This document shows, one piece after another, positions 1-52,309 of a stretch of DNA of 52,309 nucleotides. Positions within the stretch are counted from its first letter, which is position 1. The number at the start of each line of letters is the position of its first letter. Below the pieces are notes generated by a model, which was given only the letters and a program-made list of their open reading frames with translations, had not been told where the DNA came from and made no database searches. The stretch comes from a virus (taxonomy: Duplodnaviria > Caudoviricetes), in IMG/VR virus record IMGVR_UViG_3300027759_000121, positions 1-52,309 of that record; one strand, written 5' to 3'. Made by a program: the position numbers and the translations under genes.

Positions 1-1
1 T

Positions 2-274
2 GTGTTTGGTCAGTGGAATTACTTTGCAGATACTAAATCACTCACCAAGGCGACATTCTCGATGGACATACCGACGAAAGCAATCAAAATATTGTCCTAC
101 AAAAACGATATAATTTTGGACCCATTTGCTGGTTCAGGAACAACATTGGTTGCAGCACAGATATTGGAACGTAGATGGTTAGGGATTGAGTTAAGTGAAA
201 ATTATAAACAAATCGCCGAGACAAGAATTAATTACTTCAAGGCATTAGAACAAATAAAAGAACTCCCACTATAA
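2..274 (+). CDS. DNA N6-adenine/N4-cytosine methyltransferase, C-terminal part (truncated by window edge)
   Basis: SAM-binding motif ILDPFAGSGTT followed by RRWLGIEL. Confidence 0.9.
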   Translation: MFGQWNYFADTKSLTKATFSMDIPTKAIKILSYKNDIILDPFAGSGTTLVAAQILERRWLGIELSENYKQIAETRINYFKALEQIKELPL

Positions 275-297
275 TCAGTGGGAGTTTTCCTTTTTTC
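261..297. terminator. Intrinsic terminator hairpin
   Basis: aactcccact (261-270) pairs with agtgggagtt (277-286), followed by a T-rich tract. Confidence 0.75.
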
Positions 298-362
298 TTA
301 GTATTTATTACGATGGAAGACGAATACGACAATATGTTTGGTGATCACAACATCTGTGAGTT

Positions 363-914
363 TTAGTTAATTGTAGCCCACTTATTTTTAAAGTTATAAT
401 TACTCGCACAATATCTTGCGTAATCATTAACCAATGGTCTTCCTGTGTTGTAACATCCACAAACAACTGCCCAATCTTTATACCTTGAATATAATCTATT
501 AAGTAATTTCATACTTGTTTCGACATTCAATCTAATATCATTAGTTAATCTTTTTTTCCCGTAATTAACTTTATTAATATAATCAGATGTTGAGGGCATA
601 ATTTGCATTGGACCAACCGCACCTGCAAAAGATTCTTGATAAGGGTTATAGTCCCAATGGAAAGGTCCTAAATATCTTGTTTCCATGTATGCCACGTTAT
701 AGGCAACGTATCTCGGTATTTTATACTTGGTACTATATTTTTCAATCAGTTCGTACATTCTCATTGATGTGGGAGATTGAATAGTTGAGTGATCATTTAA
801 GTCTGTAAAAATAGAATCATCTGAAGTTTTAACATGGGACAAGGATCCAAAAAAAATGAATACCCCAACACATAAACCAAGATAAGTTATTTTTGTTAAT
901 TTAAGGATATTCAT
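363..914 (-). CDS. SLT-domain lytic transglycosylase with N-terminal membrane anchor
   Basis: Hydrophobic N-terminus; AYMET catalytic Glu, GAVGPMQIMPST, YNTG motifs. Confidence 0.85.
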   Translation of the reverse strand: MNILKLTKITYLGLCVGVFIFFGSLSHVKTSDDSIFTDLNDHSTIQSPTSMRMYELIEKYSTKYKIPRYVAYNVAYMETRYLGPFHWDYNPYQESFAGAVGPMQIMPSTSDYINKVNYGKKRLTNDIRLNVETSMKLLNRLYSRYKDWAVVCGCYNTGRPLVNDYARYCASNYNFKNKWATIN

Positions 915-920
915 AGTTTC

Positions 921-1238
921 TTATTTTGTTTGGTCAATATAAATGTTCTTAGCGTAAAGTTTAAAGATTGACATACCAATAGAATCTTGGTAAACAGTGT
1001 AGTCACCTGTTGTTTTGTCAATTACGATTAGATGGTTATGTTCATCTATTGCTAAATTAACTTGGGACCTATTAACTCTAACCATTTCAATTGTTGGTTT
1101 CTTTGGACCATATTGTTGATTATATAGATAACCCATCGAGAACCCTCCCAATAACGATGCCACTACAAAAATTACAACACCCATAGACTTAAATGTTGAT
1201 TTTCTTTTTTCTAAAAAATTTGTGATTTTTTCCCTCAT
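921..1238 (-). CDS. Single-pass membrane protein next to the transglycosylase
   Basis: One TM segment (GVVIFVVASLLGGFSMGYLY); likely start MREKIT at 1238. Confidence 0.6.
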   Translation of the reverse strand: MREKITNFLEKRKSTFKSMGVVIFVVASLLGGFSMGYLYNQQYGPKKPTIEMVRVNRSQVNLAIDEHNHLIVIDKTTGDYTVYQDSIGMSIFKLYAKNIYIDQTK

Positions 1239-1322
1239 AATATAAATTTTAATTGATTTAAGTAAATTTACATAAAAACATCGTAATCTCAAACTTTTTT
1301 TTGTTGAAAACTATTTATAACT

Positions 1323-3083
1323 ATGAAGAAAAAGTTAATAACGGAATCGGGAATAAGAAACATCAGGGAATTATCTAGAAGATACCCTGAGGCTAAAATA
1401 TATTTTCACAAAGATTTAGATGGTGTAACCACTGCGTTAGGTATGAAAAATTACTTAGAACAACACGGTATTAAAGTAGTCGATTCTGAAATTATTCAAT
1501 ACGGAGATAAAGAATGGGCTATACAAAAAGCAATTACTGAAGAATTAAGTGAAAAGATAGATTTTGTTTTAAATAAAATTAGAAAAATTCTTTTAGATGC
1601 TGGTTATAATATTAATGGTACGGATGAGTTTGATTTATCAGAATTATTAAAAAATCATATAAATCAAACCCAAATTGGGGATTCTATTGGTGAGGTTATT
1701 AGAAAAAGTGAATCATTACTTAATGAATTAAAGTTTTTATTAGATGATAGGGTTATGCCGGTGTTAGTTGACTTTGCTCATGGTAAACCAATGTTTATCA
1801 TACATACGGATCACCACGACACACAAGCTGGTGTTGAACAAGGTACCTCAACTAATTTTAAATCATCAAGATCTAACGTTGAAACAATATCTCAAACTGT
1901 ATCTCCAAGAGACATTTTCCCTTCTGATGATATTACTTTGATATCTACGGTTGACTCGGCAAATTATGCACAATACGATATTAGTCCTGAACAAGTAATG
2001 AACTATTTGTTTAAGGTAGATAAAGATCAGTCATTACAAAGAAACAAAATGGCAATGGGTATGGTTGCAAATAAATTGTTATTGGCATTTAAAAACAAAC
2101 CAGGGTTCTTAGAAAATATTGTGATGAATGCAAATCCATCTTTATTAAGTATATTATTAAACATCAGATCTCAGATCAAAGAAAAAAATTATACCGATGT
2201 AGAATCTTTGGAAAAAAACAAAGAGAATTATGTCCAAACAATGAAAACTCACAAAAATGTTAAAGTTGATAATAAAATTATAGTTCAGTATGGTGGTGGT
2301 AGTATGATGAAACCAGGATCATATGATAGATACACACCATTCAGAAATAATCCTGATGCTGACTTTATAGTAATTGCTTGGCCATTAGGGTTAGTACAAG
2401 CGTCTTGTAATCCATTTAAGAAAGAAAGAGCACTTAAAGGTGTAAACTTGGGTGACATCAAAGATGAGGTCTTAAACAAGTGGAAAGGACAACTACAAGA
2501 TAAGGATATTCCTTTATCCACAATAAAATGGATATCTGAATCAGGAAAAGGTTTTGGTGAACAATCTGTTGGTTTTACATTCAGAGATTTTAACGCACTA
2601 TATGGTAAAGAATTTAAACAAATGGCTGATGGGGAAGATATTCTTAAGGATGTTGATACTGCAATGAGAAAACCTTTCAGTAGTTTAACGGATAAAAAAA
2701 TGAGAATGTTAGATTCAATTAGTGTAAATGCTTGGGATTTAATTCAAGCCAATAGTGGAGGACATAAATGTATTACTAATATTTCTGGTTTAAGTTATTT
2801 AGGTAGATCTAAGAGACCACCTGAAGGTAAGTACAAATATAATGAAGAGTCAGATGATTCACCTTATGTTAAATTTACTAAGATGGTACAGAATGAATTT
2901 GTTAGAGTTTTAAAAGCAAAAATTGATGAAGATGGTGGTGATAGATATGAACCAAATTTTGAGGTTGAAATGACGGAACACGCAAGATCATTAGGAAATG
3001 CTAGAAAACAAGGACAAGGATTAAGATTCTCAAAATCGGCAGTAAAATCAAATCAAATGAGATTTAGACCAAATAATAGATAG
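1323..3083 (+). CDS. DHH-family phosphoesterase-like protein with N-terminal leader and basic C-terminal tail
   Basis: HKDLDG, VDFAH, TDHH, VDSA and late SGGH motifs; TATTTAT 4 nt before the ATG. Confidence 0.7.
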   Translation: MKKKLITESGIRNIRELSRRYPEAKIYFHKDLDGVTTALGMKNYLEQHGIKVVDSEIIQYGDKEWAIQKAITEELSEKIDFVLNKIRKILLDAGYNINGTDEFDLSELLKNHINQTQIGDSIGEVIRKSESLLNELKFLLDDRVMPVLVDFAHGKPMFIIHTDHHDTQAGVEQGTSTNFKSSRSNVETISQTVSPRDIFPSDDITLISTVDSANYAQYDISPEQVMNYLFKVDKDQSLQRNKMAMGMVANKLLLAFKNKPGFLENIVMNANPSLLSILLNIRSQIKEKNYTDVESLEKNKENYVQTMKTHKNVKVDNKIIVQYGGGSMMKPGSYDRYTPFRNNPDADFIVIAWPLGLVQASCNPFKKERALKGVNLGDIKDEVLNKWKGQLQDKDIPLSTIKWISESGKGFGEQSVGFTFRDFNALYGKEFKQMADGEDILKDVDTAMRKPFSSLTDKKMRMLDSISVNAWDLIQANSGGHKCITNISGLSYLGRSKRPPEGKYKYNEESDDSPYVKFTKMVQNEFVRVLKAKIDEDGGDRYEPNFEVEMTEHARSLGNARKQGQGLRFSKSAVKSNQMRFRPNNR

Positions 3084-3085
3084 TA

Positions 3086-3433
3086 TTAATCTTGTAACAT
3101 TATACTATCACCTTCGGCAATATCGTATTTTATACAAGTACCACCTTTGAGTTCTAATATCATATCACCATTGCCGACATAACGATCACACTCAGAAGTC
3201 TTACATGGTTTACAATTATTATGTATTTTGGTGATTTTATTATTTTTAATAAAAATTATATCTAAAGAGATGATACAGTTTTTCATCCAAAATGAATGAT
3301 GTTCACCTTTCATTATGAATAACATACCGTCAAAACTTTTGTCAAATTTTTTACCCATCATACCTTTTTGTATGTCTTTACTGGTCATTACACATTTGAC
3401 ATTGAATAAATTGTTGTTTACTATTAACTCCAT
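3086..3433 (-). CDS. DUF192-family protein
   Basis: KGMM, GMLF, FWMKN, LDIIF, LELKGG pattern. Confidence 0.85.
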   Translation of the reverse strand: MELIVNNNLFNVKCVMTSKDIQKGMMGKKFDKSFDGMLFIMKGEHHSFWMKNCIISLDIIFIKNNKITKIHNNCKPCKTSECDRYVGNGDMILELKGGTCIKYDIAEGDSIMLQD

Positions 3434-3456
3434 ATACTAATAAATATATTCTTATA

Positions 3457-3867
3457 ATGAAATCAGATAGAAGTTCGGGTATAATATTAAAATGTGGGGA
3501 TAAAGTTCTGTTATGTAAACGAGCTGATCACGAAACATATTCGGGTAAGTGGTTTATCCCAACAGGTCATTTAGAGGCAAATGAAACACCTAAAGATTGT
3601 GCTTATCGTGAGTTTTATGAAGAGACAAATATTAAGATAGATGAGGAAATAAGTTTAATTGGATTCATCACTAAGAAAGATGACAAAGGAGAACCAAAAG
3701 GTCTAATTTATGTTTATTTATATGAATCCGATAAAGAAATGATACCAAATTTAGATAAAGCAGAAGATGGTCACGAACATTCAGATTGTGGGTTTTTTAC
3801 AATAAATGAACTACCTGTTGATAAAAATGACGAATTATTTAAAATTTTAACAAAAATATTATCTTAA
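3457..3867 (+). CDS. NUDIX hydrolase
   Basis: Nudix box GHLEANETPKDCAYREFYEETNI. Confidence 0.9.
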   Translation: MKSDRSSGIILKCGDKVLLCKRADHETYSGKWFIPTGHLEANETPKDCAYREFYEETNIKIDEEISLIGFITKKDDKGEPKGLIYVYLYESDKEMIPNLDKAEDGHEHSDCGFFTINELPVDKNDELFKILTKILS

Positions 3868-3911
3868 ATACAAAAATTTTTTGACTTTTCGTTAATTAAA
3901 ATGTATTTATA

Positions 3912-4006
3912 ATACACAAAAACAACCAATACCCTTCCTTTCTACGAATTAATTGGTTTATTAATACTAATCCCATAGTTTTTGAGAAAAAAGTATGGGA
4001 TTTTTT
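3912..4006 (+). ncRNA. Candidate small RNA
   Basis: TATTTAT motif at 3904, no ORF, aaccaat/attggtt stem, then terminator hairpin aatcccata/tatgggatt + T-tract. Confidence 0.35.
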
Positions 4007-4051
4007 ATGCCGTGTCATTTTTATTTGTATATTTGTAGAAATAAGAAATAT

Positions 4052-4871
4052 ATGAGATCAATTCCTTTATACATTGTAGTAAATAGCCACCTAAGTGATT
4101 CACTTATTGAAATTGGTTTTAACCCTGAATTAGCGAGACAAAGAATTCGTTTTGTGAAGGTGTTAACAAATATGTTTTCTGATCTTAGTCAGAGAATTGA
4201 GGAAGATGAATTAAATCGTATTTGGAAAGAAAAAATTATTTAACTATGGGAACTTATATATACACATTCAAGAAATCTTTAAACAAGAAAGCAACAATTG
4301 ATGGTAATCCTGTTATTGTTGGTCGGGCAACATTTTTATGTCGTCAAGATTGGTCAGGTAATTATTCACCATCTGAGAGGAGAGAAATGACAAGAGCGTA
4401 TGCTTTGACCGAAAATGATCAACCTGAATATATCACATTTGATGGTGAGATGGTTTATAAAAATAATAAACGTGGTGTTTGGACTGATGGAAGTGGTTAT
4501 TGGTCTGGTATTGAATACGAAAAAAATTTTGTTGGTACACTAAAAAAAGTGGGTGGAAAATTTGTTATTGTTAAATAATTTAGTATCTTTGTTATATGAA
4601 TAAGATGGGTTTCAACATAAAAGTAGTTAGTGATAAGTTCGGGGATTTAATCAACGAGACATTCATGGATCAGACACAATTCAAAATATTTTTGAAGATG
4701 GTACACGGAGCATTGGTATTAGATGAAGACTTAAGTTTCTTCAACGGAGATACATTCTTGGTACATATTCCAAGTAAGATTTTGAAAGACTCTGTTATCT
4801 TTACAAACGTTAAAGAAGTTTCGTTAACTGAACAAGTTAAAAGTAAGATCGAAGCGTTGGTAACAAAATAA
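4052..4871 (+). CDS. Three small hypothetical proteins (4052-4243, 4246-4578, 4596-4871)
   Basis: Closely packed ORFs behind TAnnTTTG motifs; terminator gggaac-ttcg-gttccc-T7 at 4935-4957. Confidence 0.65.
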
Positions 4872-5017
4872 TTGTTTCCTTGTTTAAAAAAACAAGGTGG
4901 TGGAGTCAGATATATTCAATGTCGGACCTAAAATGGGAACTTCGGTTCCCTTTTTTTATTTATTTTTTATTATATGGTTATATTTATATAATAAAATAAA
5001 TTTAATAAACAATATTT

Positions 5018-5236
5018 ATGTTACCTAAATTAAAATTAACGGAAAGTGAGATCAGAGATATTTTGAGTCAACATGGCGTAAAGACCAATATGATAGTTGA
5101 AGAAACTCAAAATTACTCAGTTGTGGATATTCAGAATTGGTTAAATGACAATAAAAGTGCTGGTTTGGAACCTGATAATAAAATGGGAATTTTAACGGTT
5201 AAAGCCATAAAAAATGCGTTAATGGGTAAGATATGA
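5018..5236 (+). CDS. Small protein with leader and peptidoglycan-binding-like domain
   Basis: KLKLTESEIRDIL leader; DIQNWLN..GLEPDNKMGILTVKAI pattern. Confidence 0.6.
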   Translation: MLPKLKLTESEIRDILSQHGVKTNMIVEETQNYSVVDIQNWLNDNKSAGLEPDNKMGILTVKAIKNALMGKI

Positions 5237-7419
5237 AAAGAATTACAAATAGTTTTATAAAAAATATTGTTAGACAAAGTCTAAATGAAAGTTATGGTTT
5301 GTTAAATGAGGACTTACAAGAAGTTGAACCATATAGTATAAAAACTAGTGTTAAACACGGTACTGTTCCCAAAGGAACTTCCGTGTATAATATGACATAC
5401 GAAAAATGTCCCGAAGGTGGAATTTGTTTTGAATTTTTATCTCAGGCAAAAGAGGATGCAAAGAATTTATCAGGAAAAGACCTGATTAATAGGTGGTGCT
5501 CACAAACTTATATGGCAAACGCTATGGGTAAACCAACGAAAAGTGGAACTGTTCTAACTAATGTCACTACACCACTTTTTGCACAATTAACAGAATTTGG
5601 GATGAACTATGGAACTATTACCACAAAACTTAAAGATTTAGGTGATTTTCCTACTTTTTGTGTGGCAAATAAAAAATTTAAAACATATGGTGGTGGAGAT
5701 TATAGTTTGGGTATAGCTGGGACTAGTGAGACTACGGGTTCTGATTATGGTATTGAAAATGATCATGAAGGAGAAAGAGCTGAATATTATGCAATAACTG
5801 ATGGTTTATTTGAAAATTCAATTGCGGTGAGTGATGAGTTTTATGAGACATGGAAAAAACAACTTGAGGAAAAATATAAAGCAACTTTGGATGCTGCGGA
5901 TAAAATAAAAAAAGACGAAGAAAATAAAAAAAATATACAGGCAAAAATTATAGGTGGTGGAGGTGAATATATAAAATGGGTGCAAGAACACCCAGCATTA
6001 ATTAATAAAAGTGAAATAATAACCACCGACAGAGGTGATGCTAATCTTTATAGTTTAAACACAGGTGACCCCATTATTGATCAATATCAATATGGTGTAC
6101 TTTTAATAGTTGACCCAAAAAATCCATCTATGGACGGAACTTATGAAGATATTAGAGTTAAAAAGGGAACCAATATTGCACTTTCTATTGATCCAACTAC
6201 TGATAAGTTTTGGCAATTTGCAATATCCCAAAATGATGTTTGGAGATATGATGATGTTGCGTGGAGTGGAGCGTTTTCATCAATTCAGGGAAAACTTGCT
6301 TTAACTACTAATCCTGATCTTGAGGACGATGGTACAATAAATCAGAGTATTCAAACAGAGAGAACAAAAGGTTTCAGACACAATTTATTAACTGAGATTG
6401 AATTAAAACTTTGGGATAGAGGTCCTGAGGTTGGTAAAATACAAAGTAAATTAAAGTTAAAACCAGATAAAGGAACCCCAATATATGGTCCTGACACTAA
6501 GGCGGCGGTTGAAAAATTCCAAACAGAAAATGGAATAACACCTGTAACAGGAAATATTGATGCTAACACTTATGATAAAATTCTTGAAAAATTTCCAGAT
6601 CCAAAACCAGCATCCGCAACAGAATATACAAGAGATTTAAATATTGGTTCTACAGGTCCTGATGTTGAGGCAATACAAAAAAAATTAAAGTTAAAACCAG
6701 GTAAATATGGTACCGACACTCAAACTGCGGTCATGAATTACCAAAAAAAATATACAGATTTAAATGACCAAGCTACTGGTATTGTTGATAAAGAAACATT
6801 TGACCACATTATGGCCAATACAAAACTTGATACACCTATATCATATTCAGGTAGAAAACATAATTACAAAAAAGGTGATTGGATTGCAGTAAAACCTAAT
6901 TCAGGAAACCAAGCAAGTCAACTATATGAAAATAATGGATATTTTAAAATATTAGAAGCACCAGATAGTTATACAATTATTATAGATGCTGTTTGGCCTT
7001 GGGACACAAAGGGTTATTCTATTGTTGGAGGAACTACCGCTAAAATAATATTTGGACCTGATTCTATGGGAGGGGCAAAAACAATACCTACTGTAAGTGA
7101 TAATTCTTCAAATACAAAAGAAAAAGGCACAAAAAACAATACCAGTAATTCAGGTAATAATTCGGGCACAAATACTATAGATTCTGAAAAACAAAGACAA
7201 AGAGATATACGTAACAAAGAATTTTGTGATACACTAAGAGAGATAAAAAAATATTTAAATAACACTAAAAGTGCTAATTTACCTGTTAATTGTCAAAGAA
7301 CCCCAGAAACAAAAAATCAAATTATGTTGGCACTTACAGGAGGAACTCCAGCTCCGGCACCAACTCAAGATACGGGAGTTAACGTACAATCTGTTCCTGT
7401 AACGGATACATTATTCTAA
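5233..7419 (+). CDS. 728-aa protein with two peptidoglycan-binding domains, probably virion-associated
   Basis: GPEVGKIQSKL..YGPDTKAAVEKFQ..G..TGNID and GPDVEAIQKKL..YGTDTQTAVMNYQ..TGIVD. Confidence 0.75.
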   Translation: MKRITNSFIKNIVRQSLNESYGLLNEDLQEVEPYSIKTSVKHGTVPKGTSVYNMTYEKCPEGGICFEFLSQAKEDAKNLSGKDLINRWCSQTYMANAMGKPTKSGTVLTNVTTPLFAQLTEFGMNYGTITTKLKDLGDFPTFCVANKKFKTYGGGDYSLGIAGTSETTGSDYGIENDHEGERAEYYAITDGLFENSIAVSDEFYETWKKQLEEKYKATLDAADKIKKDEENKKNIQAKIIGGGGEYIKWVQEHPALINKSEIITTDRGDANLYSLNTGDPIIDQYQYGVLLIVDPKNPSMDGTYEDIRVKKGTNIALSIDPTTDKFWQFAISQNDVWRYDDVAWSGAFSSIQGKLALTTNPDLEDDGTINQSIQTERTKGFRHNLLTEIELKLWDRGPEVGKIQSKLKLKPDKGTPIYGPDTKAAVEKFQTENGITPVTGNIDANTYDKILEKFPDPKPASATEYTRDLNIGSTGPDVEAIQKKLKLKPGKYGTDTQTAVMNYQKKYTDLNDQATGIVDKETFDHIMANTKLDTPISYSGRKHNYKKGDWIAVKPNSGNQASQLYENNGYFKILEAPDSYTIIIDAVWPWDTKGYSIVGGTTAKIIFGPDSMGGAKTIPTVSDNSSNTKEKGTKNNTSNSGNNSGTNTIDSEKQRQRDIRNKEFCDTLREIKKYLNNTKSANLPVNCQRTPETKNQIMLALTGGTPAPAPTQDTGVNVQSVPVTDTLF

Positions 7420-7490
7420 TAAAACAATAAATTTAATGAGGGAGAGTGATCTCCCTTTTTTTATGCAATTTTTTTTATTATATTTGTGAT

Positions 7491-7880
7491 ATGGAAAAAA
7501 TGATATATCTAGTTAGAGGAATACCAGGAAGTGGTAAGACAACTTTTGCAAAACAATTAACACAAAATGTGTTTGAGGCAGACCATTATTTTTATGATAA
7601 TGACGGTAACTACAATTTTATTGCATCTGAAATAAAAGAAGCTCATAAAGAGTGTCAACAATATGTTGGATATGCAATGGAGTCAAACACACCAAAAATT
7701 GCAGTATCAAACACATTCACACAAGAGTGGGAACTTCAACCATATTATGAATTAGCAATTAAGTATGGTTATTATGTGACCTCTATTATTGTTGAAAACA
7801 GACATGGTGGTAAAAACGCGCATGAAGTTCCAGAAGATAAAATACAAATGATGAAAGATAGGTTCGAGGTTAACCTTTAA
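7491..7880 (+). CDS. P-loop kinase (AAA_33 / polynucleotide-kinase-like)
   Basis: RGIPGSGKTT, EADHYF, VSNTF, H.VP motifs; start chosen from promoter at 7479. Confidence 0.85.
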   Translation: MEKMIYLVRGIPGSGKTTFAKQLTQNVFEADHYFYDNDGNYNFIASEIKEAHKECQQYVGYAMESNTPKIAVSNTFTQEWELQPYYELAIKYGYYVTSIIVENRHGGKNAHEVPEDKIQMMKDRFEVNL

Positions 7881-8463
7881 CTAAAAACTTTTTAAAATCA
7901 GTTGTTGATGGTTTTTTATTTTTAAAATAATATATTTCGGTTTTACCTTCATATGTGATTTTTTTATAATACGCATCTGGAACGGTAGCGCCTGAGGCCA
8001 AAACTTTAGACGTCTTACTGAACTCACATATTATCTCAACTAAAACTATTTTATATTTTAAAGCCAGACTTCGTTCGTACTCCTCCAATAATCTCCAAGT
8101 GGTTCGATTAAGATCTTGATGTTGTAGTGAACAATTTAAATAGGTAAACGTTTTTTTCAATAGCTCTCTAGTACAATTAAAATCAGCAGCAGGAGCCATG
8201 TGACCCTTGTCCCAGATATTATCATCGTAGTCTTTATTGTCTGAAGTAATGATTGAATCACAAATATAAAAATCGAGACCCTTTCTCGATGCTGTACCTG
8301 ATGGACATTGAACGGAATACTTTACAGATATTGGTTGTTGTAATTTTTCCGAATAGATAATTTTAAATATGTCATTTTTAATGACAACACTATCTCTTAA
8401 AACTTTTTGAGATAGTAATAAAAGGGGAAAAATAAAAAATAAGGATAATAAATACTTTTTCAT
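7870..8463 (-). CDS. DNA/RNA non-specific endonuclease (His-Me finger) with signal peptide
   Basis: DKGHMAPAAD, N..LQ..LN..W..LE motifs; MKKYLLSLFFIFPLLLLS signal. Confidence 0.88.
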   Translation of the reverse strand: MKKYLLSLFFIFPLLLLSQKVLRDSVVIKNDIFKIIYSEKLQQPISVKYSVQCPSGTASRKGLDFYICDSIITSDNKDYDDNIWDKGHMAPAADFNCTRELLKKTFTYLNCSLQHQDLNRTTWRLLEEYERSLALKYKIVLVEIICEFSKTSKVLASGATVPDAYYKKITYEGKTEIYYFKNKKPSTTDFKKFLVKG

Positions 8464-8490
8464 TCTAATAAATATAACTACATTTGTATT

Positions 8491-9144
8491 ATGAGTTTTA
8501 AAAAAATACAAACAACAGGTAGAGTCTGGTTTACTTCAGATACCCATTTTTCGCACAAAAATATTTGTCGTGGTGTAACGGATTGGCGAACCAAAGATGG
8601 TGATGTACCGATCGATGCGACTAGAGATTTTTTGACGGTTGAAAAAATGAATGCAAGATTGGTGGATAACATTAACCATTTTGTTAATCAAAACGATACT
8701 CTAATTATGTTGGGTGACGTTTCATTTGGGGGGTTTGAAAACATTGAGATATTTTTGGATAGACTAACATGTAAAAATATTCACCTAATACTGGGAAATC
8801 ATGATCACCACATTGAAAACAATAGAGAGAATATACGAAGTAAATTTTTGAGTGTGTCTCACTATTTGGAGGTAAGTCTAAACGACCGTAAATTTGTTTT
8901 GTGTCACTACCCACTCCAAAGTTGGCATGGGATGTCCAAAGGGGTTATCCACCTTCATGGGCACATTCATTCAGGATGTAAAAATAAATTTGGTAATGGT
9001 AAAAAAATGGATGTCGGTGTAGATGGAAACGGGTTGGATCCGTATAGTATTGATGAGATAATTAAAATTATGTCTAAACGTTCGATCGGTTCCGAGATAT
9101 CAGATGATCACCATTTAGATGGGATGGTTGGGGTTGTTGGATAA
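8491..9144 (+). CDS. Calcineurin-like metallophosphoesterase
   Basis: SDTHF, LGDVS, GNHD, HGHIH, DVGVD motifs. Confidence 0.9.
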   Translation: MSFKKIQTTGRVWFTSDTHFSHKNICRGVTDWRTKDGDVPIDATRDFLTVEKMNARLVDNINHFVNQNDTLIMLGDVSFGGFENIEIFLDRLTCKNIHLILGNHDHHIENNRENIRSKFLSVSHYLEVSLNDRKFVLCHYPLQSWHGMSKGVIHLHGHIHSGCKNKFGNGKKMDVGVDGNGLDPYSIDEIIKIMSKRSIGSEISDDHHLDGMVGVVG

Positions 9145-9717
9145 TTTAATTACCTTACGTCTACCCAGATTTAGTATTTTACAAGCTTGTAGTATTGAAC
9201 CATACTTCACACCATCAATCGTTATTTGTATTGAAAGAGGGTGGTCTTTACCCTCTTTGAATGAACCTTTATGTTTAACCCCATACCACATATGGTCTTT
9301 ACCTGTTTTATACTCTCTTTGTCCTATTTTTTTCCTTGTTTCTAAATCGTGTTTTTTACCGTAAAATGGGTTTTTTTCACCTGAAAAGTCGGCGTGGTTT
9401 TTATTAGAACCACCAGTCTCACCCCCTTCTGTTGAGTTATAACCTAATTTATATGAATCGTATTGATTAATAAAAAAAACTTCTTTCATTAATGCTTCAT
9501 TTTTATCTGAACATTCATAAAGTAAATCGATTGTGAAATTACCCAAACCATATTTAATTATAGCTCTTGCGAATTTATTATTAACCATTGAGTTTTTTTT
9601 AGAGTTCCTAAAATGGGTTGATAATCTATGTTTTAAGGAATGTTTTGTGTACCCAATATAGATTTTATCATTAACCGATGACTTTATTATATAAACTTTA
9701 TATTTTTGTTCCATCAT
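9115..9717 (-). mobile_element. GIY-YIG homing endonuclease with NUMOD3-like motif
   Basis: KVYII..KIYIG, R..H, E, GYN..GG; GEKNPFYGKKH. Confidence 0.88.
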
Positions 9718-9850
9718 AGTAATTAATTAATAGTTTTTCAATTAATTTTGACTTGTTTATTAGACTATCTTCCATTTTTTTATTAATATTTGGGGATAGT
9801 GTGATTGAAATTTTAACTCGTTTGTCTTCTTTATTTAATTTTTTTCTCAT
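9698..9850 (-). CDS. 50-aa ribbon-helix-helix-like DNA-binding protein (not in ORF track)
   Basis: Hand translation MRKKLNKEDKRVKISITLSPNINKKMEDSLINKSKLIEKLLINYYDGTKI; TATTTAT 4 nt upstream. Confidence 0.65.
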   Translation of the reverse strand: MRKKLNKEDKRVKISITLSPNINKKMEDSLINKSKLIEKLLINYYDGTKI

Positions 9851-9919
9851 ATTAATAAATATCTTATAAATAGAAAAAATACTACCTTTTTAAAAAAATA
9901 TTACGATATATTTATAACT

Positions 9920-11149
9920 ATGAAGATTATATTAACAGAGACTCAATATAAGGTACTTAACGAAGCGTTAGGAGTACCTGAAGGTATTTTAGATGCCGCA
10001 TCCGATTTATATGAAATAGTTGGGAATTTTATAAAGGGGATTTACGATAAAAGAGAGGAGTATGTTTTTAATCGAAGTGTTGATTTGAATATTTCCGATT
10101 ACCATGTTAATTCACTTGATCTTCATGTTAATGTTGAACACATTCCTGAATATGAGGGGAAACCTGAAATTGCATCAATGGGAATGGGGCAAAATTTTAA
10201 ATACAATAGAAAAATTCAATTAAAAGTCCAATTTTTAGATAAAGAAATAGAATTACATATTACTTTTATTGTTGCCGATGAATGGGAAACTGATGATTTA
10301 TATGAAAGATTTGTACGAGATCGTGTTGAGACTGAATCGACTTTGGCTCATGAACTAAAACATAAATACGACAATCAAAAAAAACAGTTTGAGTTAATTG
10401 GGGATGATGCCGAATACCAAGCCTATTCTAAAGGAAGTCTAAGATTTGGAATACCTGAGATTGATTTAAACTTTATGAGGTACAATTATTATATGCAGGC
10501 GGCAGAGAGTTTGGTTAGACCAACTGAACTTGCTTCTAGAATGAGACAAAAAAAGATTACAAAATCTCAGTTTTTGACTTTCCTTAAAGAAGACCATGCG
10601 TTTAAGGAAATGATAAGAATAAGGGATTATAGTTTTGAAAAATTAATTGATGGTTTAAAAAAAAATATGGATAGGTTAGATGGATTACTTAAACATATTG
10701 GACATTATAATGACGATATGTCTGACGACGAAAAGATTAAATCGGTATTAAATGTAGTTTATATGAATTTAATTAACACTAAAGTTGAGATATTTGATAA
10801 AATGACATCAACACCTTTAGATGATCTTAAAAAGTTATTTGACAGTTTATCTAATGGAGGAAGGACTCCAAAAGACGATGAATTTGAAAATTTACAAAAA
10901 GTAAGACAAAAATTCATCAACTACTTGATTAAGTATGAAAGAAAACCTATTATGTTCTTTAAGGATAGATGTGAACAGTTATCCTACGACGCAGACAAAA
11001 TTATTAAAAAAATAGGTAAACTTTACGCAATGGCAGAAGACGATCAACCAATGAATGAATCCATAATCAATTGGGAACTACATCAGCAACTGATGGAAAA
11101 AAAATACGGTAGAAGAAAAATAGAAACCGAATTTAAATTCAAAAAATAA
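9920..11149 (+). CDS. Leader-bearing protein with zincin-like HExxH motif
   Basis: MKIILTETQ..LNE leader; LAHELKH with downstream acidic residues. Confidence 0.6.
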   Translation: MKIILTETQYKVLNEALGVPEGILDAASDLYEIVGNFIKGIYDKREEYVFNRSVDLNISDYHVNSLDLHVNVEHIPEYEGKPEIASMGMGQNFKYNRKIQLKVQFLDKEIELHITFIVADEWETDDLYERFVRDRVETESTLAHELKHKYDNQKKQFELIGDDAEYQAYSKGSLRFGIPEIDLNFMRYNYYMQAAESLVRPTELASRMRQKKITKSQFLTFLKEDHAFKEMIRIRDYSFEKLIDGLKKNMDRLDGLLKHIGHYNDDMSDDEKIKSVLNVVYMNLINTKVEIFDKMTSTPLDDLKKLFDSLSNGGRTPKDDEFENLQKVRQKFINYLIKYERKPIMFFKDRCEQLSYDADKIIKKIGKLYAMAEDDQPMNESIINWELHQQLMEKKYGRRKIETEFKFKK

Positions 11150-11185
11150 TTTGTCAAATCCAAAATAATTTATTACATTTGTAAG

Positions 11186-11893
11186 GTGAAAAAACCTTGT
11201 AAAGAATGTCCGCATATCATAAAAAACAGTCATAACGATATGATTGTTGATTTCGGTCGCAGAACGGGGAAACAACATAATTGCCATATGACCGAAGGGG
11301 TAAAAGATTTGTGGAACGTTAAAGATAAAAAATTAGAATGTTATGGATCAAAGAGAGATAATTTACGGAGTATGTGATAAAACAGGTGGGTGTGATTCCT
11401 ACTTTGGATTTTTCAAGAATGAGAAAGATGCTGAACATGAAGTTGAAGTTCAAGCCAGCAGACTTAAAGAAGATTTGGGTATGATGGATATTGAAATCCA
11501 ATCAGATCGTGCAACGATAAATGGTAAATTGGTAGTAGTAATTCACAGATACGTATTAAGATGAAAACAAGAGAAACTAAATTTGGAACTTATATAGAAA
11601 TGGAAACAGAAACAAGTACAAAACTAACTGGCGATAAAATCACAAGGTTTGTTGAAAGATTGAAAAAAATTGGAATTGAAGTTAAACTTTCGGGTAATTA
11701 CCCTTGGGTTTATATTGATGAAATATGTGGTATCAGAGTAAAGGAAAGGTTTTTGGGTAATCATGGGTTTACTTTAATCTTTCTTCCAGGAAGAAATGAT
11801 AGTCCACCATCTGAATTTACAGATATTGGAGAAATATTCAAACTAATACGGAAGTACACTGAACAAAAAAATGAAACTTTTAAATCAGAATAA
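11186..11893 (+). CDS. Three small hypothetical proteins (11186-11377 Cys/His-rich, 11343-11564, 11561-11893)
   Basis: Overlapping ORFs behind TACATTTG at 11174; first has PCKECP..CH. Confidence 0.6.
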
Positions 11894-12930
11894 AATGAAA
11901 CAGACAGCAGTAGAATGGTTAGTTGAGCAATTAGGTGAAAACCAACTTAATGGATTATATGTAATTGATACATTGGAAGATGTAAAAAATGTGTTTGAAA
12001 AAGCCAAAGAAATGGAGAAGAAGCAGATTATTGATGCTCATATTGATGGATTTTATAGTCCACCATTTGTTAAGAGTAGAAATGGAGAGGCAACAGATTA
12101 CTACAACAAAACCTTTAAATCAGAATAAGATGAATAAAGAAAGAAATAATCAGATTATTGATGAGGCATATGAATATTATTTAAATAGTTGGTCTGTTGA
12201 GATTGACCCAAATGATGGTAGTGTTTATAGTATAGAACCTATTAAAATAAAACCTCACACTAAAGAGCAATTTAAATACCGACTTAAAACCGACACTTAC
12301 TTCTCAAACAAGTGGGGTAGTAAAAAAACAATACCAATTGGACCTTTTAGTCCTAGAATAGCAAAATTATTTCAAGATGGATTAAATAAATCAGAATAAG
12401 ATGAAACAGTATATACCATACATAGTAATACTACTATTAACATATTTAGTAGCAGGATTTATTCATATGCAGTTTAATCCGCAATATTGGACAAAGGATA
12501 TAAGAGTGGGTATGGTAGGTACTGCTGTCTGTATAATGTTAATATACCCTATAGCAAAGTACATGATAAATGATATGAAGAAATGAAAAAATTAATAGGT
12601 AAAATCCAATGTAAGTTAGGATGGCATAATTGGTCTGCTAAAATACAAGACTATCTAGATGAATTTGGATGTGTTCCAAAAGGATGGGCAGTACCAAAAG
12701 TTGCTAAGTGTAATAGATGTGGTAAAACCTTTAAACCAGAATAAGATGAAAAAACACTTTCACAAATTACCATTTAAGTTTAAACTATGGTGGGCAAAAC
12801 AATTTCTTTATATGTTTAAAGGATTTGGATCAACATTTAATGATGACATTATTTTATATAATGAGTTAAAACTTTGGGTTGAAACAAAAGGAAAACCAAC
12901 AAGTAAAAACCTTTAAATCAAAATAAGGTG
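11873..12930 (+). repeat. Five copies of a stop/start junction repeat, consensus AAAACCTTTAAATCAGAATAAGATG, linking small ORFs
   Basis: Copies at 11873-11897, 12108-12132, 12387-12403, 12724-12748, 12906-12930. Confidence 0.85.
11895..12916 (+). CDS. Five small cassette ORFs (11895-12128, 12130-12399, 12401-12586, 12583-12744, 12746-12916)
   Basis: Starts set by the junction ATG; 12583-12744 (MKKLIGKIQCKLGWHNW..CNRCGKTFKPE, Zn-finger-like) is missing from the ORF track. Confidence 0.7.
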
Positions 12931-13122
12931 GAAGAGGATCAAAAAAATGGATTGTATGGTATTGATTAATAAATAATGTGTATATTTGTGGTATGAAATA
13001 TTTAGGAATTGGATTAATTTATATTGGTTTCTTTGGATTGATAGGAACCGCAATTTACTTTACCAAAAACGCAAATTGTTTATGGGCGTTATTATTAACG
13101 CCAAATTTAAAAATAAAAAAAA

Positions 13123-14256
13123 ATGGAAAACCAAAATAGTGTATGTTATGTTGGTGTAATCGGAGAGGTTAAACCAATAGAAGGGGCGGACAACATAGAA
13201 TTGGTGACTGTTGGTGGGTGGAATGCCATAACCAAAAAGGGTGAATACCAGATTGGTGATAAAATGGTTGTTGCAACCACAGATGCGGTAATACCACAAC
13301 CATTATCTGACTTGATGGAAGTTACCAACTACCTTCGTAAAGGTCAAAGAGTTCGTACAGTAAAACTTCGTGGAGTTTACTCTGAGTGTTTGTTAATACC
13401 ATTCAAATACTTGGTACCAAAATCATTGGAGAACAACGTTAATGAAGGTAATGATATGATGACAATACTTGGGATAACTAAGTATGAACCACCTGTTAAA
13501 ACCGTTCAGTTGAGTGTTGGGGGACGTAAAGTAAAATACCACCAAAACCCTAACTTCAAAGTGTATTACAAGTTCCCTAACCAAAAGAACGTACCTGATA
13601 TGTTTAGTGAGGAAGATGAGGTTGTTATAACTCGTAAGTTACACGGAACTAATGCTCGTTACGGAATAGTTAGAAAGAAAAAACTTTCTTTGTGGGATCG
13701 TGTTAAAATGTTATTTGGCAATCAATGGGCGGCGTTTGAATATGTATATGGTTCTCACAATGTTGAAAAAGGATCTGACTCTCAAGGATTCTATAACACT
13801 GATGTGTGGAAGACTGTTGCAAACACCTATAACATAAGAGGTAAATTGTGGGATCACGTAAAAGATACTTACGAACCATCTGTATTAACTGAAGGTGTTG
13901 TAATCTATGGTGAGATATATGGTGCGGGTATACAAAAAAATTACGAATACGGTTTGACTGATGTTAAATTCGCGGGGTTTGATGTTGAAGTTGATGGTGA
14001 GTACCAACCTTATATAAACGAAACTGTACACTTTGATTGTCTACAATTACCACAGGTTGAAGTATTGTGTCGTGGTAAATGGGATAAGGGAATACAAGAT
14101 AATTTTGTGTTTGATAATTTCATAGAGGGAACTAAAGTACCACACGAAGGTATAGTTGTAAAATCTGTAACAGGTGTTCGCAATAAAGTGAGTAAGGTGA
14201 TAAACCCTGGATATTTAATTTATGGTGAAAAACATAATGTTGGTGACTCCCATTAA
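13123..14256 (+). CDS. ATP-dependent RNA ligase, DRB0094 (Rnl5) type
   Basis: N-terminal OB module (IEGADNIE, KLRGVYSE), motif I KLHGTN, YGEIYG, FDV, EGIVVK. Confidence 0.88.
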   Translation: MENQNSVCYVGVIGEVKPIEGADNIELVTVGGWNAITKKGEYQIGDKMVVATTDAVIPQPLSDLMEVTNYLRKGQRVRTVKLRGVYSECLLIPFKYLVPKSLENNVNEGNDMMTILGITKYEPPVKTVQLSVGGRKVKYHQNPNFKVYYKFPNQKNVPDMFSEEDEVVITRKLHGTNARYGIVRKKKLSLWDRVKMLFGNQWAAFEYVYGSHNVEKGSDSQGFYNTDVWKTVANTYNIRGKLWDHVKDTYEPSVLTEGVVIYGEIYGAGIQKNYEYGLTDVKFAGFDVEVDGEYQPYINETVHFDCLQLPQVEVLCRGKWDKGIQDNFVFDNFIEGTKVPHEGIVVKSVTGVRNKVSKVINPGYLIYGEKHNVGDSH

Positions 14257-14294
14257 CTTGATGGGATCACTTTTTTTACTTATTATTAAATAAA

Positions 14295-14504
14295 ATGAAT
14301 CAGGAATTAAACACATTTGCATTCTTTTCAAAGAACCTTTTATTTTACGCCATCATGATATGCGTAGAGAATGATTTTAATCCACTTAATTGGTGGTTAT
14401 TCAGTGGGTTCTTTCAAATAGCAATAACGATACTCTTTGAATTATACATACTTGGAACATCATTAGAAGAAAAAAATATAGAAAATGGGAATAAAGAAAA
14501 TTAA
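14295..14504 (+). CDS. Small membrane protein
   Basis: Two hydrophobic segments. Confidence 0.5.
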   Translation: MNQELNTFAFFSKNLLFYAIMICVENDFNPLNWWLFSGFFQIAITILFELYILGTSLEEKNIENGNKEN

Positions 14505-15444
14505 AAAAGAAAACGATCCGATTAACGTTAGTTTAATTGATTTAATGGGTAATTTGGACACTAGCGGCACTAAAAAGTACACTCAATTTTTGGTTAAAAC
14601 ACTTAGAAAAAATTACGATGCTGATATTAAATACGTGGTAAAAGACAATTCAAGCGGAGTAAGAAAAATTGATGAGATTTTAGGTGACGATAGTTTTAAT
14701 AGTTGGTTGACAAAAAGATTGATTAGTCAGTTATATGGGTGGGATGAAATGCATTTATTTGTTGATTTTTGTGACTTTATGGAAAGAGGTTTAGTTAATG
14801 AAAAAGACATTAGTAAATACGATAGTTGGGATATGGTCGCAAGTGAGGTTTATATGGCTAAGAATCGTGATTTATTTAAAAAGGGAAAAAAAGAAGTTAA
14901 AGTTGTTTATGAGGATGATCAATATTTATGTATCAAACCATTAACATATTCGGCTTCTGTATCGTATGGTTATCAAACAAGATGGTGTACCGCTTCTGTT
15001 TCAGATAAGAGTTATTTCTACAATCACTCAAGAGATGGTATACTTATATATGTAATTGATAAAATCAATAATAATAAATTTGGATTTTATCATAATCAAC
15101 ACCAAATTCAAATATATAACCAAAAAGATGATAGAGTGGATTCAATTGAAACAGGATTACCATTCGAATTATTAAATAGGTTGATTGGTGAAATGAAATC
15201 TGAGGCTAAAGATGAAAAATTTAACTATAAATTATTTAGTGAAAGTGAATTGAAAGAAATGGGAATATATCGACACCAAGAACCGATTCCAGTACGAATG
15301 GAAGAAATGATGATGGAGGAACCAATGACTGAAAATGAAATGACAGAGGAAATACAAACACGTATAGTTGATATAGGTCATCATCTGGATAGTATTAGAG
15401 GTGGATTGAGACCAATAAACCCACTTGGTGATGATTTACCATAA
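14485..15444 (+). CDS. Conserved phage hypothetical protein
   Basis: 319-aa ORF with KPLTYSAS..YG..TRWCT motif. Confidence 0.6.
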   Translation: MGIKKIKKENDPINVSLIDLMGNLDTSGTKKYTQFLVKTLRKNYDADIKYVVKDNSSGVRKIDEILGDDSFNSWLTKRLISQLYGWDEMHLFVDFCDFMERGLVNEKDISKYDSWDMVASEVYMAKNRDLFKKGKKEVKVVYEDDQYLCIKPLTYSASVSYGYQTRWCTASVSDKSYFYNHSRDGILIYVIDKINNNKFGFYHNQHQIQIYNQKDDRVDSIETGLPFELLNRLIGEMKSEAKDEKFNYKLFSESELKEMGIYRHQEPIPVRMEEMMMEEPMTENEMTEEIQTRIVDIGHHLDSIRGGLRPINPLGDDLP

Positions 15445-15521
15445 TAAAATATATATGTTGTAAAATACACTTGACATAACTAAAAAAAACGTTTATACTT
15501 TAATACGAAAAGAAAATTATT

Positions 15522-15956
15522 ATGAATATTAGACAAGCACTTAAGGAAAAAAATAAAATCGTAAAAGAGATTTCCGATAACACAAGAAAACTTCAAGAAT
15601 ATAATTCTGTTGAAGTTGGGAATAAAAGACCATATTCACCAATACTTTTATGTGGTGATATTGAAAGGTTAACCAAAAGTTTGATTGAATTAAAATGTAG
15701 AATACATAGAGCAAATTTACCTGTATTTGAGTTAATTTTTGAAATGTCGGAACTAAAATCAAATGCTAAGGCGTTGGCAAAAATGGATTGTTCGGAAGGT
15801 AAATCAAACAAAGATCGTTACCGTATGGATAGCGAATCTGTAAAGGAAAGTGAAATCTCAATTAGAGAAAGAGACGAAATGATTAAAGATCTTGAAGATA
15901 GAATTGAGGAGATCCAAGATGCGTTGGATATGCATAACACAATGACCGTAATTTGA
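15522..15956 (+). CDS. Coiled-coil protein, DIP1984/DUF6847-like
   Basis: MNIRQAL start, LK..IH.AN, IQDALD.HN..T.I end. Confidence 0.6.
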   Translation: MNIRQALKEKNKIVKEISDNTRKLQEYNSVEVGNKRPYSPILLCGDIERLTKSLIELKCRIHRANLPVFELIFEMSELKSNAKALAKMDCSEGKSNKDRYRMDSESVKESEISIRERDEMIKDLEDRIEEIQDALDMHNTMTVI

Positions 15957-16132
15957 TTTGAGGATAAGTTTGATTGAGAATCTATTTACTTCTAGAAAGC
16001 CGACTGGCTCGATACTTGATATTGATAATGAAAGTCCCAAACTCAAAATATTCAACTGTAGAACAATCATAACTTTTTAAACTTTAAAAATCTGTTAAAC
16101 TTTAGATACTGAATCTACTTTGAATCAAATCA
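15957..16132 (+). ncRNA. Candidate structured 3' RNA
   Basis: About 175 nt without a + strand ORF, bracketed by tgatttga/tcaaatca, before terminator at 16137-16163. Confidence 0.35.
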
Positions 16133-16289
16133 TATAAAACCCTCACTTTGGTGGGGGTTTTTTATTTAAAATTAATTTACTATATTTGCAATATGGTAGG
16201 ACTTATACTTTTTTTGTTAATCATAACGATCTCTATTTTTATAGGGAAAATCAATAAAGATAAGGACCACCCATTCAATAAATTCTTAA

Positions 16290-16565
16290 ATGATAGGGAA
16301 AAATAAAATATATGTTATTTTAAATTTTTTGGACACACATTATGGTGACTTAGTGTGTAGCCCAAAAAATCTTTGTTATCATAAAGAAGGTGAGGTTTAT
16401 TTTAGATTTAACTTAAAAGATAAAATTATTTTTTTAGAGTATAAAAATTTTATCCAACCAATATGTAAAGCGTTGAATATAAAAGAAGATATGTTAAATG
16501 ATCTTTATGAAGTAATTAAAGAATGGATTGAATATGTTTTTAAAATTGAAGGAGAAATAATGTAA
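16290..16565 (+). CDS. Hypothetical protein
   Basis: ORF in packed operon. Confidence 0.5.
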   Translation: MIGKNKIYVILNFLDTHYGDLVCSPKNLCYHKEGEVYFRFNLKDKIIFLEYKNFIQPICKALNIKEDMLNDLYEVIKEWIEYVFKIEGEIM

Positions 16566-16567
16566 TT

Positions 16568-17152
16568 ATGAAAGTATTGATGTTAGATAACGATGGTGTA
16601 ATTTGTCTCTCCAACAATTGGGGTGGGCGAAAAAAGAAATGGTCAAAGTATCGTTCAGCAAATCCAGACTCAAGTAAGGAACTTAAAGATGCTCCTGTTG
16701 AATATCGTTTTGACGACTTCGATAAAAAGGCAATCAAAATCCTTAATGAAATACTTGAAGAAACAGGTGCTGAAATTGTTGTGTCATCAGATTGGAAATT
16801 ACACGCAACTCTTGAAGAACTTGGTGACTACTACGAAAGTCAGGGGATTATCAAACGACCAATTGCATTGACACCAAACATACAACATTGTACCGTTCAC
16901 GGTAACGGTTTTATATGGTCACCACAATGGGATTTAGAACAAACACGAACTATTGAAATAAAACAATACCTACACGATCATCCTGAGGTTACACATTGGG
17001 TTTCGGTTGATGATTTGAATATGGGAAAAAATGGGGAGCCTTGGAAAGATTGTTGGGCAATAGATAATTTTGTATTAACACCAAAATCAAGTGAAGGTAT
17101 TAAACAATCTGGGATCAAAGAAAAAATATTAAAATTTTTAAAAAATGACTAA
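16568..17152 (+). CDS. HAD phosphatase, Swiss-army-knife RNA-repair type
   Basis: LDNDGV, IVVSSDW, EI..YL, SVDD motifs. Confidence 0.85.
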   Translation: MKVLMLDNDGVICLSNNWGGRKKKWSKYRSANPDSSKELKDAPVEYRFDDFDKKAIKILNEILEETGAEIVVSSDWKLHATLEELGDYYESQGIIKRPIALTPNIQHCTVHGNGFIWSPQWDLEQTRTIEIKQYLHDHPEVTHWVSVDDLNMGKNGEPWKDCWAIDNFVLTPKSSEGIKQSGIKEKILKFLKND

Positions 17153-17531
17153 AGAGGAAATGAATACATACCTTGAGTCCATAGGTGGACTTGAGAATGG
17201 GTTTTTCACAGATAGACCCCCAATTACCAACTGCGGGTTCTTTGATGTTGATAGTGGTTGGTATCCACTAATTAAAGATCTAATTGACGATCTAATAAAA
17301 CTTGGGTGGGATAAACAGGTGTGTCAGGTTAAAGAAAAGTTTGGTGGATTAAGATTTTACATCAATTCAGGACCCAATGAAATTTTTGCAAGAATAACAT
17401 TGGCTGAAAATAAAAGTCATGAGATTTGTGAAACCTGTGGTGAAAAGGGGGAAATGAGAACAGATCTTGGTTGGTATAGAACATTATGTAATAAACACTA
17501 TGAAGAGCGTAAGTCAAATATTCCGGGGTAA
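17145..17531 (+). CDS. Conserved phage protein with C-terminal Zn ribbon
   Basis: GWYPLI, QVKEKFGGLRFY, CETCG..LC..H. Confidence 0.7.
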   Translation: MTKEEMNTYLESIGGLENGFFTDRPPITNCGFFDVDSGWYPLIKDLIDDLIKLGWDKQVCQVKEKFGGLRFYINSGPNEIFARITLAENKSHEICETCGEKGEMRTDLGWYRTLCNKHYEERKSNIPG

Positions 17532-18682
17532 TGAACATTTAATGGATTTAAGTCCGGTTGAAGAGTTAATTGATTACACAAGAGAACTTGAGGAAATTGT
17601 ACTTGAAAGAAAAATTGAGGATTCATATGATAAAGAACATATGTTAAGATCCATGTTATTGGATATATTAACAAGTTGTCGTGATATGGAAGAAACAAAC
17701 CAATTATCAGAAAGATATCCTGATATGTATGAAAAATGTGATGCCGAATCTTTAGTTAAAAATTTAAAGATTTATATTATGGATATGAATCGTAAAAATG
17801 ATTTAAGGTTATGAATAAGATTAGTTTAAGTGAAAATTGTTTTGGTGTAGATGTTGAGATAAATGATGAATCATTATTTACTCATGAATATGATAATAGG
17901 AGTCCTGAGATGATTAATGATTTGCAGGATAAATTGATTGATAACCTAAGGTCAATAAAAAATAAATTAAGTATGGATGATTGGACAGAAATTGTTCAGT
18001 TGATTATTAGCCACGGAGATGAGTTTGAATACGATGTTGAAAATTCAACGGAGGATAAACCTTGTGAACAGTGTGGTAATTGGAATCATAATCATATATA
18101 TAACAAAAAAAAAAATGACTAAAGTAAAATTATTTGTAATTGATGAGAAACCTTATCTTGGATCAACAGAAGAGATTTTTGTTGGTGATGATGCAATTGT
18201 AACAGTAAACGGGCAATACCCAATGATCGTTAAATGTGAAAACGAAATCGTATTAAATTTGATTAAGGATCCTAAATTAAGTTTAACTCGAAGTTTTAAG
18301 ATTCATGCAAGACCCGAAAAATTAAATTTAACTCCTGAAGACATTGATAGAATATTATCTAATGATGAAGGACTATGTGAGGTTGAAAATTTTGAAGGTA
18401 GTATTAGGTTTATTTAAAAAAAAATCATATCTTTGATAAAAATAGGGTATGATAAAAAAAGCTGAAATATTGAGTCAAGAGTTTAAGGTTACATTTGCAC
18501 AAGATGCTGACTGTGTTACCTCAGAAGATCAATTCTTAACAATCAAGACTGATAATGGTGGTGGTGGTGACTTTTTTGTTATTGAAACAGAAAGGTGGGC
18601 ATTTGATTCTGTTGATGAGTTGGTTGAGATATTCAATACATTCAAGGAGAAACACGAAAAAATCAAAGAAGAAAAGTTATGA
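17500..18682 (+). CDS. Four hypothetical proteins (about 17500-17814, 17811-18122, 18115-18417, 18449-18682)
   Basis: Overlapping ORFs in operon arrangement. Confidence 0.6.
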
Positions 18683-18785
18683 AAAAATAAAACTATTACT
18701 TAACTTCACTGAGGTTGGAGATTTCTATATGTTGTATGTATTCAAAAAAAGAACCCAACTTTATTGTATTACCCAAACAGTTTAG
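18679..18785 (+). pseudogene. Probable frameshifted gene remnant
   Basis: ATG AAA AAA TAA stops at once, while LLNFTEVGDFYMLYVFKK continues in another frame with no start of its own. Confidence 0.4.
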
Positions 18786-18788
18786 ACA

Positions 18789-19652
18789 ATGAATAATAAA
18801 GAACTAAAGAAAAAAGAATGTTTGTTTGAGATCGCCGATGATTACACCAATGGTATGGACATATATAATCATAATGGATCTTTTTGGTTGATTAACACCA
18901 AAGAATTAAAATGGATGATTGAATTTACTAAAGATAAAACATTGTGGTATAATTACAATGTTTTTAAATCTTTATTTAAAGCAATGTCTTTGGATGTTAT
19001 GAAAAATCAAGAATATATTACCGAATGGTTTGAGTCAAGATTTCTTAAACCTGAGGTGGTTGAAGATACCATTCAAAATGGGGCGAAGTATACCCGATGT
19101 AGCCAACATTCTTATTGTTTATTGGTTGAAGATACCATTCAAAATGGGGCGAAGTATACCCAACCAAATATCCACTCTACCCTCAGTATTGTTGAGAATA
19201 CCATTCAAAATGGGGTGAAACACACCGATCACTCGTGCGATAACATCACCAGAGGTGTTGAAGATACCATTCAAAATGGGGTTAAGCGCACCGTACCTGA
19301 ATCAATTGCCGATTCATTCGCTATTGAAGACACCATTCAAAATGGGGTGAAACACACCATTCAAGGAACAAATTGTGTAAACACAGATGTTGAAGATACC
19401 ATTCAAAATGGAGTGAAACACATCTTTAATAGAACCCGACCAGACAATTTTGACGTTGAAGACACCATTCAAAATGGGGTAAAAGAAACTGAATTGCACA
19501 AAGGAGTTAGACCGTTGGCCGTTAATGACACCATACAAAATGGGGTGAAACACACCCAACGTCGTCTTTTTTCTTTTTGTTGTAGTGTTGAAGACACCAT
19601 TCAAAATGGTAGAAAACAAGATGTGTGGAATGAACACTTAAATAAAAAATAG
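18789..19652 (+). CDS. Protein with about 90-aa N-terminal domain and nine 22-aa units (VEDTIQNGVKHT + 10 variable residues)
   Basis: 287-aa uninterrupted ORF spanning the repeat-spacer array. Confidence 0.75.
   Translation: MNNKELKKKECLFEIADDYTNGMDIYNHNGSFWLINTKELKWMIEFTKDKTLWYNYNVFKSLFKAMSLDVMKNQEYITEWFESRFLKPEVVEDTIQNGAKYTRCSQHSYCLLVEDTIQNGAKYTQPNIHSTLSIVENTIQNGVKHTDHSCDNITRGVEDTIQNGVKRTVPESIADSFAIEDTIQNGVKHTIQGTNCVNTDVEDTIQNGVKHIFNRTRPDNFDVEDTIQNGVKETELHKGVRPLAVNDTIQNGVKHTQRRLFSFCCSVEDTIQNGRKQDVWNEHLNKK
19059..19622. CRISPR. CRISPR-like array: 9 x 36-nt repeats (GTTGAAGATACCATTCAAAATGGGGTGAAACACACC) and 8 x 30-nt unique spacers, inside a CDS, no cas gene in window
   Basis: Repeat starts 19059, 19125, 19191, 19257, 19323, 19389, 19455, 19521, 19587 (period 66); internal palindrome CCATT-CAA-AATGG; last repeat degenerate. 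Confidence 0.7.
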
Positions 19653-19664
19653 TATATTTGTAAT

Positions 19665-20075
19665 ATGGAAAAAGTTAAAATTTATCTAGATGATGTAAGA
19701 ACACCAGTTGATCCAAGTTGGATCGTTGTTCGTTCTTACGACGAGTTCGTCCAAAAGATAAACTCAATTGGGTTGGAGAATATTGAATTGATATCGTTGG
19801 ATCACGATTTGGGTGACAGTGCAATGAATGAATGGTTGTATGGTGTTGTAAAAAACTACGTAATAAATTACGATAACATCACAGAGAAAACAGGTATGGA
19901 TTGTACCAAATGGTTGGTTAATCAATGGTTAGATGGTAAACCTGTGGTGGAAGTTGTGGTTCACTCAGCAAATGCCGTAGGTAGTGGTAATATGATGGGA
20001 TACATCAACAATTACAGACACTTAGGTAGATTACCTCAGAATTGTATAAGAGTGCAAATAGAACACACGGTATAG
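19665..20075 (+). CDS. Cyclic-phosphate-processing receiver-domain protein
   Basis: IYLDDVR, ISLDHDLG, TGMDC, VHSAN motifs. Confidence 0.82.
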   Translation: MEKVKIYLDDVRTPVDPSWIVVRSYDEFVQKINSIGLENIELISLDHDLGDSAMNEWLYGVVKNYVINYDNITEKTGMDCTKWLVNQWLDGKPVVEVVVHSANAVGSGNMMGYINNYRHLGRLPQNCIRVQIEHTV

Positions 20076-20139
20076 ATATGTGTAGGATTAAAATAGAAGA
20101 AGGTAACAAAGTAAAATCAATAACATTTAAAACAATCGA

Positions 20140-21528
20140 ATGAGATTTATACTACTACTTATACTACTTTTTTCGTGTTCAATTAATTATAATGTCCATG
20201 AACGGAATCTCCAACTACAACATAATGGGATGATCAAACAGGATATAATCATGAAAAATAAAATGACTAAACTTCGAAAGCAAGGTGTCAGGTCATATAA
20301 GAAAAATAAGATTAGTAAAATACGCATAATCCCAAATGGAAAATTTGTAATAAAGTAAAGTCATGGAAAGCCCAAAAATTAACACACCTAATGGTATTGG
20401 TGAATTAAACAATGTATATGTTTCCGAATTAGGATTCTTAATGGTTAAAATCTATTTTAAAAATGGGACATATATAACTTACAATTTAGGCAAACACGAT
20501 GAAAACAATAATGTATTCACCGATAAAATAAACAATTTCAATATAGTTGATTTATGAGAAAAATTTATATATTTTTTTGGTGGTTATGGAATTATCCTGA
20601 AATTGTATGGATGAAATTTAAATCATATTTTAAAAAATGACAATCCAACAGAATGAAAAAATTAATTAGTATATTTGGGGTATTAATTTTGTTATCATGT
20701 AAGTCTAAGACTTATAAATACCAGATTAATGGTGAGGTATACATACCATCGGCAGAATCAAATCGAAGGTATCCGGCAACATGGTATACCGATACGATAT
20801 CCTTCGATAGTGAAACTGCTTATTATTTTAATAGTGACGGTAGTGAGGTTAGAATTGAACCACCTTATATTTTAAAATATAATAAATAAAAATAAGTGAT
20901 ATGACGGAAAGAGAATTAATACTTTTAGGGTTTAAAAGTGAAGAAATGAGAGAGCACGAAGGTGATGAAACGTATTACTACGTTTTAGATATTGTCGATG
21001 GTATTACCTTTATCACACGAACCAATGATGAGATTAAAGATGATGAATGGTATGTTGAATTTTTTAATACAGACCCCTCAGTTAGGTTCCACGATTTTAA
21101 GGAAGTACAATTATTAATCAATCAATTAAGAAACGCCATTGTCAAAAATGAAATTTAAGATACCAACACATGATCCATACACCGGTGAATTAAATCCCCA
21201 TTACGAGGAACTCACCGGAGAAAAACATCCACATTTAATTGAATATAATGAGGATGAAACCAGTCATTGTTTTAATCTACAATCACTTATCGGTAAAGAA
21301 TTTAGATACGATGGTAAGTATGGGATTTCTAATTGGACGGACAAGGTTAAAAATATCGAACCAAATTCAAACATCTATCCCAATCCGTTAGAATCGATAA
21401 GGGCAACCAAAAGTGGAAACGTAACCAAACCATATAAAATGGTTGGATACACCTATGATTTACATGTTAGATCAACAAGGGGTGAACAACTTTACGAGTT
21501 TGAGAAGTGTATATTTTTAGATAATTAA
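20140..21528 (+). CDS. Five small hypothetical proteins, two with lipoprotein-like signals (20140-20358, 20653-20889)
   Basis: LLFSC and LLSC lipobox-like ends of hydrophobic leaders; others 20363-20557, 20901-21158, about 21148-21528. Confidence 0.55.
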
Positions 21529-21544
21529 AAAACATATTAGACTA

Positions 21545-22159
21545 ATGGATATTTTTAACACAAAAATAGATTTGACCAAAATAACGTGCCATTCTGGAGG
21601 GGCGGTGGGATCAGATACCGTTTGGGACGAGATTGGTGAAGAGTTTGGTGTCAAAACCAATGCTTATTCCTATAGAACAAAGTCGCACGTATCTCAGAAT
21701 AAGGTGGAGATTTCCGACCAAGATTATGAAGAAGGTGTTATTCAAATAACCAAAGCAAACGAAATTTTGGGTAGGTTTGGTATTCATAAATATATGAATC
21801 TATTGGCTAGAAACTGGTCGCAGGTTAAATATTCAAAACAAGTTTTTGCGATTGGTACTATAATCGAAGCTGGCGGGAAATCCGTTAAGGGATATAAAAA
21901 CAAGTCTAAAAATGACGTAGTTGATGGTGGTACAGGATATGCCGTTATGATGGCAATCAATCAAGAGAACGATGTTTATGTTTTCGACCAAATTAAAGAT
22001 AAGTGGTTTAAATGGGATTATGGCTCTCTTAGTTTTGCGGAGTTAAAAGATGTTCCTTCGATTACAGAACAGGATTTTGCAGGTATAGGAACAAGAGAGA
22101 TTCGACCGAACGGAATACAAGCAATTAGAGATGTATATGCAAAAACATTTATTAAATAA
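21545..22159 (+). CDS. SLOG-like nucleotide-binding phage protein
   Basis: HSGGAVGSD, LARN..QV, DGGTGYA, FAGIGTR motifs. Confidence 0.65.
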   Translation: MDIFNTKIDLTKITCHSGGAVGSDTVWDEIGEEFGVKTNAYSYRTKSHVSQNKVEISDQDYEEGVIQITKANEILGRFGIHKYMNLLARNWSQVKYSKQVFAIGTIIEAGGKSVKGYKNKSKNDVVDGGTGYAVMMAINQENDVYVFDQIKDKWFKWDYGSLSFAELKDVPSITEQDFAGIGTREIRPNGIQAIRDVYAKTFIK

Positions 22160-22233
22160 AAAAAACAACAATTAAATCCTCATCTGACAAGTTGGGGATT
22201 GTTTTTTTAAAATAAAATTTCTATATTTACAAT

Positions 22234-22913
22234 ATGGAAAAGCGAAGTGAACACTACGGAGACGTGGTAAAGTGGATAGAAAAGGTAATAGACTCTTGCG
22301 AGACATATCGGCAATCAATGGCAGGGCTTAAATTAATCAGAAATTTTCGTCAACAATTAATAAATAAATCTCCAGAGACGTATTGGGGAAGTTACCATTA
22401 CGACATTATTAGTCCACTCGAAAGTAGATTAAGGAGTCGACAATATACTATCACATCGACACTAAATGATGGGGAGGATGTCGATAAATTAAAAAAAAAC
22501 TCGAGGATCTAACAGATAAGTACTCAAGGGTTGTAACCATCCAATCTGATCCAAAATATCTTGGAACGTTTGAGGATGACAGGAACCAAATTGCGAAGGA
22601 AATTAAACTGGTAAAACGTAAAATTAACAATAAATAAATAATCGGTATGTTGAAAAATTTTGTAAAATGGTTTGAAATAAACTGTGGATGGTTTTTTACA
22701 CATGGTAGAAAACAAGCTGCGTGGGCGGAATACTTAAGAAAAAAATATGGTAAAGAGGAAACTAAAAAACCAACTCGTATCACGTTTAGTCCAACACCTA
22801 AATGTTTAATTTGTGAAACTGACATGGAAACAATAAAATTAAACCAACCATTTTGTGGTGGATGTCTATCTGTTTTGACGGGATTAGTTAAAAATAAGAA
22901 AGATGAAATTTAA
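22234..22913 (+). CDS. Small hypothetical proteins (22234-22512; 22647-22913 with CxxC..CxxC)
   Basis: ORFs upstream of thyA. Confidence 0.5.
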
Positions 22914-22922
22914 ATATAAGTT

Positions 22923-23579
22923 ATGAATACATTAGATAAAAAATACACAGATTTACTCCAAGATATATTAGATAATGGAGTCCGCAAGGAGGATCGTACT
23001 GGGACAGGCACACTTTCAGTATTCGGAAGACAGATTCGTCATAATATGAAAGATGGGTTTCCACTCATTACAACCAAAAAGATGGCTTGGAAAACTATGG
23101 TAACCGAATTACTATGGTTTTTAAGAGGTGAAACAAACATTAAATTCTTATTGGATAATGGATGTCATATATGGACGGGTGATGCCTATAAAGTTTATGA
23201 TGAAGACTTTGACCGTGAACACCCAGCATTCAGTGCACCATACCCGAAAAGACTTACTCAAAAAGAATTTGAAGAGAAGATTATGACTGATGACGAATTC
23301 AATAAATGGTATGGAGACCTAGGTCCAATTTATGGACATCAATGGAGAGAATGGAAACACATTAAAGAAGGTGGTTATTTACTTAAAAATGGAAATGAAG
23401 GTAAAGGGACAACCACTAGACATATAGACCAAATCTCAAATCTAATCAACGACCTTAAAACAAACCCAGATTCAAGACGTTTGATGGTTAATGCTTGGAA
23501 TGTAGCTGATTTACCAGTTACTGATTATAGGACTGATGATGAACTTTATCAAGATTATTTAAAGAATGGGATTATGTAG
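22923..23579 (+). CDS. thyA: Thymidylate synthase, N-terminal half of a split gene
   Basis: DRTGTGTLSVFG, FPLITTKK, ELLWFLRG, DLGPIYGHQWR, PDSRRLMVNAWN, then TAG before the catalytic Cys. Confidence 0.92.
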   Translation: MNTLDKKYTDLLQDILDNGVRKEDRTGTGTLSVFGRQIRHNMKDGFPLITTKKMAWKTMVTELLWFLRGETNIKFLLDNGCHIWTGDAYKVYDEDFDREHPAFSAPYPKRLTQKEFEEKIMTDDEFNKWYGDLGPIYGHQWREWKHIKEGGYLLKNGNEGKGTTTRHIDQISNLINDLKTNPDSRRLMVNAWNVADLPVTDYRTDDELYQDYLKNGIM

Positions 23580-23580
23580 A

Positions 23581-23985
23581 ATGAAAATAAAAATACCTTT
23601 ATATGATATTAAAATTAAAATTTATTTTGATTATGATTTGAACAAACCTATTAATAAAATAAAGAAAAATCATAATAAGAAAAAACTTTATAGAATAAAT
23701 GAAATTGATTTTGATGGTGTTGTTATTGGGGAGTTTATCCCAAAAAATAAAATAATTTATGTATTAATCAAGAAAACTAAAAAAGGTATTAATGTGGATA
23801 CATTAACTCACGAAATATATCATTTAACAACCAAAATAATGAAATACAATAACTTTAAATTTAATAAAACAGATGAACCTTTTGCGATATTAAACGGGAA
23901 GTTAAATTCAATGATTATAGGTAAATTAATTAAAAATGGTGATAAATTATATTACCCAACAAGTAAAAAAATAAAAATAAAATAA
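23581..23985 (+). CDS. HExxH-motif protein inserted between thyA halves
   Basis: DTLTHEIYH..DEPFA zincin-like pattern. Confidence 0.55.
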   Translation: MKIKIPLYDIKIKIYFDYDLNKPINKIKKNHNKKKLYRINEIDFDGVVIGEFIPKNKIIYVLIKKTKKGINVDTLTHEIYHLTTKIMKYNNFKFNKTDEPFAILNGKLNSMIIGKLIKNGDKLYYPTSKKIKIK

Positions 23986-23989
23986 ATTT

Positions 23990-24395
23990 ATGAAAAAATC
24001 AGAACAAATTGAAGAAATTGGAACTGCAATTAGTGAGTGTTTGAATAAGTTGTATGAAACTAAAGAACCGTTATCATTTAACCCATTTCCTAAGATGTAT
24101 CATCCAACAGATGATTCTATAAATATACCATTGATTGTTGACGGTAAAAAAATAATTATTGAAATAAAATCATCAAATTATGATTATTGATGTTAACACT
24201 TTTATCCCATCATTTGGTGATTTTATAGTTTATTCTAAGGAAAGTGATATTGAAGAAAATTTATTCAAAGAGATATTTTTTGAATTTTTAAACAATCCAA
24301 AAAAATACAATAATCCAGAAATAATAAAAACGTATTTGAATGAGAAATTACCAATAAATTCTTATATTCAAATAATAAATAGACTTAAATTATGA
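23990..24395 (+). CDS. Two small hypothetical proteins inserted between thyA halves (23990-24190, 24180-24395)
   Basis: Overlapping ORFs; last overlaps the start of thyA-C. Confidence 0.6.
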
Positions 24396-25141
24396 GTAAA
24401 AAATTAACAAAAGAAGAGTTTTTAGAAAAACTAAAAACAGATAGAGATTTTAATAATAGATATGGAAGAAAACATATCACGGAAGGAAAAATGGTACTTC
24501 CACCTTGTCATTATGGATTTCAAATATATACAAGAGAGTTGAGTGAGTTAGAAAGACATGATATTAAAGAACAATATGGGTTTGATTGTAGAAAATTAGC
24601 AAAATCTTCTATTAAACAATTAGATGATGCAAACATACCAACACGAGCAATCTCATTAATGTGGTCGCAAAGATCGTGTGATATTTTTTTGGGAATCCCA
24701 TTCAACATCGCTTCTTATGGGTTGTTATTAGAAATCATTGCTAAAACAGTTAATATGGTTCCAGATGAATTGATTGGAAACTTGGGTGATACCCATTTAT
24801 ATTCAAATCACATTGAACAAGCAAAGGAACAAATAGGTAGAGAATTAACATATAAAGAACGTTATGATATTTGGTTTGAGAATAATTACCAAACTGGTAT
24901 GGAATATAATTTAGATGTCGAACAAGACTTTAATAATAATGTTGGTGAAGATTACATGACTGTACCACCTTATAGGACGAGAGAACCTTTTCCATTACCA
25001 ACATTAAAAATAAATTCAGGAAATGATAATTGGCATTTACTAGGTATCAACGAAATCATTAATAGTTTAGATCCAGATATTACTTTTAAAATAGAGAACT
25101 ATCAATCACATCCGACAATTAAAGCACCACTTTCTAATTAA
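24392..25141 (+). CDS. thyA: Thymidylate synthase, C-terminal catalytic half of a split gene
   Basis: MVLPPCH, QRSCDIFLGIPFNIASY, GDTHLYSNH, Y.SHP.IKAPLS. Confidence 0.92.
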   Translation: MSKKLTKEEFLEKLKTDRDFNNRYGRKHITEGKMVLPPCHYGFQIYTRELSELERHDIKEQYGFDCRKLAKSSIKQLDDANIPTRAISLMWSQRSCDIFLGIPFNIASYGLLLEIIAKTVNMVPDELIGNLGDTHLYSNHIEQAKEQIGRELTYKERYDIWFENNYQTGMEYNLDVEQDFNNNVGEDYMTVPPYRTREPFPLPTLKINSGNDNWHLLGINEIINSLDPDITFKIENYQSHPTIKAPLSN

Positions 25142-25144
25142 ATT

Positions 25145-25978
25145 ATGACATACATATATAACATATTTAAGCAATACAAATACTCGTTACTGTTAATATA
25201 TTTGTATATGTTCATAGCTCAGATGTTATTTTTAATAGAACCATATGTGTTAGGTAAGATGATCGATGGTTTATTACATAAAGAATATTTTTGGATATTT
25301 TGTTTTATAGGTATCGCTATCGTTGAAAATCTATTCATTTACAAGAGAATGGTATTTGACACTAAGGTTTATACTAAAATTTATAATAATATAGTATTCA
25401 AATATCTTAAGAAAGAAAATTATGTTAATTCATCCTCAACAATGGCTAGAGTTGAAATGTCAAATGATATAATCAATTTTTTAGAAAATGATATGCATTA
25501 TTATATTTATGCAATAATTTCAATAATTGGTACATTGTTTTTTATATTTTTAGAGAATCCAATGACTGGATTCACTGTCCTGTCATGTGTTGCCCCAATT
25601 TGTTTTATTGTCTATTCCTTATATAGAAAAATAGGTCAGAGTACAAGACTTAAACATACCCATCTTGAACAAAAAATTGACATATTGAGTGGTGGTAACG
25701 TATCAAAAATTGACACATTTTTTAAAAGAAGAAGAAAAATTCTAATATACTCATCAACACTACAAGGTAAAAATTGGACAGCTCTTAATATAACTAAAAC
25801 CACATTTTTAATACTTGCTCTTATTGTATTTACCGGTACGGGTACTAATTTGACTCAAGGGGAAACCGTTGCAATGTTTGCATATATTAACCAATTCGTT
25901 ATATCATTAATGTCAATCCCAATGGGGGTTGAGATATTCACACGTATGAGAGATATTATTAATAGGATTAAAGAATGA
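25145..25978 (+). CDS. ABC-transporter-type transmembrane domain protein without ATPase
   Basis: About six TM segments; PYVLGKMIDGL pattern. Confidence 0.65.
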   Translation: MTYIYNIFKQYKYSLLLIYLYMFIAQMLFLIEPYVLGKMIDGLLHKEYFWIFCFIGIAIVENLFIYKRMVFDTKVYTKIYNNIVFKYLKKENYVNSSSTMARVEMSNDIINFLENDMHYYIYAIISIIGTLFFIFLENPMTGFTVLSCVAPICFIVYSLYRKIGQSTRLKHTHLEQKIDILSGGNVSKIDTFFKRRRKILIYSSTLQGKNWTALNITKTTFLILALIVFTGTGTNLTQGETVAMFAYINQFVISLMSIPMGVEIFTRMRDIINRIKE

Positions 25979-25994
25979 TAATTTATAAAAAAAA

Positions 25995-26872
25995 ATGATT
26001 ATGAAAACAGGAACCATTAGACATAAAGACAATATCGGGGTTTATATTGAATATGAACCAAGAAAAGTTTACGGATATTATAAGAACGAAGAGATCTGTA
26101 AAATATATTATAGTGAAATAATATTGAACCCAGACATATTTGCACCTGAGGTTAGTGTTGGAGATAAGGTGTCGTTTATTATTAAAACATATGGAACTGG
26201 TGATGGTTCATTTTATGTTGCAGAAATAGTTGATTGACATTAATCGGATAACTATATTTGTATAGGTAAACAAAATTGAAATTATGGAGAAAGAAAATAA
26301 TAAATGGACAAGAGAGCAAGGAGAATTGGATAAGCAAAGACTCCTCGAAGCATTAAAGGAAATATCCGTCTCAGAAGAGGATTTGGAATGGGTTAGCAAT
26401 AAATTAGATGGGATAATCGACGATAAAGAAAAAAATGAAACAAAAGGTAATATTAGTGATAATAACTTTAATAATCGTTTACACTTATAGTTGTACCCAA
26501 TCAAACTAGATGAACTAACAGATATCGTTAACGGTTTAATTAATTAAAATGACAAAAGAGCAAATTTTAAAATACGGAGAAATACAATACCTAAAAGGTA
26601 GATTGGATGAACTAGATAAGGCGTTCCCAGAATTGATGGATGTGTATGGTAGCAGAAAACTTGATCAACGAATCGAGAAGTACATCCAAAAACTAAAAAA
26701 CGTGGACGAGATTTCGTATTACCTATATGAGGTTGAATTAAAAACAACAAGAAAGTCTAAGGAACGAAGTAAAAGGGACATCAAGGATCTTTTGGTGCAA
26801 ATCATAATTAATGAGAATATCGCCAATGAGGATATCCTTGAGAGAATTAAAAAACAAATCGATACTTACTAG
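25995..26872 (+). CDS. Small hypothetical proteins (25995-26237, 26284-26490, 26549-26872)
   Basis: ORF track and operon packing. Confidence 0.5.
26497..26550 (+). repeat. 54-nt dispersed duplicate of 46193-46246 (3' end of response regulator gene)
   Basis: 53 of 54 nt identical by direct comparison. Confidence 0.9.
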
Positions 26873-26984
26873 AAAAGTTAAAGAACTTATTGGTGATAAT
26901 TCAAAATAATTTAGTATATTTGTATTATTCTTAATACGATAAAGTTTTTTTACATGCTCGTGATACTTATGGTAAAGTGTTATA

Positions 26985-27626
26985 ATGGATTATAAAAAAA
27001 TACACGATAATATTATTCTTAAGGCAAATAGTAGAGTTTTAATTGGTTATGGGGAGAATCACCACGTAGTTCCAAAGTGTTTAGGTGGTGATAATAAAAA
27101 AGAAAACTTAGTCAGGTTAACGGCAAAAGAACATTGGGTAATCCATCTACTTTTAGTAGAAATTTATCCAAATCATCCTAAATTAAAATTGGCGGTTAGG
27201 ATGATGTCCGTAAGAAGTGATAACCAAGAAAGGAAAGTAATAAGATCTGGTAAACAGTTTGAAAGAGTTAAGATAGAAGCCTCTCAAGTTCATAGTGATT
27301 TGACTCGTGGAGTTAAAAAACCTCCATTTACTCAAGATCATAGGGACAATATTAGTAAATCAAAAATAGGAAAACCAAGTCCTAATAAAGGAAAAGTTTT
27401 TACCGAAGAACATAAAAGAAAAATTGGATTATCAAGTAAAGGAAGAATATCTGGAGATAAAAACCCTATGAAAATAAAAGAAGTTTTAGATAAACATCCT
27501 GCACTTTTTAGTGATATGAATAATCCTAGTAAGATAAAAACAAAATGTCCATACTGTGAGGTTATTTCTGGAAAGGGTAACTACAGTAAATGGCATGGGG
27601 ATAAATGTAAATATAAAAAAATATGA
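26985..27626 (+). mobile_element. HNH homing endonuclease with NUMOD3-like repeats
   Basis: ENHHVVPKCLGG..NLVRLTAKEH..IH; FTEEHKRKIG; CPYC..WH..KC. Confidence 0.88.
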
Positions 27627-28315
27627 AACTGACATTATTTAGCGATACTCACGGCAAACACAAACATATTCATCACGATTTACCTGGTGGTGATATTTTG
27701 ATTTGCTCAGGTGACATCAGTTCTATGGGTTACGAACACGAGATTACTCAGTTTGCGGGTTGGTATGACAAAATTGCAACTTACGATCACAAAGTATTTA
27801 TTGCAGGTAATCACGATTGGGGATTCCAAAATAATGCTGAAAAAGTTAAAGGTAACTTAACAGGATACAAAACTATTGACTACATCCAAGATGAGTTAAT
27901 GATTGTCCAAGACGGTGATGGACCTGAGATTAAAATTTGGGGTTCTCCTTGGCAACCTGAGTTCTACAATTGGGCGTTTAACTTACCTAAAAACGGTGAA
28001 GAGTTGAAAGCAAAATGGGATATGATACCTGAAGGGATTGATATCTTAATTACTCACGGACCGGCTTGGGGGATATTGGATGATGTTGAAGGTAACCGCA
28101 ATGTTCACTTGGGTTGTGAATTACTTGCAGAGAAAATTAAACAAATCAAACCTAAGATCCACATCTGTGGTCATATCCACAGTGGACACGGACACTACTT
28201 TGACGGACATACCCACTACTTCAATGCGTCTGTATTGAACGAGCAATATCTTTATTCTCATACGCCATGGAATATTGATTGGGATCCAATAACTAATGAA
28301 ATTAACTTTTTATAA
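27623..28315 (+). CDS. Calcineurin-like metallophosphoesterase
   Basis: SDTHG, SGD, AGNHD, THGP, CGHIH. Confidence 0.9.
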   Translation: MKLTLFSDTHGKHKHIHHDLPGGDILICSGDISSMGYEHEITQFAGWYDKIATYDHKVFIAGNHDWGFQNNAEKVKGNLTGYKTIDYIQDELMIVQDGDGPEIKIWGSPWQPEFYNWAFNLPKNGEELKAKWDMIPEGIDILITHGPAWGILDDVEGNRNVHLGCELLAEKIKQIKPKIHICGHIHSGHGHYFDGHTHYFNASVLNEQYLYSHTPWNIDWDPITNEINFL

Positions 28316-28815
28316 TGGAACAACCAAGAATAATCAACAACAGAATATTCTACGATGAGAGAGGATCATTTAGTCCTCTTTCGTTGTTTGAATTAGATAA
28401 GGAATGGAAACAAAGTAACATTAGTGTGAACCCAAAAAAGTTTACATTAAGGGGATTACATTACCAAACAGGAGAAACCTCTCAGGGTAAATTGGTAAAA
28501 GTTATTAATGGTAAAATTTTAGATTTCGTAGTAGATTTACAAGTACCACTTAGAACATACAATAATTGTCAATTTTTTGAAATGAAAGGTGGGGATGAAT
28601 TAATTGTACCAAAAGGGTTTGCTCACGGGTTTATAACCTTAGAAGATAATACCGTAGTTCAATATTTGGTTGACAATGATTATAGACCAAATACAGAAGG
28701 ATCATTATTATGGTCTTCGTTTCCTGAGATTAAAAATGAGATATTAAGGTTAGATAGTACGTTTGATGAATCCAATGTTATTATATCAGTAAAGGATTTG
28801 TTTGAAAAATCATAA
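28315..28815 (+). CDS. rmlC: dTDP-4-dehydrorhamnose 3,5-epimerase
   Basis: DERGSF, TLRGLHYQ, QGKLV, VPKGFAHGF. Confidence 0.88.
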   Translation: MEQPRIINNRIFYDERGSFSPLSLFELDKEWKQSNISVNPKKFTLRGLHYQTGETSQGKLVKVINGKILDFVVDLQVPLRTYNNCQFFEMKGGDELIVPKGFAHGFITLEDNTVVQYLVDNDYRPNTEGSLLWSSFPEIKNEILRLDSTFDESNVIISVKDLFEKS

Positions 28816-28843
28816 ACTTTAGTATATTTATTAATAAAGTACT

Positions 28844-29332
28844 ATGGAAAAAGATTTAACACACAAATTGTTTGAAGAATTAAAAAAACAAGGGATGTAC
28901 GAACAGGAAGATACAATTGAAGACGAAGATGACAATAATGAAAATGATTCAGAGTCCGAAGGAAGTAATGATCAGTTTTGTGAAATAGTTTGTAAGTTAT
29001 TACATTCACAAACACAAGTACATATCCTTCATTTACAAACAACTTCATATTCAGAACATAAAGCACTACAAGGATATTATGAAGGTATAGATGGATTAGT
29101 TGACGGGTTAGTTGAATCATATCAGGGTAAACACGGATTAGTTAAAAATTACAAAACTTTTGATATGGTCGATTATAAGTCAAATGATCAATTAATTAAG
29201 TACTTTAAAGAGTTATTGGATGTTATTTCTGATAATCGTGATTCAGTTAAAGAAAGTTATTTGCAGAACCAAATTGATACTGTAGAAGAACTAATAAATT
29301 CTACTCTTTACAAATTAAAATTTCTTAAATAA
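28844..29332 (+). CDS. Ferritin/Dps-like four-helix protein (DUF5856-like)
   Basis: HILHLQT..YSEHKAL..YY..D.LVE.YQG; LQN.ID; YKLKFL. Confidence 0.7.
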   Translation: MEKDLTHKLFEELKKQGMYEQEDTIEDEDDNNENDSESEGSNDQFCEIVCKLLHSQTQVHILHLQTTSYSEHKALQGYYEGIDGLVDGLVESYQGKHGLVKNYKTFDMVDYKSNDQLIKYFKELLDVISDNRDSVKESYLQNQIDTVEELINSTLYKLKFLK

Positions 29333-29965
29333 ATGATTAAATTAACTTTGAATGAGAATGAACAAATATCTTCACAACATGAGGGTATTGATAGCAAATT
29401 GTTTTATTTCTTAATGAGAAGACTTAAGGTTAGCGAACGAGAGTTAGGTGGTAATTGGGGCGATATAGAACCATTAAAAGTTAAGGAATACAGATTTGAA
29501 GGATTTCCTGGTTTTGGGTTTACAGGTTATATGTCAAAAAAAGATATGGAAAAAAGTATTATAACTATGTTATATGAAAACGATATAACTGATTATGTTT
29601 ACGATATGGACGAACAAAATCCTGAAAGAGTAAAAATTGTAAAAACAATTAGAAAATTTTTAAATTTTATGTTGTCAGATCAAAAATAAATTCGTAGATT
29701 TGTAGAAGTATTAATCAAAACAAAAAACAAAAAAATGGGAAAGGGTATAACAAAAGGTCGTTACATTTGTAAAGTTGGTTATTTAGATGTTTATGCGATA
29801 GACGCTATGAGAAAACAACCAGGAAGAGGAGATAACAAAGAAGTTGCTTCCACAACTTATCAAATCATACACGGTAAGAATATTAAAGAACGTGGATTTA
29901 AAACCAAAGACATAGCGGTGGCTAAGGCGACCGAAATGATGGAATACCACATGGTAGGGAAATAA
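29333..29965 (+). CDS. Two hypothetical proteins (29333-29689, 29735-29965)
   Basis: ORFs; bidirectional terminator aagtcgga/tccgactt at 29973-29994. Confidence 0.6.
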
Positions 29966-29996
29966 AAAAAGGAAGTCGGATCTAAGTCCGACTTTT

Positions 29997-30968
29997 TTAT
30001 TTATTATAAGTTATATTAACGATTATATTTTGTGATACATCTCTACCTAACATTTCAGTAAAGGATCTTTCAAAATAAGAGTTAACTGATGATTTTAGAT
30101 ATTCTTTGGAGACACCAGACATATTATCTGTGAAGAAATCACCGGCTTCTCTATCTATTTTATTATTATCAATCTTATCGACTTTAACAATGTTTATATC
30201 TACCTCAGGCATTTTCTCATTGAACCTAACTCCTGTATAGTAGAATGATAATCTTACTCTTGGGAACCAACCAACTCTAATTGTTTGTGAGGTACGTGAG
30301 TCAATTAATTTATCAATTGATTCAGTAAATTTGTTATTTTTATCTACAACTAATTGTTCTGGTTTAATTGATCCTCGTCTGATCTGTTCCATTTCATTAC
30401 GATCACAAATTAACATTTCTTTACCTATATCACTATTCCATCTTGTTGGTCTTGTGTTCCTCATTTGTTTGGATGTGGAAGACGAATACGTGTTAGATGT
30501 CTCAAACCATTTTTTATATTTGTAAATGTATATTGGATACCAATTATATGAAAGAACAATATATCCCCAATCACCTTTATTATCTTGTTCCCATTTACCT
30601 TCTAAGTTAGATCCTTTAAATGGTAATAACTCAGTTACTCTTTCAGATGCATTTGTGTTAGTTACCTTTTTTGTTTTTAAGTTATGGTATTGTTTAAGGT
30701 CACTTGTTTTAGTATCTTCATAGTTACCATCTTCCCTATAGTTCTGAGTATACTTATTATATATTTCAAAAAAGTCGCCAAGTTTAAAACCAAAAGATGA
30801 TGCATTACTTTGAATAAACTTATTTATTTGTGCGGATGTAGGGTTTGCAGATTCTTTATATTCATTTATAAATTTAAAAAATATCACTTCTCTCTTTGTA
30901 AACGCCTTATCTTCGACTTCCTCTAACAATACTCGTTTTATTATATTTTGTAATTTCATATCTTTCAT
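29997..30968 (-). CDS. Leader-bearing hypothetical protein
   Basis: MKLQNIIKRVLLEE leader; YIVLSY.WYPI..YSSSTSKQ motif. Confidence 0.65.
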   Translation of the reverse strand: MKDMKLQNIIKRVLLEEVEDKAFTKREVIFFKFINEYKESANPTSAQINKFIQSNASSFGFKLGDFFEIYNKYTQNYREDGNYEDTKTSDLKQYHNLKTKKVTNTNASERVTELLPFKGSNLEGKWEQDNKGDWGYIVLSYNWYPIYIYKYKKWFETSNTYSSSTSKQMRNTRPTRWNSDIGKEMLICDRNEMEQIRRGSIKPEQLVVDKNNKFTESIDKLIDSRTSQTIRVGWFPRVRLSFYYTGVRFNEKMPEVDINIVKVDKIDNNKIDREAGDFFTDNMSGVSKEYLKSSVNSYFERSFTEMLGRDVSQNIIVNITYNK

Positions 30969-31016
30969 ACTCTATATAAATATCATAATGTATAGAGTTT
31001 TTTACTTTTGTGTAAT

Positions 31017-31217
31017 CTATTTTTTGTTATAGATATCCCAAAATTTCTTTAGTTCTACTTTATTGTATTTTTTGGATTCGATATCCCAACCACATTCGTG
31101 ACATAAATAAGAGTGTTTATCGTTCTTTTCTTTTTTCCATGAATGGTCACATTTTGGACAATGGAGATCATTCCCAAATAATATGTCTGCTTGTGTCTCT
31201 GTGATTATAATTTTCAT
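31017..31217 (-). CDS. Small Zn-ribbon protein with leader
   Basis: MKIIITETQ; CPKC..CHECG. Confidence 0.7.
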   Translation of the reverse strand: MKIIITETQADILFGNDLHCPKCDHSWKKEKNDKHSYLCHECGWDIESKKYNKVELKKFWDIYNKK

Positions 31218-31280
31218 ATATAATAAATATTGCTACAATTCTATAATAAAATCTACTATTATTTAATAAAATTATTTATT

Positions 31281-31634
31281 ATGGCGCACCCATTAATACA
31301 TGCAAAAAGTTCTGTTAAGAAATACGGAGGTAAGGAAGAAGATTATATCCATTTACATAATTGGTTGGATGAAACTAAGGGGTGGGTTGGAAATTCATTA
31401 CACAGGATGTTTAGACACCACTCAGAGGGTATATTTGAGATGGAAAAGATATTCGGATCATCATTCATCAATAGTGATGATAAAGTTGTTTATACGAGAT
31501 ATGTGGGTGAAGACCATGTAAGAGAAGACTGTTACAATTATATCCCAAGTGCTCACGATTGGATAAAAGCTATTGAGGCTAATGAAAGACCAATGTGGAT
31601 GATACGAACAATGACCATGAAATTTGACGATTAA
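31281..31634 (+). CDS. DUF6915-like His-rich protein
   Basis: HPLIHAKSSVKKYGG..DY..H.W.D..K..HR..RHH..G..E..H..ED. Confidence 0.7.
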   Translation: MAHPLIHAKSSVKKYGGKEEDYIHLHNWLDETKGWVGNSLHRMFRHHSEGIFEMEKIFGSSFINSDDKVVYTRYVGEDHVREDCYNYIPSAHDWIKAIEANERPMWMIRTMTMKFDD

Positions 31635-31659
31635 CTTATATTTATTATAAAATAGTATT

Positions 31660-33005
31660 ATGAAAAGATTATTAGAATCCTTTTTCCTTTTTTTGGATCA
31701 ATTCGATACACCTGAAGCATCAGTTACTTTTGATATGGATAGACGCTACATTGATTCGTGGGGTGAAAGAGTGTGGATAAACACACTACGTACAGATGTT
31801 AATATCCCATCTAATTTTTTACCACTTTTTGATATGATTATAAATAAATATGGTGACGAAATATGGGAAGGATCTCAAAGTGAAGACGAATATGATGAGT
31901 ATTATTATAGATTAACTATATCATTTAAAGTTGACCCAAGAGTTATGATTATGACTAGTATGATAACGGAAAATGGTGAGGAACCTGCTGGCGATTCTTA
32001 TGAATTAAATGATAATGAGGAAGTAAATACGTTTTTAGATGAACACAATCTTGATTATATTGTGATTAAATATGATGGTGGTGGAGATAGTGGAGAAATT
32101 AAAAATGTTGGAGAAGGTAATGATAATGATGTATATGATTTGAGTGCGGGAATGGAAGACGTTATTTATACTTATTTAGAGAGATCATTCGGTGGTTGGG
32201 AAAATAACGAAGGTGCTAGTGGAGAAATTAAAGTAACTAAAGAGGAAATTGAAATAAACCATATTTGGAATACTAGAGATCAAGTTAAAAGTGATTTACG
32301 ACTTATGGTAGAACTTAAAAATGTAAAATGAGTGATAAAATAAATAAAATAAATAAAATAATTCAAGCAATATTCATTTACCTTGAAGATATTGGTCCCT
32401 GTGAGGTATCGGTTCATTGTTATGATGAAGCGATTGAAAATGTAAGTGCATTCCAACCGGTAGTTTTATTTGATGGTCAAACCCATAATAGAAATAAAAA
32501 AGTACCTATGGTTGGTACTTTTCGTAATTTCTTTATTCAATACACTGAAGACCATATGAGGGAATTAACTAATCAACTTGATTATGATATAAATGATTAT
32601 CATGAATTAGTTTTTAGAATATATCCTGAAGAAAAGAAGATACATATTAAGAGTTATTGTTATTATCGTCAATATACACAACATGAATATGAAGGGGAAA
32701 CTCCCGAACATATTGTTGAAATGATGGATGAAGACCAAGTTAGTTGGTTTAGCGTTGAGTTTTGGGGTGGTGGTGATGACTTTGCTTTTCGTTATAATAA
32801 TATGGATGGTGATGCTGACCCAGGTTTTGTTAAACAATTTGAAGACTATTTTGTTAAATTTTTAGATATTAAAAATGAAGGGTGGTATAGAGACCCAGGG
32901 TCTGAAGGAGAATTTCATGTTAATAGAAATACAATTGATCTTGAATTAAATGTAAAAGATGAGGAGTTTAGATCTAACGGGTTCTACAAAGAAATTAAAT
33001 TGTGA
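31660..33005 (+). CDS. Two acidic paralogues with DUF6878-like C-terminal domain (31660-32331, 32328-33005)
   Basis: YDGGGDSG..GWENNEGASG and FWGGGDD..GWYRDPGSEG. Confidence 0.6.
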
Positions 33006-33017
33006 TATTTATAAATT

Positions 33018-34166
33018 ATGAGTAAAAATATAATTATTGAGGAATTAGATAGGATAAAAACTTTAATGGGAATCATTACAGAAAATGAAGAAGACAAAAG
33101 TGAACCCCTAAAAATTAACTATAGTCTTACAGAAAAAGCGGTAAAGTTTAAAAGCTCACTTATTTATGTTAAAGGGATATCATATAACGATAAAATATTA
33201 ATACAAAATAACCCAAAAAAAATTATCATTCTTGTTAAAGATGGTAAAGAAGTGAATATTGGTGAAAACCCATTTGTTATTAAAAATATTAATTGGGATC
33301 CATACATAATGAATAATGATGGTAGATTTAATGTTCTTATTGGTAATGACAGAACATTATCTTATCTATTAAAATATGATAAAAATGAAAATAGTTACCA
33401 AAAAACACTTAGAAATGTACTTAAAACAATCTATTCATCTAAAACAGATAGTAATGGTGAACCGATGTATGGTCAATCAGTAAAGGATGAAAATTGTAAA
33501 ACAAATACGGGGGTAATACATTATAGAGGAGTTAAATATGGTGTAAATTTTTCTTTGGTATCTGATTGGTCGATATTAAATTATTTTGATACAAACTCAG
33601 AAATTATATCAAAGTTGCTTGAAATATATTCTAATAAAACAAAAACAGGTTTAGAAGGTAAAAAAGATAATTTTGAAGATTTTAAAGTTAAGTTTTTAAA
33701 TTGGTTAGTTGAAAACGGTGAAGAAATTTTAGGACCTAATTCTATATATTTAGATACTTTGGAAGAATTAAATTGGAGTACGTTAGAAAGAGGTATAATT
33801 AATGAACAAAATGCTATTAATGTCCTAAAAAATATACACAATATTACAGGGCAAGGTGGGATAACAGAGTATTGTCCTGGATCAATACAAGACACTAGAT
33901 ATGGTAGAGATTTAAAAATTAATAGTGAAAATTTATATTACCAAATAAAACCATTAAAAGGTAGTGTTAAAGGTAGTACAATTGACGATTTTAAACATGC
34001 AGTACCAACAAGCTCCATGAAAAAATATAACCCAAGTTATGTTGATAGAATAATGTTTATTAATGAAGACGGATCTAAATATGTTATATTTGAAAATAAA
34101 GATTACGAAGTTGTGAGTAAAGGTGGGTTAACATTGTTTAAAAATGATCCATTATATAATGTTTAA
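33018..34166 (+). CDS. Leader-bearing protein with possible PD-(D/E)xK-like C-terminal domain
   Basis: EELDRIKTLMG leader; E..D..G.D..YQIK pattern. Confidence 0.5.
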   Translation: MSKNIIIEELDRIKTLMGIITENEEDKSEPLKINYSLTEKAVKFKSSLIYVKGISYNDKILIQNNPKKIIILVKDGKEVNIGENPFVIKNINWDPYIMNNDGRFNVLIGNDRTLSYLLKYDKNENSYQKTLRNVLKTIYSSKTDSNGEPMYGQSVKDENCKTNTGVIHYRGVKYGVNFSLVSDWSILNYFDTNSEIISKLLEIYSNKTKTGLEGKKDNFEDFKVKFLNWLVENGEEILGPNSIYLDTLEELNWSTLERGIINEQNAINVLKNIHNITGQGGITEYCPGSIQDTRYGRDLKINSENLYYQIKPLKGSVKGSTIDDFKHAVPTSSMKKYNPSYVDRIMFINEDGSKYVIFENKDYEVVSKGGLTLFKNDPLYNV

Positions 34167-34168
34167 TT

Positions 34169-35638
34169 ATGAAGATATTAATAAGTGAAAAACAATTACA
34201 TGGATTGGTAAACCTCATCAAAGAAGATGGTGATGGTCAAATTAATGTTATGTTTGTTGGGGACAGTTTAAGTTCAGGTGTTGGTTATACTTGGAATTAT
34301 CTTTTAGAAAAAGATCATCCTGAATGGGATGTGACCCATGTTGCAAAAGTAGGGATGAAAACTTCTTGGATGTTGGACAATATGTTACCAAAGTTAAGTG
34401 AAAAAAAATATGATAAAGTATTCATATGGGGTGGAGGAAACGATGCGTTTTCTCAGGACTCATTAGATAATACGGTATCAAATATACAAAATATGGTTGA
34501 TGCGGTTGTTAAACAAGGAGGTCAAGCGTATGTGTTTATTGGGTATGACGCAAAATCGGTAATGTCCGACGATAAATTAAAACCAACAATATATTGTGAT
34601 AAACCATGTATGTTAAAAAGTCGAGATAGAACTATTGAATTACAGGAAAAAATTACAAATAATATTAAAAGTGCCACTATAATACCTGCCGTTGTCGGGG
34701 ATCCTAGTTGGACATCAGATGGTATACATCCAAATGGATCCGCTCATAAGTTATTCAGAGATCAAGTTGAAAAATATATTGTAACACCAACTAATGATAG
34801 TAACGATAATAATGATAACATGGAAACCCAAAGTATGACCCAAAGATTATTTAGTTCTATTAAAAGTATATTATCTAAAAAAGATAACATGGAAAGTAGT
34901 GCAACATCTGAGGACATTAAAACAATCCAACTTTCTTTGAATGTGATTAATAAAAGTAATTTACAAATGACTGGTCAAGTAGACGGTGAAACCTCTCAGG
35001 CAATTGAAGATTATCAAGAGACAAATGATTTAGAACAAACTGGTGAATTAAGTCCTGATACAACAGGAGGTATCATAAGTGATTTTTTATTTAAAATAAC
35101 GGGTAATAGATATACTTTTGGTAAAAGTAATAAAAACTTTAACCCAATGGTAATTGAAAATCCAGGGGTTAAAGTAAATCCATACCCATCGGATATTGAA
35201 TCTAAATTCAAAAACGCCGCTGGTAGTGATTATGATAGTTTTATATCTAATGTTGAATCGATTGGTTTAGATCCAAAAATAGCGATGAGACAATTATATA
35301 CTGAATCCGCATTTAAGCCTGATGTTATGTCCTGTAAGAAAAACTCAACTGCGGGAGCCAAAGGTATTGCTCAGTTTATGCCGGGGACTTGGCCCACTTA
35401 TGGTGGTGGTGGAGATCCTTGTAATATTAGTGATTCATTAAAGGCTTATGTTAAATTTATGAAAGTATTAATAAATAGATTTCCGGGTAGAATAGATCTT
35501 GCAATTGCAGGATACAATAGCGGTCCTAATAAAACGGCATATGCTGACGCATTAAAAAACAAAACACCATTTACCGAACTTAAAGGTGTAATACCTAATG
35601 AGGCTTATAACTACGCATCTTCAATACTTCAACCGTAA
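34169..35638 (+). CDS. SGNH/GDSL esterase + peptidoglycan-binding + SLT transglycosylase fusion
   Basis: FVGDSL, GGGND, DGIHP; IQLSL..TGQVD..AIEDYQ..TGEL; TESAF, AKGIAQFMPGT, AGYNSG. Confidence 0.85.
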   Translation: MKILISEKQLHGLVNLIKEDGDGQINVMFVGDSLSSGVGYTWNYLLEKDHPEWDVTHVAKVGMKTSWMLDNMLPKLSEKKYDKVFIWGGGNDAFSQDSLDNTVSNIQNMVDAVVKQGGQAYVFIGYDAKSVMSDDKLKPTIYCDKPCMLKSRDRTIELQEKITNNIKSATIIPAVVGDPSWTSDGIHPNGSAHKLFRDQVEKYIVTPTNDSNDNNDNMETQSMTQRLFSSIKSILSKKDNMESSATSEDIKTIQLSLNVINKSNLQMTGQVDGETSQAIEDYQETNDLEQTGELSPDTTGGIISDFLFKITGNRYTFGKSNKNFNPMVIENPGVKVNPYPSDIESKFKNAAGSDYDSFISNVESIGLDPKIAMRQLYTESAFKPDVMSCKKNSTAGAKGIAQFMPGTWPTYGGGGDPCNISDSLKAYVKFMKVLINRFPGRIDLAIAGYNSGPNKTAYADALKNKTPFTELKGVIPNEAYNYASSILQP

Positions 35639-36216
35639 TGATAATTAGCGAATCAAATATTGATGATATGAAATATGAGGTTGAACAATCCATTGAGGAG
35701 TTCGGTCTGATTGAAACATTAAATAGATATAAATTTCCGATTAAGTTGGCAAACATAATGTTCCAACTTACAAGACCATTTACTAATGAAGAGTGTAATG
35801 AGATATTAAGTTATTATATTTTTGAAAAGAAAGTATTACCAAAAACTTATGAAGATAATAATGTTATTGTTGAGGTTTATAGGGATAATATGGCTGGATC
35901 TTGGCGTTTTTTTATAGAATTTAAAAAAACCAAAGAGTCCATGGCTGGTTATGGAACTATGTTTTGGGATGGTGGTGATACATTACCTATAAATGTGGAC
36001 ATATATGGTAATGAGATTCGTAACTATGATACGGATGTGGAATTATTTTATGACGTTGATATTAAGTTTCCATTTCGTAAGATATCTGAATTGTTCGAAT
36101 GGTTTAATTCATATTATTATGATACGATTATAGATACCTGTACTGATTGGTTAGAAGAATGTAGACTGGAAATGTTTGAATGGTTATCCGAAAATGATCC
36201 TGACTATATTGACTAA
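35638..36216 (+). CDS. Acidic hypothetical protein
   Basis: 192-aa ORF coupled to the previous gene. Confidence 0.6.
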   Translation: MIISESNIDDMKYEVEQSIEEFGLIETLNRYKFPIKLANIMFQLTRPFTNEECNEILSYYIFEKKVLPKTYEDNNVIVEVYRDNMAGSWRFFIEFKKTKESMAGYGTMFWDGGDTLPINVDIYGNEIRNYDTDVELFYDVDIKFPFRKISELFEWFNSYYYDTIIDTCTDWLEECRLEMFEWLSENDPDYID

Positions 36217-36243
36217 TTAAATCAAATCCCATATAATTTAAAT

Positions 36244-37315
36244 ATGGGAAATAACAACAATAATGCTGGTGGTGGAATGGGTTTAGGAACCATTCTATTT
36301 TTAATATTTTTAGTCCTAAAACTTACAAATTATATTGATTGGTCTTGGTGGTGGGTAAGTGCCCCTTTATGGATTACCGCAATTTTATATGTTGTTATTG
36401 TGACAGTACTTGTTGGATTTATTCAAAAAAATAGAGGGAGACGAAAAAAATGAAATTGAGAGGATATCTTAAAGAATTACCTGATGGTAAATTTGTTGTT
36501 AGACACGCAGATCTAAACAAGGTTAAACCTATATTTATTGACGTACCACTTCATCCATCAATGATGAATAATACTGATTTGGAACATGGTAAAGAAATTG
36601 AATTCATTGTAAAACAAATCGCAATAGGTGAGGATGAGTTTAGTGTTGTGGATTGTGATGTGGCATTACTTGTGTATGATGAGATACCACAAGATACCTC
36701 AATACTTGATCAGATAGTTGAGAATTACCCTGACGATGAAATACTAAAGGCAGATGGTCTTGATGGTGGAATCATAGGGATTGAGGAGAATAGTATGAAA
36801 TTAGTTTATTCCAAATCAAAAGTGATTGAAATACTAATGAGTGAAGATATGACTGAGGAGGATGCTCTTGAACATTATTATTATAATATTGTTGGGGCTT
36901 ATGTGGGTGAGAAAACGCCAATTTTTGTTGAAGATACTTATATTTAATATTATGGACAAAACACCAGTAGATAGCCTTATTAAATTCATTCAGGGGGAAA
37001 ACCCAACTAATGAACAAATTATTGAGAAATTAAATAATTTAAGATCCATTGAAGGACATATGGTCAATAGGGAGTATATGACAGGATTTTATGATAAAGA
37101 AAGTAGTAGAAGGCAAAATAATAATTACTATAAAGATAAATATAGACCAAATTGGTTTACAACCATATCAAAAATATAAAACACAAATGAAAAAAATTTT
37201 AATTATCTCCATTGCGTTGTTAACAATAGTATGTTCTTGTAAAACATCTAAAAATGCCGATTGCGATGCCTATAGTCAAAACGTATTGAAAGATTCGACT
37301 ATTACATATTTTTAA
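36244..37315 (+). CDS. Small proteins: 36244-36453 (membrane, LKL..IDWSWWWV.APLW), 36450-36947, 36952-37179, lipoprotein-like 37187-37315
   Basis: Hydrophobic segments, ADGLD..IIG..VYS motif, VCSC lipobox. Confidence 0.6.
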
Positions 37316-37673
37316 GTACGGATTCAATAATACCGATACTGGTTTTATCCTGTACGGTTTTATTAACTTTGGATTTCAAATAACGAAGACTATCCTCAAG
37401 CTCTTGACGTTTACTTTTAGGTTCAACAACTTCAAATTCAACATCAATAGTTGATCCGTTATCAACTGTAGGATTAACAATTGATTTACCTTCCGACTTA
37501 GCATCAGAGAAGATAAATTTAACTGCAGACTTTGACTTTTCAACACTGATAGACTGAATAAGAGTAATCAAAAATACGATCACCTTACCTAACATAGTCA
37601 ATACCCCAACGACGATGTTGTACAACACGTCAATAACTTTCATCACAATATCTTTAATTTTCATATTTTTCAT
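37302..37673 (-). CDS. Hypothetical membrane-anchored protein
   Basis: TATCTTTG on - strand 4 nt before the ATG. Confidence 0.6.
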   Translation of the reverse strand: MKNMKIKDIVMKVIDVLYNIVVGVLTMLGKVIVFLITLIQSISVEKSKSAVKFIFSDAKSEGKSIVNPTVDNGSTIDVEFEVVEPKSKRQELEDSLRYLKSKVNKTVQDKTSIGIIESVLKNM

Positions 37674-37765
37674 ACTTCAAAGATAATGAAAACATTTGAC
37701 TTTGCAAAATAAAAGAACTATCAATAGGCAAAATGTTTTTTGATTTAACTGGTATTTATCATTAT

Positions 37766-38929
37766 ATGTCGGAGGAACACAAATTATCGCCATTTTTTAA
37801 AAGAAGGATTGATCATCATAAATTTGAAAAAATGATGAGGCAAGGAATTTCTTATATGTATTTTGAATCAACAAATGTTGAACAATTTAAATATAAGTTA
37901 GTTAAGGCAACATTAGAGAATTATATACATTACAAATACAATATTGATATAGAAGAATTACCACAGGATGATGTGGATAATTTTATTAATTATATGATTG
38001 AGACTTATGAACCTGTACTTAAGATGTATTATTATAATGAAAGAAAAAGTAGAGGTGGGATTAACGAAAATTATAGTCCTGCGGGTAAAGAAATAACACC
38101 AAACAAAATTGTTATACATAAATCTAATCCTAAAGTCAGGGATAAGATTATGGAACAAGGGTTGAAGGTAAGGGCTGGAGAATGTTATAAAACTTATGTT
38201 GGTTATGGTGAGAAGTGTATACCCGCAATCTTTGCCACTAACTCAACAAATAAAAGGGCATCGTTTGATTCTACATACGATGACGATGTATGGGAAATTG
38301 ACACTGAAATGATACCTGATGTTAAGTGGTACAAAGATAAACACTACGAATCAAGATCAAAACATATGGTAACATTTGAAAACATACCTGCAAATGCAAT
38401 AACATTAAAACATGAAGGTACAGGTAAGGATTGGGGATTAATGGAGTCAGATAAAGATAAACTAAGTAAAGAAACAATGACGGAGACGTTTCAAGACATC
38501 GTTGAGGAAACGTTAGAAGAAATTAAACATGGTTGTGAAGAAATAGATGCGGATACTTTCCCCCTTTGGTTGTCGTTTGATGCTTGTGATGTTGTTGATA
38601 GTATAGATAAAATAAGTATTGTAAATATTGAAAGAAAAAAAGGTATGAGTAGAATTCCTATGTTTGAAGTTGATGTTAATTTAACTTTTAATAGTATATC
38701 AGCTTGGATTGATTATGATGATTTTATGTATTTTATTGCCGATAGAATAATTGGTAAATGGAAGATACGTCTTATTTTTAATATTAAAGAACAGGAGAAT
38801 AGTAATAAACGAGAAATGTGGGAATACGCAAGGACATTAAAGAATGCAAGAACACAGGGATCCAAATTAAGATTTCCTAAATCTGCAGTTAAAGCAAATC
38901 CAATGAGGTTTAGACCGTACAACAGATGA
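37766..38929 (+). CDS. Multi-module protein: helical RRR domain + ADP-ribosyltransferase-like domain + acidic domain + basic tail
   Basis: IHKS..KIMEQGL..AIFAT..DVWEID..ENIP..AI pattern; modules separated by INE/LME. Confidence 0.55.
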   Translation: MSEEHKLSPFFKRRIDHHKFEKMMRQGISYMYFESTNVEQFKYKLVKATLENYIHYKYNIDIEELPQDDVDNFINYMIETYEPVLKMYYYNERKSRGGINENYSPAGKEITPNKIVIHKSNPKVRDKIMEQGLKVRAGECYKTYVGYGEKCIPAIFATNSTNKRASFDSTYDDDVWEIDTEMIPDVKWYKDKHYESRSKHMVTFENIPANAITLKHEGTGKDWGLMESDKDKLSKETMTETFQDIVEETLEEIKHGCEEIDADTFPLWLSFDACDVVDSIDKISIVNIERKKGMSRIPMFEVDVNLTFNSISAWIDYDDFMYFIADRIIGKWKIRLIFNIKEQENSNKREMWEYARTLKNARTQGSKLRFPKSAVKANPMRFRPYNR

Positions 38930-40299
38930 AAGAGTTAATTAGAAAAATATTAAAAGAAGATAGAGTGAACCCAATAAAAAAGTTCTTCTTTGACCATTGG
39001 GATGAAATGAAATCCGAAGGGGAATACCCAACAATGGATTATAGTTTAATTAGTAAACTTGGATTTAGAAAAAAATCAATAGAGATACACGATTACTATC
39101 TTGAATATATAGGTGGTGAAAGTGTTGGGGAAGAAAAATTATTAGATTTTTTGTCAAATCAAACATTTGATTCTAGTGAACTAAATTTCAGAAGAGGCTA
39201 CGATGATGAAGAATTAAAATTTACATTTAAGTTAAGTAATGTTCGTATTACTATTGATAGAGATGAGGACAAAAACATTGAGGCGGATGCGGATATACTT
39301 GAGGGTTATATTGATATGACAGAGTATAATGATATAGAAGATGAGTACTACCAAAAAAGGTATGACATTTCAAGGGGCAATAACGAAATAGATGATATGT
39401 CCTCTTATTTTGACGTTCAGGATGAACTTAGAACAATAATTCAATCATTTATTATTGATTTTACAATAAAATATGGTACAGAAATTACCGAAGCTGAGGT
39501 TGCGTTATTAAAATAATTTGTATATTTGTATTATTAATTATGAATACTAATATACAAACATACGGAAAAGATGAAAACTATTGAGATTACAATTCAAGAG
39601 ATATGGGCAGCAACAAGACATACTGTTCAGAAGAGTAAGAAATCTTACACTCGTAAGAGAAAACATAAGAATGTGGATTAATTCCATTGACCTGAGAAAC
39701 TACGTCTCAGGTTTTGTTTTTATGTGATATTTATATTTTATATGAGATATCTAATCAGAAGAATATTAATGGAGGAAGAAAAGGTTAATCCTGTAAAGAA
39801 ATATTTCTTTGATCTTTGGGATGAACAGAAATCTTTAGGGGAGATACCAAGATATGATCATAAGATGGTAAAGAGACTTGGTTTTCGTGGTAAAGCAAAT
39901 GATATAATGGGTTACTATAGAGAATATGTGGGTAATGTTTATGACCTGAGAAAAGAGTTTGAAAGGTATCTAACCAGTAGAAAAGAATTTACCACAGATG
40001 ATATGGAAGATTTAGGTATTCATACAGGTGGGTATGATTTTTCATTTAAACTTCCATATGTTTTTGTAAGGGAAGAAGATGAAAAAGTTGAAATATTTGT
40101 TGATTTTAATATTACTCACGGTAATGTTACTTTAATGACAAATGGTGAGGAATATGATTTAACTGATCACGACTCAATAGATGAGGATCTTTGGTGGGAA
40201 CTTGATATGGAGATAAGAGATATGGTTGGGGATTTTGTTATAGTTACCGCACATTCATTTGGAATAGAGTTTGATGACATACATCTTCAATGGGGTTAA
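38926..40299 (+). CDS. Two leader-bearing paralogues (38926-39516, 39742-40299)
   Basis: VNPIKKFFFDHWDE versus VNPVKKYFFDLWDE, LGFR, F.FKL shared. Confidence 0.7.
39571..39681 (+). CDS. 36-aa basic ArfA-like micro-protein (not in ORF track)
   Basis: MKTIEITIQEIWAATRHTVQKSKKSYTRKRKHKNVD; TATATTTG at 39521; terminator cctgaga/tctcagg at 39691. Confidence 0.6.
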   Translation: MKTIEITIQEIWAATRHTVQKSKKSYTRKRKHKNVD

Positions 40300-40646
40300 G
40301 CGTACCAATTAGTGGAGGTTAGATCGTTAGTTAATGGATTAATAACAATCATACAATTTGCCGGTAGTAAAGAACTAAATGTCCCACGAAACATATATGT
40401 TAATTCATCACACCATATCTTATCCATATGGCATCTAGCAATAAGATCAATTGTTAATATATAATCTGTTACATGAACTGACATATGAAAATTAGAAAAT
40501 TCATCTGACCTACTACATCTACCTTCATATCTTACCGTTGGTTTATTAAGTTTTTCAAGATTAATTGACCTAACATGGGATATTGATCCATTACTCATTT
40601 CGTATAAGAAATCTTGGAATAAATTAAATCGTTTTTCAAGGTTCAT
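40296..40646 (-). CDS. Hypothetical protein
   Basis: TATATTTG on - strand 5 nt before ATG at 40646. Confidence 0.55.
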   Translation of the reverse strand: MNLEKRFNLFQDFLYEMSNGSISHVRSINLEKLNKPTVRYEGRCSRSDEFSNFHMSVHVTDYILTIDLIARCHMDKIWCDELTYMFRGTFSSLLPANCMIVINPLTNDLTSTNWYA

Positions 40647-40724
40647 AAATACAAATATAGTAACCACGTATAACTTAATCAAACACTATTCTGTTAAAAC
40701 AATTTTTATATATATTTATACTAT

Positions 40725-42011
40725 ATGAAAGACCGTTTTAATCCATTTATAGTTAGAAGACTGAAACAAATTGATGACCTTATTGATGAGGTTTACAATG
40801 AAGTGACACCTTGTGATTATGATGAAGATAAGTTTTATATATACTTCAGGGAGATTACTAATTGGGCGATAGAAAACTTTGTTAATAGTAACGATATTGA
40901 GGATGATAATATTGCAATTGATTTACATCATTTCATAAGAGAAAGATACTTTGATGAGTTTTTAGATTACTTTGATAATGCACAATTAAGTTGTAATGAA
41001 TCTTTAAATGAATCTGAGGATTTAGGTGATTTTAATTATAATAATAACGAAGAAAACAAATTGAATACAGATGTTAAACCATCAGATTTAAAAAAGATTG
41101 AATTTATTGCCGATTATATTGAGGGGGTAAGTGGTGAGCATTTAAATACATCAAATTATAAACCTTGTTTTGTTTCCGTTCAAGCGGGTAAAAATAAATT
41201 TTATATAGTTATAATTGTCACTGATAAAAAATATACTATGGATAAATACGAATCATTTCTTGAGAAAAAATTATGGAAGACATTTAAAGGGATGGATATT
41301 TTTGTTTTTACGATTGATGACAATGATGATAGTGTTCGTAAAAGTTGTGAGGATCATTATAACCATATAAGTAAACTTCCTAATACAATTACTATTGAAT
41401 TTTAAAAAATGAGAGATCTAATTAAAAAAATATTAAAAGAAGAAGACAAAAGACGAAGATACATCAAATCTACGGATAGTCTTAGAAAAGTTATTACATT
41501 ATTTCTTGATGATTTGATTGACGATGGTAATAGAAAAATAGGTAAAAAATCTCGTAACTATGGTAATCTTCGTGAGGATTGGTGTGTTAATGGTAAAGAA
41601 CTTATTACTGCAATATATTATTTTGAAGAAGATAAATTTGAAGGAGGTACTTTATTAGTGTCAAAAAATTTAGTGGAAAAGATAATGAAGACCTTCAACA
41701 CAAGAAAAAACTTTGTGATGAGTATAATTGAGGAATGGTATGAGGATTTAATGGTACCAAAATTTGAACAGATAGTTGGTGAAACAGGTTTTTATTTTGA
41801 TGATGTCGATACTTTTGATAAAGACCACGATTGTATTCCTGAATCTGTTAAACCTGAAAATATTAGTGATGAGGAAATGATTGAGTTTATTGTTATTAAT
41901 ACTCTTTATCGTAGAGATGAGGTCATTAATAAAATTGAAACGGGAGAAAGAGATCTTGAAGATTTTTATTTGGATATTGTTGATACTGCCAAAAGAAGTG
42001 AAAGATACTAG
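40725..42011 (+). CDS. Two acidic hypothetical proteins (40725-41405, 41409-42011)
   Basis: TATTTAT promoter; FIVRRL module; MRDLIKKILKEE leader. Confidence 0.65.
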
Positions 42012-42082
42012 TAAAGTTGATTATTAAATTGTTAAGTGATATGTAACGTTTTAATATAAATAATAAATAAAAACATAAGACA

Positions 42083-42592
42083 ATGAATCGGTGGGTTATA
42101 AGATTTTATAAGAAATATTTGGATCACTGTATTAAAATACTATTGATACTTATCTCTGTGATATACCCATTTATATTATTATCCGTCGAGGGAGAATTAA
42201 AATCATTATCACAATACTGGAACACCCCACTACAACCATTATTTATAGTTGCCAACGTAATGACAGCATATATCTTTTTATCTATAGAGAATTGGAAAAT
42301 ACCATCCTTTTTATTAGTATTAGTAACCGCATTCTCCACCAAATTATATCCCAACACACATAACGTATTAGCGGTTTTATTTTTTGTGTCCTGTCTATAC
42401 CCTTTATTCAAGAGTAAACGACTTAAATTCTATGGGTATTTATACCTGGCATCACCCATCATAGGGTTATTGTTCGGGTTGTTATATCTCGAAATCTATA
42501 ATATAATCATATTATGTTCTTATCACTTACATATGTTAATACATATACTGCACACGCACTACCAAAAGGATAAGATAGAGAATAATTTATAA
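42083..42592 (+). CDS. Multi-pass membrane protein
   Basis: Several hydrophobic segments; SLSQYW motif. Confidence 0.65.
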   Translation: MNRWVIRFYKKYLDHCIKILLILISVIYPFILLSVEGELKSLSQYWNTPLQPLFIVANVMTAYIFLSIENWKIPSFLLVLVTAFSTKLYPNTHNVLAVLFFVSCLYPLFKSKRLKFYGYLYLASPIIGLLFGLLYLEIYNIIILCSYHLHMLIHILHTHYQKDKIENNL

Positions 42593-42667
42593 ATCCACCA
42601 TCATTTGTTCACATAGATTTAACGTTTTGGTAATGCCATTTTGAGTACCAATAAGATAGTTATATGT

Positions 42668-43372
42668 ATGGAACTATCAAAACTTTTAACCATAGTAATT
42701 CCGTGTAAAAATGAATTAAAGACAATAGATATTGCTTTAACTTTATTAAACTTCCAAGACAACATAGACAATGTGGAAGTGATCATCGCTGACTCATCAG
42801 ATGACGGAACAACATATCAATTGGAGAATAGAAATCAGGATAAATTTAATTTAAAAGTAATAGAGGGGGGATTACCAGCCAAAGCGAGAAACAACGGAGC
42901 ATGGATGGTAAAAACCCCTTTTATATTATTTATGGATTCGGATATGTTTATATTGGATTCGAGCTTACTAAAAGAAGCAACAAACGAGATGATATCACAT
43001 CAGATGGATCTGATAACCACAAAGATACGAACCACAAGTGGGAAATACAATTATGTGTTTAAAACGTTCGATGTAATACAAAGAGCATCAAAATTATTCT
43101 CACCATTCTGTTTAGGGGGATTCATGTTGTTTAGAAGAGATACATTCGATAAACTGGGGGGATTTGACGAACATGTCCAAGTATCTGAGGACTATCTATT
43201 ATCGAAACAAGTAAAATCCAAAAAATTTAAGATATTAAATAAAACAATATTCACACTACCAAGAAGATTCGACAACAAGGGGTTAGTATATATGATTAGA
43301 CTAATGATTAGATCATATTTCAACAGGAACAATAAAGAGTTCTTCTCAAACGATAATACCTATTGGAAATGA
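42668..43372 (+). CDS. Glycosyltransferase family 2
   Basis: IVIPCKNE, DSSDDGT, ARNNGA, FMDSD, GGFDE..SED. Confidence 0.9.
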   Translation: MELSKLLTIVIPCKNELKTIDIALTLLNFQDNIDNVEVIIADSSDDGTTYQLENRNQDKFNLKVIEGGLPAKARNNGAWMVKTPFILFMDSDMFILDSSLLKEATNEMISHQMDLITTKIRTTSGKYNYVFKTFDVIQRASKLFSPFCLGGFMLFRRDTFDKLGGFDEHVQVSEDYLLSKQVKSKKFKILNKTIFTLPRRFDNKGLVYMIRLMIRSYFNRNNKEFFSNDNTYWK

Positions 43373-44085
43373 AAAGGTGGAGAACAATTATAATGAGTGA
43401 TTTACATTTGGGATCAAGACAATCACAAACCAAGAAGATACTAAAATTTTTAGAAGAGAATGAATCGGATATATTAATCCTTAATGGGGATATTATTGAT
43501 GGATGGGCAATGAAATCAAAGGGCAAGTGGAATAAGGAATGTTCCAAAGTGTTCAGACGGTTTATGAAAAGAAGTGAACAGGGAACAAAGGTTATATACA
43601 TAAGGGGAAACCACGACGATTTTTTAAAACCATTCGTTCCCTTTAAGATGAATAACATGGAGATGGTTAGAAAGTATGTTCATCAAGGATTGGATGGAAG
43701 AAAGTATTTTTGTTTTCACGGGGATGTATTAGATTTTATTATAATGAAGGTAAGATGGTTGGCGGTAATTGGTGGATGGAGTTATGATTTTGTTATAAGA
43801 TTAAATACGATGTATAATTACATTAGACAAAAGTTTAATCTACCCTATCATTCACTGGCGAATGTAATTAAACAATCTGTAAAGGGGGCGATTAATTTTG
43901 TATCTGATTTCGAGGATAACGCAAAGAAACTAACAATACAAAAAGGATATGATGTTGCGGTGTGCGGACATATACACCAACCTAAGTTAGATAATGACTA
44001 TATGAACTCAGGTGACTTCTGTGAGAACTCTACGTGTCTTGTGGAGGATTATGATGGAAAGTGGCATATAATTAATGTGGGGTGA
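43363..44085 (+). CDS. UDP-2,3-diacylglucosamine hydrolase-like (LpxH/YbbF-type) metallophosphoesterase
   Basis: SDLHLG, NGDIIDGW, GNHD, HGD, CGHIH, NSGDF. Confidence 0.85.
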   Translation: MEMKRWRTIIMSDLHLGSRQSQTKKILKFLEENESDILILNGDIIDGWAMKSKGKWNKECSKVFRRFMKRSEQGTKVIYIRGNHDDFLKPFVPFKMNNMEMVRKYVHQGLDGRKYFCFHGDVLDFIIMKVRWLAVIGGWSYDFVIRLNTMYNYIRQKFNLPYHSLANVIKQSVKGAINFVSDFEDNAKKLTIQKGYDVAVCGHIHQPKLDNDYMNSGDFCENSTCLVEDYDGKWHIINVG

Positions 44086-44130
44086 TATAACTATATTTGA
44101 TTGATTCCAATTATCAATATATTTATTAAT

Positions 44131-44814
44131 ATGAACCTACAAGAATCCATAAGAAGAATATTAAGGGAACCGGTTAATGAATCAACATTCTTTCGTAGAA
44201 GAGTTGATATGAATTCAATAGATAAAAAATTCTTTGAAAATTTAAATAAAGTTACCGATACATATTTAAGAAAACATAATAATGGAGGATATTGTAGTTT
44301 TAATGTGTTTAGAACTACTGTTATATCATATCTTATTGATGATTATCGTGATAATTTATCTGATGAAGATTATGATAATTTTCCATATGATGAGGTTTAT
44401 GATTTTCTTTTAAAACATTTTTATGACAAGATTAAAAATAGATATGTTGAGGCGTTTGGTGGAGACATTAATGAATCTATAAGAAAAATATTAAGGGAAG
44501 AGAATAGTCTTATACCAATGATTCGACGCAGAGTCCCGCACGATGATTTAGAGAGAGAATTTAAAGAATCTTTAGATATGTCATCAAATATGTTACTTAA
44601 TTTAAATAGAAATGATGGGGGTATCATGGACTTAAAAAGATTTATAGATGTGACAACTTCAGTGTTAATGGATGGGATCCATTATGAAATATATAGCACC
44701 ATGCCACTTGAATCTCAATGGTATGATGAGGTTATAGAAAGTTTAAAAAAACACTATAAACACAGAATTGAGGTGAGATATGATCAATTAACAAGTGGCG
44801 AAAGATGGATGTGA
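44131..44814 (+). CDS. Leader-bearing protein with internally duplicated module
   Basis: ESIRRILRE..FFRRRVD and ESIRKILRE..MIRRRVP. Confidence 0.7.
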   Translation: MNLQESIRRILREPVNESTFFRRRVDMNSIDKKFFENLNKVTDTYLRKHNNGGYCSFNVFRTTVISYLIDDYRDNLSDEDYDNFPYDEVYDFLLKHFYDKIKNRYVEAFGGDINESIRKILREENSLIPMIRRRVPHDDLEREFKESLDMSSNMLLNLNRNDGGIMDLKRFIDVTTSVLMDGIHYEIYSTMPLESQWYDEVIESLKKHYKHRIEVRYDQLTSGERWM

Positions 44815-44896
44815 TAAATAAAGAGTATATATCTTAGATATAGAATAATTAGGATCCTCCATTGATTAAGTGGGGGATTTTTATTATATTTGTGCT

Positions 44897-45172
44897 ATGG
44901 ATAAGAAATTAAAATTATCATATGAAGAAAGAATCCAATGGTTCATAAATAAATATTATGAGTCAGGTATGGAGTACGAAGGATTATTGGTATCAATGAA
45001 AGATACGGACTTAGATTCCTTTCAATGGTATGATGAAACAATATCTATTCCAAAATACAGTGATGTTACGTTATATTCAGAAATTGAGTATCTAATCATA
45101 ATGTGGCGTAATGATGGAACAAAAACTGCGGGACATCTAACAAGAGAGATTATGAAACTAATAAATGAGTAA
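44897..45172 (+). CDS. Hypothetical protein
   Basis: TATATTTG 4 nt before ATG; DGTKTAG.LTREI motif. Confidence 0.65.
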   Translation: MDKKLKLSYEERIQWFINKYYESGMEYEGLLVSMKDTDLDSFQWYDETISIPKYSDVTLYSEIEYLIIMWRNDGTKTAGHLTREIMKLINE

Positions 45173-45883
45173 AATGAAAAAAGAAAGTCATAATGATTTA
45201 ATAAATAAATTATTAGAGAAAGAAAATAATATTGGTAAGGTTGTCAATAGGTTTTTAAAAATGAGACTTAAACGAAGGATCAAGAAATTCACGGGAATTA
45301 AAATAAAATAAAAATAAAAGTTATGGAAGAGATATTAAAAGAATTTGGAGAAGTAGGGGCACCTAGTATGTATGAGATTACTACATTAGTGTATGAGTCA
45401 AAATACGGATCAGATGAAACTGATTCTGAAAAATAAGTGTGGGAATGACATCGGTTTCTATAGCAATTGGGATTGTATCCGTTATATTTGTTTTAATGGT
45501 CATACTGTTAATAATTGGTGATAACCACAAATAGTATGAAGATTTTAAAAATAGAGGATTATAATTATTCAATAGTTTATGTTGAAGACAAAAAAAAATT
45601 TGTTGTTTATAAAAGATTCGTTGATGGTAATTGGATGCGATTAAATAGAAATACGTGGACGGTTGTCGCAAACATAGATCAATTAGAAAAATTATTTAAA
45701 GAAAAAAAATATGACTAACGAAGAACTAGAAAACGTGCCACAGATGATATCTGCGAAAATGGCAGCTCAACAAGAACTAATCAATGTCCTCATGAATCAG
45801 GTAATGGACCTATCGATGATGTCTAAAATAGAATTAGGTGACGATGTAATTGCTGAAATTAAACGATTGAATTTGTTATTGCA

Positions 45884-46243
45884 ATGAAGAAAAAAATGCT
45901 TATAGTGGATGACGAAGAAGACATCTTAATATTCTTATCATATCACTTTAATAAAAACGGATTCACTGTAACCACAGCACCTGATGGGATCATAGGATTA
46001 TCGAAATTTGAAAAAGATTCCTTTGATATTGTTATAACAGATATCCGTATGCCAAATATGGATGGTATAGAAATGTGTGGTGAGATAAAAAAACAAGATA
46101 CCACAACACCAATCATATTCTTAACGGCAGTTACGGATGATTATAAAATATTGCATGCAATGAGAACAGGGGCGTCCCAGTTTGTTGATAAACCAATCAA
46201 ACTAGATGAACTAACAGATATCGTTAACAGTTTAATTAATTAA
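45884..46243 (+). CDS. Single-domain response regulator (CheY-like receiver)
   Basis: LIVDDE, TDIRMPNMDG, FLTA, KP. Confidence 0.92.
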   Translation: MKKKMLIVDDEEDILIFLSYHFNKNGFTVTTAPDGIIGLSKFEKDSFDIVITDIRMPNMDGIEMCGEIKKQDTTTPIIFLTAVTDDYKILHAMRTGASQFVDKPIKLDELTDIVNSLIN

Positions 46244-46273
46244 AATTTGGTTTAATAAGAACTATTAAGTAAT

Positions 46274-46813
46274 ATGGTAAATTTTGACAATTTGAATGTT
46301 GGTGATCCTGTAAGTTTTACATCCAAGAAGTTTAATTATAAAGATAGTGATAAGATATGGTTTGTTCTCGAAAAAACCATTAACTATATAAGGTTGGAAG
46401 CGGATGATAGTTCCCTGATTGAACTTTCACCACTAAGAGGAAAACATAATGTGATGATACCATCTAAACATTGGGGTGACGTTAAAATAGATTATTTGTA
46501 ATTAAAATTTGGATTAATAAGAACTAAGTAGTATCTTTGTAATATGGAAAATTTAGAATATTGGTTTTGTAAAATAGGTCCTATTGACAGAAGTAAAGTG
46601 CCTTTTGGTGGTGACGGTCCATTGAGAGATGCCGTTGAAAATAAGTTTATTGATATGTTTGGAGAACAAGCGAAAACCTGTGGTAGTGGTTGGGGTTTAA
46701 AACCAGAAATGAAATCAAGGTTAGACATTATTTCTTTACTACATATTACAGATCCAAGTGGGGAAATATTAAAACAAATTGATGAAATCTTGAGTAAACG
46801 ACCAAAGAATTAA
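46274..46813 (+). CDS. Two hypothetical proteins (46274-46501, 46544-46813)
   Basis: ORFs behind a duplicated upstream element. Confidence 0.6.
46508..46539 (+). promoter_or_regulatory. Bacteroidota-type housekeeping promoter (TTTG-N20-TATCTTTG), example of a recurrent class
   Basis: TAnnTTTG also at 4584, 7479, 8479, 11174, 12981, 16181, 19653, 44885, each 4 nt before a start codon. Confidence 0.8.
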
Positions 46814-46818
46814 AATAT

Positions 46819-46987
46819 GGTCAGGTGGCGTATCACTGATGAAAATCATAAGTACACACCAATGGTTGGTCAGGTGGCGAAAACTGTTGGTGCCAGAGTA
46901 TAAAACAAAGGGCAGAGCACAAAACACTGAACATGGGAGAGGCTGAGGAACTTCCATTACTTACAGGTTCGATTCCTGTCCTGACTA
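46819..46987 (+). ncRNA. tRNA-like RNA with acceptor stem and T arm but a large internal insert
   Basis: GGTCAGG (46819, repeated at 46868) pairs with CCTGACT; ACAGG-TTCGATT-CCTGT T arm. Confidence 0.6.
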
Positions 46988-46988
46988 C

Positions 46989-47083
46989 AAAACACATAAA
47001 CTCAAGTACCCATACCGCTGACGGTGGGCTAAGTAAGATACAATTTCGTACTGCGGGAAGTAGAATGCTTGAGAGTGTGTTTT
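46989..47083 (+). ncRNA. Candidate structured RNA between the two tRNA-like genes
   Basis: aaaacacat/gtgtgtttt and ctcaagta/tgcttgag stems enclosing two hairpins. Confidence 0.5.
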
Positions 47084-47089
47084 AAATAT

Positions 47090-47166
47090 AGTCAGGTAAG
47101 TGTAATTGGTTAACACGTGGCGGTCTTTTATTCGTCATTATGCAGGTTCGAATCCTGTCCTGACTA
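47090..47166 (+). tRNA. Atypical tRNA or pseudo-tRNA with expanded anticodon loop
   Basis: AGTCAGG/CCTGACT acceptor, GTG/CAC D stem, TGGCG/CGTCA stem with loop GTCTTTTATT, GCAGG-TTCGAAT-CCTGT; no encoded CCA. Confidence 0.65.
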
Positions 47167-47391
47167 CTAACTTAAAATAAAAATTATGACTAGATTTAGA
47201 GTACATTTTATTAGCGATTCCGGAATAAAACAAATAATTGTTTCATGTAGATGTGAATCAGATGCTAGAGAAATCGTTAGAAGAAGGGGGAATGTTGTGG
47301 TTCAAGTGGAACACCTTTAATAGAACACCTAAATAAATATGAAAGGGAAATTAGTTAAACAAGAAAATAATATAAACTAAACGTATTCACT

Positions 47392-47628
47392 ATGAAATTA
47401 AAAATAGACGAAAAGGATTATAATGAGATAATTGAGATTATTAATACTATCAAAAAGAGTAGAAAGGATCTTAATGATTTACGGGAGTATGCTTTAAAAC
47501 GATGGGGCATACGATTTTGGATCAATGAAGATTTCCAAAGTAGTGAACATGCTTATTTTATGGAAACCATTAGTGCATCCATACATTATGACACATATAC
47601 ATACGGGTCATTAATTCATTTAAATTAA
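47392..47628 (+). CDS. Hypothetical protein
   Basis: ORF track. Confidence 0.45.
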   Translation: MKLKIDEKDYNEIIEIINTIKKSRKDLNDLREYALKRWGIRFWINEDFQSSEHAYFMETISASIHYDTYTYGSLIHLN

Positions 47629-47780
47629 ATACACTATGAACAGGATTGTCGGTAATATTTGTGGTAATGGTAAATTTATTAATAATTGGAGACGACTTTA
47701 GATAATATGAAGATTTTAAAACTGGAAGTATAAAGATGTCCTAAGAGAATTCCTATCCACCATAACTAAATTCTAACTAG

Positions 47781-47812
47781 ATCCTCCACTAACAATGGGG
47801 GATTTTTTATTT
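47781..47812 (+). terminator. Terminator hairpin, identical 32-nt copy at 49403-49434
   Basis: atcctccactaacaatgggggattttttattt at both sites; relative at 44853. Confidence 0.85.
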
Positions 47813-47831
47813 TTACATATATTTATTACAT

Positions 47832-48263
47832 ATGAACCTACAAGAAAACATACAAAGAATACAATCAATGATGGGGAATAAAAAAGATTCTCCCGTTAAG
47901 GTTTTTAATTATAAAAACTACACGCTTATTCTGTCTAAAAATCCCTGTGATATATTTACACATTTTAATGTAGAAGATTTACACGGACTAAACTATAAAA
48001 AATGTTTAAGATATAAAAATACAAAAGAAAGTGCGTATATTGCGGGACTAACAAATAAAACACCAAAAACAGAAAAAGATTTTTTATATTTAAACTTAAA
48101 TAGATTAGGTAAAGATAAAGAAAAGATGGGACTAATTATGCATGAGACAATGCATTTATCATTAGAGTTACACAAACACGATATTATTAAAAAAGAAGAA
48201 GAAATAATAACTTGGGCAGAAAAAGAGGCTTATAAAATTTATGATATAATAAAAAAATTATGA
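47832..48263 (+). CDS. MNLQE-leader protein with HExxH motif
   Basis: LIMHETMH..EEE. Confidence 0.65.
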   Translation: MNLQENIQRIQSMMGNKKDSPVKVFNYKNYTLILSKNPCDIFTHFNVEDLHGLNYKKCLRYKNTKESAYIAGLTNKTPKTEKDFLYLNLNRLGKDKEKMGLIMHETMHLSLELHKHDIIKKEEEIITWAEKEAYKIYDIIKKL

Positions 48264-49015
48264 ACCTACAGGAATCCATACAGAGAATTAAATCAATGAT
48301 GGGTCTTCTTAATGAAAATAAGAAAACATCGGATTATAAAGGAACAAATAGAATTGTTTTAATTGGACCACCAACTGTTGGTAAATCTACCGTATCAGAA
48401 GAACTTGCAAATCAACTAGGGATTGAATATGTGAAATTAGATAAAATGCAAGAAAAGTTTGGGTATGCTAAAGAAAAAGAATTTGAATTGGTTAAACACG
48501 TATTATCCCCTGATTTTAAAAAATATAATACGTCATCAATAATGGATTTTGGTGGAGGTCACGCACACAACCAAGGGGTAAAAGAACTATTAAATAACTA
48601 CCCAAATGTGTTTTTATTAATGCCATCACAAGATTCTGATAAATCAGAAGAACTGTTAATAAAAACTAATGTAGAAAGATGGGGAGGATTTATGGACCAA
48701 ATGGTTCAAGGGCTTAAAAGTGGAAAACACAAACATTCAAAAGAAAAAGAAAAAGAACTTATTGATAAATTAGAGAGAATGAAAAAAGGTGAGGGTGGAA
48801 AATTTGATAAAAAAGATTTACCTGATGTAGAAGAAATGAAAGGGTGGGGCGGATTAAATATGGCTAAAGATTGGAATAAAATTGCCCCATTATCTAAAGA
48901 AGAAGATGTTAATAACAGAGATATATCGAAACATATTATAAATGTTTACGATAAAAATGGTGAAAGAAGAAATAAAACTGACATTGCGAAAGACATAATT
49001 AATTTATTAGTATGA
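48260..49015 (+). CDS. MNLQE-leader P-loop kinase (shikimate-kinase-like)
   Basis: LIGPPTVGKST, LD, DFGGG. Confidence 0.75.
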   Translation: MNLQESIQRIKSMMGLLNENKKTSDYKGTNRIVLIGPPTVGKSTVSEELANQLGIEYVKLDKMQEKFGYAKEKEFELVKHVLSPDFKKYNTSSIMDFGGGHAHNQGVKELLNNYPNVFLLMPSQDSDKSEELLIKTNVERWGGFMDQMVQGLKSGKHKHSKEKEKELIDKLERMKKGEGGKFDKKDLPDVEEMKGWGGLNMAKDWNKIAPLSKEEDVNNRDISKHIINVYDKNGERRNKTDIAKDIINLLV

Positions 49016-49398
49016 ACCTACAAGAAAACATACAAAGAATACAATCAATGATGGGGGTAATTAATGAATCATCGGAAACAACTGATGATGTTGTAGGAAA
49101 GGAATTTTGGTTTGAGTATCATTGTTTTGAGAGTCCTAAATCTTGTGATGCGGAATTATGGTATAGGACACACAATAAAGTTTTAGTTTTGAGTATTGTA
49201 GAACATGGTTGTTTGGATACAAAATTAGAAAGACTTTTAGAAGGATGTCCAAGAGTATATAGAGTGGTTTTTGAAGATGGGTTTGAGTATGTTGTTTTTG
49301 AAGACGAGTTAATGGAATCAAAAAAAGAGTTTGAAAGACCTGACGCACCAAAAAGAAATCAACAAGAACAAATATCAAGAATACAAGATAAAGATTAA
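49012..49398 (+). CDS. MNLQE-leader hypothetical protein
   Basis: FEYHC.ES..S.DAELWYRTH..YRV.F.DG..FEDEL. Confidence 0.7.
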   Translation: MNLQENIQRIQSMMGVINESSETTDDVVGKEFWFEYHCFESPKSCDAELWYRTHNKVLVLSIVEHGCLDTKLERLLEGCPRVYRVVFEDGFEYVVFEDELMESKKEFERPDAPKRNQQEQISRIQDKD

Positions 49399-49511
49399 AT
49401 CAATCCTCCACTAACAATGGGGGATTTTTTATTTAAAGGATAATAGTGTTATATGTAAAAACATACAATTACATTTTGTGGTATGATGAACCCTAAAATT
49501 TGGGGTCTATC

Positions 49512-50000
49512 TTACATAGAAATGGGATAATCGGAGATAAGTCTTTCATAGTTCCTACTAACGCCAACCAGATCATAGTCATCTAAACATCTCCAAGAGT
49601 TAGAAGATAATATTCGATTAAATCCAATCTCAGACTCTCTTTTATAATATTCGAGGGATTCGTCATCAATGATAAGAAACTTCGTGTAACCCTCTGATTT
49701 ACGTTTAATAACATATCCCGCACGATCATCAGGATCACCAAAAGATAGATCATTAACGATTATACCTCTACTAACCAAGAAGTCCTTAAATTCATTACCA
49801 TCCTTAGATCCGTTCCAGTAAGATCGACCCCAAGTAGAAACAATACATATATCAGAATTAAACATGGTAATAATACTATTAAGTACTTCAACAGACTTAG
49901 GTATAAAAGAATGTTTACCATCAGGATCCCTGTCCTTTAGTTTAAGGTAACTAACAAGTACACCATCAATATCAAGATATATAACAAAAGGTTTATCCAT
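49512..50000 (-). CDS. Second HAD phosphatase, Swiss-army-knife RNA-repair type
   Basis: YLDIDGVL, IVSTW, LIIDDE. Confidence 0.8.
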   Translation of the reverse strand: MDKPFVIYLDIDGVLVSYLKLKDRDPDGKHSFIPKSVEVLNSIITMFNSDICIVSTWGRSYWNGSKDGNEFKDFLVSRGIIVNDLSFGDPDDRAGYVIKRKSEGYTKFLIIDDESLEYYKRESEIGFNRILSSNSWRCLDDYDLVGVSRNYERLISDYPISM

Positions 50001-50059
50001 AAGGTAAAGATAGTAATAATAAATGATATATGTATTAGAGTATAGGATTAAATCATTCA

Positions 50060-52309
50060 TTCCATCCTCCCGTTCGTAAACTCACTACGGATCTTCATTC
50101 ATAATTTTATCCAATACTCTTATGTAATATTTTAATAGGATAATCGGAATATATCCGTTTATCTATAATGTTGTTTACGGTAAACTACTTAGTGTAAACT
50201 AATATAATCCCCCACTTACAATGGGAACCCCATTTATAAGTAGACAATAAGTAAACAGATTAGTAATTAGTTATGGTGTTCATTTTAAATGAATGTTCAG
50301 TTACACTGAACAAGGAGAAATAATGAACAGATGAGGTAATTGTTTAGTATGTAGATGAAAGGGACAATGAGTCTTATAAGGGAAATAACCCTACGGGTTT
50401 GTGTAGTATAAGAAACATTATGTCCCATTAATTACCACCCATTTACTTCCTATATAAGTTGTCTATTATTACGGGGTCAAAGGTTGAAAAGGTACCTAAA
50501 GGTTCGTTGAAGTTATCTACTTAGTTATCTATTAGTGATCTACTAACGTCCTAAAGGACTGTACCCGCACTATGGGACATTACTATATAGTTTTCGCTGG
50601 AGAATGTGTATACCTAAAAAAGTGGTCTTGTAGGGGTCAAGAAAGGGGATTTATTCACTCTCACTATATCAACAGGACTATTATCGGTGGGAAGAAGTGG
50701 TAACTTAATACTATGGTAATGGTGGGAGAAAGTGGTAAAAGCACTGTGTAGTAACGCGAACGTGACTGACATTTTGACAAAAACAAGTTTTTTAACATAT
50801 TTATTTATTAACAATTCCCCCCTATGATAGAGATATTAGAAGTTTTCAACAGAGTTATTAACAAAAGTGGTAGTACCATAACCCTGACATATTGTCACCA
50901 TAACTTTTCTGGCACGTGTACATACCAAGAAGTTACCACTAAAGGATTAAATAAACCTATCAAACAGAGTTTCTTGGTACTGACTTCAACGGACATGGGA
51001 GATGTGATAGAGTACATACACAAAAAATCCCCACTATCAAGTGAGGATCTTTCATCTATAAATAAACTAATCAGGGATCATTCATTATCTGTTGTTGATA
51101 ACTATTTAAATGATCCACGTTAGATTGGGGGTTAAAGGTCTCTATCTGTAATGACATGATTACGGATCCAAGTTGCCAACTTAGAGTCGGGGAACTTAGA
51201 TATGATAAAGACACATACTATGAGTGAGGTTACAATTGTTACAGATGTAACAAAAAACCATAGGAAGATATTAATTAACGTCTCCATCACCAATTACAAT
51301 TTCAGTTTCATCTCTATGAATAAACGAGGGGGTAAAACTATGTGCCCAACTAACAATAGACATTCCAAATATGAATGTCCCCAATACAACCAATACTTCT
51401 ATACTACTTTTCATATTACAAATGTAAACAAATTAAACATGGGGGACAAGTGTGATCGTCAAATAATTATGAATCCCTTATTTTTTTTATATAGCGTGTT
51501 GGAGTCTACGCTCCAAGGGGATTATACTTTCCCCCAACCCGTTTCGGACTTAACCACCAACATAACAAAGGTATGGATAATTTTCGACATAACCTAATAT
51601 TTATATGAGTATGTTAACAAGAAAACAAGAACAGGGAATAAGAATATTGGAGAGTATAGTCCAATCAGAATATCCATTCGTGGTGTCACTTAAAGTATCT
51701 GATACACCCTTAGATATATACCCCTCAATGTTGTCGGTTGAATTAGAGATAGATCCGATCACACTAAGTAATCTATATGATCTCCCCTTTGATGATAGGT
51801 TTAAAAGTGATATCACATGGGAGTGGTATGCAGGCAAAGGAAGTGATCTATCTTACCTTGTTCACCTGTTCCCTGAAGAGTACCATGAAGAGTTCGGTTG
51901 GAAATACAACAATAAGATGGAAGACTTCATGTCACAAGCCTACACACAACTACCATCTACCATGAGAGTGAATTCATATAACACAACACCTGAAGATCAG
52001 ATCCCTGATTGGGCGTTGAGATATAAGTCAGGTCACCCACGTAAGATTAATATAGATAAATTCCGTATAGTAGGTGATAGTAAGAGACCCACAAGATTTA
52101 AGGACTGAAGTGTAACACAGGTCTATGACATGGTGTCATGTTAATAACTTCCCATAACTAAAGTTATCCACCCCCCATTGTTAATAACTTTATATATGAC
52201 AAGGGGATCCTGGCATACCCCCTCCCACCTGGGGGTATTGCCATATGTACCCCTCCCCCCCTCCGTATCCCCCCCATATATGACATTTTGACAGGTAGAA
52301 AGGGGGTTC
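50060..52309. other. Gene-poor region with DnaA-box-like nonamers, TGACA repeats and poly-C tracts; possible origin or genome end
   Basis: TTATTAACA-like words at 50805, 50855, 51093, 52139, 52164, 52179; TGACA-N3-TGTCA at 50885 and 52126. Confidence 0.4.
51605..52108 (+). CDS. Hypothetical protein
   Basis: 167-aa ORF with TATTTAT just upstream. Confidence 0.65.
   Translation: MSMLTRKQEQGIRILESIVQSEYPFVVSLKVSDTPLDIYPSMLSVELEIDPITLSNLYDLPFDDRFKSDITWEWYAGKGSDLSYLVHLFPEEYHEEFGWKYNNKMEDFMSQAYTQLPSTMRVNSYNTTPEDQIPDWALRYKSGHPRKINIDKFRIVGDSKRPTRFKD

Follow-up and report, generated by a model that had tools for sequence, protein, structure and literature searches.

Organisation of the locus

The window analysed here is the whole 52,309-nt stretch of DNA of a Caudoviricetes virus (IMG/VR record IMGVR_UViG_3300027759_000121). 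Its ORF 18789..19652 on the plus strand encodes a protein of 287 aa, in which a conserved N-terminal domain (N-domain) is followed by an in-frame repeat-spacer array forming the C-terminal two-thirds. Each array unit consists of a VEDTIQNGVKHT-like 36-nt repeat and 30 nt specifying ten variable residues; nine repeat copies start at 19059+66*i (i=0..8) and lie in frame 0 of the ORF throughout. The ORF, nine 36-nt repeats, 30-nt spacers and 66-nt period of the original prediction were all reproduced, as was its degenerate last copy. The features are as follows.

18789..19652, plus strand: whole ORF, 287 aa, N-domain and repeat-spacer array (ORF list, homologues)
18789..19058, plus strand: conserved N-terminal domain, aa 1-90 (alignment, AF2, cluster representatives, junction)
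19059..19094, plus strand: repeat 1, same as repeat 2, with the rare ending GCGAAGTATACC
19095..19124, plus strand: spacer 1, RCSQHSYCLL, unique, between identical repeats
19125..19160, plus strand: repeat 2
19161..19190, plus strand: spacer 2, QPNIHSTLSI, unique among 214 proteins
19191..19226, plus strand: repeat 3, VENTIQNGVKHT
19227..19256, plus strand: spacer 3, DHSCDNITRG, 30/30 copy of a GEVED-domain surface-protein gene (metagenome contig matches)
19257..19292, plus strand: repeat 4
19293..19322, plus strand: spacer 4, VPESIADSFA, conserved cassette in 14 of 214 proteins
19323..19358, plus strand: repeat 5
19359..19388, plus strand: spacer 5, IQGTNCVNTD, unique
19389..19424, plus strand: repeat 6
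19425..19454, plus strand: spacer 6, FNRTRPDNFD, cassette shared by 2 of 214 proteins, present too in P0002 and P0005
19455..19490, plus strand: repeat 7
19491..19520, plus strand: spacer 7, ELHKGVRPLA, conserved cassette
19521..19556, plus strand: repeat 8, VNDTIQNGVKHT, in which ATA disrupts a small hairpin
19557..19586, plus strand: spacer 8, QRRLFSFCCS, unique, T-rich
19587..19622, plus strand: repeat 9, with a degenerate 3' third
19623..19652, plus strand: 30-nt tail with the stop codon TAG at its end

Repeats 1 and 2 are identical, which makes spacer 1 the youngest-looking unit of the array. The motif V.D.I.NGVK returns every 22 residues in the window protein. Codon changes in the repeat-encoded TIQNG core are synonymous, as first noted (ATT to ATA in copy 8, GGG to GGA in copy 6 and GGG to GGT in copy 9), and the palindrome CCATT-CAA-AATGG corresponds to the predicted hairpin fold of the plus-strand repeat, which the synonymous ATA of repeat 8 breaks. 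The GC content of spacers 3 and 7 was measured as 50%, against 30.9% for the window. The eight spacers, described as unrelated, are not all unique: spacers 4, 6 and 7 were found again in 14, 2 and 8, respectively, of the 214 family proteins compared. The N-domain alignment has 15 invariant columns, and the AF2 model of the domain (pLDDT 80-95) shows a helix, four strands and two helices; its final residues, FESRFLKPEV, look like a degenerate repeat 0 in sequence.

Coding evidence and predicted protein

At the family level, none of the 76 distinct 30-nt spacers lying between two DNA-pattern repeats contains a stop in frame 0, whereas the five remaining frames have stops in 33, 38, 37, 22 and 24 of them. 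Of 134 distinct intervals from repeat to repeat, 133 are divisible by three. For comparison, 17 of 32 spacers of host arrays carry a stop in that frame, and their lengths are 29-31 nt. On these coding signatures we regard it as certain that the array is translated as protein, in the frame first proposed. That eight spacers would be stop-free by chance is rare, as had been argued, but the earlier figure of about 2% was too high (0.49^8 to 0.53^8, or 0.3-0.6%). Selection on the protein is shown by the avoidance of frame-0 stops and the conservation at amino-acid level of the N-domain and old cassettes.

Pfam, PHROGs, ESM Atlas and PDB sequence and fold searches gave no informative family for the protein: no Pfam family was matched by the window protein, the PDB sequence search with the N-domain returned no match, and the PDB fold search gave no match at E<0.16, the weak best fold matches being beta-solenoids. 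Dodecin (Pfam) had weak matches in three of five homologues, with no stretch passing and two slightly over the whole-protein cut-off, and in BFVD the N-domain matched uncharacterised proteins of uncultured phages only. The AF2 model of the repeats shows strands (pLDDT 55-75). Our guess is that the protein may be a repeat scaffold of predicted strands with tolerated or selected variable loops, encoded in an accessory gene region.

The 22-residue period, the predicted strands and the beta-solenoid fold matches would also suit an ordinary tandem-repeat protein, such as a beta-solenoid with variable loops, in which segments diverge by point mutation and the likeness to CRISPR is coincidental. Some cassettes are conserved and their lengths vary, as described below, and gene-internal tandem repeats are known to be miscalled by CRISPR finders (PMC5294841). 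The bearing of the repeat and spacer sequences on this reading is taken up with each of them.

Relationship of the repeat to Flavobacterium CRISPR repeats

A scan of genome contigs with the repeat gave 20 stretches, of which only three were multi-copy; these were arrays of F. columnare, F. covae and Flavobacterium sp. J27, with 36-nt repeats and 29-31-nt spacers beside Cas13b (NF038190, 782 bits). In the same register, the family consensus shares 24/36 bases with the cas13b-linked repeat (the cas13b-adjoining reference copy lies in L134) and the window consensus 25/36, bearing out the resemblance to Cas13b repeats noted at first. The binomial tail for 24/36 is 2.7e-7, and none of 200,000 shuffles reached 24 (maximum 21). 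Other Flavobacteriaceae VI-B repeats gave 21/36 (two) and 22/36 (one), and a 46-nt repeat, probably of type II-C, 17/36. Judged by these alignments, the 36-nt phage repeat is related to the type VI-B repeats and to the 5' part of the type II-C repeats of Flavobacterium. At its third codon positions the repeat is fixed for the CRISPR bases, contrary to the usage of the gene itself: ACC 87% vs 32%, GTT 96% vs 58%, ATT 90% vs 54%, AAT 99% vs 72% and GGG 64% vs 13%. An Rfam CRISPR-DR54 hit at 18962-18995 was below threshold and outside the array, and was set aside.

That the repeat matches a cas-linked one of the probable host genus far beyond chance, and that its synonymous sites are fixed while the spacers are unrelated, together make an ordinary tandem-repeat protein very improbable; that reading already fails these tests, and fails also on the 30/30 foreign insert and on the unique spacers within runs of identical repeats described below.

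The repeat might instead serve as RNA, the locus being an orphan type VI-B array or a repeat mimic whose minus-strand transcript loads or jams host Cas13b, with the plus-strand frame secondary. Of the 25 nt at the 3' end of the repeat on the minus strand, 21 agree with the host Cas13b repeat, phage repeat mimics that block Cas proteins have been described for other CRISPR types (PMC10651486), and contigs from RNA libraries contain array pieces of relatives, which prove neither transcription nor strand. Nevertheless, we hold an RNA product to be improbable. The minus-strand phage repeat RNA is predicted to fold at -6.8 kcal/mol (z -0.7) with unpaired termini, unlike the host repeat (-10.9 kcal/mol, z -2.5); in these predictions the Cas13b repeat fold is not kept, which tells against the dual-use crRNA or decoy locus originally suggested. 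No Rfam family, including the CRISPR-DR families, matched the repeat, promoter-like sites occurred at chance level (7 found vs 6.6 expected), and few members of the likely host family have Cas13b (5 of 401 Flavobacteriaceae genomes sampled). The stop avoidance and amino-acid conservation described above also argue against an RNA product, as does spacer 3, since on the minus strand it would have the same sense as the bacterial mRNA and so would not pair with it.

Sources of the spacers

Spacer 3 was the only spacer run against metagenome contigs, and a protospacer was found (1/1). Its core matched four contigs, with 30/30 identity in L270-L272 and 29/30 in L273; the match stops at both spacer borders, and the flanking DNA at the source sites is not repeat-like. 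The source ORF encodes GEVED domains and is at least 1720 aa long; it is a Bacteroidota surface-protein gene to which the spacer is antisense. Two Flavobacterium homologues align gap-free through the spacer 3 site (73-74% over ~125 nt around it), which sets the direction of transfer as from the bacterium to the phage. TAAA lies 1 nt from the N-domain-facing end of the protospacer, which differs from the offset given for F. columnare in PMC8092290, and from a single protospacer no PAM motif can be called. The repeats around spacer 3 differ at 5/36 positions and are hence not the identical pair of a fresh insertion.

A viral contig scan with five spacers gave 0/5 matches outside their own array; no full-spacer match was found in 401 Flavobacterium genomes for the window array or in 361 for the L088 array, in INPHARED for three arrays (blastn matches at chance level only), or in 1.7 Mb of flanking phage DNA. 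An origin of spacers from the phages themselves was considered for the phage DNA at hand and rejected: of 289 good local matches, 256 had repeat-like flanks and the other 33 were inside family genes too. Nor did the GC-rich spacers appear to derive from rRNA, as 424 spacers had no match longer than 15 nt in 18 kb of Flavobacterium rRNA loci. Shifted-frame or inverted kinship between the 424 spacers was limited to chance matches of 9-17 nt.

Phage family, neighbouring genes and hosts

The N-domain defines a family of 455 cluster representatives at E<=1e-3, and the repeat is carried by more than 119 viral contigs; at least two strict repeats were present in 86 of 146 N-domain representatives, and family arrays range from 3 to more than 25 units. 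The family was absent from the isolated phages of INPHARED; tblastn matches to Bacillus phage tape-measure proteins (23-25%) were repeat-driven and were discarded. Lake metagenome and metatranscriptome contigs from public sequencing runs hold relatives with other cassettes, with strand, level and unit gain not readable there.

The gene is surrounded by syntenic phage genes, endonuclease-like ORFs and tandem paralogues only, the last being common among relatives, and no conserved neighbours able to act on the array or protein (cas genes, RiPP enzymes, proteases) were found. Repeat cores occur within 500 nt past the stop in 12 of 77 complete genes, of which ten represent the next paralogue and two (L122, L022) broken genes. 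Cas1 (PF01867) and Cas13b (NF038190) were not found in the window or in five large related phage records, three of them at least 96% complete.

Growth and exchange of array units

Among the 565 22-aa intervals (of about 800 intervals in 94 family genes), 38 units lie between identical 36-nt repeats, 21 of these at index 0 or 1. Runs of identical repeats starting at index 0, made of lineage-specific copies that enclose unique, GC-rich and random-looking spacers, reach 7 in L088, 5 in L215, 4 in L062 and 3 each in L027 and L090, and L098 differs from L085 by one extra N-proximal unit in an otherwise identical 12-unit array. Mean GC is 44.6% for 35 young spacers and 38.3% +/- 0.8% for 152 singletons, compared with 32.4% for stop-free 30-mers sampled from phage loci and 35.2% for those of sampled Flavobacterium DNA, young spacers thus being GC-richer than either. 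The amino-acid composition of singleton spacers correlates with that of random stop-free translation (r=0.87).

Genes with the same N-domain DNA may still have arrays that differ, both internally and N-proximally. Strict polarity of differences between close relatives was sought and not found: in 500 close pairs, unmatched cassettes numbered 1154 at the N-end, 1614 internally and 1529 at the C-end. With the repeat read as GTTGT..., the leader of host arrays sits against its base 36, and the young end in the phage genes against its base 1; on this comparison of sequences, the growing end of the phage array is oriented opposite to that of host arrays. The 46-nt repeat type occurs in nine of the arrays listed, and a molecular-ruler integrase set to 46 nt should not copy a 36-nt repeat, which counts against the origin proposed below.

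Genes with as little as 63-72% N-domain DNA identity can carry identical 30-nt cassettes; spacer 4, for example, has the same 30 nt in genes with just 70% N-domain identity. The spacer 7 cassette is exact in eight proteins and has at most three changes in 12 more, the variation being mostly synonymous. Shared cassettes are as conserved at synonymous sites (0.07-0.25) as the repeats (0.17-0.29). The sequences indicate that three of the eight spacers in the window are cassettes conserved as protein and exchanged through recombination, and cassettes of other lengths (8, 9, 11 and 12 aa) also occur. The original prediction had taken alignable or length-variable segments as a mark of an ordinary tandem-repeat protein; three of eight segments do align with orthologues and lengths run from 8 to 12 aa, but the repeat does match CRISPR repeats and a protospacer was found.

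These exchanges could mean that the array is a relic, that is, a VI-B-type array captured by an ancestral phage and fused in frame, with no integrase acting now and change arising by unequal crossing-over, rare illegitimate capture and exchange of cassettes between repeats of co-infecting phages and paralogues. The identical cassettes in diverged genes, their repeat-like synonymous conservation, the spread of unit gains and losses along the entire array, the frequency of tandem paralogues and the lack of detectable Cas1 and Cas13b in the window and five relatives all favour a relic. We nonetheless judge it unlikely. Up to seven identical repeats surround unrelated unique spacers, with no hidden similarity among 424 spacers, and recombination or duplication cannot give such runs because spacers would be copied along with repeats. 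A relic also leaves unexplained a foreign insert of exactly 30 nt with its ends at the repeat borders, and the GC gradient from young spacers (44.6%) through singletons (38.3%) to the phage (31%).

Proposed origin of the coding array

The combination of a Flavobacterium-like repeat with an exact 30-base bacterial copy makes it appear that CRISPR-style insertion writes pieces of protein. We conclude that the locus is probably a CRISPR-derived array exapted as coding sequence, to which CRISPR-type insertion still adds foreign DNA, subject to a filter for open frames. An integrase reaction of the CRISPR-adaptation type would insert each new 66-nt unit, made up of a copy of the neighbouring repeat and 30 foreign nt, mainly but not exclusively on the N-domain side. 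As 66 nt equal 22 codons, the reading frame would be kept, and as about half of random inserts bring a stop and would be purged, only open units would persist. Older units would drift towards the phage base composition. Recombination at the repeats would also shuffle them from phage to phage, and some would become conserved protein cassettes.

The most plausible agent, we infer, would be host Cas1-Cas2 acting in trans on phage DNA during infection. The original suggestion of a captured array exapted as protein and diversified by host Cas1-Cas2 is supported for exaptation and spacer insertion, by the 30/30 protospacer and the N-proximal runs of identical repeats, but weakened for the host enzyme by the absence of cas1 and cas13b from the window and five relatives and by the opposite growing end. 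The fuller scenario is more tentative: it is quite conceivable, if not favoured, that in freshwater phages of Bacteroidota a CRISPR adaptation reaction borrowed from the host inserts 30 nt of host DNA with a repeat copy into an ORF, yielding random 10-residue peptides that selection keeps, shuffles or fixes, so that the array would act as a diversity generator or integrase sink and as a record of past hosts. The protein or array is possibly such a sink for the host adaptation machinery.

Comparison with known systems

The premise that VI-B arrays gain spacers in trans is supported for F. columnare, where type II-C Cas1-Cas2 is reported to serve them (Hoikkala et al. 2021, mBio, PMC8092290). 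The phage gene shares with Flavobacterium VI-B arrays the 36-nt repeat and 30-nt spacer geometry, and the 24-25/36 common repeat bases include the GTTG start and ACC.TTCAAAAT. Spacers from chromosomal DNA in either orientation, and growth in an array without adaptation genes of its own, likewise recall F. columnare VI-B as described in PMC8092290. Unlike those arrays, the phage array lies inside an ORF that is kept open, has neither cas13b nor a recognisable leader, grows at the other side of the repeat and has lost the Cas13b fold in prediction; its spacer lengths are multiples of three, and its old spacers are conserved peptide cassettes. Of the features expected of CRISPR, the window array has constant-length repeats with unique, near-constant spacers and a repeat family found beside cas genes, whereas cas genes were not found in the same genome (Cas1 and Cas13b searched) and the array is coding, with a predicted repeat fold unlike that of the host repeat.

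Virus-borne CRISPR mini-arrays, solitary repeat units and RNA anti-CRISPRs (Racr) have been described (PMC10651486, PMC11656645); as surveyed in these reports, viral solitary repeat units covered every CRISPR type except type VI. They resemble the present case in bringing host-like CRISPR repeats into phages that lack cas genes, but are presented there as short non-coding RNA genes mimicking repeat structure, whereas the phage array is translated and the structure lost. Reports of off-target, ectopic and non-canonical spacer integration by Cas1-Cas2 (PMC6698737, PMC7999890, PMC6895254) offer a parallel, in that internal unique units and leaderless growth would be accounted for if integration used repeat-like sites other than the leader-proximal repeat; the events they describe are in or near host arrays or at chance genomic sites, whereas here a conserved phage coding gene family is concerned. 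'False CRISPRs' are tandem repeats of coding genes that are miscalled, recognised according to Zhang and Ye (2017, PMC5294841) by low spacer diversity and repeats unlike real ones. The phage gene is similar in having a repeat-spacer appearance within a coding gene with no cas genes nearby, but differs in its highly diverse spacers, its one protospacer and its cas-linked repeat relative.

In diversity-generating retroelements, a reverse transcriptase uses a template copy to change adenine positions within a region of fixed length. The extreme localised variability of a phage protein region is common to both, although the phage gene gains whole 22-codon units that are unrelated in sequence, and no repeat serving as template was noticed. 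In the literature covered, no description of such a gene was found; repeat and leader alignments and lists of viral repeat units in the supplements of the papers cited could bear on this.

If growth by CRISPR-type insertion is confirmed, this would be the first case of spacer insertion making protein-coding DNA instead of guide RNA, and of its doing so in a virus instead of a cell, representing a new natural route to protein diversity. It may also be a new phage counter-measure against the adaptation step, a sink diverting the host integrase from immunising the cell. Spacers of phage arrays would reveal hosts, the mirror image of the usual matching of spacers to phages, and the target needs of the type II-C/VI-B integrase become testable through the hundreds of natural variants of the repeat and 'leader' in this family.

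The array gene and its genomic setting

The array gene and its neighbours are laid out in the window as follows.

13123-14253: RNA ligase (phrog_968, 191 bits)
18789-19652, + strand: array ORF encoding 287 aa, with a conserved domain at residues 1-90 (N-domain)
from 19059, + strand: repeat-spacer array, nine 36-nt repeats alternating with 30-nt segments
21545-22156: DprA-like protein
22923-23576: thymidylate synthase
34169-35635: virion protein with endolysin domain

CheckV estimated this uncultivated virus fragment (52,309 bases) to be 18% complete, and the closest named phages are the Flavobacterium phages vB_FspM_immuto, with 74% identity over the neighbouring gene. Around the gene lie accessory genes and genes of nucleotide metabolism (RNA ligase, thymidylate synthase, DprA-like), and the four listed neighbours identify such a region of a large phage. 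The layout given in the original prediction, with nine 36-nt repeats, 30-nt spacers and an in-frame 66-nt period, held in all details checked: the period is exactly 66 nt and every unit is in the frame of ORF 18789-19652, encoding V-E-D-T-I-Q-N-G-V-K-x-T followed by ten variable residues. Repeats 1 and 2 are identical, including a rare ending common to both, and the last repeat is degenerate. A short frame at 18690-18785 (..LLNFTEVGDFYMLYVFKK..) is similar to the N-terminus of a protein of ~202 aa that precedes family genes in 20 lineages; only the start of this gene seems to be left, as if truncated right before the array gene.

A gene family with a translated array

From 7445 candidates, a word-seeded search with the whole protein listed 2449 at E<=1e-3, and an N-domain profile, searched exhaustively, returned 455 cluster representatives at E<=1e-3 (274 of them <=1e-10). 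In almost all of the 150 representatives listed, the domain lies at the start of the protein or close to it, and at least two strict repeats occur in 86 of the 146 listed representatives that were absent from the whole-protein result. At least 119 viral contigs match a 23-nt pattern of the repeat.

With repeats defined by DNA alone, all 76 distinct 30-nt spacers are free of stops in frame 0, whereas each of the remaining five frames has stops in 22-38 of the 76; in the family, 133 of 134 distinct repeat-to-repeat intervals are divisible by three. Old cassettes (spacer-encoded variable segments) such as ELHKGVRP.. vary chiefly at synonymous sites. Together these features argue for a protein under selection and, judged on this coding pattern, the array is translated in the family genes; the repeat itself accounts for the minus-strand ORFs seen there. 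In the Flavobacterium host CRISPR arrays described below, 17 of 32 spacers carry a stop in the equivalent frame and spacers are 29-31 nt long.

Of 77 complete family genes, two are disrupted: in L122 the stop falls within the N-domain, with six repeats continuing in another frame, and in L022 it falls within a conserved cassette, beyond which the remnant of a degenerate repeat and a single recognisable repeat follow. Tandem paralogues are frequent. The phage record G803, to which locus L088 belongs, has 11 N-domain copies, several in tandem in one open frame (for example C1:18461-19534, 40897-41973 and 155010-156712), and four other large relatives hold a single copy each.

Likeness of the repeat to Flavobacterium CRISPR repeats

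A 21-nt pattern of the repeat matched 20 stretches among one genome per prokaryotic species, 17 of them single; the three multi-copy matches were all arrays, in Flavobacterium columnare, F. covae and Flavobacterium sp. J27, with a 36-nt repeat and 29-31-nt spacers, adjoining Cas13b (NF038190, 782 bits, full-length protein). In the same register, the phage family consensus shares 24 of 36 bases with the Cas13b-linked repeat and the window consensus 25 of 36. Coincidence would be a most improbable account of this agreement, with a binomial tail of 2.7e-7 and a maximum of 21 in 200,000 shuffles. The repeat also shares 21-22 of 36 bases with other Flavobacteriaceae VI-B repeats. A 46-nt Flavobacterium repeat, which we take to be of the type II-C kind, has the 5' motif GTTG...C.TTCAAAAT in common with it and 17 of the first 36 bases. 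A loosened form of this 5' motif gave at least seven matches in 24 of 401 sampled Flavobacterium genomes, the arrays of two of which were inspected.

At the third codon positions of VEDTIQNG the CRISPR-repeat bases are fixed, against the gene's own codon usage (for example ACC, 87% in repeats vs 32% in the N-domain; GGG, 64% vs 13%), so that the likeness lies at the DNA level, beyond the peptide alone. By its sequence the phage repeat is CRISPR-related, and the array lies in the coding frame of a phage gene. Three host VI-B arrays (L137, L142, L267) include some 'long' repeats in which an insert of ~52 nt interrupts the loop of the 36-nt repeat, producing spacings of 146-184 nt.

Captured bacterial DNA and reshuffled cassettes

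Among 214 proteins compared, five of the window's eight spacers occur nowhere else, and the remaining three turn up again in other members of the family. Spacer 3 (50% GC), the sole spacer searched in the metagenome collection, matched four contigs, over 30/30 nt in three and 29/30 in the fourth; the match ends exactly at both spacer borders, and the flanks in the contigs are unrelated sequence without repeats. With 4^30 possible sequences, no existing collection should contain a given 30-mer by chance. The source sits within an ORF, 1720 aa or longer, that encodes GEVED domains; these, with a weak, below-cut-off match of the adjacent ORF to a type IX secretion sorting tail, point to a Bacteroidota surface-protein gene. 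Flavobacterium homologues are 69-74% identical in that part, and two align ungapped across the 30 nt (73-74%), which argues that the bacterial gene is the original and the phage sequence a copy of it. Spacer 3 is therefore captured bacterial DNA of exact spacer length; the phage plus strand is antisense to the bacterial gene. Searches of viral contigs (0 of five spacers scanned), of the sampled Flavobacterium genomes (sets of 401 and 361) and of isolated phages yielded no additional protospacer.

Identical cassettes are present in genes whose N-domain DNA identity is only 63-72%, indicating that old units are reshuffled between phages by recombination at repeats, some being kept as conserved peptides. 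ORFs with GIY-YIG-like starts, presumptively so labelled from a motif, recur near the family gene (e.g. in L024 and L014; clusters spanning 12 and 2 lineages), and homing endonucleases could promote the observed local recombination.

Signature of unit addition

Identical 36-nt repeats enclose 38 of the 565 22-aa units in 94 distinct family genes; the first or second position accounts for 21 of these 38. Some arrays open with runs of identical lineage-specific repeats (seven in L088, five in L215 and four in L062, all phage relatives), each run separating unique, mutually unrelated spacers. CRISPR adaptation copies the neighbouring repeat while new DNA is inserted; duplication or recombination would have copied the spacer along with the repeat. 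The young ends of the arrays thus bear a repeat-duplication signature. An inactive relic that now changes by recombination only would accommodate the reshuffled cassettes, and genes with identical N-domain DNA do have arrays that differ at internal positions too; we nevertheless regard it as unlikely beside these runs. L098 differs from L085 by one extra N-proximal unit, the rest of the array being identical.

Mean GC was 44.6% in 35 distinct young spacers, 38.3% in all 152 singletons and 32.4% in stop-free 30-mers sampled from phage loci, a gradient that fits foreign DNA slowly acquiring phage composition. Singleton peptide composition matches random stop-free sequence (r=0.87). The youngest spacers in L088, L215, L027, L099 and L022 reach 63% GC in phages of 26-35% GC; compared with Flavobacterium rRNA loci, they gave no match that would point to rRNA as their source.

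Proposed mechanism and comparison with known systems

We consider it fairly probable that this CRISPR-related coding array grows by adaptation-type insertion, likely through host Cas1-Cas2, with open units kept. An adaptation-type integrase would insert repeat and spacer units into phage DNA during infection; it is probably a host Cas1-Cas2 acting in trans, the way in which VI-B arrays of the host gain their spacers (Hoikkala et al. 2021, PMC8092290). The 66-nt unit would keep the frame, and inserts carrying a stop, roughly half, would be lost. The original prediction had offered such exaptation, with host Cas1-Cas2 diversification as a possibility, as one option and a dual-use protein and RNA locus as the other.

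Several features depart from a plain CRISPR array. Neither Cas1 nor Cas13b was found in the window or in five large relatives (three at least 96% complete), and in the likely host family few genomes carry Cas13b (5 of 401 sampled). In the host array L134, beside Cas13b, the leader abuts base 36 of the repeat read GTTGT..., as also reported by Hoikkala et al. 2021 (PMC8092290); in the phage genes it is base 1 that faces the young end, directly following either the N-domain's conserved Trp or a degenerate segment resembling a repeat (FESRFL..). In its predicted fold, the minus-strand phage repeat RNA no longer has the paired termini or the stability of the Cas13b repeat. A main function at the RNA level appears improbable beside this loss and the frame-0 stop avoidance.

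The phage array would work like a VI-B array adapting in trans, but it is not a CRISPR array on three defining points: no cas genes (Cas1, Cas13b) were found, the context is coding rather than crRNA, and the repeat fold is lost. It is not a Racr-type repeat mimic; viral solitary repeat units are reported to cover all types except type VI (PMC10651486). Nor is it a 'false CRISPR', which lacks spacer diversity by the definition of Zhang and Ye 2017 (PMC5294841). No description of a translated array or of this gene family was found in the literature searched, supplements excepted.

Protein structure

The N-domain was modelled confidently (pLDDT 80-95), and no solved relative was found in the PDB. 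The repeats were modelled as strands with modest confidence, and solenoid matches were weak. Pfam Dodecin weakly matches the repeat motif of three homologues (P0059, P0089, P0055; 18-30 bits, no passing stretch), which may hint that the 12-mer forms a helix instead of the AlphaFold strands.

Follow-up and report, generated by a model that had tools for sequence, protein, structure and literature searches.

The stretch of DNA analyzed here (the window) is the 52,309-nucleotide viral record IMGVR_UViG_3300027759_000121. Our analysis showed that its thymidylate synthase gene, thyA, is split between the motifs AWNVADL and MVLPPCH into two ORFs on the + strand, 22923–23579 (218 aa) and 24392–25141 (249 aa), with three small ORFs in between. 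Upon Pfam search, the upstream ORF corresponded to positions 1–139 of the 266 positions of PF00303 (E = 6.9e-53) and the downstream ORF to positions 137–229 plus a second stretch, 223–265 (E = 7.1e-33), so that the two ORFs jointly span the family (1–139 and 137–265). With TIGR03284 (cut-off 108), the N part scored 201 bits and the C part 96.5 bits; the intact allele of a sister contig, L009, scored 313.7 bits. One protomer is not encoded as one polypeptide here, as the upstream frame stops at 23577–23579 and a new start is found at 24392, with 812 bases between them. In the Flavobacterium immuto phages, ThyA is an intact protein of 423 aa with two residues between the motifs (AWNVGEL-DQ-MVLPPCH).

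The body of the N part (22923–23513, +, residues 1–197) carries the DRTGTG, LLWFL, GPIYGHQWR, and DSRR motifs and runs to AWNVADL, which ends at base 23513. It is followed by a C-terminal tail of 21 extra residues, PVTDYRTDDELYQDYLKNGIM, and the stop codon (23514–23579, +); this tail has a net charge of −3 and is borne by the insert, referred to below as the cassette. Next come ORF A (23581–23985, +, 134 aa from the ATG at 23581, first ATG at 23566), which has an HExxH motif (HEIYH), ORF B (23990–24190, +, 66 aa), and ORF C (24180–24395, +, 71 aa), whose TGA stop shares an ATGA with the start codon of the C part. The C part begins with 33 residues, MSKKLTKEEFLEKLKTDRDFNNRYGRKHITEGK, upstream of MVLPPCH, which form a cassette-borne N-terminal leader (24392–24490, +) with a positive net charge. 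Its body (24491–25141, +) extends from MVLPPCH, with the catalytic Cys, to KAPLSN and contains the QRSxD, PFN, and GDxHLY motifs. The G+C content drops from about 0.35 to about 0.20 over 23500–24500.

In an independent run (X2), a contig of 1374 nt (record 10) covers 23427–24523 and so bridges both junctions. In another viral contig, L016, the three-ORF cargo is 99–100% identical but lies inside a thyA that is only 60–65% identical. The split is genuine, and an assembly artefact, a possibility raised in the original prediction, is ruled out. The layout it had described was confirmed by the ORF calls, Pfam, the X2 contig, and the immuto phage protein: two genes around three packed ORFs, one with HExxH, with about 20 and 33 extra residues at a place where intact ThyA has about two. 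The window's halves also keep all motifs, as it had claimed, since the catalytic Cys of PCH, the DRTG, DSRR, and QRS arginines, and the Asn of PFN are all present; we take the catalytic, dUMP-binding, and uracil-specific roles of these residues from E. coli ThyA.

At least 17 further viral contigs were found to be split at the identical site, and their cargo differs from contig to contig: a GIY-YIG or HNH homing endonuclease, small ORFs, or the three ORFs of the window. A GIY-YIG/NUMOD3 gene occupies this site in L007, L014, L022, L093, L097, and L106, and the L007 endonuclease matched TIGR01453 with 97.8 bits (cut-off 56) and NUMOD3 with an E value of 2.6e-16. An HNH-type gene is found there in L015 and L017, with the I-TevI DNA-binding domain at 28.3 bits (cut-off 27) in L015. 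In L013 and L100, the endonuclease gene is reduced to its last residues, fused to the tail, and in metagenome run X1, C-terminal endonuclease codons precede the three-ORF cargo. The derivatives without endonuclease (the window, L012, L013, L016, and L100) have kept the split, with both frames open. The intact thyA stretch around AWNVGELDQMVLPPCH is a candidate target region of the GIY-YIG (L007 type) or HNH (L015 type) proteins.

In the three ORFs of the window, neither an endonuclease nor an intein domain was detected with Pfam, and no endonuclease with PHROGs. ORF A matched phrog_1365 (function unknown in PHROGs; E = 1.1e-5), had no Pfam match, and fell in a viral hypothetical-protein cluster of the protein atlas, with Peptidase_M78 as a weak lead (0.89). 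It also occurs outside thyA in L057 and next to an HNH gene in L087. ORF B matched nothing in Pfam or PHROG and is 100% identical in L016 and L057. ORF C had only sub-threshold Pfam matches and is 99–100% identical in the same two contigs. Our comparison indicates that the three ORFs are the cargo of a homing-endonuclease-type cassette whose endonuclease gene has been lost from this insert. The original prediction called them unrelated ORFs and saw no homing endonuclease: none is present in the window, but the ORFs are cassette cargo of the endonuclease type, with GIY-YIG and HNH genes in relatives.

Intact and split alleles both exist among the relatives, as the original prediction had suggested looking for. 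The gene is contiguous in L009, in the immuto phages, and in most of the best 80 viral loci, and intact alleles (..NVGELDQ..) were found as DNA in samples X1 and X4, alongside split thyA. L009 has no cassette and is 97.1% identical to the window over 20372–23198 and 98.2% over 24645–25148, but the identity is lower beside the cassette (82% over 23309–23513 and 79% over 24489–24544). The two contigs thus differ over 23198–24645, where the window has the cassette and, on either side of it, about 315 and 155 bases of thyA; we read this as a tract of recombination (co-conversion). This indicates that in the lineage of the window an intact thyA was converted by recombination, with a few hundred bases of donor thyA included. 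In the N-part tree, the split state requires at least three changes, and the window clusters with intact alleles (SH-aLRT 97).

The same tail and leader pair also flanks cassettes at a second thyA site (site A; the site of the window is site B), and in one contig thyA is in three pieces. About 27 contigs in all have a split bearing this pair. Taken together, the distribution identifies the insert as a mobile cassette. Among cultured phages, none of the 141 matching records (of 50,697 phage records) covered at least 80% of the leader-junction query, and at that coverage no split allele was found in deposited phage genomes. Orphan pieces were observed as well: L117 has a 43-aa fragment with the tail of site A, and L057 has a leader ORF of 37 aa that stands free, outside thyA, together with cargo.

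The 21-residue tail and the 33-residue leader are added in every split copy at site B and are conserved across split alleles. At the nucleotide level, conservation ends at the stop codon of the tail and begins at the ATG of the leader. In 10 alleles, pS was 0.42 and pN 0.026 for the tail (17 codons; pN/pS about 0.06), and pS was 0.39 and pN 0.048 for the leader (29 codons; pN/pS about 0.12); pN/pS of the ThyA body in the same alleles was 0.19–0.24. The tail and leader of the second site had a pN/pS of 0.12 (n = 6). Of the 41 variable columns in tail and leader, 26 were at codon position 3 and 3 at position 2. This pattern is that of protein-coding sequence under strong purifying selection, in tail and leader alike. 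As the cassette ends are diverged but tightly constrained, the split state appears to be old and the added peptides appear to matter.

A leader HMM matched residues ~111–133 of ThyA in all 28 intact ThyA proteins, 27 of them with 8–26 bits, whereas none of 560 shuffles exceeded 1.8 bits. By this similarity, the leader is a diverged copy of the small-domain helix pair of thyA itself. By inspection only, the site-A and site-B leaders seem nearer to each other than to the native ThyA segments. We also considered the tail as a copy of the thyA helix GDAYKNYLK, which would make tail plus leader a second small domain. This was rejected, as the tail HMM gave only negative scores against the 28 intact ThyA proteins, under the best shuffle score of 2.5 bits. 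At site B, every allele pairs a negative tail (−3 to −5) with a positive leader (+2 to +5). Charge complementarity as a general rule was rejected, for it is valid at site B and fails at site A; because the site-A tail and leader lack opposite charge, a simple electrostatic clamp would not be general. When the halves were folded in isolation, mean pLDDT was modest (71 and 66), and these models served only for the secondary structure of leader and tail. Helices were predicted at leader residues 7–16 and 18–24 (pLDDT 74–81) and, with low confidence, at tail residues 205–215 (pLDDT 55–62, N half folded alone).

All five motif patterns were matched by 11 of the 12 site-B N parts and 12 of the 13 site-B C parts. 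The exception in both sets is the divergent L111, the patterns having been written for the main clade. No internal stop or frameshift was found inside a half in the ~27 split contigs. Modelling of the two halves as a complex, proposed in the original prediction, gave an ipSAE of 0.87, and the best of three controls gave 0.00. Of 80 solved complexes, 58 attain this value, as do 2 of 110 mismatched pairs; these counts are only rough because our own alignments were used. The runs shared at least 94% of contacts, partner pLDDT was at least 80, and the model has about 315 native-interface contacts, with N-chain strand 187–189 paired with C-chain strand 43–45. Tail residues 196–215 and leader residues 4–38 are within the confident interface, although the output does not specify contacts between the two peptides themselves. 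As the chains are halves of one fold, the result may reflect memory of solved thymidylate synthases.

Whole-body pairwise dN/dS was 0.23–0.56, inflated by badly aligned variable loops, and we dropped it as proof of post-split selection since it is not decisive. Because the cassette spreads horizontally, the divergence of split alleles may largely predate the split, and the body pN/pS is therefore no proof of selection after it. The single RNA run, a metatranscriptome (X20), contained 0.06 of the sampled words and gave two short contigs only (24259–24290 and 24794–24970).

Based on these results, we consider it probable that a mobile endonuclease-type cassette splits thyA and that two unspliced chains co-fold into a native-like ThyA. 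The cassette is inserted between the strand ending in AWNVADL and the strand bearing the catalytic Cys (MVLPPCH). Its ends travel along with it, the acidic tail and stop being fused to the N part and the start and basic leader to the C part. We infer that the RNA is unspliced and that both parts are translated, the C part possibly being coupled to ORF C by their ATGA overlap. The N and C chains would co-fold into a native-like protomer, and dimerization would give an (N/C)2 enzyme. Its active site would be composed from both chains: the N chain would contribute Arg21 and the DSRR arginines and the C chain the Cys, QRSxD, Asn, and His/Tyr. The tail and leader may bring or keep the two chains together, or favor dimerization of the split protomer. 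The sequence and the complex model point to a working two-chain ThyA as the most likely outcome. The natural two-chain ThyA of the original prediction thus survived all computational tests in its unspliced form, but its framing was incomplete, as it included neither the mobile cassette nor the conversion of an intact allele.

A precedent exists in Aeromonas phage Aeh1, in which NrdA is fragmented into NrdA-a and NrdA-b by the HNH endonuclease gene mobE, and tails assemble the enzyme, according to the text of Crona et al. (Nucleic Acids Res 2011, PMC3045599), which also cites earlier work on this split NrdA (Friedrich et al. 2007) and predicts tails on other fragmented genes. This kind of solution is therefore already known. 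By analogy with this ribonucleotide reductase, the thyA tails probably let the two chains rebuild the enzyme, and the tail and leader would be constrained because they aid chain assembly or dimerization. We further propose, tentatively and at somewhat less than even odds, that the cassette owns a portable set of two assembly peptides, the tail and the leader, as its own remedy for the fragmentation it causes, with the leader recruited from the thyA helix pair. With such a remedy, the cassette could occupy different surface loops of thyA (two to three sites seen, with up to three chains in one phage) while the enzyme stays active, and endonuclease and cargo could be swapped.

It should be considered whether the cassette has instead destroyed the gene, with the phage using the host thymidylate synthase and the halves being intact only through recency. 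Phage thyA is often dispensable, which favors this explanation. The window's own allele, whose flanks are 97–98% identical to the intact sister, is young and could be inactive without visible decay; many split alleles could be recent, given the horizontal spread of the cassette, and there are the orphan fragments in L117 and L057. However, the cassette ends have reached a pS of about 0.4 and are nevertheless more constrained than the enzyme core, the halves of the ~27 split contigs keep their motifs and are free of stops and frameshifts, derivatives that have lost the endonuclease still have both frames open, and the halves give a confident native-like complex model. We therefore regard a dead or dying thyA as unlikely, and co-folding of two chains as the better explanation.

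It is less likely still that the native interface alone assembles the halves and that the tail and leader are conserved as expression signals (stop and start, coupling, or promoter) or for the sake of the endonuclease. The native interface between the halves is predicted to be large (~315 contacts), the leader travels with cargo outside thyA in L057, and site A has no charge complementarity. In Aeh1, moreover, the tails are dispensable for the NrdA-a/NrdA-b heterodimer and are needed only for the next assembly step, as stated in passages of PMC3045599. The variation, however, is that of amino-acid constraint, with frequent synonymous changes and a pN/pS of 0.06–0.12, and both tail and leader fall within the confident interface of the model. 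A part in assembly of the two chains, or of their dimer, accounts for this more readily.

Splicing of a group I (or group II) intron from the RNA, which would yield one normal ThyA chain, as with td of phage T4, and make tail and leader in-frame open intron sequence, is very unlikely. Group I introns with GIY-YIG endonucleases are classically found in phage thymidylate synthase genes, as described in passages of PMC2988022, the family matched by the L007 endonuclease is named "group I intron endonuclease" in NCBIfam, and constant ends around variable ORF cargo are an intron-like layout. Frame-keeping junctions, U-ending on the 5′ side (..GATTT) and G-ending on the 3′ side (..GAAGG, then AAAAATGG), can be placed by eye. 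For the shortest insert, the RNA fold is slightly better than those of its shuffles, which is unremarkable (z = −1.75; 3 of 100 shuffles equal). However, searches with Rfam showed no intron family at E ≤ 10 in the window, none at E ≤ 1 in seven split loci (only a tRNA, in L012), and none at E ≤ 10 in 471 bases around the shortest insert. Conservation between alleles is limited to the 63-base tail and the 99-base leader, which is too little for a ribozyme core, and these flanks change in the manner of codons (position 3 holds 26 of the 41 variable columns; pN/pS about 0.1). In addition, the leader is homologous to a segment of the ThyA protein, and the cargo ORFs are packed right up to the stop and start codons.

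An intein begins with Cys, Ser, or Ala, ends with His-Asn, and is followed by Cys, Ser, or Thr at position +1. It is scarcely credible that tail and leader derive from a split intein, or from some other device for protein ligation, that rejoins the chain after translation, since the first residue of the tail is Pro, the leader is followed by Met or Gln, the 21 and 33 residues are far below the size of a Hint fold, neither half has a Pfam intein or Hint match, and the leader is homologous to ThyA itself, although the layout recalls fractured genes with split inteins, which have a short N piece, an endonuclease, and a short C piece (as described in parts of PMC2677866) and a possible intein origin of the Aeh1 tails is raised in the text of Crona et al. 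(PMC3045599). The view of the original prediction that there are no intein ends and no visible intron core accordingly stands upon examination with Rfam, Pfam, and the junction residues.

No description of a split thymidylate synthase was found in the titles, abstracts, and passages of the literature that our search covered. Should the two chains prove to make an active enzyme, peptides borne by a mobile endonuclease insertion would here neutralize the fragmentation of an essential-type enzyme, a situation for which Aeh1 NrdA is the one earlier case. It would also be the first such case whose evolution is on record, through dozens of alleles with endonucleases of two families, cargo that has been lost or exchanged, one peptide pair at two sites, a three-piece gene, and purifying selection on the tails that can be measured. 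Crona et al. proposed tails as a general mechanism, and this idea would become directly testable. Free-standing endonucleases could then colonize the most conserved part of a gene with neither intron nor intein, and the tail and leader would provide a natural pair of short tags for split-protein work.

Three known systems can be compared with split thyA. The td group I intron of T4 (with I-TevI), like related thyA introns, lies in the same host gene family, has a GIY-YIG protein of the same NCBIfam subfamily as that found in the relatives of the window, and likewise adjoins active-site-coding sequence. It is located further downstream, in the codons of the LGLPFN region. At split thyA, by contrast, no ribozyme is detectable with Rfam, and the conserved ends are protein-coding.

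Other phage genes split by endonucleases are T4 genes 39/60 for topoisomerase (mobA) and, in Aeromonas phage 25, the DNA polymerase gene 43 (seg-like), as described by Edgell, Gibb and Belfort (2010, PMC2988022). They resemble thyA in that a free-standing endonuclease gene interrupts a coding region that relatives have in one piece, the separate products have to come together again, and the endonuclease moves to new sites in a transposition-like manner. The target genes are different, and the passages on them in PMC2988022 mention no portable, conserved tail pair shared across sites.

The closest resemblance is to Aeh1 NrdA, as presented in the text of PMC3045599. Both are enzymes of nucleotide metabolism that form one chain in relatives and are cut by a homing-endonuclease insertion, between adjacent beta-strands beside active-site residues. 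In both, splicing is absent (for thyA we infer this), each half carries at the cut a terminal extension of its own, the two being of opposite charge (in thyA, at site B), and the G+C content of the insert is below that of the gene. The polarity in thyA is the reverse of that in NrdA, with an acidic C-terminal tail and a basic N-terminal leader. ThyA is also a different enzyme, studied here by sequence and model, its endonuclease gene is gone from the insert of the window, and its leader can be traced to thyA itself. Finally, its tail and leader pair recurs in about 27 contigs, with a GIY-YIG endonuclease, an HNH endonuclease, or none, and splits the gene at two sites, leaving it in three pieces in one contig.

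The window, a viral metagenome record of 52,309 bases with an estimated completeness of 18%, has the Flavobacterium immuto phages as its closest cultured relatives for the thyA region. Our analysis showed that its ThyA is encoded in two ORFs, an N part (22923-23579; 218 aa; PF00303 positions 1-139 of 266, E 6.9e-53) and a C part (24392-25141; 249 aa; PF00303 positions 137-229 and 223-265, E 7.1e-33), which score 201 and 96.5 bits against TIGR03284, the NCBIfam thyA equivalog; the intact gene of the related viral contig L009 scores 313.7 bits. By their ORF ends, the N part has 21 residues added beyond AWNVADL (the tail) and the C part 33 residues upstream of MVLPPCH (the leader). In the intact ThyA of the immuto phages, only DQ lies between the AWNVADL-type motif and MVLPPCH. 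The gap of 812 bases, where G+C falls from about 0.35 to about 0.20, is densely packed with three plus-strand ORFs: A (23566/23581-23985), which contains HEIYH, B (23990-24190), and C (24180-24395). The original prediction had described about 20 and 33 extra residues, a two-residue motif spacing in intact ThyA, and a 0.8-kb gap with three packed ORFs, one with HExxH. ORF extents, spacing and gap are all as described, so that observation was right in every detail.

An assembly artefact was ruled out. A 1374-nt contig from X2, an independent public metagenome run, spans 23427-24523 with both junctions included, so the split withstood the misassembly check raised with the prediction. A contig from a second such run, X1, spans 23558-24518, and contig L016 has ORFs A, B, and C, 99-100% identical, in a thyA that shares only 65% identity with that of the window in the N part and 60% in the C part.

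Among the best 80 of 417 viral matches to the N part, most have an intact thyA, and 11 loci (L007, L008, L012-L019, and L022) are cut at the same position as the window, here termed site B. DNA pattern scans for both junction peptides found further split contigs, and site B splits are present in at least 17 contigs besides the window. Both intact and split alleles, which the prediction had proposed to look for, therefore exist in relatives. The cargo is a GIY-YIG/NUMOD3 endonuclease gene in L007 (TIGR01453, 97.8 bits; cut-off 56), L014, L022, L093, L097, and L106; an HNH-type gene that encodes NUMOD3 plus an I-TevI-like DNA-binding domain in L015 and L017; the final endonuclease codons alone, joined to the tail, in L013 and L100; ORFs A, B, and C in the window and L016; and other small ORFs at various loci. 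In run X1, endonuclease C-terminal codons lie directly 5′ of the three-ORF cargo; in L087, ORF A adjoins an HNH gene; and in L057 the three ORFs were found outside thyA. This comparison identifies the insert as a mobile, homing-endonuclease-type cassette.

L009 (281 kb), with its intact thyA, matches the window at 97.1% identity across 20372-23198 and at 98.2% across 24645-25148, but at only 82% (23309-23513) and 79% (24489-24544) beside the cassette, which is the trace expected of homing with co-conversion. Recombination would have copied the cassette and flanking donor thyA into a formerly intact allele. Three further results fit this. Among 10 site-B alleles, pS is lowest at or near the cassette ends (0.39-0.47) and is 0.58-0.69 further out. 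The N-part tree, made by a quick method from 33 rows and with a very long branch for the divergent allele L111, requires at least three changes of the split state and clusters the window with intact alleles (SH-aLRT 97). Intact thyA alleles were also detected as DNA in the same samples. Within the N part, about 180 bases (23163-23343) agree at 96-100% identity with the intact thyA of L006, unlike their neighbours; by this stretch the thyA body is a fine-scale mosaic.

Throughout the site-B alleles, P[VI]TDYRTDDELYxDYLK..stop forms the end of the N part and M..KKLTKEEFLEKLKTD..F...YGRKxITEGK the start of the C part, and nucleotide conservation ends at the tail stop codon and starts at the leader ATG. 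The 41 variable columns of tail and leader are distributed 12/3/26 over codon positions 1/2/3 (chi-square about 19.7 against equal thirds, 2 degrees of freedom, our own arithmetic). As Nei-Gojobori proportions for 10 alleles, pS, pN, and pN/pS were 0.42, 0.026, and 0.06 in the tail, 0.39, 0.048, and 0.12 in the leader, and 0.40-0.69, 0.09-0.13, and 0.19-0.24 in the ThyA body blocks. Despite short stretches and non-independent pairs, the direction of pN/pS is clear, which argues that both peptides are translated and important. The extra residues are part of the cassette and, on these values, constrained at the protein level. Tail and leader carry opposite net charges in every site-B allele, −3 to −5 for the acidic tail and +2 to +5 for the basic leader.

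That ThyA is made as two chains is the best-supported reading and a probable one; the predicted assembly in trans holds to this extent, on comparative and modelled evidence. The complex model of the halves gave an ipSAE of 0.87, against 0.00 for the best of three controls, a mark that 58 of 80 solved complexes and 2 of 110 mismatched pairs attain; these counts are approximate, since we used alignments of our own. Contact agreement between runs was at least 94% and partner pLDDT at least 80. The native sheet is re-formed in the model by pairing of N-chain strand 187-189 with C-chain strand 43-45, and both added peptides contribute to the confident interface, with residues 196-215 for the tail and 4-38 for the leader. 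The multimer check proposed with the prediction is thus favourable in score, as likeness rather than proof that these chains bind, because they are halves of a much-solved fold that the model may remember.

The strongest rival, a dead gene, is unlikely. Of the site-B alleles, 11 of 12 N parts and 12 of 13 C parts contain all five motif patterns, the exception both times being L111 (the patterns were written for the main clade); L111 apart, both halves keep all motifs, as noted originally. There were no internal stops in any half of the split alleles examined, and both ThyA frames are still open in the endonuclease-less alleles. It is less likely still that tail and leader, with their low pN/pS, are conserved for some other reason. 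An undetected intron is very improbable: no Rfam intron family was found at E<=10 in the window or in the 471 bases surrounding the shortest insert, nor at E<=1 in seven relatives with a split thyA, whose sole match was a tRNA elsewhere in L012. RNA folding of that shortest insert has only a slight advantage over shuffles (z −1.75). An intein remnant is hardly credible, as the domain search found no intein domain in either ThyA half and the junction residues (Pro directly following the N body, and Met or Gln opening the C body) do not fit those that define inteins. As far as can be read from sequence, the insert is neither intron nor intein, and the absence of intein ends and of a visible intron core noted originally agrees with these empty searches.

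ThyA is also split at a second position, site A: in about 10 further contigs (including L087/L088, L095, L110, L113-L116, L118, and L120) a variable surface loop is interrupted, with ..YGAGWRNWxGK on one side of the cut and IDQI.. on the other. The flanking peptides (tail SDDxLYEDYLKKVKxK-stop, leader ..HEDGTPF[TS]KEEFLQKLKTDKEFNDEFGNKG) are plainly related to the site B pair and also constrained (pN/pS 0.12, n=6); the opposite-charge pattern is absent from site A alleles. L111, a site-B allele, bears the HEDGTPF prefix characteristic of site A. In L118, thyA is in three pieces (11312-11638, oriented 3632-3829, 8339-9076; reverse strand) with two different endonuclease genes, the first cut lying in the loop immediately before the native LTKEEFINKIKTDDEF segment. 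Its middle piece has 65 aa only; the first gap holds a GIY-YIG-like ORF and the second an HNH-type ORF with small ORFs. L117 has an intact thyA and, 1.2 kb upstream of it, an orphan 43-aa ORF (1316-1447) that ends in ..YGAGWRNWGGK followed by the site-A tail, apparently what is left of a split allele.

All 28 intact ThyA proteins searched match the leader profile in a native small-domain segment (about residues 111-133, LTQEEFINKIKTDDEFAKKWG). Of these matches, 27 score 8-26 bits; the highest score among 560 shuffled sequences was 1.8 bits. MAFFT puts the leader on the same segment, and helices are predicted at leader residues 7-16 and 18-24 (pLDDT 74-81). A plausible history is that the first insertion fell in the loop preceding this segment, as in L118, and that the cassette afterwards moved along with its adjoining thyA piece. 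Unrelated small phage proteins (a 114-aa ORF upstream of thyA in L115/L120; L012 3544-4017) also have a segment that resembles ..FTKEEFINKCKTDTEFSERWG.. and, after it, ..IEERELSLEER... The helix-pair motif ancestral to the leader is not confined to ThyA. In L057 (6354-7463), ORFs A, B, and C (91-100% identical) are situated between two paralogous small genes, with an intact thyA about 1 kb upstream of them. After them comes a free ORF of 37 aa consisting of the leader and nothing else, so the leader moves with the cargo outside thyA.

Directly after thyA in the window is an ABC-transporter membrane-region ORF (25145-25978, plus strand; 277 aa; PF13748 E 3.2e-16, phrog_2392). It is absent in the sister L009, where 25148 joins 25984, and it follows thyA in L010, L011, L052, and L087, so it is a further movable unit next to thyA. 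A free-standing HNH-type endonuclease-like ORF (26985-27626, plus strand; 213 aa; HH..PKCLGG..N; NUMOD3 20.0 bits) lies 1.8 kb downstream of thyA; L089, otherwise 98% identical, is without it and has different sequence in place of 26871-27620. Further loci of this large phage fragment (13123-14256, 16568-17152, 19665-20075, and 45884-46243) encode an RNA-repair-like set, comprising an RNA ligase that has a PHA02142 OB domain, a HAD domain of the "Swiss Army Knife" RNA repair protein type, and a cyclic-phosphate-processing receiver domain, and, in addition, a response-regulator receiver ORF.

We found no paper on split thymidylate synthase in the literature, and no split allele in 50,697 deposited phage genomes, where none of 141 matching records spans at least 80% of the leader-junction query. 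Phage genes split by endonuclease insertion, as reviewed in PMC2988022, include Aeh1 nrdA (mobE), T4 genes 39/60 (mobA), and phage 25 gene 43. Crona et al. (PMC3045599) showed the insertion-made C- and N-terminal tails of Aeh1 NrdA to be essential for activity and oppositely charged, and propose that such tails may neutralise fragmentation generally. The window ThyA is of the same kind, an endonuclease-split gene with added tails. It differs from the known splits in the enzyme, ThyA, and in the presence of a three-piece version; judged from the alleles compared, it differs also in a tail pair that is conserved and under selection across many alleles, portable across two sites with differing endonucleases and cargo, and with one leader traceable to thyA itself.
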